Below are positions 1 through 64,000 of a DNA stretch of 64,000 nucleotides, piece after piece. The DNA comes from Bacillota bacterium (GTDB taxonomy: Bacteria > Planctomycetota > UBA8108 > UBA1146). The position numbers and the translations under genes were made by a program. The stretch covers positions 10,345-74,344 of the forward strand of contig QNYK01000090.1 in NCBI GenBank assembly GCA_003973385.1, read 5' to 3'. The notes under the pieces are model-generated. The model was not told where the DNA came from and searched no databases. It was given only the letters and a program-made list of their open reading frames with translations. Every line of letters starts with the position of its first letter. Positions within the stretch are counted from its first letter, which is position 1.

Positions 1-94
1 CGAGACCCGTTCGAGTTCTCGAGTTCGGTCCAGATCCTGACCATGGTCGTCAGGAAGAGTCTGTACTGATCGTTGAAGAAAATGAGGTGAGATC

Positions 95-1183
95 TTGAAA
101 ATCCGCGAAGTCCCTGTCGAAGGATACGAGACTGTTGCCGTGGCGGAAGACCCTGAATCTAGCCTTCACGCGATCATCGCCATCCATGACACCACCCTGG
201 GTCCGGCTCTCGGTGGGCTGCGTCTATGGAAGTACGAGACCGAGGAAGACGCCCTGACCGATGTCTTGAGACTCGCGCGAGGGATGACCTACAAGAGCGC
301 CTGCGCCAATACAGGCCTCGGTGGCGGCAAAGCCGTCATCATCGGAGATAGTGAAACGGACCTCACGGAGTCACGGTTTCGAGCGATGGGCCGCTTCGTG
401 GAGACCCTCGGCGGAAGATACATCACTGCTGAAGATGTGGGCATCGGCATCCGGGAACTGGAATGGCTTCGCAAGGAGACCAGATATGTCACGGGACTTT
501 CGCGTCGTGTCGGCTCCAGCGGTAACCCATCACCTTTCACCGCAAGGGGCGTCATCCGGGGGCTCTTTGCCTGTGCGGAGGAGCGGTTCGGAACCAGTCA
601 TCTCGACCGCCTGCGCTACACGGTTCAGGGTCTCGGGCAAGTAGGTGGTGATGTGGTGCGATGCCTTTCGATGCTGGGTGCGACCGTCACTGTCACCGAT
701 ATCAACGAGGAGCGATGCGAGGAGTTTGCGGCGTTGCCTGGCGTTGAGGTGGTTCCGGCGGAGGAGATCTATTCGGTGGATTGCGATGTCTTCATGCCGT
801 GCGCACTCGGGGGGGTTCTCAACGACGAGACGATTCCGATACTCAAGGCGCAGGTGGTGGCGGGTTGTGCCAATAACCAGTTGCTCAGAAGTGATCATGC
901 TGATTCGCTGCATGCACGTGGGATTCTCTATGCTCCTGATTTCATCATCAATGCTGGTGGCATCATCAATGTCTCCGTGGAAGTTCGTGAAGAGGGATAC
1001 GACGAAAGAACCGCAGTGCGAAAAATAGAGAACATCTATGACGGTTTGCGAGAGGTGTTCGAGACCGCCCGGAGAGAGGACCTCACTCCTGCTAAAGCTG
1101 CGGATCGGGTTGCCGAGTTCCGCCTTGAGCAGGCGCGCAACCGCAACGGGAGTCCCGTCAAAGATACGACGCCAAACTCTTGA
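95..1183 (+). CDS. Glu/Leu/Phe/Val dehydrogenase family enzyme (leucine/phenylalanine dehydrogenase-like)
   Basis: 362-aa ORF with a TTG start. 'GPALGGLRLWKY...ARGMTYKSACANTGLGGGKAVIIGD' is the family catalytic-Lys/glycine-rich motif. A Rossmann 'VQGLGQVGG' follows. Confidence 0.9.
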   Translation: MKIREVPVEGYETVAVAEDPESSLHAIIAIHDTTLGPALGGLRLWKYETEEDALTDVLRLARGMTYKSACANTGLGGGKAVIIGDSETDLTESRFRAMGRFVETLGGRYITAEDVGIGIRELEWLRKETRYVTGLSRRVGSSGNPSPFTARGVIRGLFACAEERFGTSHLDRLRYTVQGLGQVGGDVVRCLSMLGATVTVTDINEERCEEFAALPGVEVVPAEEIYSVDCDVFMPCALGGVLNDETIPILKAQVVAGCANNQLLRSDHADSLHARGILYAPDFIINAGGIINVSVEVREEGYDERTAVRKIENIYDGLREVFETARREDLTPAKAADRVAEFRLEQARNRNGSPVKDTTPNS

Positions 1184-1554
1184 TGAAATTTCTCTCACCG
1201 ATGGGGAATCGTCTGCCCCGACATTGTCGGATTGTAAAAAAAGCAGATTTCAAGCAGGCCTTCTCCAAGGGAATCACTCGCAAGACGAAGCATCTGAAAG
1301 CAGTGATCTACCCGACTGGGGGAGAGTGGTCGCGTATAGGCCTCGCGGTGAGCCGCAAGGTTGGCAATGCCGTGCAGCGGAATCGTCTCAAGCGGCGCCT
1401 CCGCGAGATTTTTCGACTGCAACGCGATCTCGCCCCTGAGGTGAGGGATATCATCTTCATTCCTCGGCCAGGGTGTGCCGCTCTGGCTTATGAAACCATT
1501 GCAGATGAGGCGCAATCCTTGATCGCCATCGAGATTGCACAGAGGTCGAGATGA
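1183..1554 (+). CDS. rnpA: Ribonuclease P protein component
   Basis: Small basic ORF. 'RIVKKADFKQAF...RIGLAVSRKVGNAVQRNRLKRRLREIFR' is the RNase P protein RNR motif. The ATG at 1183 overlaps the upstream TGA (TGATG). Confidence 0.85.
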   Translation: MKFLSPMGNRLPRHCRIVKKADFKQAFSKGITRKTKHLKAVIYPTGGEWSRIGLAVSRKVGNAVQRNRLKRRLREIFRLQRDLAPEVRDIIFIPRPGCAALAYETIADEAQSLIAIEIAQRSR

Positions 1555-1829
1555 GCGATGGTGAACCGCGCGCGGATCACCCGAAGCCCGGAGTCGTTGC
1601 ACGTTTTCTGATGGTATGTGTGCGAATCTATCAGCGTGGGATTTCCGGCTGGCTACCACCGATGTGTCGGTTCGAGCCGAGTTGCAGTCACTTCGGGTTG
1701 GAGGCGCTTCGTCGCCACGGAGCATGGCGAGGTGGGTGGCTGACCATCGGTCGGTTGATGCGGTGCCACCCCTTCAGTCGGGGCGGTTACGATCCGGTTC
1801 CGACGAGCGGTGCAAAAGACACACCTTGA
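1551..1829 (+). CDS. yidD: Membrane protein insertion efficiency factor YidD
   Basis: 'YQRGISGWLPPMCRFEPSCSHFGLEALRRHG...RCHPFSRGGYDPVP' is the YidD hallmark. ATGA overlap with the rnpA stop. Confidence 0.9.
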   Translation: MSDGEPRADHPKPGVVARFLMVCVRIYQRGISGWLPPMCRFEPSCSHFGLEALRRHGAWRGGWLTIGRLMRCHPFSRGGYDPVPTSGAKDTP

Positions 1830-1949
1830 ACCTGTCCTCACCGGCGAAGCGGCAACTGCTGTTGCAGGATGCTTTATAAAGTGTAAAGTGCATCAGGCCT
1901 TCGAGGGTTGCCTCGCGGTTGGGGGACACCCTGGCTAGGAGAGTTCACA

Positions 1950-2207
1950 GTGGCGGAGTCGCTTGTGGGTAAGGTGCCACCGAAACTGTTCAAGATCGGA
2001 GAGGTGATGTCCCATACCGGGATCTCGCGTCAGACGATCCACGATTACACTGTCGGAGGATTTATCGAGGAGGATGCGCGTACACCTGCGGGGCATCGCC
2101 TCTACGGGGAGTGGGTATTTGAGCGTCTCGCGAAGATTCGTGGTCTCCAGGCCGAGGGGCACTCCTTGAAGAAGATCAAGCAGCTGATCGACGAGGGGAA
2201 GATCTAG
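1950..2207 (+). CDS. Short MerR-family HTH transcriptional regulator
   Basis: 'FKIGEVMSHTGISRQTIHDYTVGGFI...GHRLYGEWVFERLAKIRGLQAEGHSLKKIKQLI' is a MerR HTH plus the beginning of the dimerisation helix. GTG at 1950 lies 6 nt after AGGAGAG. The track ORF begins at 1908 (TTG), so the start is uncertain. Confidence 0.75.
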   Translation: MAESLVGKVPPKLFKIGEVMSHTGISRQTIHDYTVGGFIEEDARTPAGHRLYGEWVFERLAKIRGLQAEGHSLKKIKQLIDEGKI

Positions 2208-2356
2208 ATGAACTGGACGGATCCTCAGATTCTGACCGCTGCACTGCTGCTGGCGGCCGCCAGCCAGTGGATCCCTGCACGGGCCGATGCGCGGCACCAC
2301 CTCGGTATCTTGCAGAGTCATGTCAGAATCAGATCCCGGATCTGGAAGGGTTGAAG

Positions 2357-2734
2357 ATGCTCGAATCCGCGGCCAGCAGGCTGCTAGCAGGCCTCCTCCA
2401 GCAGATCAGCAGTGTTGAGCAGTTGCTCGAGCGATGCCAGGAAGATGGCGATGATGCCTCGACCCTGGCGAGGCTTGCCGAACAAGCTCATCAGCGTGTC
2501 GCCGAGGTCCAGGCCGAGGTGATCGATGGCGTCGGTGCATGGGAAGGGAGCTGCTCGGAACTCGATTCCGAACTCCAGTTGCAGATCGCGCAGGCGAGGA
2601 CTCGCTTCCAGGATGCGATCTCCAGCGTTCTCTCGCACCAGGGAGCCCTTCTGGATGCGATCGAGGTCGATGAGGTGGCAGCCGATCCAGGCCAGGTCGA
2701 GTCCGCAGATCCGGGGCAGAAATCGGTCATTTGA
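2357..2734 (+). CDS. Hypothetical acidic, helix-rich protein
   Basis: ATG at 2357 preceded by GGAAGGG. The translation is E/Q/A/L-rich and looks coiled-coil-like. I recognise no family. Confidence 0.4.
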   Translation: MLESAASRLLAGLLQQISSVEQLLERCQEDGDDASTLARLAEQAHQRVAEVQAEVIDGVGAWEGSCSELDSELQLQIAQARTRFQDAISSVLSHQGALLDAIEVDEVAADPGQVESADPGQKSVI

Positions 2735-2913
2735 TGACCGGTATCGTCGATTCGTGCCCCGTGAGATGAGAGCAGGCGTGATCGTCTGTGCTATGATTCG
2801 CCGCCGGAGCATTCCAATGTGTTCAGCCCGGGTATCGGTACCGTGTTGCTCAGGGCCCGTGTTGCTCTGGAAGCGTGTTACATGGCAGTCGGTGGATCAA
2901 GCAGGAGGATCAG

Positions 2914-5784
2914 ATGACGGATCAGGATTCTCTCTGGGACTCCATGGGCAAGGTGGGGTTTCGCAGTGGGCCCTCAACTGCTGCCGATGGAGAGGATCTG
3001 GACCAGATCCCTGATAGAGGGGATCTGGGTTCCCACCCATATTCCGCTTTTCTTCATCGACTCGAAAAGCCAGGCCGCTATACAGGCGGTGAACTTCATT
3101 CGGTCAGAAAAAAGGCTGCAGACCTTTCATTCCTGCTCGCGTTTCCGGATGTTTACGAGATCGGAATGAGCCACCTTGGCTTCAAGATCCTGTATTCCCA
3201 TCTCAACTCGCTCGAGGGCGTTCGAGCAGAGCGGATGTATACCCCCTGGATCGATTGTGAGAAGGAACTTCGGGATCGAGGGATTCCTCTCGTTAGCATC
3301 GAATCCTGGCAGCCGATGTCCGACTTCGATGTGATCGGATTTTCACTCCAGTACGAACTCACATTTACCAATGTACTGACGATGCTCGATCTCGGGGGGA
3401 TCCCGATTCGATCCGAGCAACGAGATGACGACTGCCCTCTGGTGATGGCAGGCGGGCCAGTGGCATTTCAGCCGGAGCCGATGAGTGCGTTCATCGACGC
3501 ATTTCTGATCGGTGATGGTGAGGGCTTCTTCCACTCCGTCGTCAAACTCTGGAGCCAACTCAGACGCCAAGGAATCAGCCGTCGCGAGCGGTTGATCGCC
3601 ATCAGCCAACTCGCCGGTGTTTATGTGCCTTCTCTTTACAGCACCCGGATCGAACCCTTGACCGGGATCACGGTCGTGGATGCTCCGCTCGACGAGCGGG
3701 TACCCGCTCGGGTTTCCAGGGCTCATGTCGCCGATCTGGGCGAGTATCCATTTCCCAGCGCCTCTCCGATTCCCAACACGGAAGTGGTCTTCGACCGCGT
3801 CAGTATCGAGGTCGCGAGAGGATGCACCGAAGGGTGCAGATTCTGCCAGGCGGGAATGATCTATCGCCCCGTCAGGGAGAGATCGCCCGAGGAGATCCAG
3901 AAGACCGTCAGGGACTCGATTCGATGTGGGGGCTTTGACGAGGTCTCACTGACGAGCCTCTCCACGGCGGATTACAGCGCCATCGAGCCGCTGGTGAAGA
4001 GTGTGATGCCCGAACTTCGCGAGAAGAACATCTCACTTTCCGTCTCCTCATTGCGAGCCTACGGCCTCACAGATTCGATGCTCGATGAGATGGCCAGCGT
4101 TCGAAATACATCGCTGACATTTGCCCCCGAGGCAGGTACCCAACGAATGAGGGATGTCGTCAACAAGAACATCACCGAGGAGGATATCGCAAAGAGCGCT
4201 CACAGGATCTTTTCTCGCGGTTGGCGCAAGATGAAACTCTACTTCATGATCGGACTACCCACAGAGGATGAATCCGATGTCCGTGGCATTGCCGATACCG
4301 GCAGGCGAATGCTGGAAATCGCCAATGAGTACCTGCCGAAGGGGAGAGCCGGAGTCACGGTGTCGGTGTCGAGTCATGTGCCGAAGCCATTCACTCCCTT
4401 TCAGTGGGCTGCGATGGACGATATTCCCGAGATCGAGCGCAAGCACGATGCTCTGCGCAAATGGACTCGTGTACCGGGCATGAAGTTGAAGTGGCATGAT
4501 CCGACCACCAGCCACATCGAGGGAATCCTGAGCCGCGGTGACCGGGTGCTCTGTGATGTGGTCGAGACCGCCTGGCGAAAGGGGTGCCGCTTCGATGGCT
4601 GGTCAGACCGGATGAGATTTGACCTCTGGATGGAAGCGATCGAGGAGTGCGAAATCGATCGGTATCGCTACCTCGGCACGATCCCATTGGATGCTCGCCT
4701 GGCCTGGGACCACATCGACTGTGGAGTCGAAGATGAGTTTCTGAAACGAGAGTACCGCAGATCGCTCAAGGATCGCACCTCGCACCCTTGCGGGAAGCCG
4801 GGCAAGCGATTGACGCACTACAACAACATCGAGGAGGCGAGCGAGGACAGGCGAAGGCTGGTCTGCTACGACTGCGGGATCGTATGCGACCTGACACAGA
4901 TGAAATCCGAGAGGATCGATCACCTGGAGTACCTCGATGCCCACCAGGATAGAGTCAGCGACTCGTCTCAAAGGGATGCTGACCTGGACTCCGTGCGCGA
5001 GGCCTCGAAGGCGCGCTGGCTCGCCCAGGAGAATCACAATCGGCCGCCTGAGCGGAAGGAACTCGATCGAGTTCGCTACTCCTACAGGGTTCGCTACGCC
5101 AAGGTCGGTTGCTCACGCTTCATGGGCCATCTCGATCTGAACCGGATGATTCCGCGAGCGGTACGTCGAGCGGGATTGACTCCATCCTACTCGATGGGAT
5201 TTCATCCGATCCCGCAGATGTCCTTTGGTCCACCGCTTCGCCTTGGCATGGCAGGGCTCAGTGAGGTGATGGATCTTCACCTGCAAGAGCAACTGGATCC
5301 CGAGACACTCAGGTGTGCTCTGGCCGATCAGTTCCCCGAGGGACTGGAGATTCGATCGGTACACGCCATCGGAACCGAAGCCCCGAAGTTGTCGCTGGTG
5401 AGCAATTGGGCTGATTACCTGATCCTGCTCCCCGAGGATTCGGTCCAGGGGATGAGCGCCGGAGTCATCGATCAGCTGATGGAGATGCAGGAGCTCCTGG
5501 TCGAGAAGTTCAGCAAGAAGGGGAAGCGTAGGATGGTGGATATCCGTCCTGGTATCGCAGACCTCGGTTGGTATGACGAGATCCCGGCAGATTGCGCAGA
5601 TCTACTCGCCGTGCGGCCGGACGAGAAGATACTCCACATGAGAATCTGCCTGCAGGGCGATCACCAGACGAAGCCGGAAGAGGTGCTGGTCAAACTCTTC
5701 GATGGCGTGGTGCCTGCATCGACGCAGGTGATTCGCAGGCGCATGCTTCCGAGTCCGACTGTTGTGCTGGCGCACAGCCACTGA
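2914..5784 (+). CDS. Radical SAM protein, fusion of a TIGR03960-like radical-SAM module and a DUF2344/TIGR03936-like C-terminal module
   Basis: AGGAGG lies 5 nt upstream of ATG 2914. Motifs seen: N-terminal 'LEKPGRYTGGE', the CxxxCxxC cluster motif 'ARGCTEGCRFCQAG', and C-terminal 'YRVRYAKVGCSRFMGHLDLNRMIPRAVRRAGL...SMGFHP'. Confidence 0.88.
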   Translation: MTDQDSLWDSMGKVGFRSGPSTAADGEDLDQIPDRGDLGSHPYSAFLHRLEKPGRYTGGELHSVRKKAADLSFLLAFPDVYEIGMSHLGFKILYSHLNSLEGVRAERMYTPWIDCEKELRDRGIPLVSIESWQPMSDFDVIGFSLQYELTFTNVLTMLDLGGIPIRSEQRDDDCPLVMAGGPVAFQPEPMSAFIDAFLIGDGEGFFHSVVKLWSQLRRQGISRRERLIAISQLAGVYVPSLYSTRIEPLTGITVVDAPLDERVPARVSRAHVADLGEYPFPSASPIPNTEVVFDRVSIEVARGCTEGCRFCQAGMIYRPVRERSPEEIQKTVRDSIRCGGFDEVSLTSLSTADYSAIEPLVKSVMPELREKNISLSVSSLRAYGLTDSMLDEMASVRNTSLTFAPEAGTQRMRDVVNKNITEEDIAKSAHRIFSRGWRKMKLYFMIGLPTEDESDVRGIADTGRRMLEIANEYLPKGRAGVTVSVSSHVPKPFTPFQWAAMDDIPEIERKHDALRKWTRVPGMKLKWHDPTTSHIEGILSRGDRVLCDVVETAWRKGCRFDGWSDRMRFDLWMEAIEECEIDRYRYLGTIPLDARLAWDHIDCGVEDEFLKREYRRSLKDRTSHPCGKPGKRLTHYNNIEEASEDRRRLVCYDCGIVCDLTQMKSERIDHLEYLDAHQDRVSDSSQRDADLDSVREASKARWLAQENHNRPPERKELDRVRYSYRVRYAKVGCSRFMGHLDLNRMIPRAVRRAGLTPSYSMGFHPIPQMSFGPPLRLGMAGLSEVMDLHLQEQLDPETLRCALADQFPEGLEIRSVHAIGTEAPKLSLVSNWADYLILLPEDSVQGMSAGVIDQLMEMQELLVEKFSKKGKRRMVDIRPGIADLGWYDEIPADCADLLAVRPDEKILHMRICLQGDHQTKPEEVLVKLFDGVVPASTQVIRRRMLPSPTVVLAHSH

Positions 5785-5863
5785 GATTCTGAGCGACGAA
5801 CAGAAGCCAGATCCGAATCGATTCAACCGGGAGTCGGTGCATCCTGTGTGGCACGCATGATGA

Positions 5864-6097
5864 TCAGGACGAGTCGTCGCCGATCGCCTCGACGGGACAC
5901 TCCTCCTTGGCTTGCTCGCTGAGCTCGATCTCCTCGGGAGTCTGCGGCTGCTTGAAGACATAGGAATAGCCCTCGTCTTCGTTGGCACGGAAGTTGTCAG
6001 GCGCTGTGGTGCGGCACAGGTCACAGTCGATGCACTCCTCATCGACATACCATTTTCCAGGCACGTTACTTTCGACCTTGTTCGCTGGGTCTGCCAT
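5864..6097 (-). CDS. Small single-cluster ferredoxin
   Basis: 77 aa counting from the internal ATG at 6097 ('MADPANK...'). 'CIDCDLC...EECPVEAI' is a CxxCxxC...CP iron-sulfur motif. The longer track ORF extends to 6268 with an implausible N-terminus. Confidence 0.8.
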   Translation of the reverse strand: MADPANKVESNVPGKWYVDEECIDCDLCRTTAPDNFRANEDEGYSYVFKQPQTPEEIELSEQAKEECPVEAIGDDSS

Positions 6098-6332
6098 GAG
6101 ATCTCTCCAAGTCTGGCGAGGTACGTCTCCGGGGCGATACGCCGCCGCTCGGGAACGAACCTCCATGCGCATGAGAATAGAATTACCGTCTATTTCCCGC
6201 AAGTGAACCGATTCTCTGGTCTGCTGGCGGCACCTCGTGGCAGCGTATATTCTCCCTGTTGCGGCCACAGGCCGCTACCTTGCTGATCCAGGGCTATTAG
6301 GCAGTTTCGGAGGCGAGGCGGAAGGAGCACCT

Positions 6333-7163
6333 GTGAAGGTCGTCATAGCACATTCTCCTGATTCGGATGATGCATTCATGCACTTTGCCATCGGTGAGGG
6401 CAAGGTGGATACAGGAGAGTATCAATTCGAGCACGAGATGGCCGACATCGAGACTCTCAACCGTCATGCAGTCGAGGGGCGCCACGAAGTGACCGCCATC
6501 TCCATTCACGCCTATGCGCATCTTGCAGACAAGTACGCTCTGCTCAATCACGGTGCGAGTATGGGTGAAGGTTACGGTCCGGTTTTGATCACCCGTGATC
6601 CGAGATCCAGGGAAGATCTTGAGGATTGCATCATTGCAGTTCCCGGAGAATGGACCAGTGCTGCCCTCGCATTGAAACTGTGGATGCCTCATGCAATCAC
6701 GCAGGTGGTTCCCTTCGATGAAATCATGCAGAGGATCGACTCGGGAGAGTTCGAAGCGGGTGTGATCATTCACGAGGGTCAGGTTACTTATGAAGAAGAG
6801 GGATACCACAAGGTGGTTGATCTCGGTGATTGGTGGGCCACGACCCAGGACGGTCTTCCGCTGCCGCTGGGAGGAAACGCCATCCGAAGAGATCTTGGCG
6901 AGAAACATATTCGCGAGATTTCGAGGATTCTGCGCGAGAGCATCGCCTATGCCCTGGAGCACAGGGAAGAGGCACTCAACTATGCCGAACAGTACAACCG
7001 CGGACTCACTCGTGAGCAAACCGATCGATTCGTCGGAATGTATGTCAACCAGCGCACCCTCGATTACGGTGAAGATGGTCGTGAGGCTGTATGCCGGTTC
7101 CTGCGAATGGGTGCCGGCACGGGTGCCGTCCCGGAAATTCCAGAACCGGAATTCATCGCCTGA
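6333..7163 (+). CDS. MqnA/MqnD/SBP-family protein (futalosine-pathway-like periplasmic-binding fold)
   Basis: GTG at 6333 follows GGAAGGAG. 'VVIAHSPDSDDAFMHFAI...TAISIHAYAHL...GPVLITRDP' resembles the family motif SPCPND(T/A)F. Confidence 0.7.
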   Translation: MKVVIAHSPDSDDAFMHFAIGEGKVDTGEYQFEHEMADIETLNRHAVEGRHEVTAISIHAYAHLADKYALLNHGASMGEGYGPVLITRDPRSREDLEDCIIAVPGEWTSAALALKLWMPHAITQVVPFDEIMQRIDSGEFEAGVIIHEGQVTYEEEGYHKVVDLGDWWATTQDGLPLPLGGNAIRRDLGEKHIREISRILRESIAYALEHREEALNYAEQYNRGLTREQTDRFVGMYVNQRTLDYGEDGREAVCRFLRMGAGTGAVPEIPEPEFIA

Positions 7164-7217
7164 CCGATCGCAACTCTCCTGAGCACCCCTGTCGATCAGG
7201 GGGAGGAGGCAGCACAG

Positions 7218-8573
7218 GTGTCCACTGGCGATGAAGAACCACAACCGTGGAGCATCGTCTCCGGTTGGACGGGCAATTGTCGATCCCGCTCACGGTTGAT
7301 TCGCTGTTCGAGCATCGATGATCTCCGCACCAGCATCCAGCAGCCGGGTCGCTGGCTCCCTCGCGGCGCAGGGTGTTCCTATGGGGATGCGGCCATCCTG
7401 GAAGAGGGCCGTCTGGTACTTCTCGACCACGAGGCAATCGACGAGCAGAAGCAGCCAGCCTCTGGCAGTGTCACGGTATCGGCTGCGGTGACACTCCGGA
7501 CTCTGTTGCCTGCGCTCGCCACTCGGGGTTTGACCTTGCCGGTGGTTCCAGGCGTCCTCGATGCAACGATCGGTGGCATCGTTGCAGCGGATGCTCACGG
7601 AAAGAACCACCTGACGAGAGGATCGATTCGAGACGTGACGGACTCCTTGAGACTGATGCTGCCCTCGGGGGACCTGATCGACTGCGATCGCTCAGATGGA
7701 ACTGATTTATTCGAGGCGACCATCGGTGGCATGGGGCTGACAGGGATGATCACCGAGGCAACACTTCAGGTGATTCCACTGCTTGCACGAACAGTTCGCG
7801 TCGAGCAGATTGCCACCTCTGATCTGGAATCGTCGCTGAATCAACTGCGTCTCCTGTCCCAGCATCACGAACATGTTGCTGCCTGGCTCGATCCGACTCC
7901 TCGAGGAGCAGCATTTGGCCGCGGAATCGTCGTGGCGGGCAGCCCCTATCTGGAGCATCAGCAATCTCAGATGGCGCATCCGAGCAACTGGGAACTGACC
8001 CCTGGAAGTACGCTGCCACCTCTGGTTGCTTCACTGCTGACGCCCGTGGGCATTTCGTGTCACAACACCCTTCGTCACCTTCGTGCTCGATTCTGGCGGG
8101 GAACTTCGACCTGGAAACTGGACCGACTACTGTTTCCTCTGGAGAGGTGGAAGAACTGGAAGCAGATCTACAAACCGGCTGGTTTTCACCAGCACCAGTC
8201 ACTGGTTCCCGCTGCGGTATGTGATGTGGTGATCCGGAAATTGCTCGAGATGTCAGTTTCCGGTGGTTGCCCGCCCACGCTTGTGGTTCTCAAGATGATG
8301 CGTGGAGGGTCAGGATGGCTTTCGTTCCCGGACGAAGGGATGACGCTGTCGATGGATTTCCGATCCGAGGAGGGAACTGTTGACCTGCTGCGACAACTCG
8401 ACGAAAGGGTCGCACAGGAACAGGGGAGAGTATATCTGGCGAAGGACTCGACGTTGACACCGGAACTCTTCAGGGCGATGTACCCTGACCTCGGCAGGTT
8501 TCAAAAACTCCGTCAGCAATTCGATCCGCAGCAAAAGTTGAACTCTGAGCTCTCTCTGAGATTGAAGATCTAG
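7218..8573 (+). CDS. FAD-binding oxidoreductase, DprE1-like (decaprenylphosphoryl-ribose oxidase family)
   Basis: GTG start after GGGAGGAGG. 'GWTGNCRSR...LPRGAGCSYGDAAI' parallels DprE1 'GWGR...ARGLGRSYGD'. The C-terminus 'VYLAKDSTLTPELFRAMYPDLGRFQKLRQQFDP' is also family-like. Confidence 0.85.
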   Translation: MSTGDEEPQPWSIVSGWTGNCRSRSRLIRCSSIDDLRTSIQQPGRWLPRGAGCSYGDAAILEEGRLVLLDHEAIDEQKQPASGSVTVSAAVTLRTLLPALATRGLTLPVVPGVLDATIGGIVAADAHGKNHLTRGSIRDVTDSLRLMLPSGDLIDCDRSDGTDLFEATIGGMGLTGMITEATLQVIPLLARTVRVEQIATSDLESSLNQLRLLSQHHEHVAAWLDPTPRGAAFGRGIVVAGSPYLEHQQSQMAHPSNWELTPGSTLPPLVASLLTPVGISCHNTLRHLRARFWRGTSTWKLDRLLFPLERWKNWKQIYKPAGFHQHQSLVPAAVCDVVIRKLLEMSVSGGCPPTLVVLKMMRGGSGWLSFPDEGMTLSMDFRSEEGTVDLLRQLDERVAQEQGRVYLAKDSTLTPELFRAMYPDLGRFQKLRQQFDPQQKLNSELSLRLKI

Positions 8574-8601
8574 AGCGAGGTCTACTCAGTGGTCGCACGC
8601 T

Positions 8602-9468
8602 TCAAAACCGGAAAATGACACCGAACTCGACCAGCTCAAGCGCGAGATCCAGATCGATCAATCGCCCATCTGCAGTTCTGGACAGCTGAATGGAATGGTC
8701 TCTCACCCCTGCAAAGATGTTCCACTGCGGATCCGCCTGCCATTCCAACCGAATCGAACCATCGATGCACTCTGCGTCGTACCCGGTAATCTCGGATAGC
8801 GGCAGCACCGTGAGAATCCCTTCAAGGTTCCAGGATGGAGCGATTTCAAGCTTCGATTGTAATCCGAGAACGGGAGCGGGGGCGAGTTCATCGAACTCGG
8901 CAAAGACAGTCGGGTCCGATGTCGAAATCATGTTGATCCGGATCGCAGTCATATCCAGCCCGGCCAGTAGCCGGGTATCGAGAATGCCCTCCTCGCCCCG
9001 GGCTGCAGCCGTGAGGGGAAATGCCATCAGTATGCGATAGTCAACGATGTCGACCTCAGCGCCGTAGTCGCCTGGGTCCAAATCAGCTCCTCCGAATGCT
9101 CCCGAAAAGAAGCCCACTGAAGAACTGGAAGTTTCGATGCGATCAATCAGGAATCGAAGTGGACCATGATCCAACTGAATCCGGATGCCGACAGAAAGAG
9201 CTGATTCAGACAGCCCGATGTCATCGAGGTTGAGTGCAGTGACGGAGCCTCCGGAATCAGTTGTCATCGATCCTGTCGGAGCGGTCCTGGCAGCAGACAG
9301 GTGCGCCTGGACATTCAGATTCTGCTGAAACTGCGAAGATATGGAGCAGCCGGATGGGGCAAACGCCAGCAACAGTGAAGTGAACAGGGCCCAACCAGGG
9401 GTCCCGAATGAAGAGCGCATCGGCGACGCACTACAAAATCGGAGATCTTGCTTCGGGTTCGGATTCAT
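8602..9468 (-). CDS. Hypothetical lipoprotein, probable outer-membrane beta-barrel
   Basis: Internal ATG at 9468 gives 'MNPNPK...WALFTSLLLAFAPSGCS', a signal peptide with a lipobox-like SGC. The sequence alternates hydrophobic residues and ends in 'FGVIFRF' (terminal Phe). Start at 9468 versus 9420 is uncertain. Confidence 0.55.
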   Translation of the reverse strand: MNPNPKQDLRFCSASPMRSSFGTPGWALFTSLLLAFAPSGCSISSQFQQNLNVQAHLSAARTAPTGSMTTDSGGSVTALNLDDIGLSESALSVGIRIQLDHGPLRFLIDRIETSSSSVGFFSGAFGGADLDPGDYGAEVDIVDYRILMAFPLTAAARGEEGILDTRLLAGLDMTAIRINMISTSDPTVFAEFDELAPAPVLGLQSKLEIAPSWNLEGILTVLPLSEITGYDAECIDGSIRLEWQADPQWNIFAGVRDHSIQLSRTADGRLIDLDLALELVEFGVIFRF

Positions 9469-9565
9469 GGTCGGACACTTTCCTGTCTGTTGTCGATTGT
9501 GCCCGTTCCTGAGTCCTCCGCAACTCCTCCGCCCGAGGTGGTTTGGGGCCTTTGGACAGGCTAGG

Positions 9566-12500
9566 ATGGAGCCGCCCACGAGGCATGCAACGGAGGAGGT
9601 GATATCAGTGCAATCGGCGTGTCGGAACGGCTCTGAAACCCTCATCTGGTTTGCTCTCCTGTGCTTTCTGGGGGTGCACTTTTCTCTGGCTTCGCCACTG
9701 CAAGCGGCCGGCGAGGAGGAAGAGATTCCGCTCGAATTGCTGGAGCCATTCGAGAACGAGATCCGTCCGTTGCTGGTCCAGAGATGCTACTCCTGCCACA
9801 GTGCCTCCGCGAAGCAACTCAAGAGTGGTTTGCGAGTCGATTTTCGAGAGGGAATTCGAACCGGGGGAGATCGTGGACCTGCGGTGGTACCGGGAGATCC
9901 TGCAGGATCGTTGCTGCTGAGAGTGGTCAACGGCACGGAACCGGGGCTATCGATGCCACCTGACGAGACACTTTCCACCCTGGAGATCCAGTCGCTGGCT
10001 CAGTGGATTCGAACCGGTGCCCGGGATCCTCGGGAAGAACCGTCCGGTTTGGAGGTGCAGGAGGATGAGCCCCGGAAGGCACTCTCCATCGAGGAGGCGA
10101 GGAGACACTGGGCATTCCTTCCGATTGCAAATCCGGATCCGCCGGAGGTCAAGGCCAGCCATCGGGTCCGCGATCCCATCGATGCCTTCATACTCGCTAC
10201 TCTGGAAGAGCATGACCTCAGCCTGGCCCCGGAAGCCAGCCTGCCGGTACTGGCCAAGCGGGCTCATCAGATGCTCACGGGACTTCCGTTGCAGTGGCTT
10301 CGCCTCCAGCAGCTGATCGCTTCCGATGATCCAGAGGTGTTCGATGAGTTCGTGGATGAATTGCTGGATTTGCCTCAATTTGGTGAGCGGTGGGCGAGGT
10401 CATGGCTAGATCTTGTGCGCTATGCAGATTCCAACGGTCTTGATGAAAACCTCGCTTTCGGCAATGCCTGGCGCTACCGCGATTATGTGATTCGTTCCTT
10501 CAATGACGACAAGCCGTACGACCAGTTTCTGGTCGAGCAGATCGCCGGCGACTTGCTGCCAGAAACGGATGACCCGCTGGCCTGGCGAGATCAGCGCATC
10601 GCAACCGGCTTTCTTGTACTGGGTCCCAAGATGCTAGCCGAACAGGACGAGGCGAAATTGGCCATCGATGTTGTCGATGAACAACTCGATGTTGCCGCTC
10701 GTACATTCCTGGGAATGACCGTGGGTTGTGCTCGCTGCCATGATCACAAGTTCGATCCGATTCCAGCCAGCGATTACTACGCGATGGCTGGTATCTTTCG
10801 ATCTACGAGCACGATGGAGAATCTGAAGACGGTTGCGAAGTGGCGTGAGATCTCGCTGGAAACTGCCCCGGAGAAGCAACTGCGGGAGCACTGGGAGTCG
10901 CAGCGAGCATCCCTGGCCAAGGAACTGGAATCCGCCAAGAAGGAACTCAGAAATAGCCTCGAAGAAGGTCTCTCAAGAGGCGTCGGTCTGCATCTACTCG
11001 CCGCTCAGGATGCGCTACAGCAGATCGCCATCTCAGGAGTCACCCAGACTTCATCCACGACCCTCGGAGAAAACCGATCCAGCTACGGAACCGATCAGAT
11101 CCCTGTACTGCATTCGGTCAAGGGAGGAATCCAGCAAGCAACGTGGAAATTACAGGTTCCCGCGCCAGGACTCTGGTCGCTGGAGGTGCGTTATTCGGCC
11201 AAGGAACGCCGCCCGATGCGATTGATCGTCAACGGGGAAGAGATTTCCAGGGATGCCCTGGCAACCGTCACCGGCGGTTGGACCACCACCCACCTCTTCT
11301 GGGAGGCCCAGGCAGAGTTGTCACTCGATGCGGGAGAAGTCGAGATCCGTCTCGAAAGAGATGGCGCGGTCCCTCACCTCGATCGAGTGAGGTTGGTTCC
11401 CGCCGAGGGATGGCCGACGCCCACGGATCCCATGATCGTCTCCGGCTGGGTCGACTTCTTGAGCCGACCGACGCTACAGCAGGACCCACTCTGGGGATCC
11501 TGGATCCAGTTCATGAGGCTGGAGATCGATGACCCCGAGCAGGTGGCCGCCTGGTGGGCGGAGACCCTGGCCGACGAGAAGACCCACTCCCTCTCGGAAG
11601 AGGCGAGGGCGATCCTGTCGGAGTCGAAGCCCGTCGATCGGTCCTCGTTAGCCGCCATTTACCAGCGCCTGGTAGAAACTGCAGAGGCCACTGGCGATGA
11701 AAGAGTCGCGGCGTTGAAGCCGATCTCTGATCAGTTGCGGTCGACTGTCGGTCCCTGGTTCGAGCCGCTGGCGCTGGCCGAGAAATCCGCCCCCGATGCG
11801 CTGCGTGAACCCGTCGATCAGATCATCGCCTTGCTCGCGACCAAGGACGCCGATAAACCGCCAGCCGCCCAGCTGACGATGGGGGTTCAGGATGGCGAGA
11901 TCGCTGATCTACCGATCCATATCCGTGGAAGTCATCTGAGGCTGGCCCGGGAAGCGGTGCCTCGAGGGGCAATGCAGGTCACTGATCACCTGGTTCCGCC
12001 GATGCAGGTGGAAGAAGGTAGCAGTGGTCGACTGGAATTTGCGCGCTGGATGACCGATGAGGATCACCCGTTGACCGCACGTGTGGCAGTGAACCGGATC
12101 TGGCTGGAACTGTTCGGAGAGGCTCTGGTATCGACTCCGTCCAACTTTGGCTCCAGCGGTGAACGACCGAGCCATCCAGAACTGCTCGATCTCCTCGCCA
12201 GCGACTTCGTGGCAACTGGCTGGTCCACGAAGCAGATGATCCGCAGAATCCTGGCCTCCTCGACCTGGCGGCAACAGATCATCGAGGATCTCGACGCCAC
12301 GGAACTGGATCCGGAGAACAGACTTCTCTGGCGGCAGAACCGTCACAGGCTGCGTGCAGAGGCTGTTCGAGACTCGGTGCTGGCAGTGAGCCAGGGACTG
12401 GATCCAGAGATGGGGGGTACCATGCTGATGACCGGGAATCGAGGGTATGTCACCAACGACCAGTCCAATAACCAGGCCCGCTATGACCTGCCTCGCCGCT

Positions 12501-12907
12501 CCATCTACTTGCCGGTGATTCGAAATGCGATGTACGAACTCTTCAGCGCTTTCGATTACAACGACGCTTCGGCACCGATCTCGAAGAGGTTTACGACAGT
12601 GGTTCCTCATCAGGCACTCTTCTTCCTCAATGCTCCGATGGTGCTGGATGCGGCGCTGGCGGTCACGCGACAGGTTTTCGACATGGAACTATCGGAGGAA
12701 GGTCGAGTTCAGGAAATTCACAGGAGAATATTATGCCGAGAGGCCACCGATGAAGAAGTGGATCGAGCGATTGTATTCGTGAATCGCGCCATGGAGTACT
12801 TCCGGTCCTCTGCGGAAGAGGACCGCCCGGGCGATCCAGTGGAGTCCTCATGGCAGGCTTTCAGCCAGGCGTTACTGGCATCGAGTGAGTTCCTTTATCT
12901 CGACTGA
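9566..12907 (+). CDS. PSCyt1/PSCyt2 (DUF1549)/PSD1 (DUF1553) domain giant protein with an internal CBM-like insertion
   Basis: Motifs seen: heme-type 'CYSCHS', 'CARCHDHKFDPI', and C-terminal 'RRSIYLPVIRN...PHQALFFLNAP'. I chose ATG 9566 so the gene does not overlap the divergent gene that ends at 9468. Confidence 0.9.
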   Translation: MEPPTRHATEEVISVQSACRNGSETLIWFALLCFLGVHFSLASPLQAAGEEEEIPLELLEPFENEIRPLLVQRCYSCHSASAKQLKSGLRVDFREGIRTGGDRGPAVVPGDPAGSLLLRVVNGTEPGLSMPPDETLSTLEIQSLAQWIRTGARDPREEPSGLEVQEDEPRKALSIEEARRHWAFLPIANPDPPEVKASHRVRDPIDAFILATLEEHDLSLAPEASLPVLAKRAHQMLTGLPLQWLRLQQLIASDDPEVFDEFVDELLDLPQFGERWARSWLDLVRYADSNGLDENLAFGNAWRYRDYVIRSFNDDKPYDQFLVEQIAGDLLPETDDPLAWRDQRIATGFLVLGPKMLAEQDEAKLAIDVVDEQLDVAARTFLGMTVGCARCHDHKFDPIPASDYYAMAGIFRSTSTMENLKTVAKWREISLETAPEKQLREHWESQRASLAKELESAKKELRNSLEEGLSRGVGLHLLAAQDALQQIAISGVTQTSSTTLGENRSSYGTDQIPVLHSVKGGIQQATWKLQVPAPGLWSLEVRYSAKERRPMRLIVNGEEISRDALATVTGGWTTTHLFWEAQAELSLDAGEVEIRLERDGAVPHLDRVRLVPAEGWPTPTDPMIVSGWVDFLSRPTLQQDPLWGSWIQFMRLEIDDPEQVAAWWAETLADEKTHSLSEEARAILSESKPVDRSSLAAIYQRLVETAEATGDERVAALKPISDQLRSTVGPWFEPLALAEKSAPDALREPVDQIIALLATKDADKPPAAQLTMGVQDGEIADLPIHIRGSHLRLAREAVPRGAMQVTDHLVPPMQVEEGSSGRLEFARWMTDEDHPLTARVAVNRIWLELFGEALVSTPSNFGSSGERPSHPELLDLLASDFVATGWSTKQMIRRILASSTWRQQIIEDLDATELDPENRLLWRQNRHRLRAEAVRDSVLAVSQGLDPEMGGTMLMTGNRGYVTNDQSNNQARYDLPRRSIYLPVIRNAMYELFSAFDYNDASAPISKRFTTVVPHQALFFLNAPMVLDAALAVTRQVFDMELSEEGRVQEIHRRILCREATDEEVDRAIVFVNRAMEYFRSSAEEDRPGDPVESSWQAFSQALLASSEFLYLD

Positions 12908-12951
12908 AGAGTGAAGATGATGCATGACCAGCATGAGACCCAGGAGATGCC

Positions 12952-14355
12952 GTGAATATTGATCCGATAAATTCCATCTCGAGGCGGAAGATGCTCAAGG
13001 GATGTTGCGCGGGGTTCGGCGCGCTGGCCCTGGAAGGATTGCTGGGTAGTGCCGATGGATTTGCCGGGATTCCCGTTGGCCCACACTTTGCTCCGAGGGC
13101 GAAGCGAGTCATTTTCCTGTTCATGCATGGTGGTCCTTCTCAGGTGGATACCTTCGATTACAAGCCGAGGTTGATTCAGGACGATGGCAAACCACTTCCC
13201 TACCCGCTGCCCCGTGTGACATTTGCGGATCCAAAGCAATATGGCGGAGTCATGCGGTCGCCATGGGAGTTCAAGCAATATGGAGAATCAGGGCAGTGGG
13301 TCAGCGACCTGTTCCCACATGTCGCAGGAATGGTCGATGACATCTGTTTCGTCAAGAGTATGCATGGAACCAACGATGCACATGGCGGTGCATTGCTGGC
13401 ACTTCACACCGGCAGTGACACCTTTGTCAGGCCCAGCATCGGCTCCTGGGTTCTCTATGGACTGGGCGAGGAGAATTCAAATCTGCCCGGGTTCATCACC
13501 ATATGTCCGACTCTGGGCCATGGTGGTGTCAATAACTGGTCCAGTGCATTTTTGCCTGCTCGCTACCAGGGAACTCCCATCGGGCACGCAGGTGTAAAGG
13601 CGAGAGACGCGACCATCCATCACCTGAAGAATGATCACTGGAATGCTGGTCTGCAGCAGATGCAACTGGGGCTTCTCGATGAGATCAATCTGGAGCACCT
13701 GGGGGATAGAGCCACTGACGACTCACTGGATGCTCGGATCCGTTCCTTCGAGATGGCTTTTCAGATGCAAACGGAAGCCCCCGAGGTGATGGACATTGCC
13801 GGCGAGACCAAGACGACGTTGGAGATGTACGGAATAGATGAGCCAATGACCGACAACTTTGGTCGGCAGTGCCTGATGGCTCGCCGCTTCGCAGAAGCAG
13901 GAGTTCGATTCATCCAGTGCACACATTCCTACAAGTGGGATCAGCACAGCAACCTCAAGGGAGGGCATTCCAAGAATGCGCTCGAGGTGGATAAACCGAT
14001 AGCTGGCTTGTTGAAGGATCTGAAGACGAGGGGGCTACTGGAAGACACGCTGGTGATCTGGGGCGGAGAGTTCGGCAGGACTCCCACTGCCCAGGATGGC
14101 AACGGACGCGATCACAATCCCCATGGGTTCACGATCTGGATGGCGGGCGGCGGGGTCCGTGGTGGCTTGTCCTATGGTGAAACCGATGATTACGGCTATC
14201 ACTCGGTGGTCGACAAGGTACATGTCAACGATCTGCACGCGACGATCTTGCACCTGCTGGGCATCGACCACGAAAGGCTGACCTACCGCCACGCCGGGAG
14301 AGATTTCCGCCTTACCGATGTGGCTGGCCGGGTGGTCCAAAAAATCATCGCCTGA
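12952..14355 (+). CDS. DUF1501 domain protein (sulfatase-like fold), Tat-type signal
   Basis: GTG start after AGGAG. Motifs seen: 'SRRKMLKGCCAGFGALALEG', 'VIFLFMHGGPSQVDTFDYKP', 'GGEFGRTP...GRDHNPHGFTIWMAGGG'. This is the usual partner of the DUF1549/1553 protein. Confidence 0.9.
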   Translation: MNIDPINSISRRKMLKGCCAGFGALALEGLLGSADGFAGIPVGPHFAPRAKRVIFLFMHGGPSQVDTFDYKPRLIQDDGKPLPYPLPRVTFADPKQYGGVMRSPWEFKQYGESGQWVSDLFPHVAGMVDDICFVKSMHGTNDAHGGALLALHTGSDTFVRPSIGSWVLYGLGEENSNLPGFITICPTLGHGGVNNWSSAFLPARYQGTPIGHAGVKARDATIHHLKNDHWNAGLQQMQLGLLDEINLEHLGDRATDDSLDARIRSFEMAFQMQTEAPEVMDIAGETKTTLEMYGIDEPMTDNFGRQCLMARRFAEAGVRFIQCTHSYKWDQHSNLKGGHSKNALEVDKPIAGLLKDLKTRGLLEDTLVIWGGEFGRTPTAQDGNGRDHNPHGFTIWMAGGGVRGGLSYGETDDYGYHSVVDKVHVNDLHATILHLLGIDHERLTYRHAGRDFRLTDVAGRVVQKIIA

Positions 14356-14408
14356 CATCGATCAGATGGCAGGCGATGGAATTTCAAGAACAGCTCTTAC
14401 CGCCGATT

Positions 14409-15071
14409 CTACCAGTTGAATCCAACCATCACGGAGATCACGCCCGTGTTATCAACGGAGATTCCGTCTATTTCGTCGGTGTAATCGACAGTTCGATAGT
14501 CCAGTGCCAGGTGCGCATTGTCTCCCAAATGGAGCAGCGCTCCACCGTGAAAGTAGACTCCGCTTTCATCGATCCGATCACCCCCGTAGATTTTTCCATC
14601 CACCCAACTGATGCCCATTCCTGCAATGACGGAAAGTGGCGTGAACGGCAACTCTGCGATGACACGGCCTCCGGCAAACAACTCAGAAATGCGAATCTTG
14701 CCGAAAGAGCCATTGTTTTCCTTCGAATCGATGAAGCCCAACTCGGGAGCGATGTACCACTCGCTGGGGCGGGCGCTCACCCACAGCCCATATCCGTCGA
14801 TGTCGTCGAGTTGAAGCGCATCTGTCACGGCGGCGGAAGCTCCGAGGTCATACATCCCTCGGGTGAAACTCACCTGACCGGAGTAAGGTTTGGCGTGAGG
14901 TTGCTCCACTCCTGAGAATGGAGATATTGCATCGGGACGAAAGCGTACCCAGTCGCTATTTCCAGCGCAGCCGGAAAAGAGGACCAAGGACAACAGGGGT
15001 AGCACCAGGGCTCTGAGACTCCACACGTTCGGTCTCCAATTCAGAGGACTATGGTTGATTGGACTCCACAT
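14409..15071 (-). CDS. Small outer-membrane beta-barrel (porin-family/OmpW-like) lipoprotein
   Basis: Internal ATG at 15071 gives 'MWSP...LVLPLLSLVLFSGCAGN' (lipobox). The sequence shows alternating beta-strand patterning and ends in the aromatic 'VMVGFNW'. Confidence 0.65.
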   Translation of the reverse strand: MWSPINHSPLNWRPNVWSLRALVLPLLSLVLFSGCAGNSDWVRFRPDAISPFSGVEQPHAKPYSGQVSFTRGMYDLGASAAVTDALQLDDIDGYGLWVSARPSEWYIAPELGFIDSKENNGSFGKIRISELFAGGRVIAELPFTPLSVIAGMGISWVDGKIYGGDRIDESGVYFHGGALLHLGDNAHLALDYRTVDYTDEIDGISVDNTGVISVMVGFNW

Positions 15072-15293
15072 CGGGATCACACCTTTCCGCTTCCCGGCGA
15101 TTCCGGGGCACCGTCCTCGTCGCTCATGGGCATTCCGGTGATCCTGGGATCGACACCACCGGGAACATGACAGGGCTGAGGAAGGCGAGATTCTAGACCG
15201 GGGGACTTGCAGCGGCAAGTGACCCTCGAAAGGCAGGTCTGAATCCTGCCAACCAGGTGATCCGAGACCAGCCCGGAAGGCGCTTCAACCGGG

Positions 15294-15602
15294 CTATCCT
15301 TGACTCCCAACGGTCATCTCGTAGGATTCAGGTTTCCGGGCCCGTTCCCGGGGGTGATCCTGTCCCGGGAATACCCACTTCATGAGGCTGACCTGCAGGT
15401 AGGCCGGATCTCTATCCTCAGCGATGAGGTCAGGGGTGCCTGGAATTTGGTCTCTAATCATGGTGACGACTGTTGCGCAGGGGTGCCCGAAATGGGCGAC
15501 GCTGCAGTTATTGCGAGCGATCTCTGGAGAGACGTGTAGCGCCACTCGGAAAGAAGTCATCAGGACCGATTTGGTCGCTCGAACTTCTCTCCCGACAGCC
15601 AC
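15294..15602 (-). CDS. Hypothetical protein (weak call)
   Basis: 102-aa ORF that does not overlap other calls. Codons read plausibly, but I recognise no family and no clear RBS. Confidence 0.25.
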   Translation of the reverse strand: MAVGREVRATKSVLMTSFRVALHVSPEIARNNCSVAHFGHPCATVVTMIRDQIPGTPDLIAEDRDPAYLQVSLMKWVFPGQDHPRERARKPESYEMTVGSQG

Positions 15603-15635
15603 ATTCTCTTCCGGTAATTTGGCGGTCAGTTCGAA

Positions 15636-15689
15636 TTCATCGAGCAGCCCGGTTTCATCGAGCTGCCCGGTTTCATCGAACTGCCCGAT
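15636..15689. repeat. 18-bp tandem direct repeat x3 (TTCATCGAGCAGCCCGGT / TTCATCGAGCTGCCCGGT / TTCATCGAACTGCCCGAT)
   Basis: Read directly from the sequence. It is intergenic and ends 60 bp upstream of the gspE-like ATG at 15750. Confidence 0.9.
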
Positions 15690-15749
15690 GCGCTTTTATT
15701 TCCGCTACGTTTCAGGGAGTGGCTCCCGATCGGGCAGGAAAGGTGTTGC

Positions 15750-17444
15750 ATGAAGAAGAAGGTCGGAGAAATCCTTCAGGAGAAGGGTTGGGTTACCGAC
15801 GAGCAGATCAATAAAGCGCTCGGATACTCCAAGACGGAAAATTGCAAGATTGGTGAGGCTCTGGTCAATCTGGAGATCTGTTCCCAGGAGCAGGTCTCGC
15901 GCGCACTCGCCATCCACTTTCAACTTCCTTTCGCCAATCTTGGCAAGCACATCATCCCCCAGGAAATCATCGATGCGGTTCCAAAAGAAGTGGCGCTGGA
16001 ACACAAGATCGTACCAGTGGCACGCAAGGGGCGGACGCTGGTGATCGCCATGGGCGACCCGCTCGACTTCTTCACCATCGACAATCTGCGCTTCATCTTG
16101 TCGACCGAGGTCGATTGCGCACTGGCTACTCCTGAAGCGGTGGAAGAAGCTCTCGACGACTACTACCGCCTCGCTGGCGGCTATGACTCGGTACTGGGGG
16201 CAGCTGCGGGGTCCGATGAGGATGTCGAATTCGGCCGTGGCGACTTCGCCGGGGACGAGAGCGAGGCCAACGAGGCGCCCGTGATCAAACTGGTTCATAT
16301 GATCATCGCCAACGCCCTCAAGGTCAGTGCGTCTGATATCCACATCGAACCGATGGAGTCAGAACTGAGGGTTCGTTATCGAGTGGATGGAGTCTGTCGC
16401 GTCATGGACTCACCTCCCAAGAAACTTCAGGGTCCGGTGATTTCAAGACTCAAGATCATGGCGCGGATGGACATGGCTGAGAAACGGCGTCCTCAGGACG
16501 GTCGTATCAAGATCAAGATCCAGGGCAAGGAGATTGATCTACGAGTGTCGATCATCCCGAGTGTCCATGGCGAGAGCGTCGTCATGAGGATTCTCGACAA
16601 GGACGCTGGCCTGGTGGACCTTGAGAAACTCGGTTTCCACGATTCAGACCTGGCTCGATTCAATCGGATCATCAAGCGTCCCAATGGAATCTTTCTCGTC
16701 ACCGGCCCGACTGGATCGGGAAAGACGACAACTCTGTACTCGGCATTGATGGACCTGAACCAATCCGACGTGAAGATCATCACCGCTGAAAACCCGATCG
16801 AATACAATCTGACCGGAGTCAATCAGGCAGAGGTGAGGCACGAGATCGGCCTCGATTTCTCTCGAATCCTTCGAGCCATGATGCGCCAGGCTCCCAATAT
16901 CATCCTGGTCGGTGAAATCCGGGACCGCGAGACTGCAGATACCGCCATCCAGGCGGCCCTGACCGGTCACCTGGTCTTCTCGACACTCCACACCAACGAT
17001 GCGCCGTCTGCACTGACTCGACTGATCGACATGGGGGTGAAGCCGTTCCTTGTCGCGTCCGCTGTGCTGGCCATCATGGGACAACGACTGATCCGCCTGC
17101 TGTGCAAGGAGTGCAAGGAACCCTATGAACCGACCGAGACGGAACTGAGGATGGTGGGGCTGTCCAGCACCGATATCGCTGATCAGGTGTTGTACCGTCC
17201 TGTGGGCTGTCCCAAGTGTACGGACGGGTACAAGGGTCGCTGCGGAATTTACGAGCTGCTGGAGATGTCCTCGGAACTGAGAGACATGACCTTCAAGAAG
17301 CTTCCTTCGAAGGACATTCGTGCCAAGGCGAGATCCGAGGGCATGGTTGCCCTTCAGGAGGACGCTGTCAGAAAACTACTGTCTGGAATCACGACCATCG
17401 AGGAGATCCTGCGTGTGACGCACTCCTCGGAGTTCACGACATAA
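15750..17444 (+). CDS. gspE: GspE/PilB-family secretion or pilus-assembly ATPase with an MshEN/T2SSE_N-type N-terminus
   Basis: Walker A 'GPTGSGKTTTLY', Asp and His boxes, and the tetracysteine 'CKECKEPYEP...CPKCTDGYKGRCG'. Confidence 0.92.
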   Translation: MKKKVGEILQEKGWVTDEQINKALGYSKTENCKIGEALVNLEICSQEQVSRALAIHFQLPFANLGKHIIPQEIIDAVPKEVALEHKIVPVARKGRTLVIAMGDPLDFFTIDNLRFILSTEVDCALATPEAVEEALDDYYRLAGGYDSVLGAAAGSDEDVEFGRGDFAGDESEANEAPVIKLVHMIIANALKVSASDIHIEPMESELRVRYRVDGVCRVMDSPPKKLQGPVISRLKIMARMDMAEKRRPQDGRIKIKIQGKEIDLRVSIIPSVHGESVVMRILDKDAGLVDLEKLGFHDSDLARFNRIIKRPNGIFLVTGPTGSGKTTTLYSALMDLNQSDVKIITAENPIEYNLTGVNQAEVRHEIGLDFSRILRAMMRQAPNIILVGEIRDRETADTAIQAALTGHLVFSTLHTNDAPSALTRLIDMGVKPFLVASAVLAIMGQRLIRLLCKECKEPYEPTETELRMVGLSSTDIADQVLYRPVGCPKCTDGYKGRCGIYELLEMSSELRDMTFKKLPSKDIRAKARSEGMVALQEDAVRKLLSGITTIEEILRVTHSSEFTT

Positions 17445-17496
17445 TTTGAACACTTGATCCGGTACCGCCCCGGAGTTCATGGCGGTGAGGTGAGAC

Positions 17497-19206
17497 ATGG
17501 CACTGGCCGCGAAGCCGATCGGTCAGATCCTCAAGGATATGGATCTGATCACGGAACTCGACATCCAGGAGGCCCTTCAGGAACAGAAGTCCAAGGGCGG
17601 CGCACTCGGGAGGATCCTCTCCGAAAAGGGGCTCGTGACCGATGCAGACCTTCGTGTCGCCATCGCGAAGCAGGCGGGCATGGAACCGGTCGATCTCGAT
17701 GAAACGATCGTGACTTCCGATCTCCTCGATATGGTTCCTTCCCATGTTGCCGAGACCTACCAGGTCGTCCCCGTCGAGTTTGACGGCAAGGTATTGACCC
17801 TGGCACTGGCGGATCCGCAGAACATCAGTGCTCTTGACGACATGAAATTCATGCTCAACATGGAGGTGAAGGGCGCCCTCAGCGATCCGGAAGCGATCGA
17901 ACGTGCGATGACCAAGTATTACGCAGACCGCTCTGAATCGATGGAAAGCTTGCTTGGCGCGATGGACCAGGACGACATCGAAGTACTCGACGATAATCGT
18001 CACGACATGATGGATATGGACCAGCTGGAGAAGGACGTCAACGCCGCTCCTGTGGTCAAATTGCTCAACATGGTGCTGCTGTCCGCGATCAAGGATCGAG
18101 CCTCCGATATTCACCTCGAACCGTTCGAGAAGGAGTTCAAGATCCGCTACCGGGTAGACGGCGTCCTCTACGAGATGATGCCTCCCCCGATCCAGCTGGC
18201 TCGTGCGGTGATCTCAAGAGTAAAGGTGATGTCGAGCCTCGACATTGCAGAGACGCGCCTTCCTCAGGATGGCAGGATCGAGCTCAACATCTCAGGTCGT
18301 CCGGTAGACCTGCGTGTTTCGACATTGCCGACGATGTATGGCGAGTCAGTGGTGATGAGGGTACTCGACCGTGGCCAGGTATCACTTGACCTGGAACAGA
18401 TCGGCTTGCGCCAGCAGGATCTTGACCTGTTGAGGAGGCTGATTCTCAAGCCAAACGGGATCATCCTCGTCACGGGACCGACAGGATCCGGGAAAACGAC
18501 GACGTTGTACTCATGCCTCAATGAGGCGAACGATCCGATGACGAAGATCATCACGACCGAGGATCCTGTCGAATACAACATCGATGGGATTGTCCAGATC
18601 CCCATCAATGATGATATCAATGTCACATACGCCTTATGTTTGCGGGCGATCCTGCGTCAGGATCCTGACAAGATCCTCGTCGGTGAGATCCGGGACCTCG
18701 AAACTGCTCAGATTGCGGTCGAAGCGAGTTTGACCGGTCACATCGTCTTCTCCACTCTGCACACCAATGATGCACCCTCCTCGATGATTCGATTGATCGA
18801 TCTGGGCGTCGAAGCGTTCCTGCTCACTGCAACCGTTGAAGCGGTGGTGGCACAGCGGCTGGTGCGAAGGGTTTGCCTCGAATGCAAGGTCGAGTACGAG
18901 CCCACCGTTGAGATGCTGATGGAACTGAATTTGACCCCATCCGATGTTCAGGGGCGCACATTCTTCTACGGCAAGGGTTGCAAGGAATGTAACAATTCGG
19001 GATACAAGGGACGGATCGCCCTGTTCGAGATCATGCAGATGACGGACCGATTGCGAGATCTGATCATGACCGGAGCCAGTACCCATGAAATTCAGGCGAT
19101 GGCCCGAGAGGAGGGGATGAATACCCTCCGAGATTCAGGCCTGATCCATATTTACGACGGGATCACCACCATCGAGGAGGTGGTCAAGGAGACCATCGTC
19201 GCCTAG
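17497..19206 (+). CDS. gspE: Second GspE/PilB-family ATPase (paralogue of the upstream gene)
   Basis: Walker A 'GPTGSGKTTTLY', 'CLECKVEYEP...CKECNNSGYKGR', and the same domain order as the upstream gene. Confidence 0.92.
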   Translation: MALAAKPIGQILKDMDLITELDIQEALQEQKSKGGALGRILSEKGLVTDADLRVAIAKQAGMEPVDLDETIVTSDLLDMVPSHVAETYQVVPVEFDGKVLTLALADPQNISALDDMKFMLNMEVKGALSDPEAIERAMTKYYADRSESMESLLGAMDQDDIEVLDDNRHDMMDMDQLEKDVNAAPVVKLLNMVLLSAIKDRASDIHLEPFEKEFKIRYRVDGVLYEMMPPPIQLARAVISRVKVMSSLDIAETRLPQDGRIELNISGRPVDLRVSTLPTMYGESVVMRVLDRGQVSLDLEQIGLRQQDLDLLRRLILKPNGIILVTGPTGSGKTTTLYSCLNEANDPMTKIITTEDPVEYNIDGIVQIPINDDINVTYALCLRAILRQDPDKILVGEIRDLETAQIAVEASLTGHIVFSTLHTNDAPSSMIRLIDLGVEAFLLTATVEAVVAQRLVRRVCLECKVEYEPTVEMLMELNLTPSDVQGRTFFYGKGCKECNNSGYKGRIALFEIMQMTDRLRDLIMTGASTHEIQAMAREEGMNTLRDSGLIHIYDGITTIEEVVKETIVA

Positions 19207-19272
19207 GTGTTCATCGCCTAGGATGTGATTGCGGAGTCCCGGGAGGGAAGCCGCTCAGAAGGAGCAGTGAAG

Positions 19273-20511
19273 ATGGCGGTATTCGAGTACGAGGCGATAG
19301 GCCCAGGCGGCCAGAAAAAGCGCAGTACCATCGAGGCCGGGACCCAGCAGGAGGCGATCAAGCAACTGCGGTCTCGCGGACTGAAGCCCACGAAGATTCG
19401 CGAGAGCAAGGGCGGTGGTTCTTTCGGCGCCGGAGTTGCAAAGAAGAAGAAACGTGGCTTCAGACTCTTCGGCGGCAGAGTCTCTCAGGCTGAAATGGTG
19501 CAATTCACACAGCAGCTTGCGACCCTTCAGGATGCAGGTCTCCCCATCGTGCGTTCGCTGAAGATCCTCGCCGACCAGATGAAGCCAAATACCTTTCAGG
19601 AGCAACTGAACAAGGTGACAGAGGATGTCGAGGGGGGAGCCACCTTTTCGGAGGCTCTCGAGAAATTCCCCAGAACTTTCAACAACCTGTTCGTCGCCAT
19701 GGTCAAGGCAGGAGAAGTCGGTGGAGTTCTCGACACCATCTTGCAGCGTCTATCAGACTTCCAGGAAAAGTCGATGAAACTGCGTAAGAAGGTCCAGGGC
19801 GCCATGGTGTACCCGATCGCGGTCATCTGTGTCGCCTCCCTGATCCTTGGCTTCATCATGACCAAGGTGATTCCGCAGTTTGAGAAGATGTTCAACGACA
19901 TGAATACAGCGTTACCCGCACCCACCCAGGCACTGCTGGCTTTTGCCAACGCAGTGCAGTCCTACTGGTTCCTGGCTCCGGTGGTGGCGTTTGGTGGCTA
20001 CGCGATGATAAAGGGCATCGCAAGAACCTCCGCTGGTGAATTGATGATCGACAAGTCGAAATTGAGAGCACCGATCTTCGGCCAGATCGTCAGGAAATCG
20101 ACGATCTCGCGCTTCTGCCGTACCCTGGGAACCTTGATCCAGTCCGGAGTTCCGATTCTTGAGGCTCTCGAAATCGTCAGGGCTGCGGTGGGGAACCGGG
20201 TCATCTCGGACGCCATCGAGAAGGTTTGCGGATCCATCCGCGAGGGAGAAACCATTGCCGAGCCGCTCGGCGCTTCCGGTGTGTTCGACCCGTTGCTCGT
20301 CAACATGATCGACATCGGTGAGGAAACCGGAGAGCTCGACAAGATGCTCAACAAGATTTCCGACAATTACGATCTCGATGTGGATGTACTCGTGGATTCT
20401 CTCTCAAGCCTTCTCGAGCCACTGTTGATCGTGGGCATGGGAGGAGCGGTTGGATTCATCGTCGTCGCACTGTTCATGCCACTACTCTCGATCATCCAGA
20501 CCGTCGGCTAG
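19273..20511 (+). CDS. gspF: Type II secretion system F / PilC-family platform protein
   Basis: ATG 19273 follows GAAGGAG. The N-terminus 'MAVFEYEAIG..G....G.IEA....A...LR..GL.P' is typical, and there are two T2SSF repeats with TM segments. Confidence 0.9.
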   Translation: MAVFEYEAIGPGGQKKRSTIEAGTQQEAIKQLRSRGLKPTKIRESKGGGSFGAGVAKKKKRGFRLFGGRVSQAEMVQFTQQLATLQDAGLPIVRSLKILADQMKPNTFQEQLNKVTEDVEGGATFSEALEKFPRTFNNLFVAMVKAGEVGGVLDTILQRLSDFQEKSMKLRKKVQGAMVYPIAVICVASLILGFIMTKVIPQFEKMFNDMNTALPAPTQALLAFANAVQSYWFLAPVVAFGGYAMIKGIARTSAGELMIDKSKLRAPIFGQIVRKSTISRFCRTLGTLIQSGVPILEALEIVRAAVGNRVISDAIEKVCGSIREGETIAEPLGASGVFDPLLVNMIDIGEETGELDKMLNKISDNYDLDVDVLVDSLSSLLEPLLIVGMGGAVGFIVVALFMPLLSIIQTVG

Positions 20512-20615
20512 GCCGATCCGGAACTGCAAGATGCGTGATCAGGAGCTGTTCGGGGTCGTAAAGGGGCAGAGTTTGGCCCCTTCACGGCCCGCGTGCATCG
20601 TCGGGAGGGGGAGCC

Positions 20616-22958
20616 TTGCGATCGGAGCGTGATCAGCAATGGCTCAACGCTTTCCGCGTCTGGAGTCATGGACCGGATTACCGACATTCCTCCCTCGAAG
20701 CCATCGCTGCTGCAATGGGGCTGAGCCCTGAGGATCAGCCGAGGCTGAAGGAACTGCTCGAGCAACTGGAGGAGCTGGGGGAGACGGTCTTCCTGCTGGC
20801 TCGTGGTTGGTTTGTTCCACATCGCGAGCACTGGTTGGTCGGTACACTCTCTGTCACTCGTCGAGGATTTGGATTTGTACGACCTCTGTCGGAGGATCCC
20901 GAGGGGGATGTGTTCATCCCGGCTCGCCGTCTCAAAGATGCTCACCACGGTGATCGAGTCCTCGCCGGCCTCTCTCGCACCGATCGAGGTCGACCGGGTT
21001 CCTCCCAGGAGGGGCGAAGTGGCAAGGTCCTGGAGGTCTTGCAGCGGAGCCCCCGGATCATCCCGGGCCTGTTCTGGCAGCAGCGCGATGGAGGGGGTGT
21101 GGTGGAGCCGATGCGCCACGACAGCCTCCGTCAACTGTGGATCGATCCCGCATTTCAACACGGCGTCAGCGATGGAGATCGCGTGCTGGCTCGCCTGCGC
21201 GACGGAAATACCGTCGACGGCATGCCTCCGGGAGAAATCGTGTGTCTGTGGGCTCCTGAAGGGACATGGCGCGCGGATCTACAGATGGTCTGTGCTGAAC
21301 ATCAACTGAGGGATGATTTTCCCGAGGCAGTGTTGCAACAGGCCAGCAATTTTCCAGATCAGATTCCTGCCACTGAAATCTCCAGACGCACCGATCTCAG
21401 AGCGACTCCCTTCATCACCATCGACCCGGAAGATGCCAAGGATTTCGACGACGCCATCGTTCTCATCGAGGCCCCTGGGGGCGGCAAGAGATTGGGAATC
21501 GCCATCGCAGATGTGAGCCACTATGTCGAGCGAGGTGACCCCATCGATGGCGAGGCGTTGCTACGCAGTACCAGTGTCTACATCCCTGGAAAGACGATTC
21601 CGATGCTTCCCGAGCGACTCAGTAACGAGCTCTGCTCCCTGAGGCCCGGTGAAGATCGACTTGCGAAGGTGGTCTGGATCGATGTCGGAGAATCTGGTGA
21701 GATCCTCGATGCCACCATCGAGAAGGCGGTGATCCGAAGTGCTCAGCGCTTCACATACAAGCAGGTCCAGACGATTCTCGATGCGGGGAAAGATCCGGAC
21801 AAGATCACCACAGATGCCATCGTGGAGATGCTGAAAGAACTGGCAGATGTTCGATCACTATTGCGTGACCGGAGGTTGGCAGCGGGTTGTCTTGATCTGG
21901 ATCTGGACGAGATGAGGTTGACCCTCGATGACGAAGGTGAAGTGATCGCAGTCGAAGCCAGGGAGCGACTCGATGCCCACAATCTTGTCGAGGAGTGCAT
22001 GTTGATCGCGAATGAAGCGGTGGCCAGTATCGCCACCGAGAGAGGAATTGCCATTCTTCGCCGGGTCCACGCGCCTCCGATTCAGGAGGACCTGGACCGA
22101 TTCGCACGCCTGTGCCGGGTACTGGCCCCGGAGGCGACCGTGCGTGGAATCGATGACCTGCCCGCGGTGATCGATGCAGTGCGTGGAACAGCAGCTGCGC
22201 CAGTGGTTTCATTCGCACTTCTAAAAACCCTCAGCCGCGCCGAATACAGCCCTCTTCGAGAGCCTCACTTTGCGCTGCGGAAGGATGAGTACTGTCACTT
22301 CACGTCACCGATTCGAAGGTATCCTGATCTGCAGGTGCACCGTGCGATCGATCGGCACATCTTCGATGGGGTCGATCCAAGAACCGATGCTGCCACCGCT
22401 TCCTTGCTCGAGATGGCCGAGACCTGTAGTACACGCGAGAGGACTGCCGAGGCTGCAGAAAGGGACATGGCTCGCCTTCGGGCGATCTCCTGGTTGAGGC
22501 ACCGCGTCGGGGAGCGTTTCACAGGAGTTGTGACATCGGTACGAAACCAGGGATTTCATGTTCGTCTCGATGGTGTACTGATCGACGGCTTCGTCCATGT
22601 TTCGAAGTTGAACGATGACACCTATATCTTCAACGAGACTCAGTTTGCCCTGCGAGGTGTCCATGCTGGAAACATGATCCGTCTTGGCGATCCTGTTGAA
22701 GTTGAACTGGAGGCGGTAGATCCGCTGCATCGAGACATCGATTTGAGGTACCTTCACACACGACCTGGAGCCAGGCGGGGGCGAGGATCCGGCGCCAATC
22801 CGGGCAAACGGGTCTCGAAGCGTCGACCGGATCAGGGCCGAAAGGAACCCAGTCAGCGCCGCTCTCGAAAACGATCCAATGGCGAGGGGTCGAGAGCGCG
22901 ACCAGCGACTGGAAAACGCAGAGGGAGACCAGGAAAAGGCAGCCGGAGGACAAGATGA
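20616..22958 (+). CDS. rnr: Ribonuclease R
   Basis: RNB core 'ITIDPEDAKDFDDAI', S1 domain 'GERFTGVVTSVRNQGFHVRL', and a Lys/Arg-rich C-terminal tail. The TTG start is uncertain. Confidence 0.9.
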   Translation: MRSERDQQWLNAFRVWSHGPDYRHSSLEAIAAAMGLSPEDQPRLKELLEQLEELGETVFLLARGWFVPHREHWLVGTLSVTRRGFGFVRPLSEDPEGDVFIPARRLKDAHHGDRVLAGLSRTDRGRPGSSQEGRSGKVLEVLQRSPRIIPGLFWQQRDGGGVVEPMRHDSLRQLWIDPAFQHGVSDGDRVLARLRDGNTVDGMPPGEIVCLWAPEGTWRADLQMVCAEHQLRDDFPEAVLQQASNFPDQIPATEISRRTDLRATPFITIDPEDAKDFDDAIVLIEAPGGGKRLGIAIADVSHYVERGDPIDGEALLRSTSVYIPGKTIPMLPERLSNELCSLRPGEDRLAKVVWIDVGESGEILDATIEKAVIRSAQRFTYKQVQTILDAGKDPDKITTDAIVEMLKELADVRSLLRDRRLAAGCLDLDLDEMRLTLDDEGEVIAVEARERLDAHNLVEECMLIANEAVASIATERGIAILRRVHAPPIQEDLDRFARLCRVLAPEATVRGIDDLPAVIDAVRGTAAAPVVSFALLKTLSRAEYSPLREPHFALRKDEYCHFTSPIRRYPDLQVHRAIDRHIFDGVDPRTDAATASLLEMAETCSTRERTAEAAERDMARLRAISWLRHRVGERFTGVVTSVRNQGFHVRLDGVLIDGFVHVSKLNDDTYIFNETQFALRGVHAGNMIRLGDPVEVELEAVDPLHRDIDLRYLHTRPGARRGRGSGANPGKRVSKRRPDQGRKEPSQRRSRKRSNGEGSRARPATGKRRGRPGKGSRRTR

Positions 22959-23401
22959 CGACCGAGAGAGGCTATCAGATCTGGACAGATGGGGCCTGCA
23001 GAGGCAATCCGGGCCCCGGAGGCTGGGCCTACATCGTGCTGGGCCACGATGGTATCGAGGAAGTCTGTTACGATCATGACGCATCCACCACCAATAACCG
23101 TATGGAACTCACCGCGGCGCTGGAGGCGTTGAGGTCGATACCGGAAGGGTCGCAGGCGACACTCTACAGCGACTCGCAGTATGTGGTGAAGGGGATGAGT
23201 GAATGGATCCCTGGCTGGCGGCGCAGGAACTGGCGAAAATCCGATGGAAAGCCAGTTTTGAACGATGACATCTGGAAACAACTGGTAGCCGTAGATGAGA
23301 CCCGAGAAATTGATTGGGAATGGGTAGAGGGCCATGCAGGCCAGGAGCAAAACGAACGATGCGATGCGCTCGCCAATCGAGCCATCGATGAGGCATGTTG
23401 A
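22955..23401 (+). CDS. rnhA: Ribonuclease HI
   Basis: 'IWTDGACRGNPGPGGWAY...TNNRMELTAALEAL...DSQYVVKG...WVEGHAGQEQNERCDALA'. ATGA overlap with the rnr stop. Confidence 0.92.
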   Translation: MTTERGYQIWTDGACRGNPGPGGWAYIVLGHDGIEEVCYDHDASTTNNRMELTAALEALRSIPEGSQATLYSDSQYVVKGMSEWIPGWRRRNWRKSDGKPVLNDDIWKQLVAVDETREIDWEWVEGHAGQEQNERCDALANRAIDEAC

Positions 23402-23422
23402 GTATCCCGAGAGGAAAACTGA

Positions 23423-24115
23423 ATGAGAAACAGAGGAGCTATCATGGTAATGGCAGTGGTTCTCATCGCAGGAATCGCCACTGCAACGATGATGAGTGAC
23501 TACCAATCGATCCCGCCGGCAGCCAAGGACCTCCACGAGGCTCTCTCGAGGGCAGAGGTGACTCTTCAAGATGCTGTGAGTAGAGCCGTGGAAATCACCG
23601 GTGGAATCGCTCGAAATGCCACGATGAAACCCGGCAATTCCAGCGTCGTGATCGAGGTGGAGACGGTCACTCCCGAAAAGGTCGAGCGAATCGTGCTCGA
23701 CGGCGATGGTACCGTGGTCGAAAGGGTCAGGATTCCTCGTTTTCCCGGAAAAAAGGCAACAGGAGAGATGCAAATCACCAGCACGGGCCTTCGCTACATA
23801 GACATCGTAGAGGGGACCGGAGAGAGCCCGCCGGATTCGACCAGCAGCGTCACGGTTCACTACTCCGGTTACCTCAATGATGGCACCAAGTTCGACAGCA
23901 GTGTCGATCGGGGTCAGCCGGCGACATTTCCGCTCAATCGGGTGATCTCCGGCTGGACCGAAGGGGTCGGCTCGATGAAGGTGGGGGGGACGAGGAAATT
24001 GATCATTCCTGCATCGCTTGGATATGGCTCCCAGGGGCGTCCTCCTACCATCCCGGGCGATGCCACGCTGTTTTTTGACGTCGAGTTACTGGAAATCGTG
24101 CCCAAGAACCAATGA
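23423..24115 (+). CDS. Membrane-anchored PepSY-like + FKBP-type peptidyl-prolyl isomerase
   Basis: The N-terminus has a TM/signal segment. A PepSY-like stretch follows ('VTLQDAVSRAVEITGG...VIEVETV...VERIVLDGDGTVVE'). The FKBP core is 'VTVHYSGYLNDGTKFDSSVDRGQPATFPLNRVISGWTEGVGSMKVGGTRKLIIP...LFFDVELLEI'. Confidence 0.88.
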   Translation: MRNRGAIMVMAVVLIAGIATATMMSDYQSIPPAAKDLHEALSRAEVTLQDAVSRAVEITGGIARNATMKPGNSSVVIEVETVTPEKVERIVLDGDGTVVERVRIPRFPGKKATGEMQITSTGLRYIDIVEGTGESPPDSTSSVTVHYSGYLNDGTKFDSSVDRGQPATFPLNRVISGWTEGVGSMKVGGTRKLIIPASLGYGSQGRPPTIPGDATLFFDVELLEIVPKNQ

Positions 24116-24299
24116 TGGGGTGGCGCAGGGCTGGTGCCTGACCCGGAGTCCCATCGTATCCTGTGGTAGAGGAGTGATTTCGGTGTCATCGTCTCGTTGC
24201 AGGCCGAACCATCGAGTTCTAGAATCCCTGATTCTGATCAGTTCAAAGTAACTACTCAAGATGGTCCAGACAGTTCTACCCGAGAGGTAGGTCCTAGCG

Positions 24300-26189
24300 A
24301 TGTCGACCGGCTTCTTCAAGCGTAACGAAAGGGTCGTCATGACCCTGCTGTTGCTGCTGATTGCCCCCACTTTTGCCTTCACTGGCCTCCTCACCTGGTG
24401 GCTCGGGAATACCGCAGCCCAGGCTTACTACGAGATCAACGGTGAAACAGTGAGCCGGGACAAGTTCGTGGAAACACGCGATGAACTTTCGAAGTCTATA
24501 TGGCTCGGGAGAGTCCGCCGCTTTGGCGTGTTTAGAGCCCGATCAGATCGCTACCGCCAGGCGTTGGTTCCGGATGTACTCAAGCAACTTGTTTTCGAGG
24601 ATGAGATTGCGCGACTGGGAATTGAACCCAGCGACCAGGCCAAGACGGAGGCGGTTCGAGAAGCGGTCCTCGATATCACGACCTGGTATCGCGTCATGGA
24701 GTTGTCTGGCTGGACCGGAACCTATCTGGAGCGTGCCCCCGACTTCAATAGCATGAGGCCAATTGCCAGGGTAGATATGGCGACCTACACCGAGGCCCTG
24801 AAGAGTCCGAACTTCAGCATCATGATGTCAAAAAAGGAGTTCGAGGAGACGATCATCCATCGCCTGAGGATTGACGAACTGGTCAGGTCGGTCGTGAATG
24901 CCGCGGTTGTTACCGAGAAGGAGATCTTCGACGAGTACTCGACCCAGAACGAACGTCGGGTACTCGATCTGATCCAGGTTCCGATAGAGATATACATGGA
25001 GGAGGCCAGGGAACTGGTCACACCGGATGATATCGAGGCGACCTACAACGAAAATCCGCAACGTTTCGTGCTTCAGAATCGACTGTCGGTCGAGGTTGCG
25101 CGCGTCGACCGGGCTGCTCTTCAGCGGATGATCCCCTACGAGCCATCTGCGGAAGAAGTTGAGGCCCGGTACGAGAAGGACAAGGACACCCTCTGGAGGG
25201 TTCGCCGGCCGGTGAACTATGTTGCCCCGGAGGAGACAACTCCCGAGGACGACTACCGGCCACTGATCGATGTATTCGATGCCGTGGTGCGGGCAGTGAC
25301 GCGGGACCAGGCGGCAGTAGAAGAAGCAAGATTGCTCAAGGATGCTCTCGATCAACTCAATGCGATGAGAGACCTGGGCGAATCTGTTCCGATGGAGCAG
25401 GCCTTCCCGGAGGGCCTGGAGTACATCCAGATCCGTCAAATTGATCCCTTCCTGCAGCGTGAAGTTAGCTTGCTCGATAACGAGGTCAAGAATCCCGCTG
25501 CCTATGCGACCTTCTTTCAGCAAGAGCGAGCTATAGCAGGGTCAGTAAAACCGGGTGATCTGTACAATTTGATCGCCGAGAACAGCCAGGGCAGGTTCAT
25601 CATCCGTGTCATCGAGATGCTACCGGAGCGAACGATGACCTTTGATGAGGCGATAGAAGACGCCCTGAAGGTTGCGGAAGAGACACAGGCCAAAAAATTG
25701 ATGGTGGAAGGTATTGAGGTATCGCTGCAAAGAGTTCGAGATGAAGAGGTGACTCTCGAAGAAGTGGCTCAGGATCTGAACCTCACGATTCATCCGATGG
25801 AACCGATGTCTCGCAATCAGTCCTTCAATCTGAAGATCGATAATCGTGTGATTGATTTAGCTGCCAGGGAGGCGGTGATTGCCGATGCCTTCATGATTGA
25901 AGAAAAGGGCGAAGTGGTTGGCCCCGTGATCAGCGATACGGCAGTTTCAGGGTACATCATCCGCCTCAAGGGCATCGAACCGCCGGATATGGAACTGTTC
26001 GACGCACTTCGAACAGGGACCGAGAACCGGCTATTACTTTCCAAGCAACGGGCTCTCCTCGACGCCTATGAGCTCGATCGGATGGCTGCTGCGGACATCA
26101 AGGTCTATCAGGATGAGGGTCCCGCAGTTCCTCGTGCAGATCTGATCCAGAATGCCGAGCAGGATCCCGAGGGAACGGGATCTCCCTGA
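24300..26189 (+). CDS. PpiD/SurA-N-like periplasmic chaperone (no obvious parvulin core)
   Basis: N-terminal anchor 'VVMTLLLLLIAPTFAFTG' and a long helical SurA_N-like region. The family call is by resemblance only. Confidence 0.65.
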   Translation: MSTGFFKRNERVVMTLLLLLIAPTFAFTGLLTWWLGNTAAQAYYEINGETVSRDKFVETRDELSKSIWLGRVRRFGVFRARSDRYRQALVPDVLKQLVFEDEIARLGIEPSDQAKTEAVREAVLDITTWYRVMELSGWTGTYLERAPDFNSMRPIARVDMATYTEALKSPNFSIMMSKKEFEETIIHRLRIDELVRSVVNAAVVTEKEIFDEYSTQNERRVLDLIQVPIEIYMEEARELVTPDDIEATYNENPQRFVLQNRLSVEVARVDRAALQRMIPYEPSAEEVEARYEKDKDTLWRVRRPVNYVAPEETTPEDDYRPLIDVFDAVVRAVTRDQAAVEEARLLKDALDQLNAMRDLGESVPMEQAFPEGLEYIQIRQIDPFLQREVSLLDNEVKNPAAYATFFQQERAIAGSVKPGDLYNLIAENSQGRFIIRVIEMLPERTMTFDEAIEDALKVAEETQAKKLMVEGIEVSLQRVRDEEVTLEEVAQDLNLTIHPMEPMSRNQSFNLKIDNRVIDLAAREAVIADAFMIEEKGEVVGPVISDTAVSGYIIRLKGIEPPDMELFDALRTGTENRLLLSKQRALLDAYELDRMAAADIKVYQDEGPAVPRADLIQNAEQDPEGTGSP

Positions 26190-26216
26190 CCCGGAAAAAT
26201 ACCAGCGATGGAACAG

Positions 26217-26268
26217 CACCCCGTGTCGGCCACCGCATCGCGGTGAGCGGACACGGGGTGTTCTTTCT
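26217..26268 (+). terminator. Rho-independent terminator-like hairpin
   Basis: The arms CACCCCGTGTC and GACACGGGGTG enclose an inner CACCGC/GCGGTG stem, followed by TTCTTTCT. It starts 28 nt after the stop at 26189 and lies between convergent genes. Confidence 0.6.
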
Positions 26269-26289
26269 GAACCCGAATACAACCGGTGA

Positions 26290-26736
26290 TCAGGCCTCGC
26301 CTGTGACCTTGTCGATCTTGTCGACCCTTTTCAGGTGGCGCCCTTCCTCGAACGGGGTATCGAGAAAGGTGCCCAGCAGATCGGCGACTGCAGAGGCCCC
26401 GATCACGCGTTCGCCAAAACATGCGATATTGGCATCATTATGGGCTCTCGACATCTCAGCAGTGAATGAATCCGTGATGACAGCAGCTCTTGCCCCCCGG
26501 TAGCGGTTGGCGGTCATCGCCATCCCTTGCCCGGTGCCGCAAACCAGCACGCCAAATCTGGATTCACCCGAGGTGACAGACTGGGCGATGAGGTGAGCGA
26601 TGTCCGGATAATCCGCCTTCTCGGAATCCCCTTCAGGTCCCTTTTCATGCACTTCCCAGCCTCGTTCCAGAAACACGCGGACCGCTTCTTTTCTCCCGGA
26701 GATGCCGGCGTGGTCCGAGCCAATGATCGCTTTCAT
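26290..26736 (-). CDS. rpiB: Ribose 5-phosphate isomerase B
   Basis: 'MKAIIGSDHAG...GVLVCGTGQGMAMTANRYRGARAA...AEMSRAHNDANIACFGERV'. The start overlaps the upstream stop (ATGA). Confidence 0.92.
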   Translation of the reverse strand: MKAIIGSDHAGISGRKEAVRVFLERGWEVHEKGPEGDSEKADYPDIAHLIAQSVTSGESRFGVLVCGTGQGMAMTANRYRGARAAVITDSFTAEMSRAHNDANIACFGERVIGASAVADLLGTFLDTPFEEGRHLKRVDKIDKVTGEA

Positions 26737-27812
26737 TGAGAGATGATTCCTTCCATCCATCGGTTTACCAGAGCGAGTTTGATCTCTTCAGCGCATCGTC
26801 GGTATACATCTTCGCCGCCTCCGATGGGGTCGCTGATGCCCGTATCGTTGATCAGGTGAACACGATTAGTTGCCTCCGGGAAGTGGCTTCGGATCACATC
26901 CATGTGTGACCTGGATAGGGAGATGATGAGATCTGCATCCTCGACATCTTCGCTGGCGAGTTGTCGAGAGTGGTGCCCATCGATGGAGAGCCCCATCTTG
27001 TCCATCGTAAGACGCGCTTGCTCGGTTGCAGGTCCTCCACCAGAAGCAATACCCGAGCTGTGAATGTGGAATCCTCGATCCTTGAGATCATCGGTGGAAC
27101 AGTCGAGATTTTTTGCCAGTAGATCTTCGCAGATCGCCTGCGCCATCGGACTGCGACAGGTATTGCCGGTGCAGACGAACAGAATGGTGCGAAAGCCGCG
27201 AAGCGCCTTCCGAATCATCGAGGCAGAGATCAAGCCTTCTCTCAGCATCTCGAATTCGCCGTCCTGCGAGAGCCGGATTACCGTGGACGCCTCTCCCAGC
27301 GGAGACGGACCCGAGTCGAGCGCGATGGTCGCATGATCCCCGACAGCTGCGATCGCGGATGCCGCATCGGTGCAGGCAGGATCACCACTGAGATTGGCAC
27401 TGGTGGCCACGAGAGGACCGCAATCCCGGATCAGCTGCCGGGCGACGGGATGGGACGGCAACCGGACACCGAGGCCTTCCTCACCGACCGGAAATACGAT
27501 CGTCAGCGGTCCAGGCCAGAAGGCGTTCATCAATCGCTCGGCTTGATCGCCGGGCTCCTGGATCCATGCGCCGAGTTGATCGCGGTCCGAGATGTGAAGA
27601 GTCATCGGTTTGCCGGGGTCTCGTCCCTTGGCCTTCTGAAGTCGGGTCCTGGCCACCTCCGAAGTGGCTTTGGCACCGATGCCGTACACCGTTTCGGTGG
27701 GGAAGATCACCAGTTCATCGTTGGTGAGGGCAGCGGAAGCTTTCTGGATGGCATCCCCGGCCGTATGTTCCCCGTCGACGGAGATGATCCGGATCGGCAA
27801 ACTCAACTCCAT
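26733..27812 (-). CDS. Fusion: L-threonylcarbamoyladenylate synthase (TsaC/YrdC/Sua5-type) + low-molecular-weight phosphatase (YwlE-like)
   Basis: YrdC motifs 'VIFPTETVYGIGA...GKPMTLHI...WPGPLTIV...VATSANLSG', then the LMW-PTP P-loop 'ILFVCTGNTCRSPMAQA' and 'DPIGG'. The start is taken at 'MELSLP' (27812). Confidence 0.88.
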   Translation of the reverse strand: MELSLPIRIISVDGEHTAGDAIQKASAALTNDELVIFPTETVYGIGAKATSEVARTRLQKAKGRDPGKPMTLHISDRDQLGAWIQEPGDQAERLMNAFWPGPLTIVFPVGEEGLGVRLPSHPVARQLIRDCGPLVATSANLSGDPACTDAASAIAAVGDHATIALDSGPSPLGEASTVIRLSQDGEFEMLREGLISASMIRKALRGFRTILFVCTGNTCRSPMAQAICEDLLAKNLDCSTDDLKDRGFHIHSSGIASGGGPATEQARLTMDKMGLSIDGHHSRQLASEDVEDADLIISLSRSHMDVIRSHFPEATNRVHLINDTGISDPIGGGEDVYRRCAEEIKLALVNRWMEGIISQ

Positions 27813-27893
27813 CCTGGTGAGTGAGGAAGTGGGCCGCGGCAGTGTCCGGGACCCTTGCCCGGGTGGGCATGGTGCCACCGTCGATGGTCGGGG

Positions 27894-28775
27894 TCAAACG
27901 CTGGCGTGATAGGAGGAACGGACCAACGGCGCCGATTCGACCCGGATGAATCCCATCTCGAGAGCATACTGACCGAGATCCTGAAACTCCTGAGGAGTCC
28001 AGTAGCGCTTCACAGGGATATGGCGTCTGGACGGAGCCAGGTACTGACCCATGTTGAGCCGCCGTATTCCCGCTTCGTGGAGATCCTGGATCGTCTCCCG
28101 GATCTCATCCTCTCTTTCTCCCAGCCCGAGGATGAGGCTCGACTTGACTCTATCCGCACCGATCCGACGGGAGGCATCTCGCAGTAATGAGATGGAATGG
28201 TCGTAATCGGAACCAGGTCGTGCCGCCGGGTAGAGCCTTCTGACCGTCTCGACATTGTGGGAAAAGATGGTCGGTTTTGCTTCGAGTACGATGTCGAGTC
28301 CGCGCTGAGGATCAGGTCGGAAGTCGGGTACCAGGATCTCGGTAGTGGCCGCTGGAAGTTTTTCGCGTAGTGCGTCCAGGCAGAGGGCGAACTGACCTGC
28401 ACCTCCATCTGGCAGATCGTCGCGATCGACGCTGGTGATCACGACGTGTTTCAATTCGAGTCGTGCAGCAGCTTCAGCGAGTTGTATCGGCTCATCCACG
28501 TCGACGGGAGTTGGAAGCCCCTTACTCACGGCGCAGAAACCACACTTGCGGGTGCAAACTTCTCCCAGGATCAAAAATGTGGCGGTACCCATCTGCCAGC
28601 ACTCGTAGATGTTGGGGCAGTGAGCTTCCTGACAGATGGTGTGCAGTCCGCCGCGCTTCATCAGGCTGCCGATTCGCTCCAGGGAATCCTTTTCGGGCAC
28701 GGAAACCTTGATCCATGGTGGTCTCTGAAGTGGTGCGGACGGCTTCTCCCGCCGGAGATCTTCAGTGGTACTCAT
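27894..28775 (-). CDS. lipA: Lipoyl synthase
   Basis: 'CQEAHCPNIYECW' and the radical-SAM motif 'CTRKCGFCAV'. Confidence 0.95.
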   Translation of the reverse strand: MSTTEDLRREKPSAPLQRPPWIKVSVPEKDSLERIGSLMKRGGLHTICQEAHCPNIYECWQMGTATFLILGEVCTRKCGFCAVSKGLPTPVDVDEPIQLAEAAARLELKHVVITSVDRDDLPDGGAGQFALCLDALREKLPAATTEILVPDFRPDPQRGLDIVLEAKPTIFSHNVETVRRLYPAARPGSDYDHSISLLRDASRRIGADRVKSSLILGLGEREDEIRETIQDLHEAGIRRLNMGQYLAPSRRHIPVKRYWTPQEFQDLGQYALEMGFIRVESAPLVRSSYHASV

Positions 28776-29455
28776 GAGGAGGCCATTCTGTTGAAGACCT
28801 CGAGTAGATTTGCAGCGAGCACGGTTTCCACCTCATCGAAACGAGGCGCCGTGCCCAGTTCCTGCTCCATGGAAGTGAAGGGGCAGTCGTGGATCCCGCA
28901 CGGAACGATCCAGCGAAACGGCGAAAGATCGCCCGAGATACAGAGCGCAGAACCGTGACCCGTGACCCAGCGACGGACGCTCATCCCGATGCAGGCAATC
29001 TTCCTGTGCTGGACCCAGACTCCCGTGTGGTCGGAATCCGTTCTCGATTCGATGCCCCACTGATCGAGAGTGGTGACGATGGCGGATTCCAGAGCCCGGA
29101 GCAGGCGGTGCAGATCGCGCTCCTGGGGCCTCAGGCGAAGCACTGGATAGGCGATCAACTGGCCGGGGCCGTGGTAGGTCGCTTCACCACCTCGATCGAC
29201 CGATTGGATGGTAACCCCTCGCGTTTTCAAGGTCTCTTCATCGACGAGCAGGTCGCCGTCAGAACTCTTGCTGCCGAGAGTGATCACGGCAGAGGGCTCG
29301 AACAGCAGCAGGGTTTCAACCGCAGTGGATCGAGCATCTGCCAGTTGGCCCTGTAAATTCAGCATCTGCTGATGGGCATCCTCGAACCTCCTGGACCCGA
29401 GGTGTCGGACAGTGACGGGCTGCATGATCACCGATTGGGAACTTCCGACTTCCAT
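28772..29455 (-). CDS. lipB: Lipoyl(octanoyl) transferase
   Basis: 'DRGGEATYHGPGQLIAYP...HRKIACIGMSVRRWVTGHG'. ATGA overlap with lipA. Confidence 0.9.
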   Translation of the reverse strand: MEVGSSQSVIMQPVTVRHLGSRRFEDAHQQMLNLQGQLADARSTAVETLLLFEPSAVITLGSKSSDGDLLVDEETLKTRGVTIQSVDRGGEATYHGPGQLIAYPVLRLRPQERDLHRLLRALESAIVTTLDQWGIESRTDSDHTGVWVQHRKIACIGMSVRRWVTGHGSALCISGDLSPFRWIVPCGIHDCPFTSMEQELGTAPRFDEVETVLAANLLEVFNRMASS

Positions 29456-29457
29456 GA

Positions 29458-31185
29458 CTATACCAGCGAGTATTCCTCGAAGTTCTCGAGGTTCTTCTTC
29501 ACCTGGGCCATGAACTGATCCGCGAGGGCGCCATCGACGAGTCTGTGGTCATAGGAGAGGCACAGGTAGGTCATGTCCCGGATCGCGATCTTGTCTCCAT
29601 CGACGACAACGGGGCGCTTCTCGATACCGCCGATGCCGAGGATCGCCACCTGGGGCTGATTGATGATCGGGATGCCGAAGAGGCCTCCGAACTGGCCGGG
29701 GTTCGTGATGGTGAAGGTGCCCCCCGTGACCTCATCGGGAAGCAGTTGCTTGCCCCGTGCGCGAATAGCCAGGTCGGTGACAGATTTCTGGATCCCCGAG
29801 ATGGAAAGGTCCTGAACATTCTTGATGACCGGAACGATCAGGCCGTTATCGAGCGCCACAGCGATTCCCATGTTGACGGAGTGATGAACCAGAATTTCAT
29901 CGCCGTCGATGGAAGCGTTGACATGGGGAAAGATGCGAAGCGCATCGCTACACGCCTTGATAAAGAAGGGCATGAAGGTGAGCTTGGTTCCGTTGGAGTT
30001 CAGGAATTCGTTTTTATTGCGAGTACGCATCGAGACGATTTCTGTCATGTCAGCCTCGAAGACCGAGTGCACATGAGCCGAGGTGCGGCGTGACTCGATC
30101 ATGTGCTCGGCGATCTTTCGCCGCATCACCGACATCTTCTCGACGGTGACTTCGCCGGAAGATCCAGGTCGAGTGGCAGATGGGCTCGCTGCTGGCGTGG
30201 CAGCGGCTTCTTGCTGCTGCACCTGCTTGACCCCGGGTGCGGATGGATCACCGATGAAGCCCAGGATATCCCCCTTGGTCACGCGGCCACCGGCACCGGT
30301 ACCCGTGATGACCGAGAGATCCGCGATACCGTGTTCCCTGGCGATCTTGCGCACGAGTGGAGAAGACCGCACTCTTCGCGCATCGCCATCGGTGGAGCCC
30401 GTTGCTGGTGACTGAATCGCCACGGCAGGGGTCTCTGTGACGGCTTCACCCTGTGAGGGGGGCGAATCTGGAGTGCTCTGTGAGGCAGCATCGGCCTGGT
30501 CCTGAGTCGTCGACGCGATGGGTGCCGTGGAATCGGATGCGATCCGGGCCACGATGGTGTTGACGTCGACGGTGGCTCCCTCGGCAACCAGAACCTCCGC
30601 GAGCACGCCATCTGCAGGGGAGGGGACCTCTGCGTCCACCTTGTCGGTGGAGATCTCGAACAGCGGTTCGTCTCGAGAGACGCTGTCGCCGGGGTTCTTG
30701 AACCATCGAGTCAGGGTTCCCTCGGCAATCGACTCGCCCATCTGTGGCATCGGAATATCGATCAACTCGGCGCCACCTTTCGCAGCAGATTCGACCGTCG
30801 CCACGGCAGGCTCTGCAGTTCGCACCTGTTCCGCTGCTTCTTCTGGCTCTGCTTCCCGTGGCAGATCAGCGGTCGGCTGTGAGGGGCTCTCGACGGCTGG
30901 ATTCACGGTGCTGCTGGACTCCGCCGGCGTGTCGATGGCGACGCCTGATCCGTCACCGATCAGTGCGACGATGGTATTGACCTCGACGGTGCTTCCCTCC
31001 TCGACGAGCACCTTCTCCAGCACACCATCCGCAGGTGCGGGAACCTCTGCATCGACCTTGTCGGTGGAGATCTCGAAGAGCGGCTCATCTCTGACCACCG
31101 TGTCGCCTGGTTTCTTGAACCAGCGGGTCAGGGTGCCTTCCGCGATGGATTCGCCCATCTGCGGCATCGTGACTTCGATTGCCAT
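29458..31185 (-). CDS. 2-oxoacid dehydrogenase E2 (dihydrolipoamide acyltransferase) with two lipoyl domains
   Basis: ATG 31185 follows GGAGG. 'MPQMGESIAEGTLTRWFK...EISTDKVDAEVP' occurs twice. A peripheral-subunit-binding 'SPLVRKIAREHG' and the catalytic 'LSYDHRLVDGA' follow. Confidence 0.92.
   Translation of the reverse strand: MAIEVTMPQMGESIAEGTLTRWFKKPGDTVVRDEPLFEISTDKVDAEVPAPADGVLEKVLVEEGSTVEVNTIVALIGDGSGVAIDTPAESSSTVNPAVESPSQPTADLPREAEPEEAAEQVRTAEPAVATVESAAKGGAELIDIPMPQMGESIAEGTLTRWFKNPGDSVSRDEPLFEISTDKVDAEVPSPADGVLAEVLVAEGATVDVNTIVARIASDSTAPIASTTQDQADAASQSTPDSPPSQGEAVTETPAVAIQSPATGSTDGDARRVRSSPLVRKIAREHGIADLSVITGTGAGGRVTKGDILGFIGDPSAPGVKQVQQQEAAATPAASPSATRPGSSGEVTVEKMSVMRRKIAEHMIESRRTSAHVHSVFEADMTEIVSMRTRNKNEFLNSNGTKLTFMPFFIKACSDALRIFPHVNASIDGDEILVHHSVNMGIAVALDNGLIVPVIKNVQDLSISGIQKSVTDLAIRARGKQLLPDEVTGGTFTITNPGQFGGLFGIPIINQPQVAILGIGGIEKRPVVVDGDKIAIRDMTYLCLSYDHRLVDGALADQFMAQVKKNLENFEEYSLV
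30547..30750 (-). repeat. Lipoyl-domain coding repeat, copy 2
   Basis: Offset 417 nt (139 codons) from copy 1. The DNA is visibly similar over long runs, for example CCTTGTCGGTGGAGATCTCGAA in both copies. Confidence 0.85.
30964..31167 (-). repeat. Lipoyl-domain coding repeat, copy 1
   Basis: See copy 2. The peptide identity is high ('MPQMGESIAEGTLTRWFK(K/N)PGD..V.RDEPLFEISTDKVDAEVP.PADGVL'). Confidence 0.85.
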
Positions 31186-31449
31186 CGGCGTAGTTCCTCC
31201 TACAGAGGGGGCGTGGCCCCACGCCACGGAATTGAGAAGTCTACACGGGAAGTGGGGTTCGATGAAGTGAACCCCGCGGCGTACGGGCCTCTCAAGGGTG
31301 AGATGGCACCTGTTTGAGGATTTTCCCCGACCGCTAGGGGTACCGATCCAGCAGGCGAGAGGGGTCAACATTGCAGATCCCGATCCAGGGTGGGATCGGA
31401 CTTTCGCCACCTGGGAGTGACGGCACCATCAGGAGTGCTCGGAAAATCG

Positions 31450-32427
31450 TTACCAGCTGGCGAGGGAGCGCACCGATTCGAGGATGTCGTCCTCTCCGGG
31501 TAACGAAGCATCCTCGAGCGAGCCAGCGTAAGGGATGGGAATGTCGAGAGCGGCGAGTCTACGAACAGGAGCATCGAGGTCCTCGAAGCAGTGTTCCGAA
31601 ATCCGGGCCGAGATCTCTGCTCCGGCTCCGCCAGTGAGATTGTCCTCGTGGACGATGAGCACCCTGCCGGTCTTGCTGGCGCTTCGATAGATCGCTTCGA
31701 GGTCGAGTGGGCACAGAGATCTGAGGTCAAGAATCTCGCACTGGATTCCCTCTTCTGCTGCGCGATCGGCAGCAGCGCTACAACGATGCAGCATCGCTCC
31801 CCAGCTGAAGATGGAAAGGTGGTCACCTTCTCGCCGCAGCGCAGCAACACCTGGCGGTACCGGTGCAGCGGTTTCATCCAGGGTGTCCTTGAGTGTCCGA
31901 TAGAGTGCTTTCTGTTCGAGGAAGATCACGGGATCCGGATCCTCGATGGCTCCCAGCAGCATCGTGTAGGCATCGGAAACGGTGGAGGGGACGACAATCT
32001 TCAATCCAGGAGTGTTGAGGAAGAAGGACTCCACCATCTGGCTATGGAAGGGACCAGCATGGACGCCTCCACCGGCAGGGCCGCGGATGACGATGGGTAC
32101 CGATTGCCCCCAGCGAAAGTGGCAAGTTGCTGCAAAATTGGTCAGCTGATTGAATGCGCACGAGATGAAATCGATGAACTGCATCTCGACGATGGGTCTG
32201 AGCCCTGCCATTCCGGAGCCGATGGCTGCTCCGACAAGGCCCGTTTCGACGATGGGAGTATCGATGATCCGATCCGGACCAAATCGTTCGAGAAAACCCC
32301 GGGTCAACTTGAAAGCGCCGCCATATGTGGCGATGTCTTGCCCCAGAAGCACCACGCGCGGATCGTCCTCAAGAGAGTGCTCGAGGGCCTTTCTGAGCGC
32401 TTCGAGGTAGGTGATCTGCTCTGACAA
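31450..32427 (-). CDS. Alpha-ketoacid dehydrogenase E1 component, beta subunit (stand-alone)
   Basis: 'LLGQDIATYGGAFKLTRGFLERFGPDRIIDTPIVETGLVGAAIGSGMAGLRPIVEMQFIDF' is typical E1beta. Confidence 0.92.
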   Translation of the reverse strand: MSEQITYLEALRKALEHSLEDDPRVVLLGQDIATYGGAFKLTRGFLERFGPDRIIDTPIVETGLVGAAIGSGMAGLRPIVEMQFIDFISCAFNQLTNFAATCHFRWGQSVPIVIRGPAGGGVHAGPFHSQMVESFFLNTPGLKIVVPSTVSDAYTMLLGAIEDPDPVIFLEQKALYRTLKDTLDETAAPVPPGVAALRREGDHLSIFSWGAMLHRCSAAADRAAEEGIQCEILDLRSLCPLDLEAIYRSASKTGRVLIVHEDNLTGGAGAEISARISEHCFEDLDAPVRRLAALDIPIPYAGSLEDASLPGEDDILESVRSLASW

Positions 32428-32439
32428 AGAGAGCCCTTC

Positions 32440-33855
32440 CTACATGTGGATGGCGCCGCCGACGAGTCCGTGCGCAGCTTCCATCATTCCTTCCCCGAGG
32501 GTTGGATGCGGATGGATCACATGGGCCAGATCTTCCGCAGTGCCTTCGAGGCCGAGGATCGCGCACCCTTCGCTGATCAAGTCGGTGGCGTGGGGACCGA
32601 TGATGTGTACACCGAGGATTTCTCCGTAGCGAGCTTCCGCGATGATCTTGAAGAAACCGGGTACGGCCTTGGCGACGATTCCAGCCTTACCGAGTGCCGA
32701 GAGAGGAAAACTGGAGACCTTGATCTCCATGCCCGCTTCTCGCGCGGCACTCTCTGTCAGTCCGACGCTCGCCACCTCCGGGTGGCAATAGGTTGCGTTG
32801 GGGACACGATCATTTCGGATCGGCTGGGGGGTGAGGCCATGAATGCTCTCGACGGCGATGATTCCCTCCGCGCTGGCAACATGAGCGAGTTGAGGAGTTC
32901 CGAGTACGATGTCGCCGATGGCATAGATATTGGGACGTGATGTGCTTTGATCCGGTTGGACGGGAATGTAGCCGCGATCGACCTTGATCCCGACCTGGTC
33001 CAGTTTCAGGGAGTCAGTCACTGGTTTACGGCCCACCGCGCAAAGCAATAGATCTGCCTCGATCGTCTCTTCTTCGCCGGATTCTGGCTTCAGCACGATC
33101 TGCACTCCGGAGTCAGTGGCAGTGGCTTTTTCGAGGCTGGTCGAGATGCGACTCTCGATGCCCCGCTTCTTGAACGCTTTCAGCAACTCTGCCGAGCAAT
33201 CGCGGTCCTCGACGGGAAGCAGCCTGTCGAGCATCTCGACCAGAATCACCTCACTGCCGAAGGAACAAAGAATGGATGCGAACTCGGCGCCTACGGCACC
33301 GGCTCCGAGGACAACGACCTTCGATGGAACATGATCGAGTCGAAGCGCTTCATCACTTGTGATGATGAAGGGGCTTGAGAAGTCCAGGAATCCAGGCCTC
33401 GCCGGTACAGAACCGGTCGCAAGGATGATGTGACTCGCCTCGATCACTTTTTCAGTCGTTTCGTCGATGACCACGCGCACGGTGTTGAGACCATCGAGTC
33501 GTCCGGTGCCTTGCACCGTGGTGATGCCATTTTTCTTCAGGAGGTACTGGACCCCCTTGGCGTTCTTGGTCACGACGCGCTTCTGGAATGACAGAACAGC
33601 ACTGACATCGACCTCTGCTTCTGGAATGTGAATTCCGAAGTAGGAACTCTCCCGGGCGGTGTCGAGTACATGTGCGCTCTGAAGCAGAGCCTTGGTCGGG
33701 ATACAGCCACGGTGCAAGCAGGTCCCACCTGGCATCGGATCCTTCTCGACCAGCACCGTATTGAGTCCCAGTTGTCCTGCCCGGATGGCGGCGACATAAC
33801 CGCCGGGACCTCCCCCGATGATCGCCACATCGAAATTGCCGATCTTCTCGACCAT
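32440..33855 (-). CDS. lpdA: Dihydrolipoyl dehydrogenase (E3)
   Basis: 'DVAIIGGGPGGYVAAIRAGQLG' and the redox disulfide 'GGTCLHRGCIPTK'. The start is taken at 'MVEKIG' (33855). The track ORF begins at 33900. Confidence 0.93.
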   Translation of the reverse strand: MVEKIGNFDVAIIGGGPGGYVAAIRAGQLGLNTVLVEKDPMPGGTCLHRGCIPTKALLQSAHVLDTARESSYFGIHIPEAEVDVSAVLSFQKRVVTKNAKGVQYLLKKNGITTVQGTGRLDGLNTVRVVIDETTEKVIEASHIILATGSVPARPGFLDFSSPFIITSDEALRLDHVPSKVVVLGAGAVGAEFASILCSFGSEVILVEMLDRLLPVEDRDCSAELLKAFKKRGIESRISTSLEKATATDSGVQIVLKPESGEEETIEADLLLCAVGRKPVTDSLKLDQVGIKVDRGYIPVQPDQSTSRPNIYAIGDIVLGTPQLAHVASAEGIIAVESIHGLTPQPIRNDRVPNATYCHPEVASVGLTESAAREAGMEIKVSSFPLSALGKAGIVAKAVPGFFKIIAEARYGEILGVHIIGPHATDLISEGCAILGLEGTAEDLAHVIHPHPTLGEGMMEAAHGLVGGAIHM

Positions 33856-34131
33856 CTGTCGATTTCCCTTCTCGTCAACGGATGTTTCCCCTGCGGCCAC
33901 TGGAGCCGCGTGGAACAGCGGCTGCGGTTCTTGCGCGATTCATTCAGCAGCAAGCAGATGAGGGGACGATACCCGGAGAACCCCTTTGCCATCCAGCAAA
34001 GCGGGAAACGAGGGGTCGCGTTGAATGGCACACCGCTCGCCTCTAGAATGCCCCCTATCGGTGCCTATCCAGGCCCCGAAAGCCCATGAACCCTTCCCCG
34101 AGGAAGAGTTCCTCGACAGGTCAGGACCAGC

Positions 34132-36294
34132 ATGTCGATCCAGAGCCAGCAGCCAGCCAATCGAAGAGGACGGCCTCGCAAGGATAGAAGCGAGCAGATC
34201 CGCATCGGCGGACTCGATCGCAGCGAGTTGCTGGCGCTGTATCGGAATATGTTTCTCAGTCGGGAGATCGATGACGAGGAGATCCGCCTCAAGGGCAAGG
34301 GTCAGATCTATTTCCAGATCAACGGTTGCGGTCATGAGGCGGTGAATACTGCGCTCGGGATGGTTCTCAAGGCTGGCAAGGACTGGTTCTTTCCCTACTA
34401 CAGGGATAGAGCCTTGATGCTGCAGCTCGGCCTGAGCCCCGTGGAGATGCTGAAGACGGCGACTGCCGCCTGGGATGAGCCAGCAGGAGCAGGACGTCAG
34501 ATGCCATCTCACTGGGGAAGCGAACGGTTGCAGGTGGTCAATCAGTCCTCCTGCACTGGCAGTCAATGCCTCCATGCAGTCGGTTGTGCCGAGGCATGGA
34601 TGAAAGGGGCTCGAAGTGAGTCATTACAGGCATCCATTCGAAACTGGACCGAAGGAGAAATCGCATTTGTTTCGATAGGAGAAGGGACCACCAGTGAGGG
34701 AGAATTCTGGGAAGCTCTGAGCACTGCCTGCAATCTGGATCTTCCCGTGTTGTTCGTGGTCGAGGACAACGGCTATGCCATCAGCGTCCCGGTCGAGGTC
34801 AACACACCGGGAGGTTCCATTTCGAAACTGGTGCTGGGTTTTCCGGGTCTCGATGTCCACGAGGTAGATGGTTGTGATCCTGTCGAATGCTATTCGCTGC
34901 TGAAGGATGTCGTCTCGGACATGCGAAATGGAAACGGCCCGGCCCTCGTCCATGCTCATGTTGTGAGGCCCTACAGCCATAGTCTCTCCGATGACGAGAG
35001 TTCCTATCGCTCCGCTCAGGAGCGACAAGCAGATGCTCTCAAGGACCCCCTCTACGCCTTCCCACGATTCCTCAAGGATCAAGGCGTGGCCACCGAGGAG
35101 GTCCTTGACCAGATTCGCAGCGAGGTGCGTACGCAGGTTCGAAGCGCCTCCGATGAGGCTGTGGCGGTTCCTCAACCGAACCCGGAGACGATCCTCGATC
35201 ACATCTATTCGGAGGAGATCGATCCTACCAGTGCAGATTTCGAGACTCTCCCTGCCGAGGTGGAGGGGGCTCAACCGACGACGATGGTTGACCTGATCAA
35301 CACAGCGTTGCGAGATGAGATGCGGCGTGATCCGAGAATCCATCTGTTTGGCGAAGATGTCGCGGATGCGAGTCGAGCTGAAGTTCTCGACGAGGTGAAG
35401 GGGAAGGGCGGGGTCTTCAAGGCTACCGCAGGTTTGCAGCGGGAGTTCGGAGGCGACCGGGTCTACAATTCTCCGCTCGCGGAGGCGAATATCGTCGGAC
35501 GCGCCATCGGGATGGCCATCCGAGGGCTGAAGCCGGTGGTGGAGATCCAGTTCCTCGATTACATATGGCCCGCTTATCACCAGATAAGGTCTGAACTCGC
35601 GCTGCTTCGATGGCGGTCAGCGGGAATTGATAAGTGTCCCGTCGTCATCCGGGTCGCCAGTGGCGGCTACCTTCGTGGAGGGGCGATTTATCACAGCCAA
35701 TCCGCAGAGACGATGTTCACCCAGATTCCCGGGTTGCGTGTCGTGATGCCGAGTAATGCCACGGATGCCAACGGATTGCTACGCACGGCGATTCGGTGCG
35801 ATGACCCGGTCATCTTCCTCGAGCACAAGCACCTCTATCGACAGACCCACAACAAGGGGGTCAATCCTGGACCGGACTTCATGATTCCATTCGGCAAGGC
35901 CGCTCGCGTGCGTGAGGGGGATCGCCTGACGATTCTCACATATGGTGCGCTGGTGCATCGATGCGTCACCGCTGCCAAGGAGCTGGCGCAGGAGGGGATC
36001 GAGGTGGAGATCATCGATCTCAGAAGCCTGTCTCCCTACGACTGGGAATCGATCAGGGAGGCAGTGATGAGGACTCACAGGCTGCTGATCGTTCACGAAG
36101 AATCTCTCTCCTGGGGATACGGCGCAGAAATCGCTGCTCGGGTCCAGGATGAGCTATTTGACCACCTGGACGCCCCAGTACGCCGTATCGGGGCGATGGA
36201 CTGCTTTGTTGCCTATGCCCCCCAACTCGAGGAAAAGATCCTGCCACAGCCAGAGAATGTGGCACATGCGGCCCGTAATCTGGCATTGTATTAA
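34132..36294 (+). CDS. Fused 2-oxoacid dehydrogenase E1 component, alpha + beta in one polypeptide
   Basis: The N-terminal half is E1alpha-like ('[15 protein letters not shown]...[14 protein letters not shown]'). The C-terminal half is E1beta-like ('HLFGEDVAD...[34 protein letters not shown]'). Confidence 0.9.
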
Positions 36295-36396
36295 GTGGTG
36301 ATACCGGGGGAACCCGGCGGATTTGTTGCCCGTTGATGGAGTGGGAGCCCCGACACCCGGGGGGTGTTCTGACCACTGATTTGCCAAGGAGATCAA

Positions 36397-38463
36397 TTGC
36401 GAGCGAAGGACGATAGAGACGAGACCCCCGAGGGGGAAGAAAACGGTGAACAGCAAGGCACTGGCTGGAGTCAGCGACCCTGGTTCTGGTTCTTCATCAT
36501 GCTGCTGATCGTCGTGACGATGATGAATCTTTTCAACACCGGAGCCGCTGGAAATGCCCCGGAAGTGGCAGCCTCACGCCTGTTCGAGGAGGCGTCCAAG
36601 GGCAACATCGAGCTGCTGGAGGAGGTCGAGAAGGACGTCTTCGTGGCGACTCTCAGGAGGCCGGTCCAGGTCGAGATTCAGGAACTCTCGGGACCGAGCA
36701 CCGTCGATGCATCGATGTTGAAATCGATCATTCCTCCAGCCCTCAAGGAGAAGTTGTTCGAAGTCACCGAGGCGCGCGGCGATGTGATCTTCAAGTCATC
36801 CAGTGAACCGTTCTGGCAGGTTCTCGTCGGGGGATTGCTTCCGATCATGATCCTCGTCGGATTCTTCTGGTGGATGAGCAACAGAGTGCGCCGCCAGATG
36901 GGGGGGCCTGGGATTTTCGGCAAGTTCGCCAGCAATCAGGCGAAGCGATTCGAGAAGGGGGACGAATCTCTCTCCTTCGACGACGTTGCAGGGTTGAGAA
37001 ATGTGAAGATGGAACTATCCGAGATCGTCGAGTTCTTGCGCGAGCCCGAGCGTTTCACCCAGCTGGGGGCAAAGATCCCGAAGGGAGTACTCCTTGTTGG
37101 GCCACCGGGGACTGGAAAGACCTTGCTCGCCAGAGCAGTTGCCGGCGAAGCAGATGTTCCGTTCTTTTCCATCTCCGGATCAGAGTTCATCGAGTTGTTC
37201 GTCGGTGTGGGGGCATCCCGAGTTCGCGAACTTTTCGAGGAGGCGAAGCGGAACGCACCCTGCATCGTTTTCATCGACGAGATCGATGCGGTCGGGCGAT
37301 CGCGCGGGGCGGGCCTGGGAGGTGGTCACGACGAGAGGGAGCAGACCCTCAACCAAATTCTCTCGGAGATGGATGGTTTCGAATCGAACCAGGCAGTGAT
37401 CGTGCTTGCTGCGACCAATCGACCCGATGTTCTCGACGCTGCCCTGGTCAGGCCCGGCCGATTTGATCGCCAGGTCGTGGTGGAAAGGCCCCAGAAGGAA
37501 GGTCGGCGGGCCATCCTGGAGATCCACACCCGCCACATTCCGCTCGCCAGCGATGTCGACATGGATACCCTCGCGCGAGGCACCATCGGCTTCTCGGGGG
37601 CAGACCTCGAGAATCTCGCCAACGAGGCTGCCCTGATGGCAGCCCGGCGTGGCCACAAGAGGGTCACCCACGGCGATTTCGATCGTGCCAAGGACAAGAT
37701 CCAGCTGGGAACACTTCGAGACGAAGCGATGAGCGAGCGGGAGAAGGAATTGACCGCCTATCATGAGGCGGGGCATGCATTGCTCGCCATGTTGCTACCA
37801 GAGACGGATCCGGTGCACTCGGTGACCATTGTTCCTCGGGGCAGGGCACTGGGCGTCACTCAGCAATTGCCCAGTGAAGAAACCCACAACTACTCTCGGA
37901 CTTATCTTCTCAACAGGATTGCCATCCTGCTTGGCGGCAGAGCAGCGGAGGATCTCGTCTTCCAGGAGTTCACTACCGGAGCGCAAAATGATCTGGAGCA
38001 GGCGACCAGTCTCGCCGAGAGGATGATCTGTCAGTGGGGCATGAGCGATAGGATCGGGCCTGTCACCTTCAAGCGTGGTGAGGAGCATGTGTTCCTCGGC
38101 AGAGAACTGGGCGAATCGAGTCGTATCAGTGAGCATACGGCGATGCTCATCGACGAAGAGATTCGAACGATGCTCGAAGATGGCTATCAGCGCGCCAAGC
38201 TAATCCTGGGAGAATCCCGTGAAAAACTCGAGACGTTGACACGTGAACTGATCGAGAAGGAAGTCCTCAACGACCGCGAGATTTACGACCTTCTGGAGAT
38301 TCCGTTTCCAGATGAACTTGCGGATGCGATCGAACCATCGGCAGAGAAGAGCAACGCGGACAAGCCTCAGAGCAGTCGGGGCGAGTCTTCGGAGGATGCT
38401 TCGGAGGATTCCTCGCTACCGAAGGATATCGATCCAGGCATGCTGGGCCTCGAGGGCTCCTAG
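36397..38463 (+). CDS. ftsH: ATP-dependent zinc metalloprotease FtsH
   Basis: TTG start 5 nt after AAGGAG. Two TM segments, Walker A 'GPPGTGKT', SRH, and the zinc site 'HEAGHAL'. Confidence 0.95.
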
Positions 38464-38551
38464 GGCAGTTCCCATCCCCCTGTGATGTTCTGCGCTGGCG
38501 GGTTGCACCTTCGATACAGGAGGGGCAGCATCTGCAGGGGGGAACGGCGCT

Positions 38552-40312
38552 ATGATCGAGCGGCCACGGGAGGATTTCGAGTCGAGTCGAGCGACCTCTG
38601 GAAGTGCAGAGGCTGGCGCATCTGATCGAGATCATCGGCTGAAATTGCTCGAAACGCTGGCGCTTCGAAGCGCCGAAGAGATGCGACTCCCGAGACAACT
38701 GCTGATAGATCCCCTTCAGTCCGGAACGAGCGAGAGTTATTCGGGAACCACCCTGGATCATTGCATCGATAGAGCCAGAACCTCCCCATCGCAGAACTGG
38801 AAGGTGATCCTGTCGGGAGGCCTCAGAACATTGGTCGGGCAGTTCGCGAATTTCGCAAGGCTGCTCGCAGTTCTGAATGATGAAGGCGTGCCCCTTCAGG
38901 CGCTCCCTCCGGAAGCGGTAGTGCTGGGATCCGATGGTCAATTGCGACTCAGGATCGACCGGATCGCCCTCGATGTCGATGATCGACTCGATGAGCTGGC
39001 GTGTCGTATCGCTCCCGAGATCCTGCTCTCCAAGGAACCCATCGCTGCTCGTGAATGCCAGATTGTCTACGCGCTGGCGGTGTTGATTCATGAGTGCGCC
39101 ATCGGCCGCCCCCCATGGTCGGGGCGCTCGGCGACAGAGGTCGCGGATCGATTGCTGTCCAGATCTCATGGTCCATCTGCCGGTGAAAGTATTTCAGAGC
39201 TTCCAGGATTGCTCGGATTGCTCGAAGATGCTCTCTCTCTCGACAGCGAGGATCGTCCGGCAAGTTTGCGCGGTTTTGCAAGCATGCTCGATGCGGCGCG
39301 CGATGGAGCTCGTCCTCGAGCGCGCAGAAACAGCACCGGAGAGGTCGGGAAGCCTCGCCGTCGCTGGATTCCTGTTGTGGGGGGGATCGGGCTGGTGCTC
39401 ATCGCCGGCTGGCTCGGCAGGTCGACGGCAGCGGGTCCTGCGACGGAGGATCTGATACGAGATCTCTCATCAGCGATGCTGGCGAGGCCATTGCCAGTTC
39501 ATGCCGAGGATGCCCCGGTCCATTCGCTCGGGCAGACTCTGCTCGATCTCCATGGTGAAAGAGCGATGACCTTGCGTCAGGATGCCGCTGTACAGCGCCA
39601 GTTGGCCTGGGTCGCGCTGCGAGCGGGGGATCCTCGAGCCGCCCGCATCGCCGCTCGATATGCCATTCAGGTCGATTCAACTCGCCCGGGTCCCTGGATC
39701 GTGCTGGGGATCGCTGCGATTGAACAGGGAGATCAGGCGGGGCTGCTCGAGATCGATGTGGGTATGGATCTGGAGCCGACCGATCGATTTGATCTGTGGA
39801 GCAGGGCTGCTGCCCAGATGTATCTGTTTCGCTTCGACTCTGCAGCGGATACGTTCGAGAAGATCACCCTCATGGATCCCTCGGATGCAGATGCCTGGTT
39901 TCATCATTCACTCGCTTCACTGCGCAGTGGAGATGTGCTCTCTGCATCCGCCTCGCTCGCCAGGTCTCGTAGAATTCGCCCCTTCGATGGCTGGATCGAT
40001 TGGCTCTCTGCGGAGATCGCTCATAGCGAGGGGCGCGACGGGGAGGCGCACAGGGTGCTCGAGGAAGCGACGACACGCTTCTCCTCATCCGCAGCCTTGG
40101 CACTGCGCATCGGATCGCTGTGGGATCGGCTAGGGGATACGTCCAGGGGCAAGGAGTGGATCCGGAGAGCTGACTCGCAACTCTTGACCTCGCCCCTCAG
40201 GGAGTGGCGAGAGGCGGGTCGATTTGTCGAGGAAGGGCGAGCCCACCTGCTGCTGGGGCCGCCCTCTCCTCCAGAGCCCTCTCCTCCAGAATCGATGAAA
40301 ACCGATGAATAA
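38552..40312 (+). CDS. Truncated Ser/Thr-kinase-like pseudokinase (C-lobe only) + TM segment + TPR repeats
   Basis: 'LQALPPEAVVL' aligns with HRDLKPENVLL. 'IDRIAL' stands in place of the DFG. The 'IAPEILL...VYALAVLIHECAIGRPPWSG' block is retained. A TM segment 'WIPVVGGIGLVLIAGWLG' follows, then TPR-like repeats. Confidence 0.6.
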   Translation: MIERPREDFESSRATSGSAEAGASDRDHRLKLLETLALRSAEEMRLPRQLLIDPLQSGTSESYSGTTLDHCIDRARTSPSQNWKVILSGGLRTLVGQFANFARLLAVLNDEGVPLQALPPEAVVLGSDGQLRLRIDRIALDVDDRLDELACRIAPEILLSKEPIAARECQIVYALAVLIHECAIGRPPWSGRSATEVADRLLSRSHGPSAGESISELPGLLGLLEDALSLDSEDRPASLRGFASMLDAARDGARPRARRNSTGEVGKPRRRWIPVVGGIGLVLIAGWLGRSTAAGPATEDLIRDLSSAMLARPLPVHAEDAPVHSLGQTLLDLHGERAMTLRQDAAVQRQLAWVALRAGDPRAARIAARYAIQVDSTRPGPWIVLGIAAIEQGDQAGLLEIDVGMDLEPTDRFDLWSRAAAQMYLFRFDSAADTFEKITLMDPSDADAWFHHSLASLRSGDVLSASASLARSRRIRPFDGWIDWLSAEIAHSEGRDGEAHRVLEEATTRFSSSAALALRIGSLWDRLGDTSRGKEWIRRADSQLLTSPLREWREAGRFVEEGRAHLLLGPPSPPEPSPPESMKTDE

Positions 40313-40394
40313 TCTCTGATCGCCACCGTCATCTCTCTCGAGAGCCATTCGGAAGCAACAACGCTTCCTGAAACTCATGAGAAAGGAGTCGGTG

Positions 40395-40865
40395 ATGTCG
40401 ATCCGAGCCCTGTTGCTACTGGTTCTGGTGTCGTCTCCGATGGTGGCATCGGCCGCCACTATCGAAACTCGATCGTCGCTGAGGAAACGATGTCTGCCCA
40501 GAAATCAGCAGGTCACAACCGTGTCGTGCACATTGCACTCGCATCTTCACGAGTTCCTTCCGGGAGTCCGGTACGGCATCCGCAACGGTGGGTGTGTGCG
40601 CAAATTCCGTGATGGAAGCATCCAGGTATGGAGACCGGCAACGACCAGGATCCAGTTCTGCCAGGTCCGTGGTCCTGACCGTTTCCGGGCGGTGACCCGC
40701 TACAGGACCGTATTCAGATGCGGAGTGCCGGTGAGACGAGCGTTTCGGGAACGAGTCCGCGTCCCTGGCCTCATGCGAAAGGTACCTCGCAGGGTCCATG
40801 TCGCAGGAGCCTGGATCTTGCAGAAACCCGCATGCGGGATCTTCGCAACGGCTTCTCTCCACTGA
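40395..40865 (+). CDS. Small secreted Arg/Cys-rich hypothetical protein
   Basis: AAGGAG lies 6 nt upstream of ATG 40395. The signal peptide is 'MSIRALLLLVLVSSPMVASA'. A strong hairpin terminator sits just downstream. I recognise no family. Confidence 0.55.
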   Translation: MSIRALLLLVLVSSPMVASAATIETRSSLRKRCLPRNQQVTTVSCTLHSHLHEFLPGVRYGIRNGGCVRKFRDGSIQVWRPATTRIQFCQVRGPDRFRAVTRYRTVFRCGVPVRRAFRERVRVPGLMRKVPRRVHVAGAWILQKPACGIFATASLH

Positions 40866-40884
40866 GCCTTCCCCCCTTGCCCCC

Positions 40885-40921
40885 GGGGCCGACGGGCACT
40901 CCCGTCGGCCCCGGTTCTTTT
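40885..40921 (+). terminator. Rho-independent terminator
   Basis: GGGGCCGACGGG-CACT-CCCGTCGGCCCC, a perfect 12-bp stem, followed by GGTTCTTTT. It starts 20 nt after the stop at 40865. Confidence 0.7.
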
Positions 40922-41526
40922 GACAGGCGCCCACTTGACCTGCTGCTGGTGTCCCCCCATATTCCTGCCAAACCTGGGTTCTGGGCATGAGATACCGCGC
41001 CCGGGTCGAGGGAGGCACCGAGCCGAGGTCTGTTCGGTCTTGCTGCTCATCCCTGGAGTGTGCTCGCCCGCTCACCTCTCGACTCGCCTTGCGAGTACAT
41101 CCCACACAATGCTGTCGATTCGTGTCGCGTTTTCTGTCAATTCTCGATCTTGCCTGGATCGAGAATCGGGGAGAATTCCGGTGGCTCCGCCAGTGCAGCC
41201 AGATCGGGACGGGGGAAAACGGCGGAGACCGGTCAGTTGTGGGGAAGCAGTTGCCCGACGATCGAAGCACCTGACGGGATCAGGATTCGACAGTTCGGGA
41301 TCCAGGCAGCAAGATCACAGGTCGGGAGCAGGGGCTCCGGAAGAGTTTGTGCCTGTCCTTGGTTCTGCCGGGGCAGGTTGCGAGGGAGCCAGGCGCTCGG
41401 CGGTCCGCCGAGCAGGCCTGGCGAGCCATGCAGAGAGCGAGCCACAAGGTCGGAAACGGCGTTGGCGGTCGTCGCGGTGTCGCACCTCGTGCCAGTAGTG
41501 GGCAACTTCCCGATCAGGATCTGGCA

Positions 41527-41535
41527 CCCCCCCCC
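41527..41535. repeat. C9 (G9 on the minus strand) homopolymer tract
   Basis: Read directly from the sequence (ctggca-ccccccccc-acatc). It lies inside the unassigned 40.9-41.8 kb region. Confidence 0.95.
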
Positions 41536-41670
41536 ACATCGGATCTCCCATCTGGTACCGATCTGCACACCGCTGGCAGTGCACGACTGTTGGAACAAAT
41601 CCGCCTGTCCGTCCCTACACACTTCCTGGGCAGGTTTCACCCAGTCCTAGTGACTTTCAGACCCAAGCTT

Positions 41671-41698
41671 CTCCTCGCCGAGTAGGGACGGCGAGGAG
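41671..41698. other. GC-rich hairpin (10-bp stem CTCCTCGCCG/CGGCGAGGAG, 8-nt loop) with no U-tract
   Basis: Read directly from the sequence. It lies 138 bp upstream of the 41836 start and 21 nt after the stop of the unsupported ORF 41060..41650. Confidence 0.5.
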
Positions 41699-41709
41699 AT
41701 ATCGATGGC

Positions 41710-41738
41710 TTAAAATCACCGAATTTACCGTTCATAAT
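41710..41738 (+). promoter_or_regulatory. Candidate sigma70-like promoter (TTAAAA-17 nt-CATAAT) for the 41836 gene
   Basis: This is the only AT-rich patch in the upstream region, with the hexamers spaced 17 nt apart. The promoter consensus for this lineage is unknown to me, so the call is weak. Confidence 0.25.
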
Positions 41739-41835
41739 CTTTACGGCTGAAGCCGCGGGAGATAGCCTATCCGTCTGGATTCGTTACGGTCATTCCGGAT
41801 ACCTGGGTCACTGCCATGCGGAGCGGGGGGATGCG

Positions 41836-44800
41836 ATGGACGGAAAAACTCCGGTCGCCGAGGCGGGTCACGATGATCTGCAGCAGGCACCTCGCCAGCG
41901 AGCCTTGCACGCGCTCCGCTCCTGGATCCAACTCGGCATCGATCCTGATCCTGGCGAGGAAAAGGGTGCCGCCATCTGCTCATTGGCACTCGTCAGTGGC
42001 GTCAGCGGCGTCGGCAAGACGCACCTCATCGAAGCGGCGCTGGAGGTTCCCCCGGAGGATGTCGGTTCCATCCTCAGTTGTCAGGTCAATTGCCACGAGC
42101 GTCAGGGGATCCCGTTCCTGCCGATCCTTCGACTGGTCAAGGATCTCATCATCGAGCATGGCGAGACGCGCGGCCTGTGGCGCCGATACGCGCATGTGCT
42201 GGTTCGCGTGTTTCCCGAACTCCAGTCGGAAGTGGAGCGAGGCCAGCAGCGTGAGCCCTTGTCGGGCTGGAGTGGACGGATCCAGTTTCATCAGGCGCTG
42301 ACGGGAATCCTCTGGGAACTGGCCCGCGAGCGCACATTGGTGCTGGTTCTCAATGATCTTCACCGCAGTGATCCGGGCACCATCGAGTTCATCGACTACC
42401 TGGCACGGAATTCGGCCCTCTCCATGGAGACGGTCCAGGGTCCGGGGAGCCACGAGTCGAAGGGGGACTCTCGAGACTGGAAACAGATCCGTGCTCGAGA
42501 GGGTCGATCTGGAGAATTTGCCAGTTCCCTAGTCGAGAACCAGGAGGGCAGCGAGCCGCAGCCACCGCAGGCTCGAGGTCGTCTGCTGGTGATCGGAGAT
42601 CACTGCTGCGATGCGCCTCCGGAGGAGCTGGAGGCACTGTCCAGACAGCCGTTTTGCCGAACCGTGCAACTGCCAGCCCTTTCGGTGGAGGAAGTGAGTG
42701 GATTGGTCTGCGAGCAACTCGGCACGGAACCTGATTCCCGACTCGCCGAGATGATGACCGAGGCCTGTGATGGAAACCCACTCCTGGTGCTGGAGATGTG
42801 TCGGTTACTTCAGGAAGGTGGGGTCGCATCTCCGCTCGAGGCGGAGAGTGTCGAGGCATTGCTGGCCAGTTCCAGAGCGGCTGACCTTCCACAGGTCCTC
42901 GTCGGCCGCAGGGTTGCGTCGTTGCCACCGCTCGAGCGTCGAGTACTCGAACACCTGGCGATGTTACGTCGGCCGGTTCAGGCGGCGCAGCTGGTCCGTT
43001 CCTGTCAGGTCTCCGAGGAGCGACTGGCTGTGGCGATGGAGTTGCTGATCGATCGCGGGTTTGTCGATCGCCACCAAGCAAGGGGTGCCATCCGCTACCT
43101 CATCAGCCATGAAATCCACATGCAAGGTATCCGATCCTCGATCCGCCCAGAGGTCGCCAGGAACCTGCAAAAGGAACTGGGTCAGTCCCTGGCCGAGGAT
43201 CCACGTAGCCGGGACCCGGTGCGCGCCTTCGAGGTGCACGAACTCCTCGCTGCAGGAGATGAGCCGACATTGGCGATCCCCTACGGGCTGATTGCGATGA
43301 GGTACTTCGCAGGAGCCTACGCCGAGCCGCTGGCGATTCGCATCGGACGAAGAATGCTCGACTTCATCGGGGCCGAGGGAGACGCAGCAGTGCGTAGTGA
43401 GATTCTCGGTCAACTGGCTCGCCTCGAGGTGGAGACCGGTCAGACAGAATCTGGAAAATTGCACATCAAGATGCTCCTCGAGGATCCGGCAACCGAAGCG
43501 GTCGATCGTGTCGAGGCCCGCATTTTTCTCGGTGAGATCTACCTACTCCTGCAGCAGCCGCTCAAGGGGATCCGAGCGCTGAACAAGGTCAGTTCTGCGG
43601 ATCTTGAGCAGGTCGATCAGTTGATGCCAGTTCGGCTCACTTCACTTCGCGCGCAGCTTCGGCTTCAGCGCCGTGATATCAAGAGGGCGATGAGCCTGTG
43701 CCTGAGGGCGCAAAAGGAACTGGCCGGACTCGAACAGGAAGCCGGAGCTGACCCGTTGTCGAGCCGCATCCTGGAGACGCTTGCAGAGACGCATCTCGCC
43801 CGCGGAGACTCCGCAGCGGCACTCAACAGTTACCAGACACTGCTCGACAGGGTCGAACGGTCACAGGACCCGGTGGCACTGGGATCGGTGCTGCGAACCA
43901 TCGGCAGGGTCTATTACGATCGAGGCAAGCACTTCAGGGCTGCGCGCTACCTGTTCAGGGCGTTGGAGGTTGTTGACAGATCGCAAGATGTGAGGGCTCT
44001 CGCTGCTACCTACGAGCTGCTCGGCAAGGTGTATCGAAATAGTGGCGATTTCTCGAGAAGCCTCGAGCATCTTCGCCGCTGTCTCACGCTTCGCGAGCGG
44101 ATCGGAGACAGCCGTCAGATCTCTCCTACTCTGAACTCCATCGGAAGTTTGCATGCCCACTCCGGCGACTACGGAAGGGCGATCCGGTTCTTCAAACGCA
44201 GCATCTCCAACAGTGAGAAGTATGGAAATACCGAGGGAATCGTCCGCTCGTTCCTGCACCTGGGCTGGGCCTGGTTTGCGCTCGGAGAGAGGAAGCAGGT
44301 CGAGAATCTATCGCGCCAGATCCTGATCTTGACCCAGGAGTTCGATCTGCCAGAGCACCAGGCAGAGGGGCACAGGCTCCAGGGTAATCTGGCACTGTTG
44401 CGGGGGGACTGGAAGTCCGCTGATCGAGAGTTGAAGAAGTCCTTCGATCTCGCCCAGAAGCAGGGGCTGGATCGGGTAGTTGCCGCCAGTTTGTTCGATC
44501 GCGCCCAGCTCAGCACGGAGCGGGAAGCTTTCGAGGAGTCACTGAAGTTCGTCAGCCGCGGACTGCTCACTGCCGAGTCATTGCAGGCGGTCCCTCTGAT
44601 CGTCAGAGGATTGCTGGTCAAGGGCGCCATCAGCCGACAGCGTAATGAAGACGGGCAGAAAAAAGCTCTCGAGTACTACGAGAGAGCTCTCCAGATGATC
44701 AGCGGAGATTCCCTGCTGCCCCTCCAGTGGCAGATCAATTACGCCATCGCCAGGGTCCAGCAAGGGTCCCACGATTTCCAGGGTGCGAGGGTCAACTACG

Positions 44801-46191
44801 ATCGAGCAGCTGCCATCATCGAGAGAATATCAACACGACTGCCAGAAGATATGCGAGTCGTGTACCTGGGTGATCGCAGGCGTAAGAACTTCTTTGCAGA
44901 CCTTCAACGCTTTCGCCGTGAGTCGGATTACCCACCACCGGCCGTGGCCGGACCGGGGCCGTCCACTGTCACCGATGCAGATCCTGAAACAGCATCGCTC
45001 TCAGGTGCCTCTCTGGATCAGGATCGCCTTGCTGCAGTGACCAATGCCATCTCAGAACTCGGGAAGCGAGATGAATTGCGCTCCTTCCTTGAAGGCTTGC
45101 TGGAGCAATGTCGAAAATTGGTCCCCAGTCCCCGCGGTTTCATTGCGGCACGACGGCGGCGGAGGTGGCAGAGCCTCGCGGACATCGACATGGGAATTGC
45201 CGGGGACTGGCTGCCACCATCCCAGGTGCTCGGGGCCCTGGCCCAGGAGTGCATCGAACGATCGATGCCGATGCGAAGTGGGTCGAAGTCCTGGGATGAG
45301 TGGATCTCAACTCATCCGCAGGGTGATTCCGTCAGGGGCAGGAGTCTACTGGCGATCCCGTTCTCGGCCCAGGAAATGCTCTCGGCAGCGCTGGTGCTGG
45401 AACGGCCCACTGCAGGGAACCCGTTCCAGGATCGAGATGTAGCGGAGATCGAGAGATTGCTGTCGCTGGCCCAGGGCCAGCTGGTAGCCCTGTCCAGAAA
45501 CTCGCAGATGCTCGAGTACCAGCAGAGCGAGATCGGGTCGCTGGCTGCGTTTGACGCAGACATCGATCAGTTCCTGTCGCGCCACCACAGAGAAAAGCAG
45601 CCGCTGGGCTTTCTGGAAGTGAGCTTGCCCGGCTTCGATATCTTGCTCAGAGAGCGTGAAGACGAGAACTTTGTGGTCCGGTTACTTCAAATTTTGCAGC
45701 CGATCACGGGTGTCTATCACACCGGTGGCGATCACCTGGTGTGTGTGATGATCGGGCCAGGTGAAGATGATCTTCGCCAGAAGAGTCGTGATCTTCAGCA
45801 TGCTCTTCATGACCTTCGTGAGGAGTTCGGATTACCGGTAGAGGTCCCCGTCAATATATTGCCGCACTGGTACCCTGTCGGCTCTGTCGAGATCACGGAA
45901 CTCACCAGTGGTCGAGTCGATCTCTTTCGTTCCTCCCAGAAGCCCGACCTCGATCAGGAAGTGGCACGATTGACCTCGGGTGAACTGACCCTCAAGGAGG
46001 CGAAGGCAGCACTGGAGCGTCGTTACATCATTGCAGAACTATTCAGAAGCGGTGGAAATATCACCCGAGCTGCAGAGGCTCTGGGGATCCATCGACCTCA
46101 ACTGTCAAACCTTCTCAAACGCCACGAAATCCGCAAGGAAGACTTCGAAGCGGACAGGGATAGATCAGCGAAGGCTCCAGGATCCCCCTGA
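41836..46191 (+). CDS. Giant STAND-type regulator: AAA_16 P-loop NTPase + TPR array + GAF-like + degenerate GGDEF-like + Fis-type HTH
   Basis: Walker A 'GVSGVGKT', Walker B-like 'LVLVLNDLH', and many TPR-like repeats. A GAF-like block reads 'LLAIPFSAQEMLSAALVLERP'. 'GGDHL' stands where GGDEF would sit. The C-terminus is 'GGNITRAAEALGIHRPQLSNLLKRH'. Confidence 0.85.
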   Translation: MDGKTPVAEAGHDDLQQAPRQRALHALRSWIQLGIDPDPGEEKGAAICSLALVSGVSGVGKTHLIEAALEVPPEDVGSILSCQVNCHERQGIPFLPILRLVKDLIIEHGETRGLWRRYAHVLVRVFPELQSEVERGQQREPLSGWSGRIQFHQALTGILWELARERTLVLVLNDLHRSDPGTIEFIDYLARNSALSMETVQGPGSHESKGDSRDWKQIRAREGRSGEFASSLVENQEGSEPQPPQARGRLLVIGDHCCDAPPEELEALSRQPFCRTVQLPALSVEEVSGLVCEQLGTEPDSRLAEMMTEACDGNPLLVLEMCRLLQEGGVASPLEAESVEALLASSRAADLPQVLVGRRVASLPPLERRVLEHLAMLRRPVQAAQLVRSCQVSEERLAVAMELLIDRGFVDRHQARGAIRYLISHEIHMQGIRSSIRPEVARNLQKELGQSLAEDPRSRDPVRAFEVHELLAAGDEPTLAIPYGLIAMRYFAGAYAEPLAIRIGRRMLDFIGAEGDAAVRSEILGQLARLEVETGQTESGKLHIKMLLEDPATEAVDRVEARIFLGEIYLLLQQPLKGIRALNKVSSADLEQVDQLMPVRLTSLRAQLRLQRRDIKRAMSLCLRAQKELAGLEQEAGADPLSSRILETLAETHLARGDSAAALNSYQTLLDRVERSQDPVALGSVLRTIGRVYYDRGKHFRAARYLFRALEVVDRSQDVRALAATYELLGKVYRNSGDFSRSLEHLRRCLTLRERIGDSRQISPTLNSIGSLHAHSGDYGRAIRFFKRSISNSEKYGNTEGIVRSFLHLGWAWFALGERKQVENLSRQILILTQEFDLPEHQAEGHRLQGNLALLRGDWKSADRELKKSFDLAQKQGLDRVVAASLFDRAQLSTEREAFEESLKFVSRGLLTAESLQAVPLIVRGLLVKGAISRQRNEDGQKKALEYYERALQMISGDSLLPLQWQINYAIARVQQGSHDFQGARVNYDRAAAIIERISTRLPEDMRVVYLGDRRRKNFFADLQRFRRESDYPPPAVAGPGPSTVTDADPETASLSGASLDQDRLAAVTNAISELGKRDELRSFLEGLLEQCRKLVPSPRGFIAARRRRRWQSLADIDMGIAGDWLPPSQVLGALAQECIERSMPMRSGSKSWDEWISTHPQGDSVRGRSLLAIPFSAQEMLSAALVLERPTAGNPFQDRDVAEIERLLSLAQGQLVALSRNSQMLEYQQSEIGSLAAFDADIDQFLSRHHREKQPLGFLEVSLPGFDILLREREDENFVVRLLQILQPITGVYHTGGDHLVCVMIGPGEDDLRQKSRDLQHALHDLREEFGLPVEVPVNILPHWYPVGSVEITELTSGRVDLFRSSQKPDLDQEVARLTSGELTLKEAKAALERRYIIAELFRSGGNITRAAEALGIHRPQLSNLLKRHEIRKEDFEADRDRSAKAPGSP

Positions 46192-46251
46192 GCGGCACGA
46201 CGCCGATGTGCCGCATTTCAGATGCGCTGCTTCCTCCGGGTCAATAAGAAG

Positions 46252-46284
46252 GTAGGCCTCGGCGCTGGTAGCGACGAGGCCTAC
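46252..46284 (-). terminator. Hairpin terminator between convergent genes (mainly for the histone-fold gene)
   Basis: GTAGGCCTCG and CGAGGCCTAC form a 10-bp stem, extendable with one mismatch. On the minus strand it is followed by CTTCTTATTGA. It starts 29 nt after the stop at 46313. Confidence 0.55.
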
Positions 46285-46312
46285 GAATCTGACACCATGC
46301 GTGTCTTGTCGA

Positions 46313-46504
46313 CTAGCAGATGAAGTCGTGGGAACGAACGGTCTTGCGTCCATTCTGGCTGGCGCGCTTGGCGGCCTGCTCGATGCACTGGTGCAGGATC
46401 TCGTTGAGTCCGTCGAGGGCATCGCCTCCGACGTTCACATCGTGCTGCTTGAGCGCTGCCTTTGCCTTGCTCCCGACGAGCAGCATCTCGCGTTGATTGG
46501 ACAT
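46313..46504 (-). CDS. Bacterial histone-fold protein (singlet, alpha3-truncated; HBb/Bd0055-like)
   Basis: 63 aa. The layout helix-loop-long helix-loop aligns with archaeal HMfB, including 'QNGRKTVRSHD' against 'HAGRKTIKAEDI'. GC3 by hand count is about 81%. It has its own RBS-like AAAGGGGA and its own terminator. Confidence 0.8.
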   Translation of the reverse strand: MSNQREMLLVGSKAKAALKQHDVNVGGDALDGLNEILHQCIEQAAKRASQNGRKTVRSHDFIC

Positions 46505-46829
46505 GAAATCCCCTTTCTGACCTCGATACGATCCTTGCCAGGATCGCCTTCCGAGGGTTTTCTGATCGTTGCAACTACAATGCTGGCTTCCTGGATTCCC
46601 GCATTATCCAGCCAGCGCCCTGAATCTGGTCCCCTCGGCATGAAGCCCGCCACGGTGCAGGCAAGGGGCTCAAATGTCACTGCCCGGAGGATAGCCACCT
46701 TCGGACCCGATGGGGAAGCAGTAAATTCCCTAGCGAGTCCCGAATTCTACGGGTATCCGGCCTTTCCGGCCCATCTCGATCGTCACGAGATTTGCCTCCC
46801 GGTCGAGCCATCGAGCGGTGCATTGAAAT

Positions 46830-46856
46830 GTAAGTATCTTGATATTCGATACTTAC
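46830..46856 (-). terminator. AT-rich perfect hairpin immediately after the FadN-like stop (weak terminator or operator)
   Basis: GTAAGTATC-TTGATATTC-GATACTTAC, followed on the minus strand by ATTTCAATG. The stem is only 9 bp and GC-poor. Confidence 0.35.
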
Positions 46857-46857
46857 A

Positions 46858-48903
46858 CTAGGCGTGAACGAATCTGGCGGGGGTTCTCGGGCCATTTTCG
46901 AGAAAGTTGGTGACTCCGATACGCATATCCTGAGTTCCGCAGACTTCGCCAAAATATCGTGCTTCCAGAGCGATCCCTTCAGTCAGCGGCAGCCGACAAC
47001 CCTCGACGATCGCCTTCTGCAGGATCTCATCGACGCTCCTGCTCAGGTGCCCGAGGTCGACTTCAGGCAACGAGTCGGGGGTTTCGATCGGTCCCATTGG
47101 AATCATCGGGAGTGGCTCGTCGCCCGACAGATAGGCCCCTATCAGTTCGACCGCACGGGCGCGGAGGTCTCGAGGGTCTCCAGCCACCTCCTCGACGATC
47201 AGCCCGATGGCCAGCGCCTCGGAGGAAGAGACGGGGCGCCCGGTTCGCATCAATTCGGCAGCCTTCTCGACGCCGACCCAGCGAGGTAGCCGCTGGGTAC
47301 CACCGGCTCCGGGGATGATTCCGAGATTGACCTCCGGTTGACCGACGAGCACACGCTGGCCTGCGCGTGCTATTCGTGCGTTACAGGCCATGGCGATCTC
47401 GTTGCCACCACCCAATGCCAGTCCATTGAGGGCGCAGACCACTGGTTTTGTGCAGTCCTCGATGGCCTGGATCGACTTCTGTGACCCGCGAGAGGTCTCT
47501 TCACCCATGGCGATCGAATCGATGCTGGCGAGGAAGGGAACATCAGCCCCGGAGACAAACGCCTTGATTCCGAAACCGGAGAGTACAACGCCTACGATGC
47601 TGCTGTCTGATTCGATGTCGAGGAAGTGGCGCTCGATCTGGTCGAAGGCGACGTTGTTGAAGGCGTTGAGTTGTTTTGGACGCCGAATCGTGACGTGTGC
47701 GATGGCCTCCTTGTCTTGTCGGAGGACCAGTGCGATGTCGAAGGGTGCTCCCTCCTGTGCCTGATCTGTGATGCACTGCGGAACCGGGAAGCCGGAGTGA
47801 CTCTCGGAATACTTCTCCACCAGGTGGAGCGCATTGTCGACGCCGATCGAGTTCATCAGGCGAAAAGGAGCCTTCACATCGAGCGCGGTCTCCACTGCCA
47901 TATCCATGTCGTCGATGCTGGAGATGCCGCTGTCGACGATCTCGCCCACGATGCCAAAGAACGCTCCGAGCAAGGAATCCCGAACCTGCGAATAGGTGTC
48001 ATCGGCAACGTCGATCGACTCCCCTCTGGCGGGGACCTCCCAGGAACTCTCGTCAGCAACTGCTCTCCGGAGAATTTCCGGTGTGCGGTACCAGCCGTTG
48101 ATCTTCTCGTTGTAGTTGTCGAGACCGACTGCGGTGATCGGGTTGCCTCCTGTGAGATTCATGGCAGTGAAGGGGCCGACCGTGTATCCGAGCACATCAC
48201 AGGCGACGTGGTCCACTTCCTTGCAGCTGGCGATCCCCTCTTCCACCATCAACGCAGAGGCGAGAAACATACCCTCGAAGACGGGATCGAGCGCGTACCC
48301 ATAGCGACTCTTGACCTGAATCGGCACCTTTCCGATCGCCTCGTAGAATCCCATCATGTCGGAAACCAGGCCCTTGGAGGTATTCGCACCGGGAACGATC
48401 TCCACTATCGGGTTGCGTTCCGCAGGGAAGAAATAGTGGACCACCATCGTTCGAGCCGGATCAGAAACTCCTTCGAAGATGACATCTGGCTCCAGATGAG
48501 ATGAGTTGGAGCAGAGTACCGCATCCGCTGCCACCAGGTCTGCCACCTGGGTGAAGATGCGGCGCTTCAGGTCCTTGTCCTCGGTGGCAGCTTCGACGAC
48601 AAGATCACATCCCTTGAGCTGGTCGTAGTTGCTGGTGAACAGGACATTTTCTTTCATCGCCTGCCCCAGTTCGGCTCGAAAGGCTCTCGTCTCGATGCCC
48701 TTATCAATCTTACGATCGAGTTTCTTCTTCCCCTGCGCCAGAGCCTCTTCGCTGATGTCCACGACCACGATGGAGGTTCCCATCGGAGTGAACACCTTGG
48801 AGAAGTGAAGAGCGATGTCGGGCCCGATCTGGCCCGAGCCGATGACTCCGATGCGTGTGACAGGACGACCCAGGATGTGGATATTCGGCGTTTCAGAACT
48901 CAT
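46858..48903 (-). CDS. 3-hydroxyacyl-CoA dehydrogenase / enoyl-CoA hydratase fusion (FadN-like order: dehydrogenase first)
   Basis: NAD-binding 'IGVIGSGQIGPDIA' at the N-terminus and a crotonase fold 'ALNGLALGGGNEIAMAC...GQPEVNLGIIPGAGGTQRL' at the C-terminus. Confidence 0.9.
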   Translation of the reverse strand: MSSETPNIHILGRPVTRIGVIGSGQIGPDIALHFSKVFTPMGTSIVVVDISEEALAQGKKKLDRKIDKGIETRAFRAELGQAMKENVLFTSNYDQLKGCDLVVEAATEDKDLKRRIFTQVADLVAADAVLCSNSSHLEPDVIFEGVSDPARTMVVHYFFPAERNPIVEIVPGANTSKGLVSDMMGFYEAIGKVPIQVKSRYGYALDPVFEGMFLASALMVEEGIASCKEVDHVACDVLGYTVGPFTAMNLTGGNPITAVGLDNYNEKINGWYRTPEILRRAVADESSWEVPARGESIDVADDTYSQVRDSLLGAFFGIVGEIVDSGISSIDDMDMAVETALDVKAPFRLMNSIGVDNALHLVEKYSESHSGFPVPQCITDQAQEGAPFDIALVLRQDKEAIAHVTIRRPKQLNAFNNVAFDQIERHFLDIESDSSIVGVVLSGFGIKAFVSGADVPFLASIDSIAMGEETSRGSQKSIQAIEDCTKPVVCALNGLALGGGNEIAMACNARIARAGQRVLVGQPEVNLGIIPGAGGTQRLPRWVGVEKAAELMRTGRPVSSSEALAIGLIVEEVAGDPRDLRARAVELIGAYLSGDEPLPMIPMGPIETPDSLPEVDLGHLSRSVDEILQKAIVEGCRLPLTEGIALEARYFGEVCGTQDMRIGVTNFLENGPRTPARFVHA

Positions 48904-48966
48904 GACTCTCCTTCGGGGGTGAACGAACCGGGGGCGATTGTAAGGGAGCCGCTCGACGCAGACACC

Positions 48967-49730
48967 CTACCCTGGCTTTTTCTCGGCAATCACGAACAGG
49001 ATCCGGCCGAACAGGGATGCGCCACTGAGATACCAGTGGCAGGGAGCCTTGTAGCGCTGGCGATGTTTCCTGGCCTTTCTGCCGAGCCCTCGGATCTTCA
49101 TCGATGCGGCGATGAAGGGCACCAGAGGCAAGCAGAGCAGTGAAGATGCCCGGTAATGGTTGGATCCGACTGACATGATCTCGCCGCCGTTATGATCGAT
49201 GTAGTACATGAACTGCTGAATCCCGACGCAGTTGACATGCTGGAGACCACTGACCTTGGCGGGATCGAGGGGGCGTCGGGCACCATCGGTCGTACCGTAC
49301 CACAGGAAGTGCATCCTGGACCCGAGCCCCTGGATGTTCGGTGTCGTGAAGATGGCCCTGCCACCGGGCTTCAAGATCCTGAAGATCTCTGAAAAGTAGT
49401 TCTGATGGTGCTCGATGTGTTCGGCGACCTCGATGGAAACGGTGCAATCGGTGCTCTCATCGGGAAGCGGAATGCATCGGGAAGCGGAATGGAGTCGTTG
49501 AGGTCACAGCCGTGATAAGGCACGTCATCGACCTGGAAATTGCTCTCGGGAAGATCGCAGGCGGACAGGTTCGTGTAGCCGCTCTCTCTCATCTTTGCGC
49601 AAAAGAAACCACTTCCCGCTCCGACATCCAGGATGCTGGAATCGCGCTCTTCAGGGAGCAAGGGAAGGATCTTGTTGTAGATGTCTGGCTGAAAGGTATT
49701 GCCATGAAGTTCGCTGGATTGGGTAACCAC
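48967..49730 (-). pseudogene. Class I SAM-dependent methyltransferase disrupted by a 17-bp tandem duplication (frameshift)
   Basis: The 5' ORF (49371..49730) carries 'ILDVGAGSGFF'. The 3' ORF (48967..49374, another frame) carries 'SIEVAEHIEHH..YFSEIFRILKPGGRAIFTTPN'. Deleting one repeat copy joins them into a 248-aa protein. Confidence 0.85.
49458..49491 (-). repeat. Perfect 17-bp tandem duplication (CATCGGGAAGCGGAATG x2)
   Basis: Read directly from the sequence. 17 is not a multiple of 3. Confidence 0.95.
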
Positions 49731-49781
49731 CGGGTCCTCTCTTCTGTCACATGGGTCACGGCCAGGATCAGGTAGTCTGCA

Positions 49782-50438
49782 TCACGCCAGCCGTTCTGCC
49801 AGCCACTTTCCTATCTCTTCCACCTCGTCTGGATGAAGCGAGTGTGGAGCTGGATAGCTTCTGAACTGGAGTGGCCATCCGGCTTGCTCCACCATTTTTG
49901 CCGAAGCTTCGCCCAGGGCGATGGGAACCACAGGATCGAGCTCGCCGTGACAGCAGAGTATCGGAGTGCTCCTCGGAATCCGATCATCGAGAAGTTCGAG
50001 AGCATCCGGTACAGGTAGGTATGCAGAGAGGATCAGAAGTCCCCCCAGTGCAGGTTGCTGTCTCAGGCCAACGTGGTAGGCCATGGCACCACCCTGGGAG
50101 AAACCGGCCAGGATCAGCCTCTCCGGTGCAATCCCCAGCTGTAACTGCTCATCGATCAGTTGCTGGATCATCTCTGCGCTCTCGAAAATTCCCGCTTCAT
50201 CGACCCTGCGCTCGATGGAGATCTCCAGGATGTCGTACCAGGCACGCATCGCCATGCCATTGTTGATGGTGACCGGTCTCACCGGGGCATGGGGGAAGAT
50301 GAATCTCACGTCGCAGACTGCTTCGAGGTTCAACTCAGGGATGATCGGTTCGAAATCGTGCCCATCGGCACCGAGACCGTGCAACCAGATCACTGCCGCC
50401 GTGGGGTCGGAGCCGGTTTCAATCGAGACTCTCTCCAT
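49782..50438 (-). CDS. Phospholipase/carboxylesterase-family alpha/beta hydrolase
   Basis: 'AAVIWLHGLGADGHDF...RFIFPHAP...MRAWYDI...ILAGFSQGGAMA...HGELDPVVP'. The start is taken at 'MERVSIE' (50438). Confidence 0.85.
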   Translation of the reverse strand: MERVSIETGSDPTAAVIWLHGLGADGHDFEPIIPELNLEAVCDVRFIFPHAPVRPVTINNGMAMRAWYDILEISIERRVDEAGIFESAEMIQQLIDEQLQLGIAPERLILAGFSQGGAMAYHVGLRQQPALGGLLILSAYLPVPDALELLDDRIPRSTPILCCHGELDPVVPIALGEASAKMVEQAGWPLQFRSYPAPHSLHPDEVEEIGKWLAERLA

Positions 50439-50448
50439 CTGTAGTTCC

Positions 50449-51147
50449 TTATCTTGCCGTCCGAGAATCGAGAGTGTCCATGAGAGGGAGCAGTTCCTCC
50501 AGGGAGTGGATGGTGTGATCTCCGTCAGGTGCGAATCGCTCGTGCCAGTGCTGCTGAAGGCCATTGTCGACCCAGACGGTGGTGAGTCCGCATTCTCTGG
50601 CACCGATCAGTTCCTCGGAGTTCCCATCGCCAACATACATGCATTCTCCTGCGGGAATTCCAAGTGACTCCAGGCAATGGGTGTACATCAGTGCGTCCGG
50701 TTTCCGAACCCCCAGGAAGGCAGAGATGGATCGAGTCTGGAAGTACCGTCCCAGTGGTGACTCGTCGAGCAATTCAGGCGCCGCCGTCGAGCAATCCGTG
50801 ACCAGCGCCAGTTTGACTCCCTGGTCTGAAAGCTGATCGAGAGTCTCGCAGGCTCCGGGTTTTGGAATCAGTACATCTTTCAGCAGTTTGCGGTGAATCC
50901 TGGCAGCGTCCCTGCGTTTCACGAGAGGAGTGTCCACACCCGCTTCCTCGAGCAAGCCATCAAATTGATCATCCCCGTCGGGGATCGTCCCGATCATGCG
51001 GTCCTTGAACCGGGCACTCCACAATCTTCGATACAAGTCGCACTCGACATCAAGAGCCGCTGCGATGCAGTCACTGCTTTGCTCCCATGTTTCCATTGGA
51101 AGATTGGGAACCAGCGTGCCGAACAGATCGAACAGGATCGCCTTCAT
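50449..51147 (-). CDS. HAD-superfamily hydrolase (subfamily IA-like)
   Basis: Motif I 'AILFDLFGTLV' and motif IV 'YVGDGNSEELIGA'. Confidence 0.88.
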   Translation of the reverse strand: MKAILFDLFGTLVPNLPMETWEQSSDCIAAALDVECDLYRRLWSARFKDRMIGTIPDGDDQFDGLLEEAGVDTPLVKRRDAARIHRKLLKDVLIPKPGACETLDQLSDQGVKLALVTDCSTAAPELLDESPLGRYFQTRSISAFLGVRKPDALMYTHCLESLGIPAGECMYVGDGNSEELIGARECGLTTVWVDNGLQQHWHERFAPDGDHTIHSLEELLPLMDTLDSRTAR

Positions 51148-51230
51148 GAGCCTCCGCGTGTATTGCCCCAGAGGATGATACCAGCAGTGCTTTCGAGCAA
51201 GGAATCAGCAGGGAAGGGCAAGCGAGGCAA

Positions 51231-51266
51231 GAAAAAAGGGCTCTGCGATCTCGTATCGCAGAGCCC
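51231..51266 (-). terminator. Rho-independent terminator of the cohesin/dockerin gene
   Basis: The 12-bp perfect stem GGGCTCTGCGAT/ATCGCAGAGCCC has a 5-nt loop and is followed on the minus strand by TTTTTTC. Confidence 0.7.
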
Positions 51267-51438
51267 CTGAACTCTTCCGGAGTTGTCAGTCACCGATTTC
51301 ACGATCTTCTGTTCGATCACTAGTTCCAGTAGCGCGACTGTCGAAGCCCTCGGAGGGGAGGGGCAGCGACGAATGCCGAGGCTGGCGGTTTCTCAACAAG
51401 GGAGATCGGATCTCCCAACTCTCCGTCAAGCCATTGTC

Positions 51439-53307
51439 CTAGCAATTCGTGTCGTCGCTGTCACACACTGGCAGCGTGTCATCCTGCGTAGCATCCGGCC
51501 CGTCTTCGAGGGGGCCTGGTGCCGGCGGAATGTCTCCGAACTTGAAGAGCCAGTTGAGCAGGTGGACAGCGTCCGCCATGTTCAGATGACCATCATCATT
51601 CGAGTCACAAGCATCAGGGCACAGAATCGGGTGACCATTGAACTGATTCCCGAGCATCGTTGCGGTGTCAGCAAGATCGACTGTGTCATCGCTGTTGCAA
51701 TCGCCACGCTGGAAGATCTCTTCAGGAACGACATGCACGAGTGAGTCATTTCGTTCGAACGTCTGGATCGATTGGAAGTCGATGACCACGTTGTTGTAGA
51801 GAGTGACATTACCGTTACCGTTGATGTCGTTGCACCATTCAATCAACTGGTCCTCGTTACACTCAGCATCCATATCGACGGTGACTCGCATCTTTCCGAC
51901 CAACAGACGTCCATCTGCGGAGTTGCCGCTGGTGGAGATCGTCTGCGGAAGTGTCTGGCCCTCGAATGGCGGCAGCGCGTCGAGCAGTAGCGCGACTATC
52001 AGTTCGCAACCGTCTCCGTCATCGGGGTCGTCATCGACCTGTACAGCGGTGTACTCGACACCGACCTGATCCAGGATCGATCCGTTGAACTCCCAGGAGT
52101 CCTCATGAATCGTCAGATGGCAGTCGTAGCAGACGGTGAAGGTGAAGCCCTGGATGTAATCGTCCTCGTCGGCATAGAAGAAGCACAGGTCTCCTGTCTG
52201 GCCGTGATAGGCGTAGTTTCCGGAGCCCTCGTCGAACTCGGTCTCCATCCAGAGAGTCGTGTCCTCGGCAGGTACACCGACTGGCTCACAGGTGAAGGTG
52301 CCACCAGCGAGAAGAGGCGAGACTGACAGACCAGCGACGACGACCACATTGTCCAGGCGAGGTTCGCCCAGGGTGTCATCGGCGAGGTCGATGGCGCTCG
52401 TCTCTGCGGCAGGTTCTCCACCAGGATCACCCAGCACATAGATGTTCGAGTTGTTGCAGGAGTAAGTGTAGGTCGCGATGTGAAGCCCAGTTCCCATCGG
52501 AATCGTCTGGCCATCAAAAGGCGTCATAAAATCGATGACTACTCCGAGGGTTCCGCCGTTGGGATACAGGTTTGGCATCTCGAACTCGGCATTCGCCGCA
52601 TCTGTTTCAGAACCTGTGGATATCGATTCAAGGGTGACGATGGCGGGATCATGCGTCACCGCGGTGACGAAACCCTGCACTCCACCGATGCTGTTATCGA
52701 GCAACACTCGACAATCTCCGGTGGTTCCGAGTCCATCAGCAGCAGCTGAACCATCCTCCATCGTCATCGATGCCGGGGGAGGTTCGACCAGTGTCAGAGT
52801 GCCATTGATCAGACCCAGTCCTTCACCTGCACCAACAGAGAGGCCTCCCTGAACGATCATGTTGCTCAATGCTGGACTATTGAGAGTCCCATCGGCAAAG
52901 GTGAGCATCGTGGTGGTGTCTGAAGTGACGACTACCTTTGGAGTGATCGAGAGGATGGCGATCTCTATTCCCGAGCCGGCGGAAATTGTAGATCCGCCGT
53001 AGGGAGGATTCGCATCCATGACGACTCCGAGAGTCGCACCGCCGGTGAGGATTTCCGGCACCTGCAACTCTGCAGATGACGCTTCGCCCGTGGGGGCGAG
53101 CCCGGTGGCTGTCACCAGGGAGTCGTCATACCCGATCGCGAGCACGAAACCCTGAACATCAGTCGTGGCATCCATTGTGACAGTGACAGTGATCTCAGAT
53201 AGACCGAGGATGTCCGTGCTTCCGATGGTCAAAGACTGTTGTGCTGTCGAGATACCGCTGATTAACAGCAGCATTACTGTGGTTAGAACTAGAACTAGAG
53301 GACGCAT
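51439..53307 (-). CDS. Secreted protein with three cohesin-like modules and a C-terminal dockerin (double EF-hand) tail
   Basis: ATG 53307 follows GGAGGGA. The signal peptide is 'MRPLVLVLTTVMLLLISGISTAQQ'. A repeated pattern '..VQGF(V/T).A..(Y/H)D..' appears three times. The C-terminus reads 'GDCNSDDTVDLADTATML...CDSNDDGHLNMADAVHLLNWLF'. Confidence 0.8.
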   Translation of the reverse strand: MRPLVLVLTTVMLLLISGISTAQQSLTIGSTDILGLSEITVTVTMDATTDVQGFVLAIGYDDSLVTATGLAPTGEASSAELQVPEILTGGATLGVVMDANPPYGGSTISAGSGIEIAILSITPKVVVTSDTTTMLTFADGTLNSPALSNMIVQGGLSVGAGEGLGLINGTLTLVEPPPASMTMEDGSAAADGLGTTGDCRVLLDNSIGGVQGFVTAVTHDPAIVTLESISTGSETDAANAEFEMPNLYPNGGTLGVVIDFMTPFDGQTIPMGTGLHIATYTYSCNNSNIYVLGDPGGEPAAETSAIDLADDTLGEPRLDNVVVVAGLSVSPLLAGGTFTCEPVGVPAEDTTLWMETEFDEGSGNYAYHGQTGDLCFFYADEDDYIQGFTFTVCYDCHLTIHEDSWEFNGSILDQVGVEYTAVQVDDDPDDGDGCELIVALLLDALPPFEGQTLPQTISTSGNSADGRLLVGKMRVTVDMDAECNEDQLIEWCNDINGNGNVTLYNNVVIDFQSIQTFERNDSLVHVVPEEIFQRGDCNSDDTVDLADTATMLGNQFNGHPILCPDACDSNDDGHLNMADAVHLLNWLFKFGDIPPAPGPLEDGPDATQDDTLPVCDSDDTNC

Positions 53308-53558
53308 AACACCATCCCTCCGAATGTGAGCACAAGGCTCCGAGGCGCCCAGTCCGCCGATACTCAATCCTGAGTCGACGAGCCGTAAATGAATAAGAAT
53401 GAACAATTTGAGCAAAATACTGTTCAACTAAAAACTCAATGTGATTCCACTCAACAAACAATACACCGAGAGTGAGAATACTCCTGAATGTTAGCGTTGT
53501 TAGTGTTGCGGGGCAAAGACTTCTGCACCCGACTTTCCTGACAATCTATCCGTATTGT

Positions 53559-55205
53559 TCAACGATCCGTATAGGAGACTGCACCTCCGCCTCTCGGATC
53601 GCAGACACCGACAAGACCTCTTCCCGGGACAGTGGCGATCAATTGAACGTCGCCAATCGCAGATCTGCGGGTAATCGAGTGTCCAAAAGTCTCGAGAGTC
53701 CTTGCCGTGGATGAAGGAATAGTGACCTCGAGGGTGAGTTTATCGGGCAGACACTGGTGATGGATCTTCGGAGCGGTGACAGAACTTTCTGGAGAGAGCC
53801 CCAGCCTTGTCAGCCCCAGCAGCACCTGGAAGACATTAGTGATGATGGTCGGTCCCCCCGGTGTTCCCAGTACCGCATTGACGGAGCCAGCGGAGTCGAG
53901 CAGTACGGTCGGACTCATCGAAGAGAGCGGACGCTTCCCGGGAGCAACGGCATTGGCTGCTCCCTGGATCAACCCGAACAAGTTAGGTTCTCCGGGTCTG
54001 GCAGTGAAGTCATCCATTTCATTGTTGAGAAGGAATCCGGTTCCAGGGACCACGACCTTGCAGCCAAATGAGCCATTGAGTGTGGTGGTGACGGATACGC
54101 CATTTCCATGCTTATCGATGACGCTGTAGTGAGTCGTCTGTTCACTCTCCTTGACCGTTGGTTCTTCACTGAGAAACTCCGAGGAGGCTGTAACTCTGGA
54201 TCGTTGGATGCTGGCAGCTCGTGAGGCAAGGCGTTTCGGATCTTGCAACAGTCCCAGCTGGCAATCGACATGATCAGGATCGCCAAGGTACTGGTTTCGG
54301 TCTGCAAAGGAGCGTCTCATCACCTCTGCCAGCAAGTGATACAGTTTTGCGGATTCCGCATCGGTGCCGACGATCTTGAATCGATCGAGCATCGTCGACA
54401 TCTGTGCCAGGCAGATCCCCCCGGAGGAGGGTGGGGGCATCGAGTATGCGGTCCCCTGCGCTTGACCGAACTGGATCGGTGTTCGCTCCACCGGGCGGTA
54501 ATCGAGCAGGTCCTTGCTGGAAATCAGCCCTCCGCCTCGCTTCATCTCGACGACGATATGATCGGCAACTTCGCCATCGTAGAAGCCGGGTATACCCTTC
54601 TCGATGATGGTCTCGAGTGTGCGCGCCAGGTCACCCTGGCGAAACAGGCTCCCCTCGGCAACCGCTTTCCCTCCGGGGTAGAAGACCTCTGCCGTCGCCT
54701 CGAAGCGGCGCATCTGAGAACGGGTCGAGGATCCGGCGAGCATCCTGTGTGTCCTCCGCGTCATCTCGAACCCATCGCGAGCCAGAAGTAGCGCAGGCTC
54801 GATGACCTGGCGGCGATTCATGGTTCCCCAGCGCTCCAGCGCTGTCACCATCCCGGCGACGGAACCGGGTACACCGGCGGCGAGGTGCCCCAGGAGGGAG
54901 GCTTGCTGATGTCCCGCTTCGGCCGCAAGGGTGTACATGTCTGCCGTGGCAGCACCGGGCGCCTCTTCACGAAAATCGAGAGCCACCTGTGAGGTTCCGC
55001 TGCTGCTCTCTCGCCCGATCGAGCCGACAAGGAAACCGCCCCCGCCGAGATTGCCAGCAGCAGGGTAGGTGACAGCGAGGGCGAAACCGACGGCAACGGC
55101 GGCGTCGATGGCATTTCCACCTTGCTTGAGAATGTCGGCACCCACCGCAGCAGCGAGGGGTTCAGCGGCTGCGATCACTCCTGGACCCTTGGGCTTGTTC
55201 GACAT
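53559..55205 (-). CDS. ggt: Gamma-glutamyltransferase-family Ntn hydrolase (no signal peptide)
   Basis: 'GADILKQGGNAIDAAVAVGFALAVTYPAAGNLGGGGFLV' and the nucleophile region 'TTHYSVIDKHGNGVSVTTTLNGSFG'. Confidence 0.92.
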   Translation of the reverse strand: MSNKPKGPGVIAAAEPLAAAVGADILKQGGNAIDAAVAVGFALAVTYPAAGNLGGGGFLVGSIGRESSSGTSQVALDFREEAPGAATADMYTLAAEAGHQQASLLGHLAAGVPGSVAGMVTALERWGTMNRRQVIEPALLLARDGFEMTRRTHRMLAGSSTRSQMRRFEATAEVFYPGGKAVAEGSLFRQGDLARTLETIIEKGIPGFYDGEVADHIVVEMKRGGGLISSKDLLDYRPVERTPIQFGQAQGTAYSMPPPSSGGICLAQMSTMLDRFKIVGTDAESAKLYHLLAEVMRRSFADRNQYLGDPDHVDCQLGLLQDPKRLASRAASIQRSRVTASSEFLSEEPTVKESEQTTHYSVIDKHGNGVSVTTTLNGSFGCKVVVPGTGFLLNNEMDDFTARPGEPNLFGLIQGAANAVAPGKRPLSSMSPTVLLDSAGSVNAVLGTPGGPTIITNVFQVLLGLTRLGLSPESSVTAPKIHHQCLPDKLTLEVTIPSSTARTLETFGHSITRRSAIGDVQLIATVPGRGLVGVCDPRGGGAVSYTDR

Positions 55206-55208
55206 CGA

Positions 55209-56186
55209 TCACCCCTTCCTGTTTCGAGGTTTCACCTTCACAACCTGAGTCTCTGTGCCTCGAGTGATGGCATAGTGAAAATCGGAGCCGATCGCTCCTG
55301 CGCCGTGTCGTCCATCTCTGGCCACCGCGACGAACGCAGCGCTGATCGAGGGGATTTGCCCGGGTCTGCGTGCGATACGATCGAGAGTTTCACCGATCGC
55401 CTGGTCTGGGCTAGCTCCTTGACGCATCAACTCGATGACGAGGAAGGAGCCGCACACTTTTGAGATCTCTTCACCGACTCCGGTGGCAACGCAGCCGCCG
55501 ACCGCGTCATCTGCATAGAGGCCATGCCCTACGATGGGGGAGTCTCCGACGCGTCCGGGTAGTTTCCACGCCATGCCGCTGCTGGTGCAAGCGGCAGCGA
55601 TTTTACCGCTAGCTGCAAGCACTACCTGGCCAAGTGTGTCGTGGCCCTCCGCTTTTCCCTGGCCATCGGGGTGCTTCTGTCGCCACTTCTGATAGGCGGC
55701 TCTGGCTGCTTCCGAGAGGGTTTCCTGGTGGGTGAACCCCTCGGCGATGGCGAAACTGGATGCGCCCTCGCCGACCAGGATCAGGTGCGGGGAGTTCTCC
55801 ATCACCTTTCTTGCGACCTGCACAGGATGACGATGACCTGTGAGTGCGCACACCGCTCCTCCGTCGAGAGTGCTGCCATCAAAAATGGCTGCGTCCAGTT
55901 GCACGGTCCCGTCTCGATTGGGAAAGCCACCGTATCCCACCGTCGAGATGCTCTCATCCGCCTCTGCTGTCATGACGCCGCGTTCCACGGCATCCAGGGC
56001 GCTGCCACCTGATTTCAGAACAGAGAGTGCCTCGAGATTGGCTTCTCGACCGAAGGGCCAGGTGGAGATGATGACGGGGAAGCCGGGGGGCGTGTCGCCT
56101 GATCCGCCGTGGCTGCGGACGCCTGAGGTGGCGAGGCAACCGATCCCCGCAGCCGCTGCATGTCGCAGGAAATCTCGCCTTCTCAT
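55209..56186 (-). CDS. Asparaginase-2 family Ntn hydrolase (glycosylasparaginase/isoaspartyl peptidase-like), Tat signal
   Basis: 'MRRRDFLRHAAAAGIG', the autoprocessing site 'GHDTLGQVVL', and 'GRVGDSPIVGHGLYADD..GGCVATGVGEE'. Confidence 0.9.
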   Translation of the reverse strand: MRRRDFLRHAAAAGIGCLATSGVRSHGGSGDTPPGFPVIISTWPFGREANLEALSVLKSGGSALDAVERGVMTAEADESISTVGYGGFPNRDGTVQLDAAIFDGSTLDGGAVCALTGHRHPVQVARKVMENSPHLILVGEGASSFAIAEGFTHQETLSEAARAAYQKWRQKHPDGQGKAEGHDTLGQVVLAASGKIAAACTSSGMAWKLPGRVGDSPIVGHGLYADDAVGGCVATGVGEEISKVCGSFLVIELMRQGASPDQAIGETLDRIARRPGQIPSISAAFVAVARDGRHGAGAIGSDFHYAITRGTETQVVKVKPRNRKG

Positions 56187-56425
56187 CAGGTACTCCTCCC
56201 GGTGGTGATCCAGGGAAGAGTCTGGTGGACCGAGGCGACGCCGGCAACCCTCACAGTGGTGGCCTGGAGAGCAGGTTGCAGGGTGAGCGAGGCGGATGAC
56301 TCTGGCTCGGATGGGCCGGCGGCTGTCTGTGAATGTTCCAGTTCGAGGAAGATCAGCGAGGAATCGCCGCCTTGTCAGCGGATATCGCCTTGTGGGGCAG
56401 CAGCGAGTTCAACTGCCACCGGCGT

Positions 56426-56773
56426 TCATTCGCCGAGGACCTTCGTCGCGGAATCGAGCCTGACGGCCTGGTGTTCTCCCGCGGTCCCTTGCATACCGAG
56501 CAGAAATGCAGCGGTCAGCAAGATGATGAGGATGATCCGCAGGGTATCTGTCGAGATCTCTGGCCCCTGTGCGGGTACCACCTCGGGGAGCGGTGATACA
56601 GTGACAGGGGAGGAGGTTGCGGGGATCGCCTCGGACTGGACCCTGGGGGGAAGTTCGGCAGCCGGGTGGCTCACCACATCGAGCCACTGAGACTCGCCGG
56701 TGTGAGAATCAGTGGATCTGTCGTAAGTAGCCTCAATGGGCTGCTTTGTGTCCTTATCTGGTGGCAGTTGCAC
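56426..56773 (-). CDS. Hypothetical single-pass membrane protein (weak call)
   Basis: 115-aa ORF with one TM helix 'LRIILIILLTAAFLLG'. I recognise no family. It fills a gap that is otherwise empty. Confidence 0.35.
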   Translation of the reverse strand: MQLPPDKDTKQPIEATYDRSTDSHTGESQWLDVVSHPAAELPPRVQSEAIPATSSPVTVSPLPEVVPAQGPEISTDTLRIILIILLTAAFLLGMQGTAGEHQAVRLDSATKVLGE

Positions 56774-56910
56774 GGTCGCCTCCGACGGAATTTCGTTTCT
56801 TCCCCCTTCTTCGGCAGATCTGGCACGAACCTTTAGCCTTTCCTTGCGAGTTCAGGCCTGCCGAAGCACGATGGGGGACCAGGTCAATTCACTCCGGGAG
56901 GAGTTGCGCG

Positions 56911-57921
56911 GTGTCAGATAGCCTTCAGATAGGTCGGGAAGTGATCGAGCAGGAGGCGAAAGCGCTCCAGTCGCTCGCTGCAGGACTCGGGGACGCGTTC
57001 CAGCAGGCGGTCCGACTTCTGGTCGAGGCTCCCGGTCGAGTCCTCGTGTCGGGAGTCGGAAAGAGCGGCAGCATCGCGCAGAAGGTTGCCGGCACCCTGG
57101 CGAGCACCGGGACCCCGGCGCTGTTCCTGCATCCGATCGAAGCCTTGCACGGAGATCTGGGGATCGTTGGCGATGGGGATATCCTGTTGGCGCTTTCCAA
57201 GAGTGGGCAGACCGAGGAACTGGTGAGATTCCTGGGCCACTTCCGCCGCGTTGGAGGTGCCGTCATATGCATCTGTGAAGATGCGAATTCTCCAGCGGCA
57301 CGTCTTTCAGATGTCGTCGTCGAGATTCCTGCGCTGGGAGAGGCGGGCCCGCTGTCGCTGGCTCCCACCACCAGCTCCGTGCTTCAACTGGCGGTAGCCG
57401 ATGCACTCGCCATGAGTTTGCTCGATGCGCGAGGATTCACCGAGGAGCAGTTTGCCAGATTTCATCCAGAGGGCGCCCTGGGTCGAAGATTGCTGGTTCG
57501 CTGCGAAGACCTGCTCCATGAGGGGGATGCGATGCCTCTGGTCGCTGAAGAACAGTCGGTGGCAGATCTACTTGTCGAGATGAGTGGCAAGGGTCTGGGG
57601 ATGGCGTGCGTCGTCGATTCGGATGGCAAATACATCGGTGTCTTCACTGATGGGGATCTGCGCAGATTGTTGACGAGATCGTCATCTCCGGTCGAGTTGC
57701 CGATCTCCGAGGCATGGAAGATGAGTCGACGTGAGCCTCAGGAGGCGGTTCCTGATGGAACCGTGGCAGCCGATTGCCTCGCTGTCGATGCACTGGCGCG
57801 GATGCGGGCGCAGGAGATCACCTGTCTGATGATTCTCAAAAAGGACGGATCACCGAGGGGGGTCGTGAGGCTCGCGGATCTGGTACGCGAGGGGATCGTC
57901 GAGGCTGCCGGAAATTCCTGA
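56911..57921 (+). CDS. kpsF: KpsF/GutQ-family arabinose-5-phosphate isomerase (SIS + 2 CBS)
   Basis: GTG 56911 lies 7 nt after GGGAGGAG. SIS motif 'RVLVSGVGKSGSIAQKVAGTLASTG' and a CBS pair at the C-terminus. The track ORF begins at 56746 and overlaps the divergent ORF. Confidence 0.9.
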   Translation: MSDSLQIGREVIEQEAKALQSLAAGLGDAFQQAVRLLVEAPGRVLVSGVGKSGSIAQKVAGTLASTGTPALFLHPIEALHGDLGIVGDGDILLALSKSGQTEELVRFLGHFRRVGGAVICICEDANSPAARLSDVVVEIPALGEAGPLSLAPTTSSVLQLAVADALAMSLLDARGFTEEQFARFHPEGALGRRLLVRCEDLLHEGDAMPLVAEEQSVADLLVEMSGKGLGMACVVDSDGKYIGVFTDGDLRRLLTRSSSPVELPISEAWKMSRREPQEAVPDGTVAADCLAVDALARMRAQEITCLMILKKDGSPRGVVRLADLVREGIVEAAGNS

Positions 57922-57973
57922 CGGCAGGTCGACCTGGCATTGTCAGCCGCGTGATTCAGCAGTCGAGTGCGTA

Positions 57974-59617
57974 TCAGCCCATGTGAGGATATTCGTGCGC
58001 GGTCGGGGGCATGAAATTTTCCTTCACCGTCCTCGGAGCGACCCATCGCAGCAGATTGAGTGCCGATCCCGCCTTGTCATCGGTACCCGATGCGCGGGCG
58101 CCTCCGAAGGGCTGCTGACCCACGACTGCGCCGGTCGGCTTGTCGTTGATATAAAAATTGCCCGCGCTGTAGCGAAGTCGTTCCGAGATGGCATCCGTGG
58201 CTACCCGATCACTGCAGAAAACCGCACCAGTGAGCGCATACGGGCTGGTGTTGTCGACAAGGTCCAAGCACCTGTCCATCTCTGCATCATCGTAAACAAA
58301 CACGGAGAGGATGGGACCGAAGAGTTCCGTTTCCATCGAGTAGGATCGAGGATCCTCACATTCGATGACCGTCGGTGAGATGTACCAGCCCTGAGAATCG
58401 TCACATTCGCCACCGGCGATGATGTGGCATTGCGGGTCTTCTTTTGCCCCCTCGATCGCCTGCTGCAGACGCTTGTAGGCACCTTCATCGATCACGGCAC
58501 TGACAAAGTTTCTGAAATCTCTGACATCCCCCATCGGCAGCGATCGAGTTGCTTCCACCAGCTGATCTTTCACCTGGGGCCAGATACTTTCAGGAATGTA
58601 CATCCGACTCGCTGCAGAGCACTTCTGTCCCTGGTACTCGAATGCTCCTCGCACCGCTGCGGTGACCAGCGGAGCAACATCCGCGCTAGGGTGTGCGAAG
58701 ATGAAGTCCTTACCGCCGGTCTCACCGACGATTCTCGGGTAGCTGCGATAATTTTCGAGTTGATCACCGATCTGCTTCCAGAGTTGCCGGAAGATCTCGG
58801 TGGATCCCGTGTAATGGAGCCCTGCAAAACTGGGACTCGAAAGTACTGCAGCGGTGATCTCCACCGGATCTCCAGGAACGAAATTGATGACTCCCGGAGG
58901 GAGTCCAGCTGCTTCGAGCATCTTGTAGGCATACCAGTTCGAGAGGATCGATGTCTTCGACGGTTTCCAGAGAGCGGTATTCCCCATCAAGACGGGTGCG
59001 CAGCACAGATTCGCAGCGATGGAAGTGAAATTGAAAGGGGCGATGGCGTACACGAAGCCCTCGAGGGGTCGATAGTCGACATGATTCCAGGTTCCCTGGG
59101 GGTTCTTCAGTGGTTGCTCACGGGGGATCTGGTCGAGTGCGAAGTGATTGTTGAAGCGGAAGAAGTCGATCAACTCGCAGGCGGCATCGATCTCGGCCTG
59201 ATAAACCGTCTTGGATTGTCCCAGCATCGTCGAAGCGTTGAGTTCATCGCGCCATGGACCACGGAGTAATTGCGCGGCTCGCTCCATCACCGCTGAACGA
59301 ACCTGCTGGGGAGCGCTCGACCAGTCGACCCAGGCCTCGTTGGCTGCATCGACCGCCGACTTCACGACCTCGGGGGTGGCACCATGCCATCGCGCCAGCA
59401 CCCTGGAATGATCATGAGGGCAGCGCTGTTCACGGATAATACCCGTGAAGACTTCCTTGCCGCCCACGATGCATGGGATCTCCGGAACATCATTCCACAT
59501 CGATTCGAGCCGCCCCTCGATGGACGCCCTTTCAGAAGATCCGGGTGCGTAATCGAGGATCGGTTCGTTGTCAGGTACTGCAGGACAGAAGATCTGGTTT
59601 CCCATCGGCCTCCTCAT
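57974..59617 (-). CDS. pruA: L-glutamate gamma-semialdehyde (1-pyrroline-5-carboxylate) dehydrogenase
   Basis: Aldehyde dehydrogenase fold with 'ETGGKDF' and the catalytic Cys 'FEYQGQKCSAASR'. An alternative ATG sits at 59605. Confidence 0.92.
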   Translation of the reverse strand: MRRPMGNQIFCPAVPDNEPILDYAPGSSERASIEGRLESMWNDVPEIPCIVGGKEVFTGIIREQRCPHDHSRVLARWHGATPEVVKSAVDAANEAWVDWSSAPQQVRSAVMERAAQLLRGPWRDELNASTMLGQSKTVYQAEIDAACELIDFFRFNNHFALDQIPREQPLKNPQGTWNHVDYRPLEGFVYAIAPFNFTSIAANLCCAPVLMGNTALWKPSKTSILSNWYAYKMLEAAGLPPGVINFVPGDPVEITAAVLSSPSFAGLHYTGSTEIFRQLWKQIGDQLENYRSYPRIVGETGGKDFIFAHPSADVAPLVTAAVRGAFEYQGQKCSAASRMYIPESIWPQVKDQLVEATRSLPMGDVRDFRNFVSAVIDEGAYKRLQQAIEGAKEDPQCHIIAGGECDDSQGWYISPTVIECEDPRSYSMETELFGPILSVFVYDDAEMDRCLDLVDNTSPYALTGAVFCSDRVATDAISERLRYSAGNFYINDKPTGAVVGQQPFGGARASGTDDKAGSALNLLRWVAPRTVKENFMPPTAHEYPHMG

Positions 59618-59786
59618 GGCTCAAGCATGGTTTTGAGTCGAAGCATTAGAACCAGACAGCGATTCCGATGCTACTCTTCGAGGGCTCGGTTTGGTTGCCG
59701 CATCCTCCTCAGATGGCTAGTGTAGGGACTGGTAGCGTGGCCCCCGAAGGGCTACTTCCGTTTCCCTCGGTTCCGGAGGATTAGCA

Positions 59787-62684
59787 ATGTCTGGTTCTGC
59801 AAGTGACCTGCTCGACTCGGGAGATGTGTTCCATCAGCGCCACATCGGACCGAGACCTCAAGACATCGAACAGATGCTATCCGTGGTCGGCGTCAACTCC
59901 ATGGAAGAACTGCTGGAACGGACCGTTCCAGAGGCGATTCGATTCAAGGGAACCCTGAAACTGGACGATGCTGCAACCGAGGGAGAGACGCTCGCGGAAT
60001 TGCATGAACTCGCATCCCGTAACGATCAATTCCGCTCTCACATCGGCAACGGTTATCATGATTGCATCACTCCACCTGTGATTCGGCGCGGGATCCTTGA
60101 GGCCCCCGGCTGGTACACCGCCTATACTCCTTACCAACCAGAGATCAGCCAGGGACGGCTCGAGGCGTTGCTCAATTACCAGACGATGATCTGTGATCTG
60201 ACAGAGATGGAAGTTTCGAACTCTTCGATGCTCGATGAGGGCACGGCAGCTGCAGAAGCGATGACGATGTGTCATCGCATTCAGGATCGAGCTCGCCGTG
60301 ATGAGCCTCTGGACCTGTTTTTCGTGTCTGAGAAGTGCCACCCCCAGACGATCGAGATCGTCAAGCAAAGGGCCGAGCCTCTGGGGATCGAGATCTTTGT
60401 CGGAGATCACGAGGATTTCACCTTTCCCGCGCGTTGCTTTGGTGTGCTGTTGCAGTACCCCGATACCGATGGAAGGGTGCTCGACCTCGAGGGGATCTGT
60501 TGCCGTGCCCACCAGGCAAATGCGCTGGTCGTGGTCGCGGCAGATCCTCTGTCACTGACACTCCTGCGAGCTCCAGGTGCAGCTGGAGCCGATATCGCGG
60601 TGGGCTCGACACAACGCTTCGGACTTCCGATGGGATTCGGAGGACCCCACGCTGCATTCCTGGCGACCCGGGAGAAATTCAAGCGGCAGTTGCCCGGCAG
60701 GCTGGTGGGGGTGTCGCGTGATGCGCACGGTAATGGCGCCCTGAGATTGGCGCTCCAGACCAGGGAGCAACATATCCGCCGCGACAGAGCGACCAGCAAC
60801 ATCTGCACGGCTCAGGTACTGCTGGCAGTTTGTGCGGGGATGTATGCGGTCCATCATGGGCCCAAAGGACTCGTGACCATCGCGAAGCGAGTGCGCCTTC
60901 AGTGTGAAATTCTGGCGAAGGGCCTCGCAGACCTGGGCCATGAGGTCGTCGATGCCATTCGATTTGATACCGTGAAGGTGACGCCTGTTGGTGTTTCAGA
61001 GGAGGAGTTGCGAAACCGCAGCATCGCCGAGCAGCGCAACTTTCGATACTACGGCGACGGTTCGGTCGGAATATCATTCGACGAGACCACCAAGCGAGAG
61101 GACATCCTCTCCGTCTTGCAGGTGTTTGGTGCCGCTGCCGGCTCCGTTGATCTCGATGCGGTGGCAGCCAGTTGTAGTGCGGAGATCCCCGAATCCCTGG
61201 CGAGAAAGAGTGAGTTTCTGACTCACCCTGTATTCCATCGCTATCGTTCAGAGATGGAACTTGTTCGATACATGCATCTGCTTGAAAACAGAGATCTTGC
61301 CCTCAACACCGCCATGATTCCGCTCGGCTCCTGCACCATGAAACTGAATGCTGCAGCGGAGATGTTTCCGATCCTCTACCCGGGCTTCAACCGATTGCAT
61401 CCGTTTGCGCCGAGGGAGCAATCCGCTGGCTACCAGGTATTATTTGATCGCCTGGAGTCCTGGCTGCAGGAGATCACGGGGTTCAGCGCAGTTTCCCTGA
61501 TGCCGAATGCAGGTTCACAGGGTGAGTTTGCCGGCCTGATGGTGATTCGGGAATACCACCTGGCGCGCGGAGACTCTGATCGAAACGTCTGCTTCATTCC
61601 TCAGTCAGCACACGGGACCAATCCTGCAAGCGCGACCATGGCTGGAATGGAAGTGGTCGTCGTCAAGTGTGACGAGGATGGCAACATCTCGATCGATGAC
61701 CTGGAGTCGAAGATCGAAGAGCATGGAGATCGTTGCGCTGCGCTGATGGTGACCTATCCATCCACTCACGGCGTCTTCGAGACCAGCATCTCGAAGGTCT
61801 GTGAGATGATTCACGAAGTTGGAGCTCAGGTATATCTCGACGGAGCGAACATGAATGCGATGGTGGGCCTCTGTCGCCCCGGAGATATCGGTGCCGATGT
61901 TTGTCACCTCAATCTGCACAAGACCTTCTGCATTCCTCATGGAGGTGGTGGACCAGGAATGGGACCCATCTCGGTGGCAGAACACCTGGCTCCATTTCTG
62001 CCAGGTCATCCGGAGCGAAAGACAGGTGGAAAACAGGCGATCGGTCCCATCTCCGCTGCCCCCTTCGGTAGCGCCATGATCTTGCCGATCTCGTATGCCT
62101 ACATACGCATGATGGGCGCAGAGGGGCTGCGGAAGGCCACCGAGGTGGCCATATTGTCGGCAAACTACCTGGCCAGTCGGCTTCAGGATTGCTACCCGGT
62201 GCTGTATCGGGGGGAACATGGCCAGGTTGCCCACGAATGCATCGTCGATACGAGAGTTCTCAAGCAGAGTGCCGGGATCTCTGTCGATGATATTGCAAAG
62301 AGATTGATCGATTATGGCTTCCATGCGCCGACGATGTCCTGGCCGATAGCTGGCACCTTGATGATCGAACCGACAGAGAGTGAGTCGAAAGAAGAGCTGG
62401 ACCGATTCATCGAAGCGATGCTGGGTATCCATGCTGAGGCCAAGGCGGTGGAAGATGGGACCTTCCCTGCCGACAACCATCCACTCTGCAATGCGCCTCA
62501 TACTGCTGCCGCGGTGACATCCTCCGATTGGGACCATCCATACTCGCGAGAGGTGGCTGCCTATCCAGGAGCGAATCAGAAGTCCAACAAGTTCTGGCCA
62601 GCGGTGGCAAGAGTCGACCAGGCATTCGGCGATCGTAATCTGGTTTGTTCGTGTCCTCCGGTGGAGGAATACCTGGAGTCTTGA
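59787..62684 (+). CDS. gcvP: Glycine dehydrogenase (aminomethyl-transferring), single-chain P protein
   Basis: 965 aa. '[27 protein letters not shown]' and the PLP-lysine motif '[16 protein letters not shown]'. Confidence 0.96.
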
Positions 62685-62688
62685 TCGG

Positions 62689-63927
62689 TCAGTTGTTGTC
62701 AGTCTCGATCAACGCGTCATGAAGTGCTTTGGCACCCCTGGCGAGGTCCTTCTCCTTGACGACGCAGGTGATGACGAGATTTGAAGAGGAGATCAGATCG
62801 AGGTTGATCTGTTGCTCTGCTAGCACGGAGAAGATCTTTCCTGCGACTCCAGGTTCTCTCTGGATGCCTTCTCCAACGATGTTGAGTAACGCCACATCGT
62901 CATCGACGATCCACGAGGTGCCACCGACCTGATCGACCACCGCCTCCAGGTTGGATTTCTCCATGAGGGTCTCCCCTGAAACGATGAACGTGATGTCGTT
63001 GTGACCTTCATGACTCTGGGCTTGCACGATCAGGCGCACATTGATTCCCTGATCTCCGAGTACGCTGAAGAGCCTGGCAGCGATCCCCGGTTTATCCGGT
63101 ACCGACAGTATCGACACCTTTTGTACATCTCGATCATCGGTGACCGCTCTGACGACAACTTCTTCCATCGATTCAACCTTTCTGACAATCCTGGTACCAG
63201 GGAGTTCTTCCGTCGCCGAGGCGACCACGAGCGGCACCCGGAAACGGCGTGCGAGTTCCACGCAGCGGCCGTGCAGTACCTTGGCACCCAGATTGGCCAT
63301 CTCGAGCATCTCATCATAACTGAGTGTAGAAATTTGCTTCGCACTGGACACCAGCCGAGGGTCGGCGGTGAACACGCCGGCCACATCGGTAAGAATTTCG
63401 CAGCGCTCCGCTTCCAGAGCTGCTGCCATGGCAACTGCACTGGTATCGGATCCGCCTCTTCCCAGTGTCGTGATCTCCAGTTGTTCGTCGGTACCCTGGA
63501 ATCCAGCCAGCACCACGACATGGTCGTCATGGAGAGACTCGACCACTCGCGCAGGATCGATGCGTAGAATTCTCGCATCTGCATGGCGGTCATCGGTCAG
63601 GATGCCGCCTTGCTGACCGGTCAACGAGATCGCCGGTACACCCAGTTCTGTCAGGGCCATGGAGAGCAGAGCCATCGACTGGACCTCGCCTGCGGAGAGC
63701 AGCACATCCATCTCCCTGCGGGAGGGATTGCTGGAAACCTCGCGGGCCAGCGAACTGAGTTGATCGGTGGTGTCACCCATGGCGGACACGACGCACACGA
63801 CGTGCTTCTGTTCTGACCGACAGCGAGCTATCCGCTGGGCCGCATTCCTGATCAGGTTCGGGGACGCAATGCTGGTGCCCCCGAATTTCAGAACCACGAC
63901 GGGTTTGTTCAGTTCGGAGGGGGTCAT
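62689..63927 (-). CDS. lysC: Aspartate kinase with C-terminal ACT domains
   Basis: 'VVLKFGGTSI...VVSAMGDTTD...TTLGRGGSDTSAVAMAAAL...ILTDVAGVFTADPR'. The RBS GGAGGA lies upstream. Confidence 0.95.
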   Translation of the reverse strand: MTPSELNKPVVVLKFGGTSIASPNLIRNAAQRIARCRSEQKHVVCVVSAMGDTTDQLSSLAREVSSNPSRREMDVLLSAGEVQSMALLSMALTELGVPAISLTGQQGGILTDDRHADARILRIDPARVVESLHDDHVVVLAGFQGTDEQLEITTLGRGGSDTSAVAMAAALEAERCEILTDVAGVFTADPRLVSSAKQISTLSYDEMLEMANLGAKVLHGRCVELARRFRVPLVVASATEELPGTRIVRKVESMEEVVVRAVTDDRDVQKVSILSVPDKPGIAARLFSVLGDQGINVRLIVQAQSHEGHNDITFIVSGETLMEKSNLEAVVDQVGGTSWIVDDDVALLNIVGEGIQREPGVAGKIFSVLAEQQINLDLISSSNLVITCVVKEKDLARGAKALHDALIETDNN

Positions 63928-64000
63928 TGCATTTCCTCCACCCGAAGTCCAAGCGGATCGATTTCGAGGATCTGTACCCGACAGGGAACCCCGGCATCCT
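63924..64000 (-). CDS. 3' end of an unidentified upstream gene (partial, runs off the window)
   Basis: An open frame reads '...DAGVPCRVQILEIDPLGLRVEEMQ*'. Its TGA overlaps the lysC ATG (ATGA). It is too short to assign. Confidence 0.35.
   Translation of the reverse strand, partial: DAGVPCRVQILEIDPLGLRVEEMQ

What the first reader, a model, noticed from the sequence alone, without database searches (positions are those of the whole stretch)
46313..46504. Stand-alone 63-aa bacterial histone-fold gene
The translation MSNQREMLLVGSKAKAALKQHDVNVGGDALDGLNEILHQCIEQAAKRASQNGRKTVRSHDFIC has a histone-fold layout. It reads as a short helix (VGSKAKAALKQH), loop L1 (DVNVGG), a long central helix (DALDGLNEILHQCIEQAAKRASQ) and loop L2. 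L2 carries the conserved G-R-K-T-(V/I)-x-x-x-D signature; compare archaeal HMfB ...KLARHAGRKTIKAEDIELA. Helix alpha3 is cut to about 4 residues, which as I recall is the hallmark of the bacterial singlet histones described for Bdellovibrio Bd0055/HBb and Leptospira. The gene is monocistronic, has its own hairpin terminator (46252..46284), a roughly 350-bp upstream region and very high GC3, which fits a real, well-expressed gene. ORFs this small are often missed by annotation. A histone-type nucleoid protein in a PVC-like genome would be largely uncharacterised.
Basis: partly seen in the sequence, partly recalled or inferred. Interest (0 to 1): 0.75.

Follow-up and report, generated by a model that had tools for sequence, protein, structure and literature searches.

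The report
Planctomycete histone gene with structured leader
The 63-codon ORF is a real, strongly conserved gene for a bacterial histone of the short "alpha3-truncated" type, a family already described in Planctomycetota, so it is a sound but ordinary find; the only new item is a conserved folded RNA element in front of the gene.

Summary
The ORF at 46313..46504 (-) exists as described and is a genuine gene. dN/dS is 0.03-0.14 against 12 relatives. A Shine-Dalgarno sequence, a terminator hairpin and the gene order are conserved. The AlphaFold2 model (pLDDT 91) is a histone fold with a 3-residue alpha3 and superposes on solved bacterial histones: HLp of Leptospira perolatii (TM 0.86/0.94, 47% identity) and HBb/Bd0055 (TM 0.87, 30%). 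By sequence it is closest to HLp (E 1.5e-10). It carries the residues that define face-to-face (FtF) tetrameric histones (R47, N51, R53, T55, D60, K15), so it is FtF-type rather than HBb "bacterial dimer" type. Tetramer formation could not be tested. Pfam misses it (E 0.11). The family is large (relatives in at least 555 species genomes) and has been reported in Planctomycetota since 2023-2025. Gene callers already find it, so it is a new member of a known kind. One thing is new. The 353-nt upstream gap holds a ~125-nt element of two hairpin domains with a possible kissing loop. Covariation supports it, Rfam has no match, and it occurs only upstream of this histone gene in one marine planctomycete clade.

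The parts
46313..46504 (-). Coding sequence of a 63-aa alpha3-truncated (FtF-type) bacterial histone. Predicted layout: alpha1 11-19, L1 20-28, alpha2 29-50, L2 51-57 (G52-R53-K54-T55), alpha3 58-60.
   Evidence: ORF and translation. dN/dS 0.03-0.14. PDB phmmer: HLp 9qt0 E 1.5e-10, HBb 8cmp E 1.9e-4. With the family profile: 6.6e-16 and 5.7e-10. AF2 pLDDT 91. Foldseek: HLp TM 0.86/0.94, rmsd 0.8.
46509..46517 (-). Shine-Dalgarno region (AAAGGGGA), 5-6 nt upstream of the ATG.
   Evidence: CAGAAAGGGGA / CAGGAAAGGAA is conserved immediately upstream of the ATG in all syntenic relatives.
46241..46284 (-). Intrinsic-terminator-like hairpin (46252..46284) plus a U-rich tail, 29 nt after the stop codon and between convergent genes.
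   Evidence: Fold at -34.6 kcal/mol, z -4.3. An equivalent hairpin is present in all 11 relatives, with a U-tract in the closer ones, and the stem sequences differ.
46576..46702 (-). Conserved structured RNA element in the upstream region or 5' leader. It starts with the invariant GGCUAUCCU. Helix P1 encloses hairpin P2 (46645..46662, loop aCCGUg), with the invariant CAUGCC in an internal loop. A two-tier hairpin P3/P4 follows (46582..46616, loop uGCGGg). The two loops may pair (CCGY with RCGG).
   Evidence: Alignments A2-A6. Covariation counts: 87.5% paired vs at most 46% when slid, 15 pairs with changes on both sides vs at most 6, and 0 of 500 shuffles reach it. Covariance-model hits occur only upstream of the histone gene. 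No Rfam family. Not coding.
46521..46556 (-). Hairpin at the 3' end of the leader (CCUCG...CGAGG with an inner stem), just upstream of the Shine-Dalgarno sequence.
   Evidence: RNAalifold and block folds. Helices 6/7 are 80-88% paired, and 3 pairs change on both sides. The single-sequence fold reproduces it.
46827..46859 (-). AT-rich hairpin (GUGUAAGUAUC...GAUACUUACAU) overlapping the stop codon of the upstream FadB-like gene. It probably marks the 3' end of that gene, so the histone would have its own promoter downstream of it.
   Evidence: -13.5 kcal/mol, z -4.2. The GTAAG/CTTAC ends are conserved and the interior changes while keeping the pairing in relatives.

Best explanation
[quoted passage not shown] Two chains should form the antiparallel histone-fold 'handshake' dimer. 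Two dimers probably associate through the end of alpha2, loop L2 and the short alpha3 (R47, N51, R53, F61) into a closed tetramer. DNA would be bound without sequence specificity by the alpha1 lysines (K13, K15, K19), the S12-K13 helix end and the L1/L2 bridge (G27; K54-T55), with L2 held by the R53-D60 clamp. About 60 bp would wrap around each tetramer, compacting the chromosome as an abundant nucleoid-associated protein. The gene looks like its own transcription unit, with a hairpin after the upstream gene and its own terminator. It is preceded by a clade-specific structured RNA element that most likely sits in a long 5' leader and sets how much histone is made. Shown here: the gene is real and under purifying selection; it has the histone fold; it is nearest to HLp; the interface and DNA-contact residues are conserved; the RNA structure is conserved and exclusively linked to this gene. 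Inferred only: dimer and tetramer state, DNA wrapping, abundance, transcript boundaries, and any regulatory role of the leader.
For: Sequence: HLp E 1.5e-10 over the full length; HBb E 2e-4; HmvA, HTkC and Asgard/archaeal histones weaker. With the family profile: HLp 6.6e-16, HBb 5.7e-10, HTkC 3.9e-8. NCBIfam archaea_histone E 2.2e-5. Structure: pLDDT 91, helices 11-19, 29-50 and 58-60. The nine best PDB fold matches are all HLp, HBb or HTkC (TM 0.79-0.87, rmsd 0.8-1.1), followed by archaeal, eukaryotic and NF-Y histone folds. FtF signature: profile positions R48, N52, R54, T56, D61 and K16 (PMC11390915), which are HLp R49, N53, R55 (PMC12701072), correspond with identical spacing to query R47, N51, R53, T55, D60 and K15. 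R47, N51, R53 and T55 are invariant and K15 and D60 at least 90% conserved in 45 homologs. HBb has S and D at the R and N positions. The HLp DNA-contact residues S14, K15, K17, K21 and G29 map to query S12, K13, K15, K19 and G27. Selection: dN/dS 0.03-0.14; the histone is better conserved (90%) than its neighbours (80% and 73%) in the same relatives. Transcription unit. Leader.
Against: The C-terminus runs two residues (I62-C63) past the position where HLp ends, and in FtF structures the chain end takes part in the dimer-dimer contact. Two of six HLp interface residues differ (S52 to Q50, T61 to H59). The family keeps K54 (RKT), which is typical of nucleosomal and 'bacterial dimer' histones and is not strongly conserved in the FtF profile. 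Net charge is low (9 K/R vs 7 D/E, pI 8.8), although by my count from the chain sequence HLp has a similar balance. There are no expression data and no transcription start. The single-sequence fold of the whole leader is no more stable than shuffles (z -0.3), so the RNA element rests on covariation within one clade of related sequences. Pfam and NCBIfam curated cut-offs are not reached.
Confidence: 0.8

Rival explanations
1. It is a histone, but it works like HBb (Bd0055): a strict dimer that bends DNA locally in the manner of HU/IHF, and does not form a DNA-wrapping tetramer.
For: The monomer fold matches HBb as well as it matches HLp (TM 0.87 vs 0.86). The RKT motif and the three alpha1 lysines are features listed for 'bacterial dimer' histones, which also occur in Planctomycetota (PMC11390915). 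The C-terminus extends past D60 by three residues, as in HBb, whereas HLp ends one residue after its Asp. The tetramer was not tested.
Against: Bacterial dimers are described as lacking R48 and N52. The query family has both invariant. Sequence similarity to HLp is much higher (47% vs 30% identity; 61 vs 42 bits with the family profile).
Confidence: 0.17
2. It has a histone fold but is not a general chromosome-packaging protein. It would be a low-abundance, locus-specific or condition-specific factor, possibly tied to the conserved neighbouring 1451-aa AAA_16-TPR-HTH_8 regulator.
For: Convergent synteny with the large regulator is kept down to 37-42% identity of that regulator (L034, L039, L045). 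Schwab et al. caution that not all prokaryotic histone-fold proteins are global organisers. There are no expression data here.
Against: All DNA-contact and clamp residues of characterised histones are retained and invariant. The same protein family occurs in many phyla without these neighbours. Its codon usage is biased (GC3 0.81). The characterised relatives in Leptospira and Bdellovibrio are among the most abundant proteins (PMC10627809, PMC11390915). The synteny may simply be inherited within one clade.
Confidence: 0.03
3. About the upstream element only: the conserved blocks are DNA-level signals (promoter, operator) rather than a folded RNA, or the RNA is an independent small RNA rather than a leader of the histone mRNA.
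For: GGCTATCCT contains a TATCCT that could serve as a -10-like hexamer. No transcription start is known. The invariant blocks GGCUAUCCU and CAUGCC are unpaired in the model. The sequences come from a single clade, so relatedness inflates the shuffle statistics (see the caveats).
Against: Stems change on both sides while pairing is kept: 15 of 27 pairs, 43 cells, vs at most 6 pairs when partners are slid by 1-3 columns. DNA-binding sites conserve sequence rather than pairing. The element keeps a fixed position and orientation relative to the histone ATG in every locus and never occurs without the gene.
Confidence: 0.25
4. The ORF is a chance open frame or a shadow of the 186-aa plus-strand ORF at 46301..46861.
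For: It is short, the DNA is GC-rich, and several overlapping ORFs are listed mechanically.
Against: dN/dS is 0.03-0.14 in this frame. There are hundreds of homologs. The fold is confident and matches crystal structures. The Shine-Dalgarno sequence and terminator are conserved.
Confidence: 0.005

Closest known systems
HLp, face-to-face (FtF) alpha3 histone of Leptospira perolatii (PDB 9QT0/9QT1/9QT2; PMC12701072)
   Same: The length is similar (63 aa; the 9QT0 chain is 65 aa). It is 47% identical, E 1.5e-10. The fold is the same, with the short alpha2 and 3-residue alpha3 (rmsd 0.8-0.9 A). The tetramer-interface residues R, N, R and F are kept, as are the RD clamp, the S-K helix end and the alpha1 lysines.
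   Different: L2 reads RKT rather than RTT. The C-terminus is two residues longer and ends in Cys. Q50 and H59 replace S52 and T61 of the interface. The N-terminal tail is very short and uncharged. The genomic context differs: FadB-like and AAA_16-TPR-HTH_8 genes here, SMC, MAP and DUF350 in Leptospira. A structured upstream RNA element is present here. Oligomeric state and DNA wrapping are not tested.
HBb / Bd0055, 'bacterial dimer' alpha3 histone of Bdellovibrio bacteriovorus (PDB 8CMP, 8FVX, 9EZZ; PMC11317129, PMC10627809)
   Same: It is a singlet alpha3-truncated histone with an RKTV motif, an S-K motif and lysines on alpha1. The monomer superposes at TM 0.87.
   Different: Identity is only 30%, E 2e-4. 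HBb has S and D where the query family has the invariant R47 and N51. Those are the residues whose absence defines the dimer group.
HTkC, archaeal FtF histone of Thermococcus kodakarensis (PDB 9F2C; PMC11390915)
   Same: Same alpha3 fold (TM 0.81, 32% identity). It shares the R of the tetramer interface and the GRKT motif.
   Different: It is archaeal and more distant (E 0.013 alone, 3.9e-8 with the profile). It has E at the N51 position.
Archaeal nucleosomal histones (HMfB/HTkA type; Pfam CBFD_NFYB_HMF)
   Same: Histone fold, RKTxxxxD motif and RD clamp.
   Different: Those have a full-length alpha3 (about 10 residues) and a longer alpha2, and they form four-helix-bundle tetramers and hypernucleosomes. 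The query scores below the Pfam and NCBIfam cut-offs, and the fold matches are weaker (TM about 0.6).
DUF1931 pseudodimeric histone-fold proteins (Aquifex AQ328, Thermus; Pfam PF09123)
   Same: NCBI applies this name to relatives of the query and to the HLp entry.
   Different: Those proteins have two fused folds and lack the DNA-binding residues. The query is a singlet that has them. Only 3 of 45 family members touch PF09123, at E of 0.19 or worse. The label is a misnomer for this family.

Membership tests
Histone fold (structural superfamily) | Helix-loop-long helix-loop-helix fold that superposes on solved histones | tested here: met
   AF2 pLDDT 91. Foldseek top 50 are all histone-fold chains, the best being HLp, HBb and HTkC at TM 0.79-0.87 and rmsd 0.8-1.1.
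Histone fold (structural superfamily) | Antiparallel handshake dimer | not testable with these tools
Some HLp dimer-core positions are kept (L18, L33, L37, F61) and others are replaced (A14, C40, A45).
alpha3-truncated histones (Schwab et al. 2024) | alpha3 of only 3-4 residues | tested here: met
   The helix spans 58-60 in the model, and the chain ends 3 residues after D60.
alpha3-truncated histones (Schwab et al. 2024) | alpha2 shorter than in nucleosomal histones | tested here: met
   alpha2 spans 29-50, or 22 residues. It aligns without gaps to HLp, while alignments to HmvA and HBb need insertions. The length of nucleosomal alpha2 used for comparison comes from the literature and was not measured here.
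alpha3-truncated histones (Schwab et al. 2024) | RxTxxxxD motif with an R-D clamp structuring L2 | tested here: met
   R53, T55 and D60 have the right spacing. R53 and T55 are invariant and D60 is at least 90% conserved.
Face-to-face (FtF) histones | Conserved dimer-dimer residues R48 and N52 of the FtF profile (HLp R49, N53, with R55) | tested here: met
   Query R47, N51 and R53 align to HLp R49, N53 and R55 (numbering). They are invariant in 45 homologs.
Face-to-face (FtF) histones | Conserved alpha1 lysine (profile K16) | tested here: met
   K15 is at least 90% conserved. K13 is invariant and K19 is at least 90% conserved.
Face-to-face (FtF) histones | Forms a closed, torus-like homotetramer (the feature by which the group is defined) | not testable with these tools
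   No multimer prediction is available. The C-terminus is two residues longer than in HLp, which could affect the interface.
Face-to-face (FtF) histones | No strongly conserved K/R at profile position 55 (RxT rather than RKT); a tendency of the profile, not a strict criterion | tested here: not met
   K54 is invariant in this subfamily, while HLp has T. This marks it as an RKT-bearing sub-variant.
'Bacterial dimer' histones (HBb type) | Lack of the R48/N52 dimer-dimer residues | tested here: not met
   Both residues are present and invariant. HBb has S and D there.
'Bacterial dimer' histones (HBb type) | Sequence clustering with HBb (the group was defined by sequence clustering) | tested here: inconclusive
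   Identity is 30% with E 2e-4 to HBb, against 47% with E 1.5e-10 to HLp. No CLANS-type clustering was run.
Pfam CBFD_NFYB_HMF (PF00808) | Score at or above the gathering threshold (21.4 bits) | tested here: not met
   13.2 bits, E 0.11. 25 of 45 relatives hit weakly, with a best E of 0.017.
NCBIfam archaea_histone (NF043032) | Score at or above the curated cut-off (50 bits) | tested here: not met
   24.8 bits, E 2.2e-5. This is significant but below the cut-off.
DUF1931 pseudodimeric histones (PF09123) | Two fused histone folds and loss of the DNA-binding residues | tested here: not met
   The query has a single fold of 63 aa and retains the DNA-binding residues. PF09123 is hit by 3 of 45 members at E of 0.19 or worse.
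Nucleoid-associated protein (functional class) | Non-specific DNA binding, high abundance and nucleoid localisation | not testable with these tools
   The only indirect hints are GC3 of 0.81 and conservation higher than the neighbouring genes.
Any Rfam family (for the upstream RNA element) | Covariance-model match | tested here: not met
   Nothing relevant at E up to 1 in 45800..47200, and nothing at gathering score in the whole window.

The most novel reading that the evidence does not exclude
The ~125-nt element of two hairpin domains with a possible kissing loop (46576..46702) is a previously undescribed cis-regulatory RNA that sets histone dosage. It could do so by binding the histone itself (autoregulation) or by sensing a metabolite or physical signal. 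In this reading the protein is an RKT-bearing FtF tetramer that serves as the main chromatin protein of an abundant marine planctomycete lineage. This would be the first known post-transcriptional control element for a bacterial histone.
Probability: 0.2. Interest if true: 0.6.

Novelty: new member of a known kind. Interest (0 to 1): 0.33.

Why it matters
Bacterial histones were recognised only recently. [quoted passage not shown] The Leptospira interrogans homolog has also been shown to be abundant and essential.

This gene adds a well-supported planctomycete member. It combines the FtF tetramer residues with the RKT DNA-binding motif of nucleosomal and dimer histones, which makes it a useful test case for which features decide bending versus wrapping.

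Practically, the subfamily is invisible to Pfam, and sources name its members 'hypothetical', 'DUF1931' or 'histone H3/H4'. A dedicated profile would fix the annotation in hundreds of genomes.

The conserved structured RNA upstream is, as far as I could find, undescribed. It points to regulated histone dosage in bacteria, a question not yet addressed for any bacterial histone.

Tried and rejected
- **Pfam as arbiter.** The query and all 45 relatives are below threshold, so Pfam cannot decide. PDB sequence search and fold search were used instead.
- **Published classification.** A search of the supplements of Schwab et al. for this subfamily's motifs found nothing.
- **Rfam.** No family matched the upstream element or anything else in the window. 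There are no tRNAs.
- **Metagenome pattern scan.** The first pattern was rejected on syntax. It became useful only after filtering with tblastn and the covariance model.
- **Leader as small protein.** I tested the idea that leader conservation reflects the overlapping 87-aa ORF at 46435..46698. It is rejected: the start codon is not conserved, relatives have stops and frameshifts, and there is no 3-base periodicity (53/52/53 variable columns).
- **Sigma-70-type promoter.** The scan found none upstream of the gene on the minus strand. The transcription start remains unknown.
- **HU/IHF or a second histone in the window.** tblastn found none, but 64 kb says little about the genome.
- **SD sequestering.** I considered by eye that the pyrimidine blocks GGCUAUCCUC and CUUCCCC might sequester the Shine-Dalgarno sequence. 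I saw no covariation, so this stays speculation.
- **Element beyond the close clade.** It was not detected in the more distant syntenic relatives L021, L023, L034, L039 and L045, nor in any other phylum.

Full report
**1. Observation**

The minus-strand ORF at 46313..46504 exists and translates to the 63 residues quoted.
- It begins at the most upstream in-frame start.
- AAAGGGGA lies 5-6 nt before the ATG and is conserved in relatives.
- The claimed hairpin at 46252..46284 is present. The 83-nt 3' region folds at -34.6 kcal/mol, z -4.3.
- All 11 relatives examined have a hairpin at the same place. A U-tract follows in the closer ones, and the stem sequences differ between relatives. That is the behaviour of a functional intrinsic terminator.
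- The upstream gap is 353 nt.
- GC3 is 0.81 against 0.63-0.71 for eight neighbouring genes. For 64 codons this is only a modest excess.

**2. The gene is real**

- Against 12 relatives with 74-90% protein identity, synonymous sites are heavily diverged (dS 0.4 to over 2) while dN stays at 0.03-0.20. This gives dN/dS of 0.03-0.14.
- The exact protein is called on at least 22 public contigs, and the index lists it in 81 blocks of the collection.
- 318 homologs were found by word search.
- At least 555 species-representative genomes encode a relative.
- 1,237 clusters at 50% identity match the family profile, 168 of them at E up to 1e-10.

**3. What it is**

*Profile libraries are weak.*
- Pfam CBFD_NFYB_HMF scores E 0.11, below its threshold.
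- NCBIfam archaea_histone scores E 2.2e-5, below its cut-off.
- None of 45 relatives reaches the Pfam threshold. The families that most members hit weakly are histone-fold ones (CBFD_NFYB_HMF, CENP-T_C, CENP-X), and a few members also hit CENP-S, Bromo_TP and DUF1931. Scattered hits to unrelated families also occur.

*Solved structures decide the matter.*
- phmmer hits HLp of Leptospira perolatii (9QT0) at E 1.5e-10 over the full length.
- It hits HBb/Bd0055 (8CMP, 8FVX) at about 2e-4, HmvA at 3e-3 and HTkC at 0.013.
- With the family profile these become 6.6e-16 (HLp), 5.7e-10 (HBb) and 3.9e-8 (HTkC).

*The structure agrees.*
- An AlphaFold2 model from 45 homologs has pLDDT 91, with helices 11-19, 29-50 and 58-60.
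- Foldseek puts HLp first (TM 0.86/0.94, rmsd 0.8 A, 47% identity), then HBb (TM 0.87, 30%), then HTkC (TM 0.81).
- Archaeal, eukaryotic and NF-Y histone folds follow.

The protein is therefore an alpha3-truncated histone in the sense of Schwab et al. 2024 (PMC11390915).

**4. Which subfamily**

Schwab et al. define FtF histones by a torus tetramer. They list the most conserved profile positions as R48, N52, R54, T56 and D61, with K16 on alpha1. 'Bacterial dimers' such as HBb lack R48 and N52. In HLp the same residues are R49, N53 and R55 and make the dimer-dimer hydrogen-bond network.
- The alignment maps these to query R47, N51, R53, T55, D60 and K15, with identical spacing.
- R47, N51, G52, R53, K54 and T55 are invariant in 45 homologs.
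- HBb has S and D at the R and N positions.
- The HLp DNA-contact residues S14, K15, K17, K21 and G29 correspond to query S12, K13, K15, K19 and G27.

The protein is therefore FtF-type by sequence. It differs from HLp in four ways:
- K54 gives RKT rather than RTT.
- The C-terminus is two residues longer (…D-F-I-C).
- Q50 and H59 replace two interface residues.
- There is almost no N-terminal tail.

Tetramer formation, the defining feature, could not be tested.

**5. Context**

- The upstream gene on the same strand is a FadB-like 3-hydroxyacyl-CoA dehydrogenase/enoyl-CoA hydratase (46858..48903).
- The downstream, convergent gene is a 1451-aa AAA_16-TPR-HTH_8 protein (41836..46191).
- This order is kept throughout a clade of uncultured Planctomycetota MAGs, several of them from ocean samples. 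In that clade FadB falls from 80% to 59% identity and the regulator from 73% to 37%.
- It is absent from the loci of other phyla that carry the histone: Bdellovibrionota, Acidobacteriota, Krumholzibacteriota, Elusimicrobiota, Myxococcota and others.
- I read the synteny as inherited and not as evidence of a functional link.
- A conserved AT-rich hairpin overlaps the FadB stop codon (46827..46859; -13.5 kcal/mol, z -4.2). Together with the terminator downstream, this fits a separate transcription unit, but that is inferred.
- The window holds no HU/IHF, no second histone, no tRNA and no Rfam family.

**6.

The gap before the histone gene keeps its length in most of the close relatives (about 352-357 nt where measured) and contains invariant blocks.

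*Structure.* Consensus folding and manual inspection give a core at 46576..46702:
- It starts with the invariant GGCUAUCCU.
- Helix P1 encloses hairpin P2 (loop aCCGYg), with the invariant CAUGCC in an internal loop.
- A two-tier hairpin P3/P4 follows (loop uRCGGr).
- A further hairpin lies at 46521..46556, next to the Shine-Dalgarno sequence.

*Covariation on 16 distinct sequences.* Five of these (L019, L097, L150, L181, L182) were not used to build the model.
- 87.5% of cells pair, against 36-46% when partners are slid.
- 15 of 27 pairs show changes on both sides, against at most 6 when slid.
- No shuffle of 500 reaches the observed values.
- The alignment was fitted to the model and the sequences are related, so these figures are generous. 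The slid controls and the MAFFT-based counts agree, however.

*Possible kissing loop.* The two loops are complementary (CCGY with RCGG). The variable pair is C-G in 7 sequences, U-G in 5 and U-A in 4, and never a mismatch. This is consistent with a kissing loop but is weak evidence, because three of the four pairs never vary.

*Distribution.*
- A covariance model finds the element once per locus, always upstream of the histone gene, in the close clade only.
- A metagenome motif scan gave 120 stretches. The 13 with strong model hits (79-120 bits) are exactly the 13 that carry the histone gene downstream.

*Controls.* Rfam has no match. The overlapping 87-aa ORF is not conserved.

I interpret the element as a structured 5' leader that controls histone expression. 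The transcription start, the mechanism and any ligand are unknown.

**7. Comparison with the literature**

- Hocher et al. 2023 reported singlet histones in 1.86% of bacterial genomes and noted their persistence in Planctomycetota (PMC10627809).
- Schwab et al. 2024 list Planctomycetota among the main bacterial phyla for both FtF and bacterial-dimer histones.
- The HLp study of 2025 showed tetramers wrapping about 60 bp and repeats that distribution.
- I found no experimental work on a planctomycete histone in the held library.

**8. Verdict**

- It is a new member of a known kind and of modest interest in itself.
- The structured upstream RNA is the one item that appears to be undescribed, and it deserves a follow-up.

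Noticed in passing
window 46576..46702 (-), with 46521..46556 (-): A conserved RNA element of two hairpin domains with a possible kissing loop lies in the 353-nt gap upstream of the histone gene. Covariation supports it, Rfam has no match, and it is found only upstream of this gene in one marine planctomycete clade.
   Followed up: yes
window 46827..46859 (-): An AT-rich hairpin overlaps the stop codon of the FadB-like gene. Its GTAAG/CTTAC ends are conserved and its interior changes while keeping the pairing across relatives. It is probably the 3' end or a stability element of that gene.
   Followed up: partly
not in window; proteins P0121-P0127, P0129 and others: Many of the best matches to the family profile are 114-134-aa tandem doublets of this alpha3 histone. 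Both halves keep the R-x3-N-G-R-K/S-T motif, unlike the DUF1931 pseudodimers, which lack the DNA-binding residues. I did not check whether this doublet class has been described.
   Followed up: partly
not in window; protein P0174 (650 aa): A long protein carries a C-terminal copy of this histone fold (residues 589-648) after a roughly 590-residue N-terminal region of unknown nature.
   Followed up: no
window 41836..46191 (+) and loci L009-L023, L034, L039, L045: A 1451-aa AAA_16-TPR(MalT-like)-HTH_8 protein lies convergent to the histone gene. The arrangement is kept even where the regulator is only 37-42% identical. It may be plain inherited synteny or a functional link.
   Followed up: partly
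family-wide: This histone subfamily is invisible to Pfam at curated thresholds. Public sources name its members inconsistently: hypothetical protein, DUF1931 domain-containing protein, or histone H3/H4.
   Followed up: yes
window 46313..46504 (-), residues C40 and C63: The protein ends in a cysteine that is conserved in the closest clade (…DF[ITVN]C). This copy also has a second cysteine at position 40, where most relatives have Y, W or A. Whether disulfides or metal binding affect the dimer-dimer contact is unknown.
   Followed up: no
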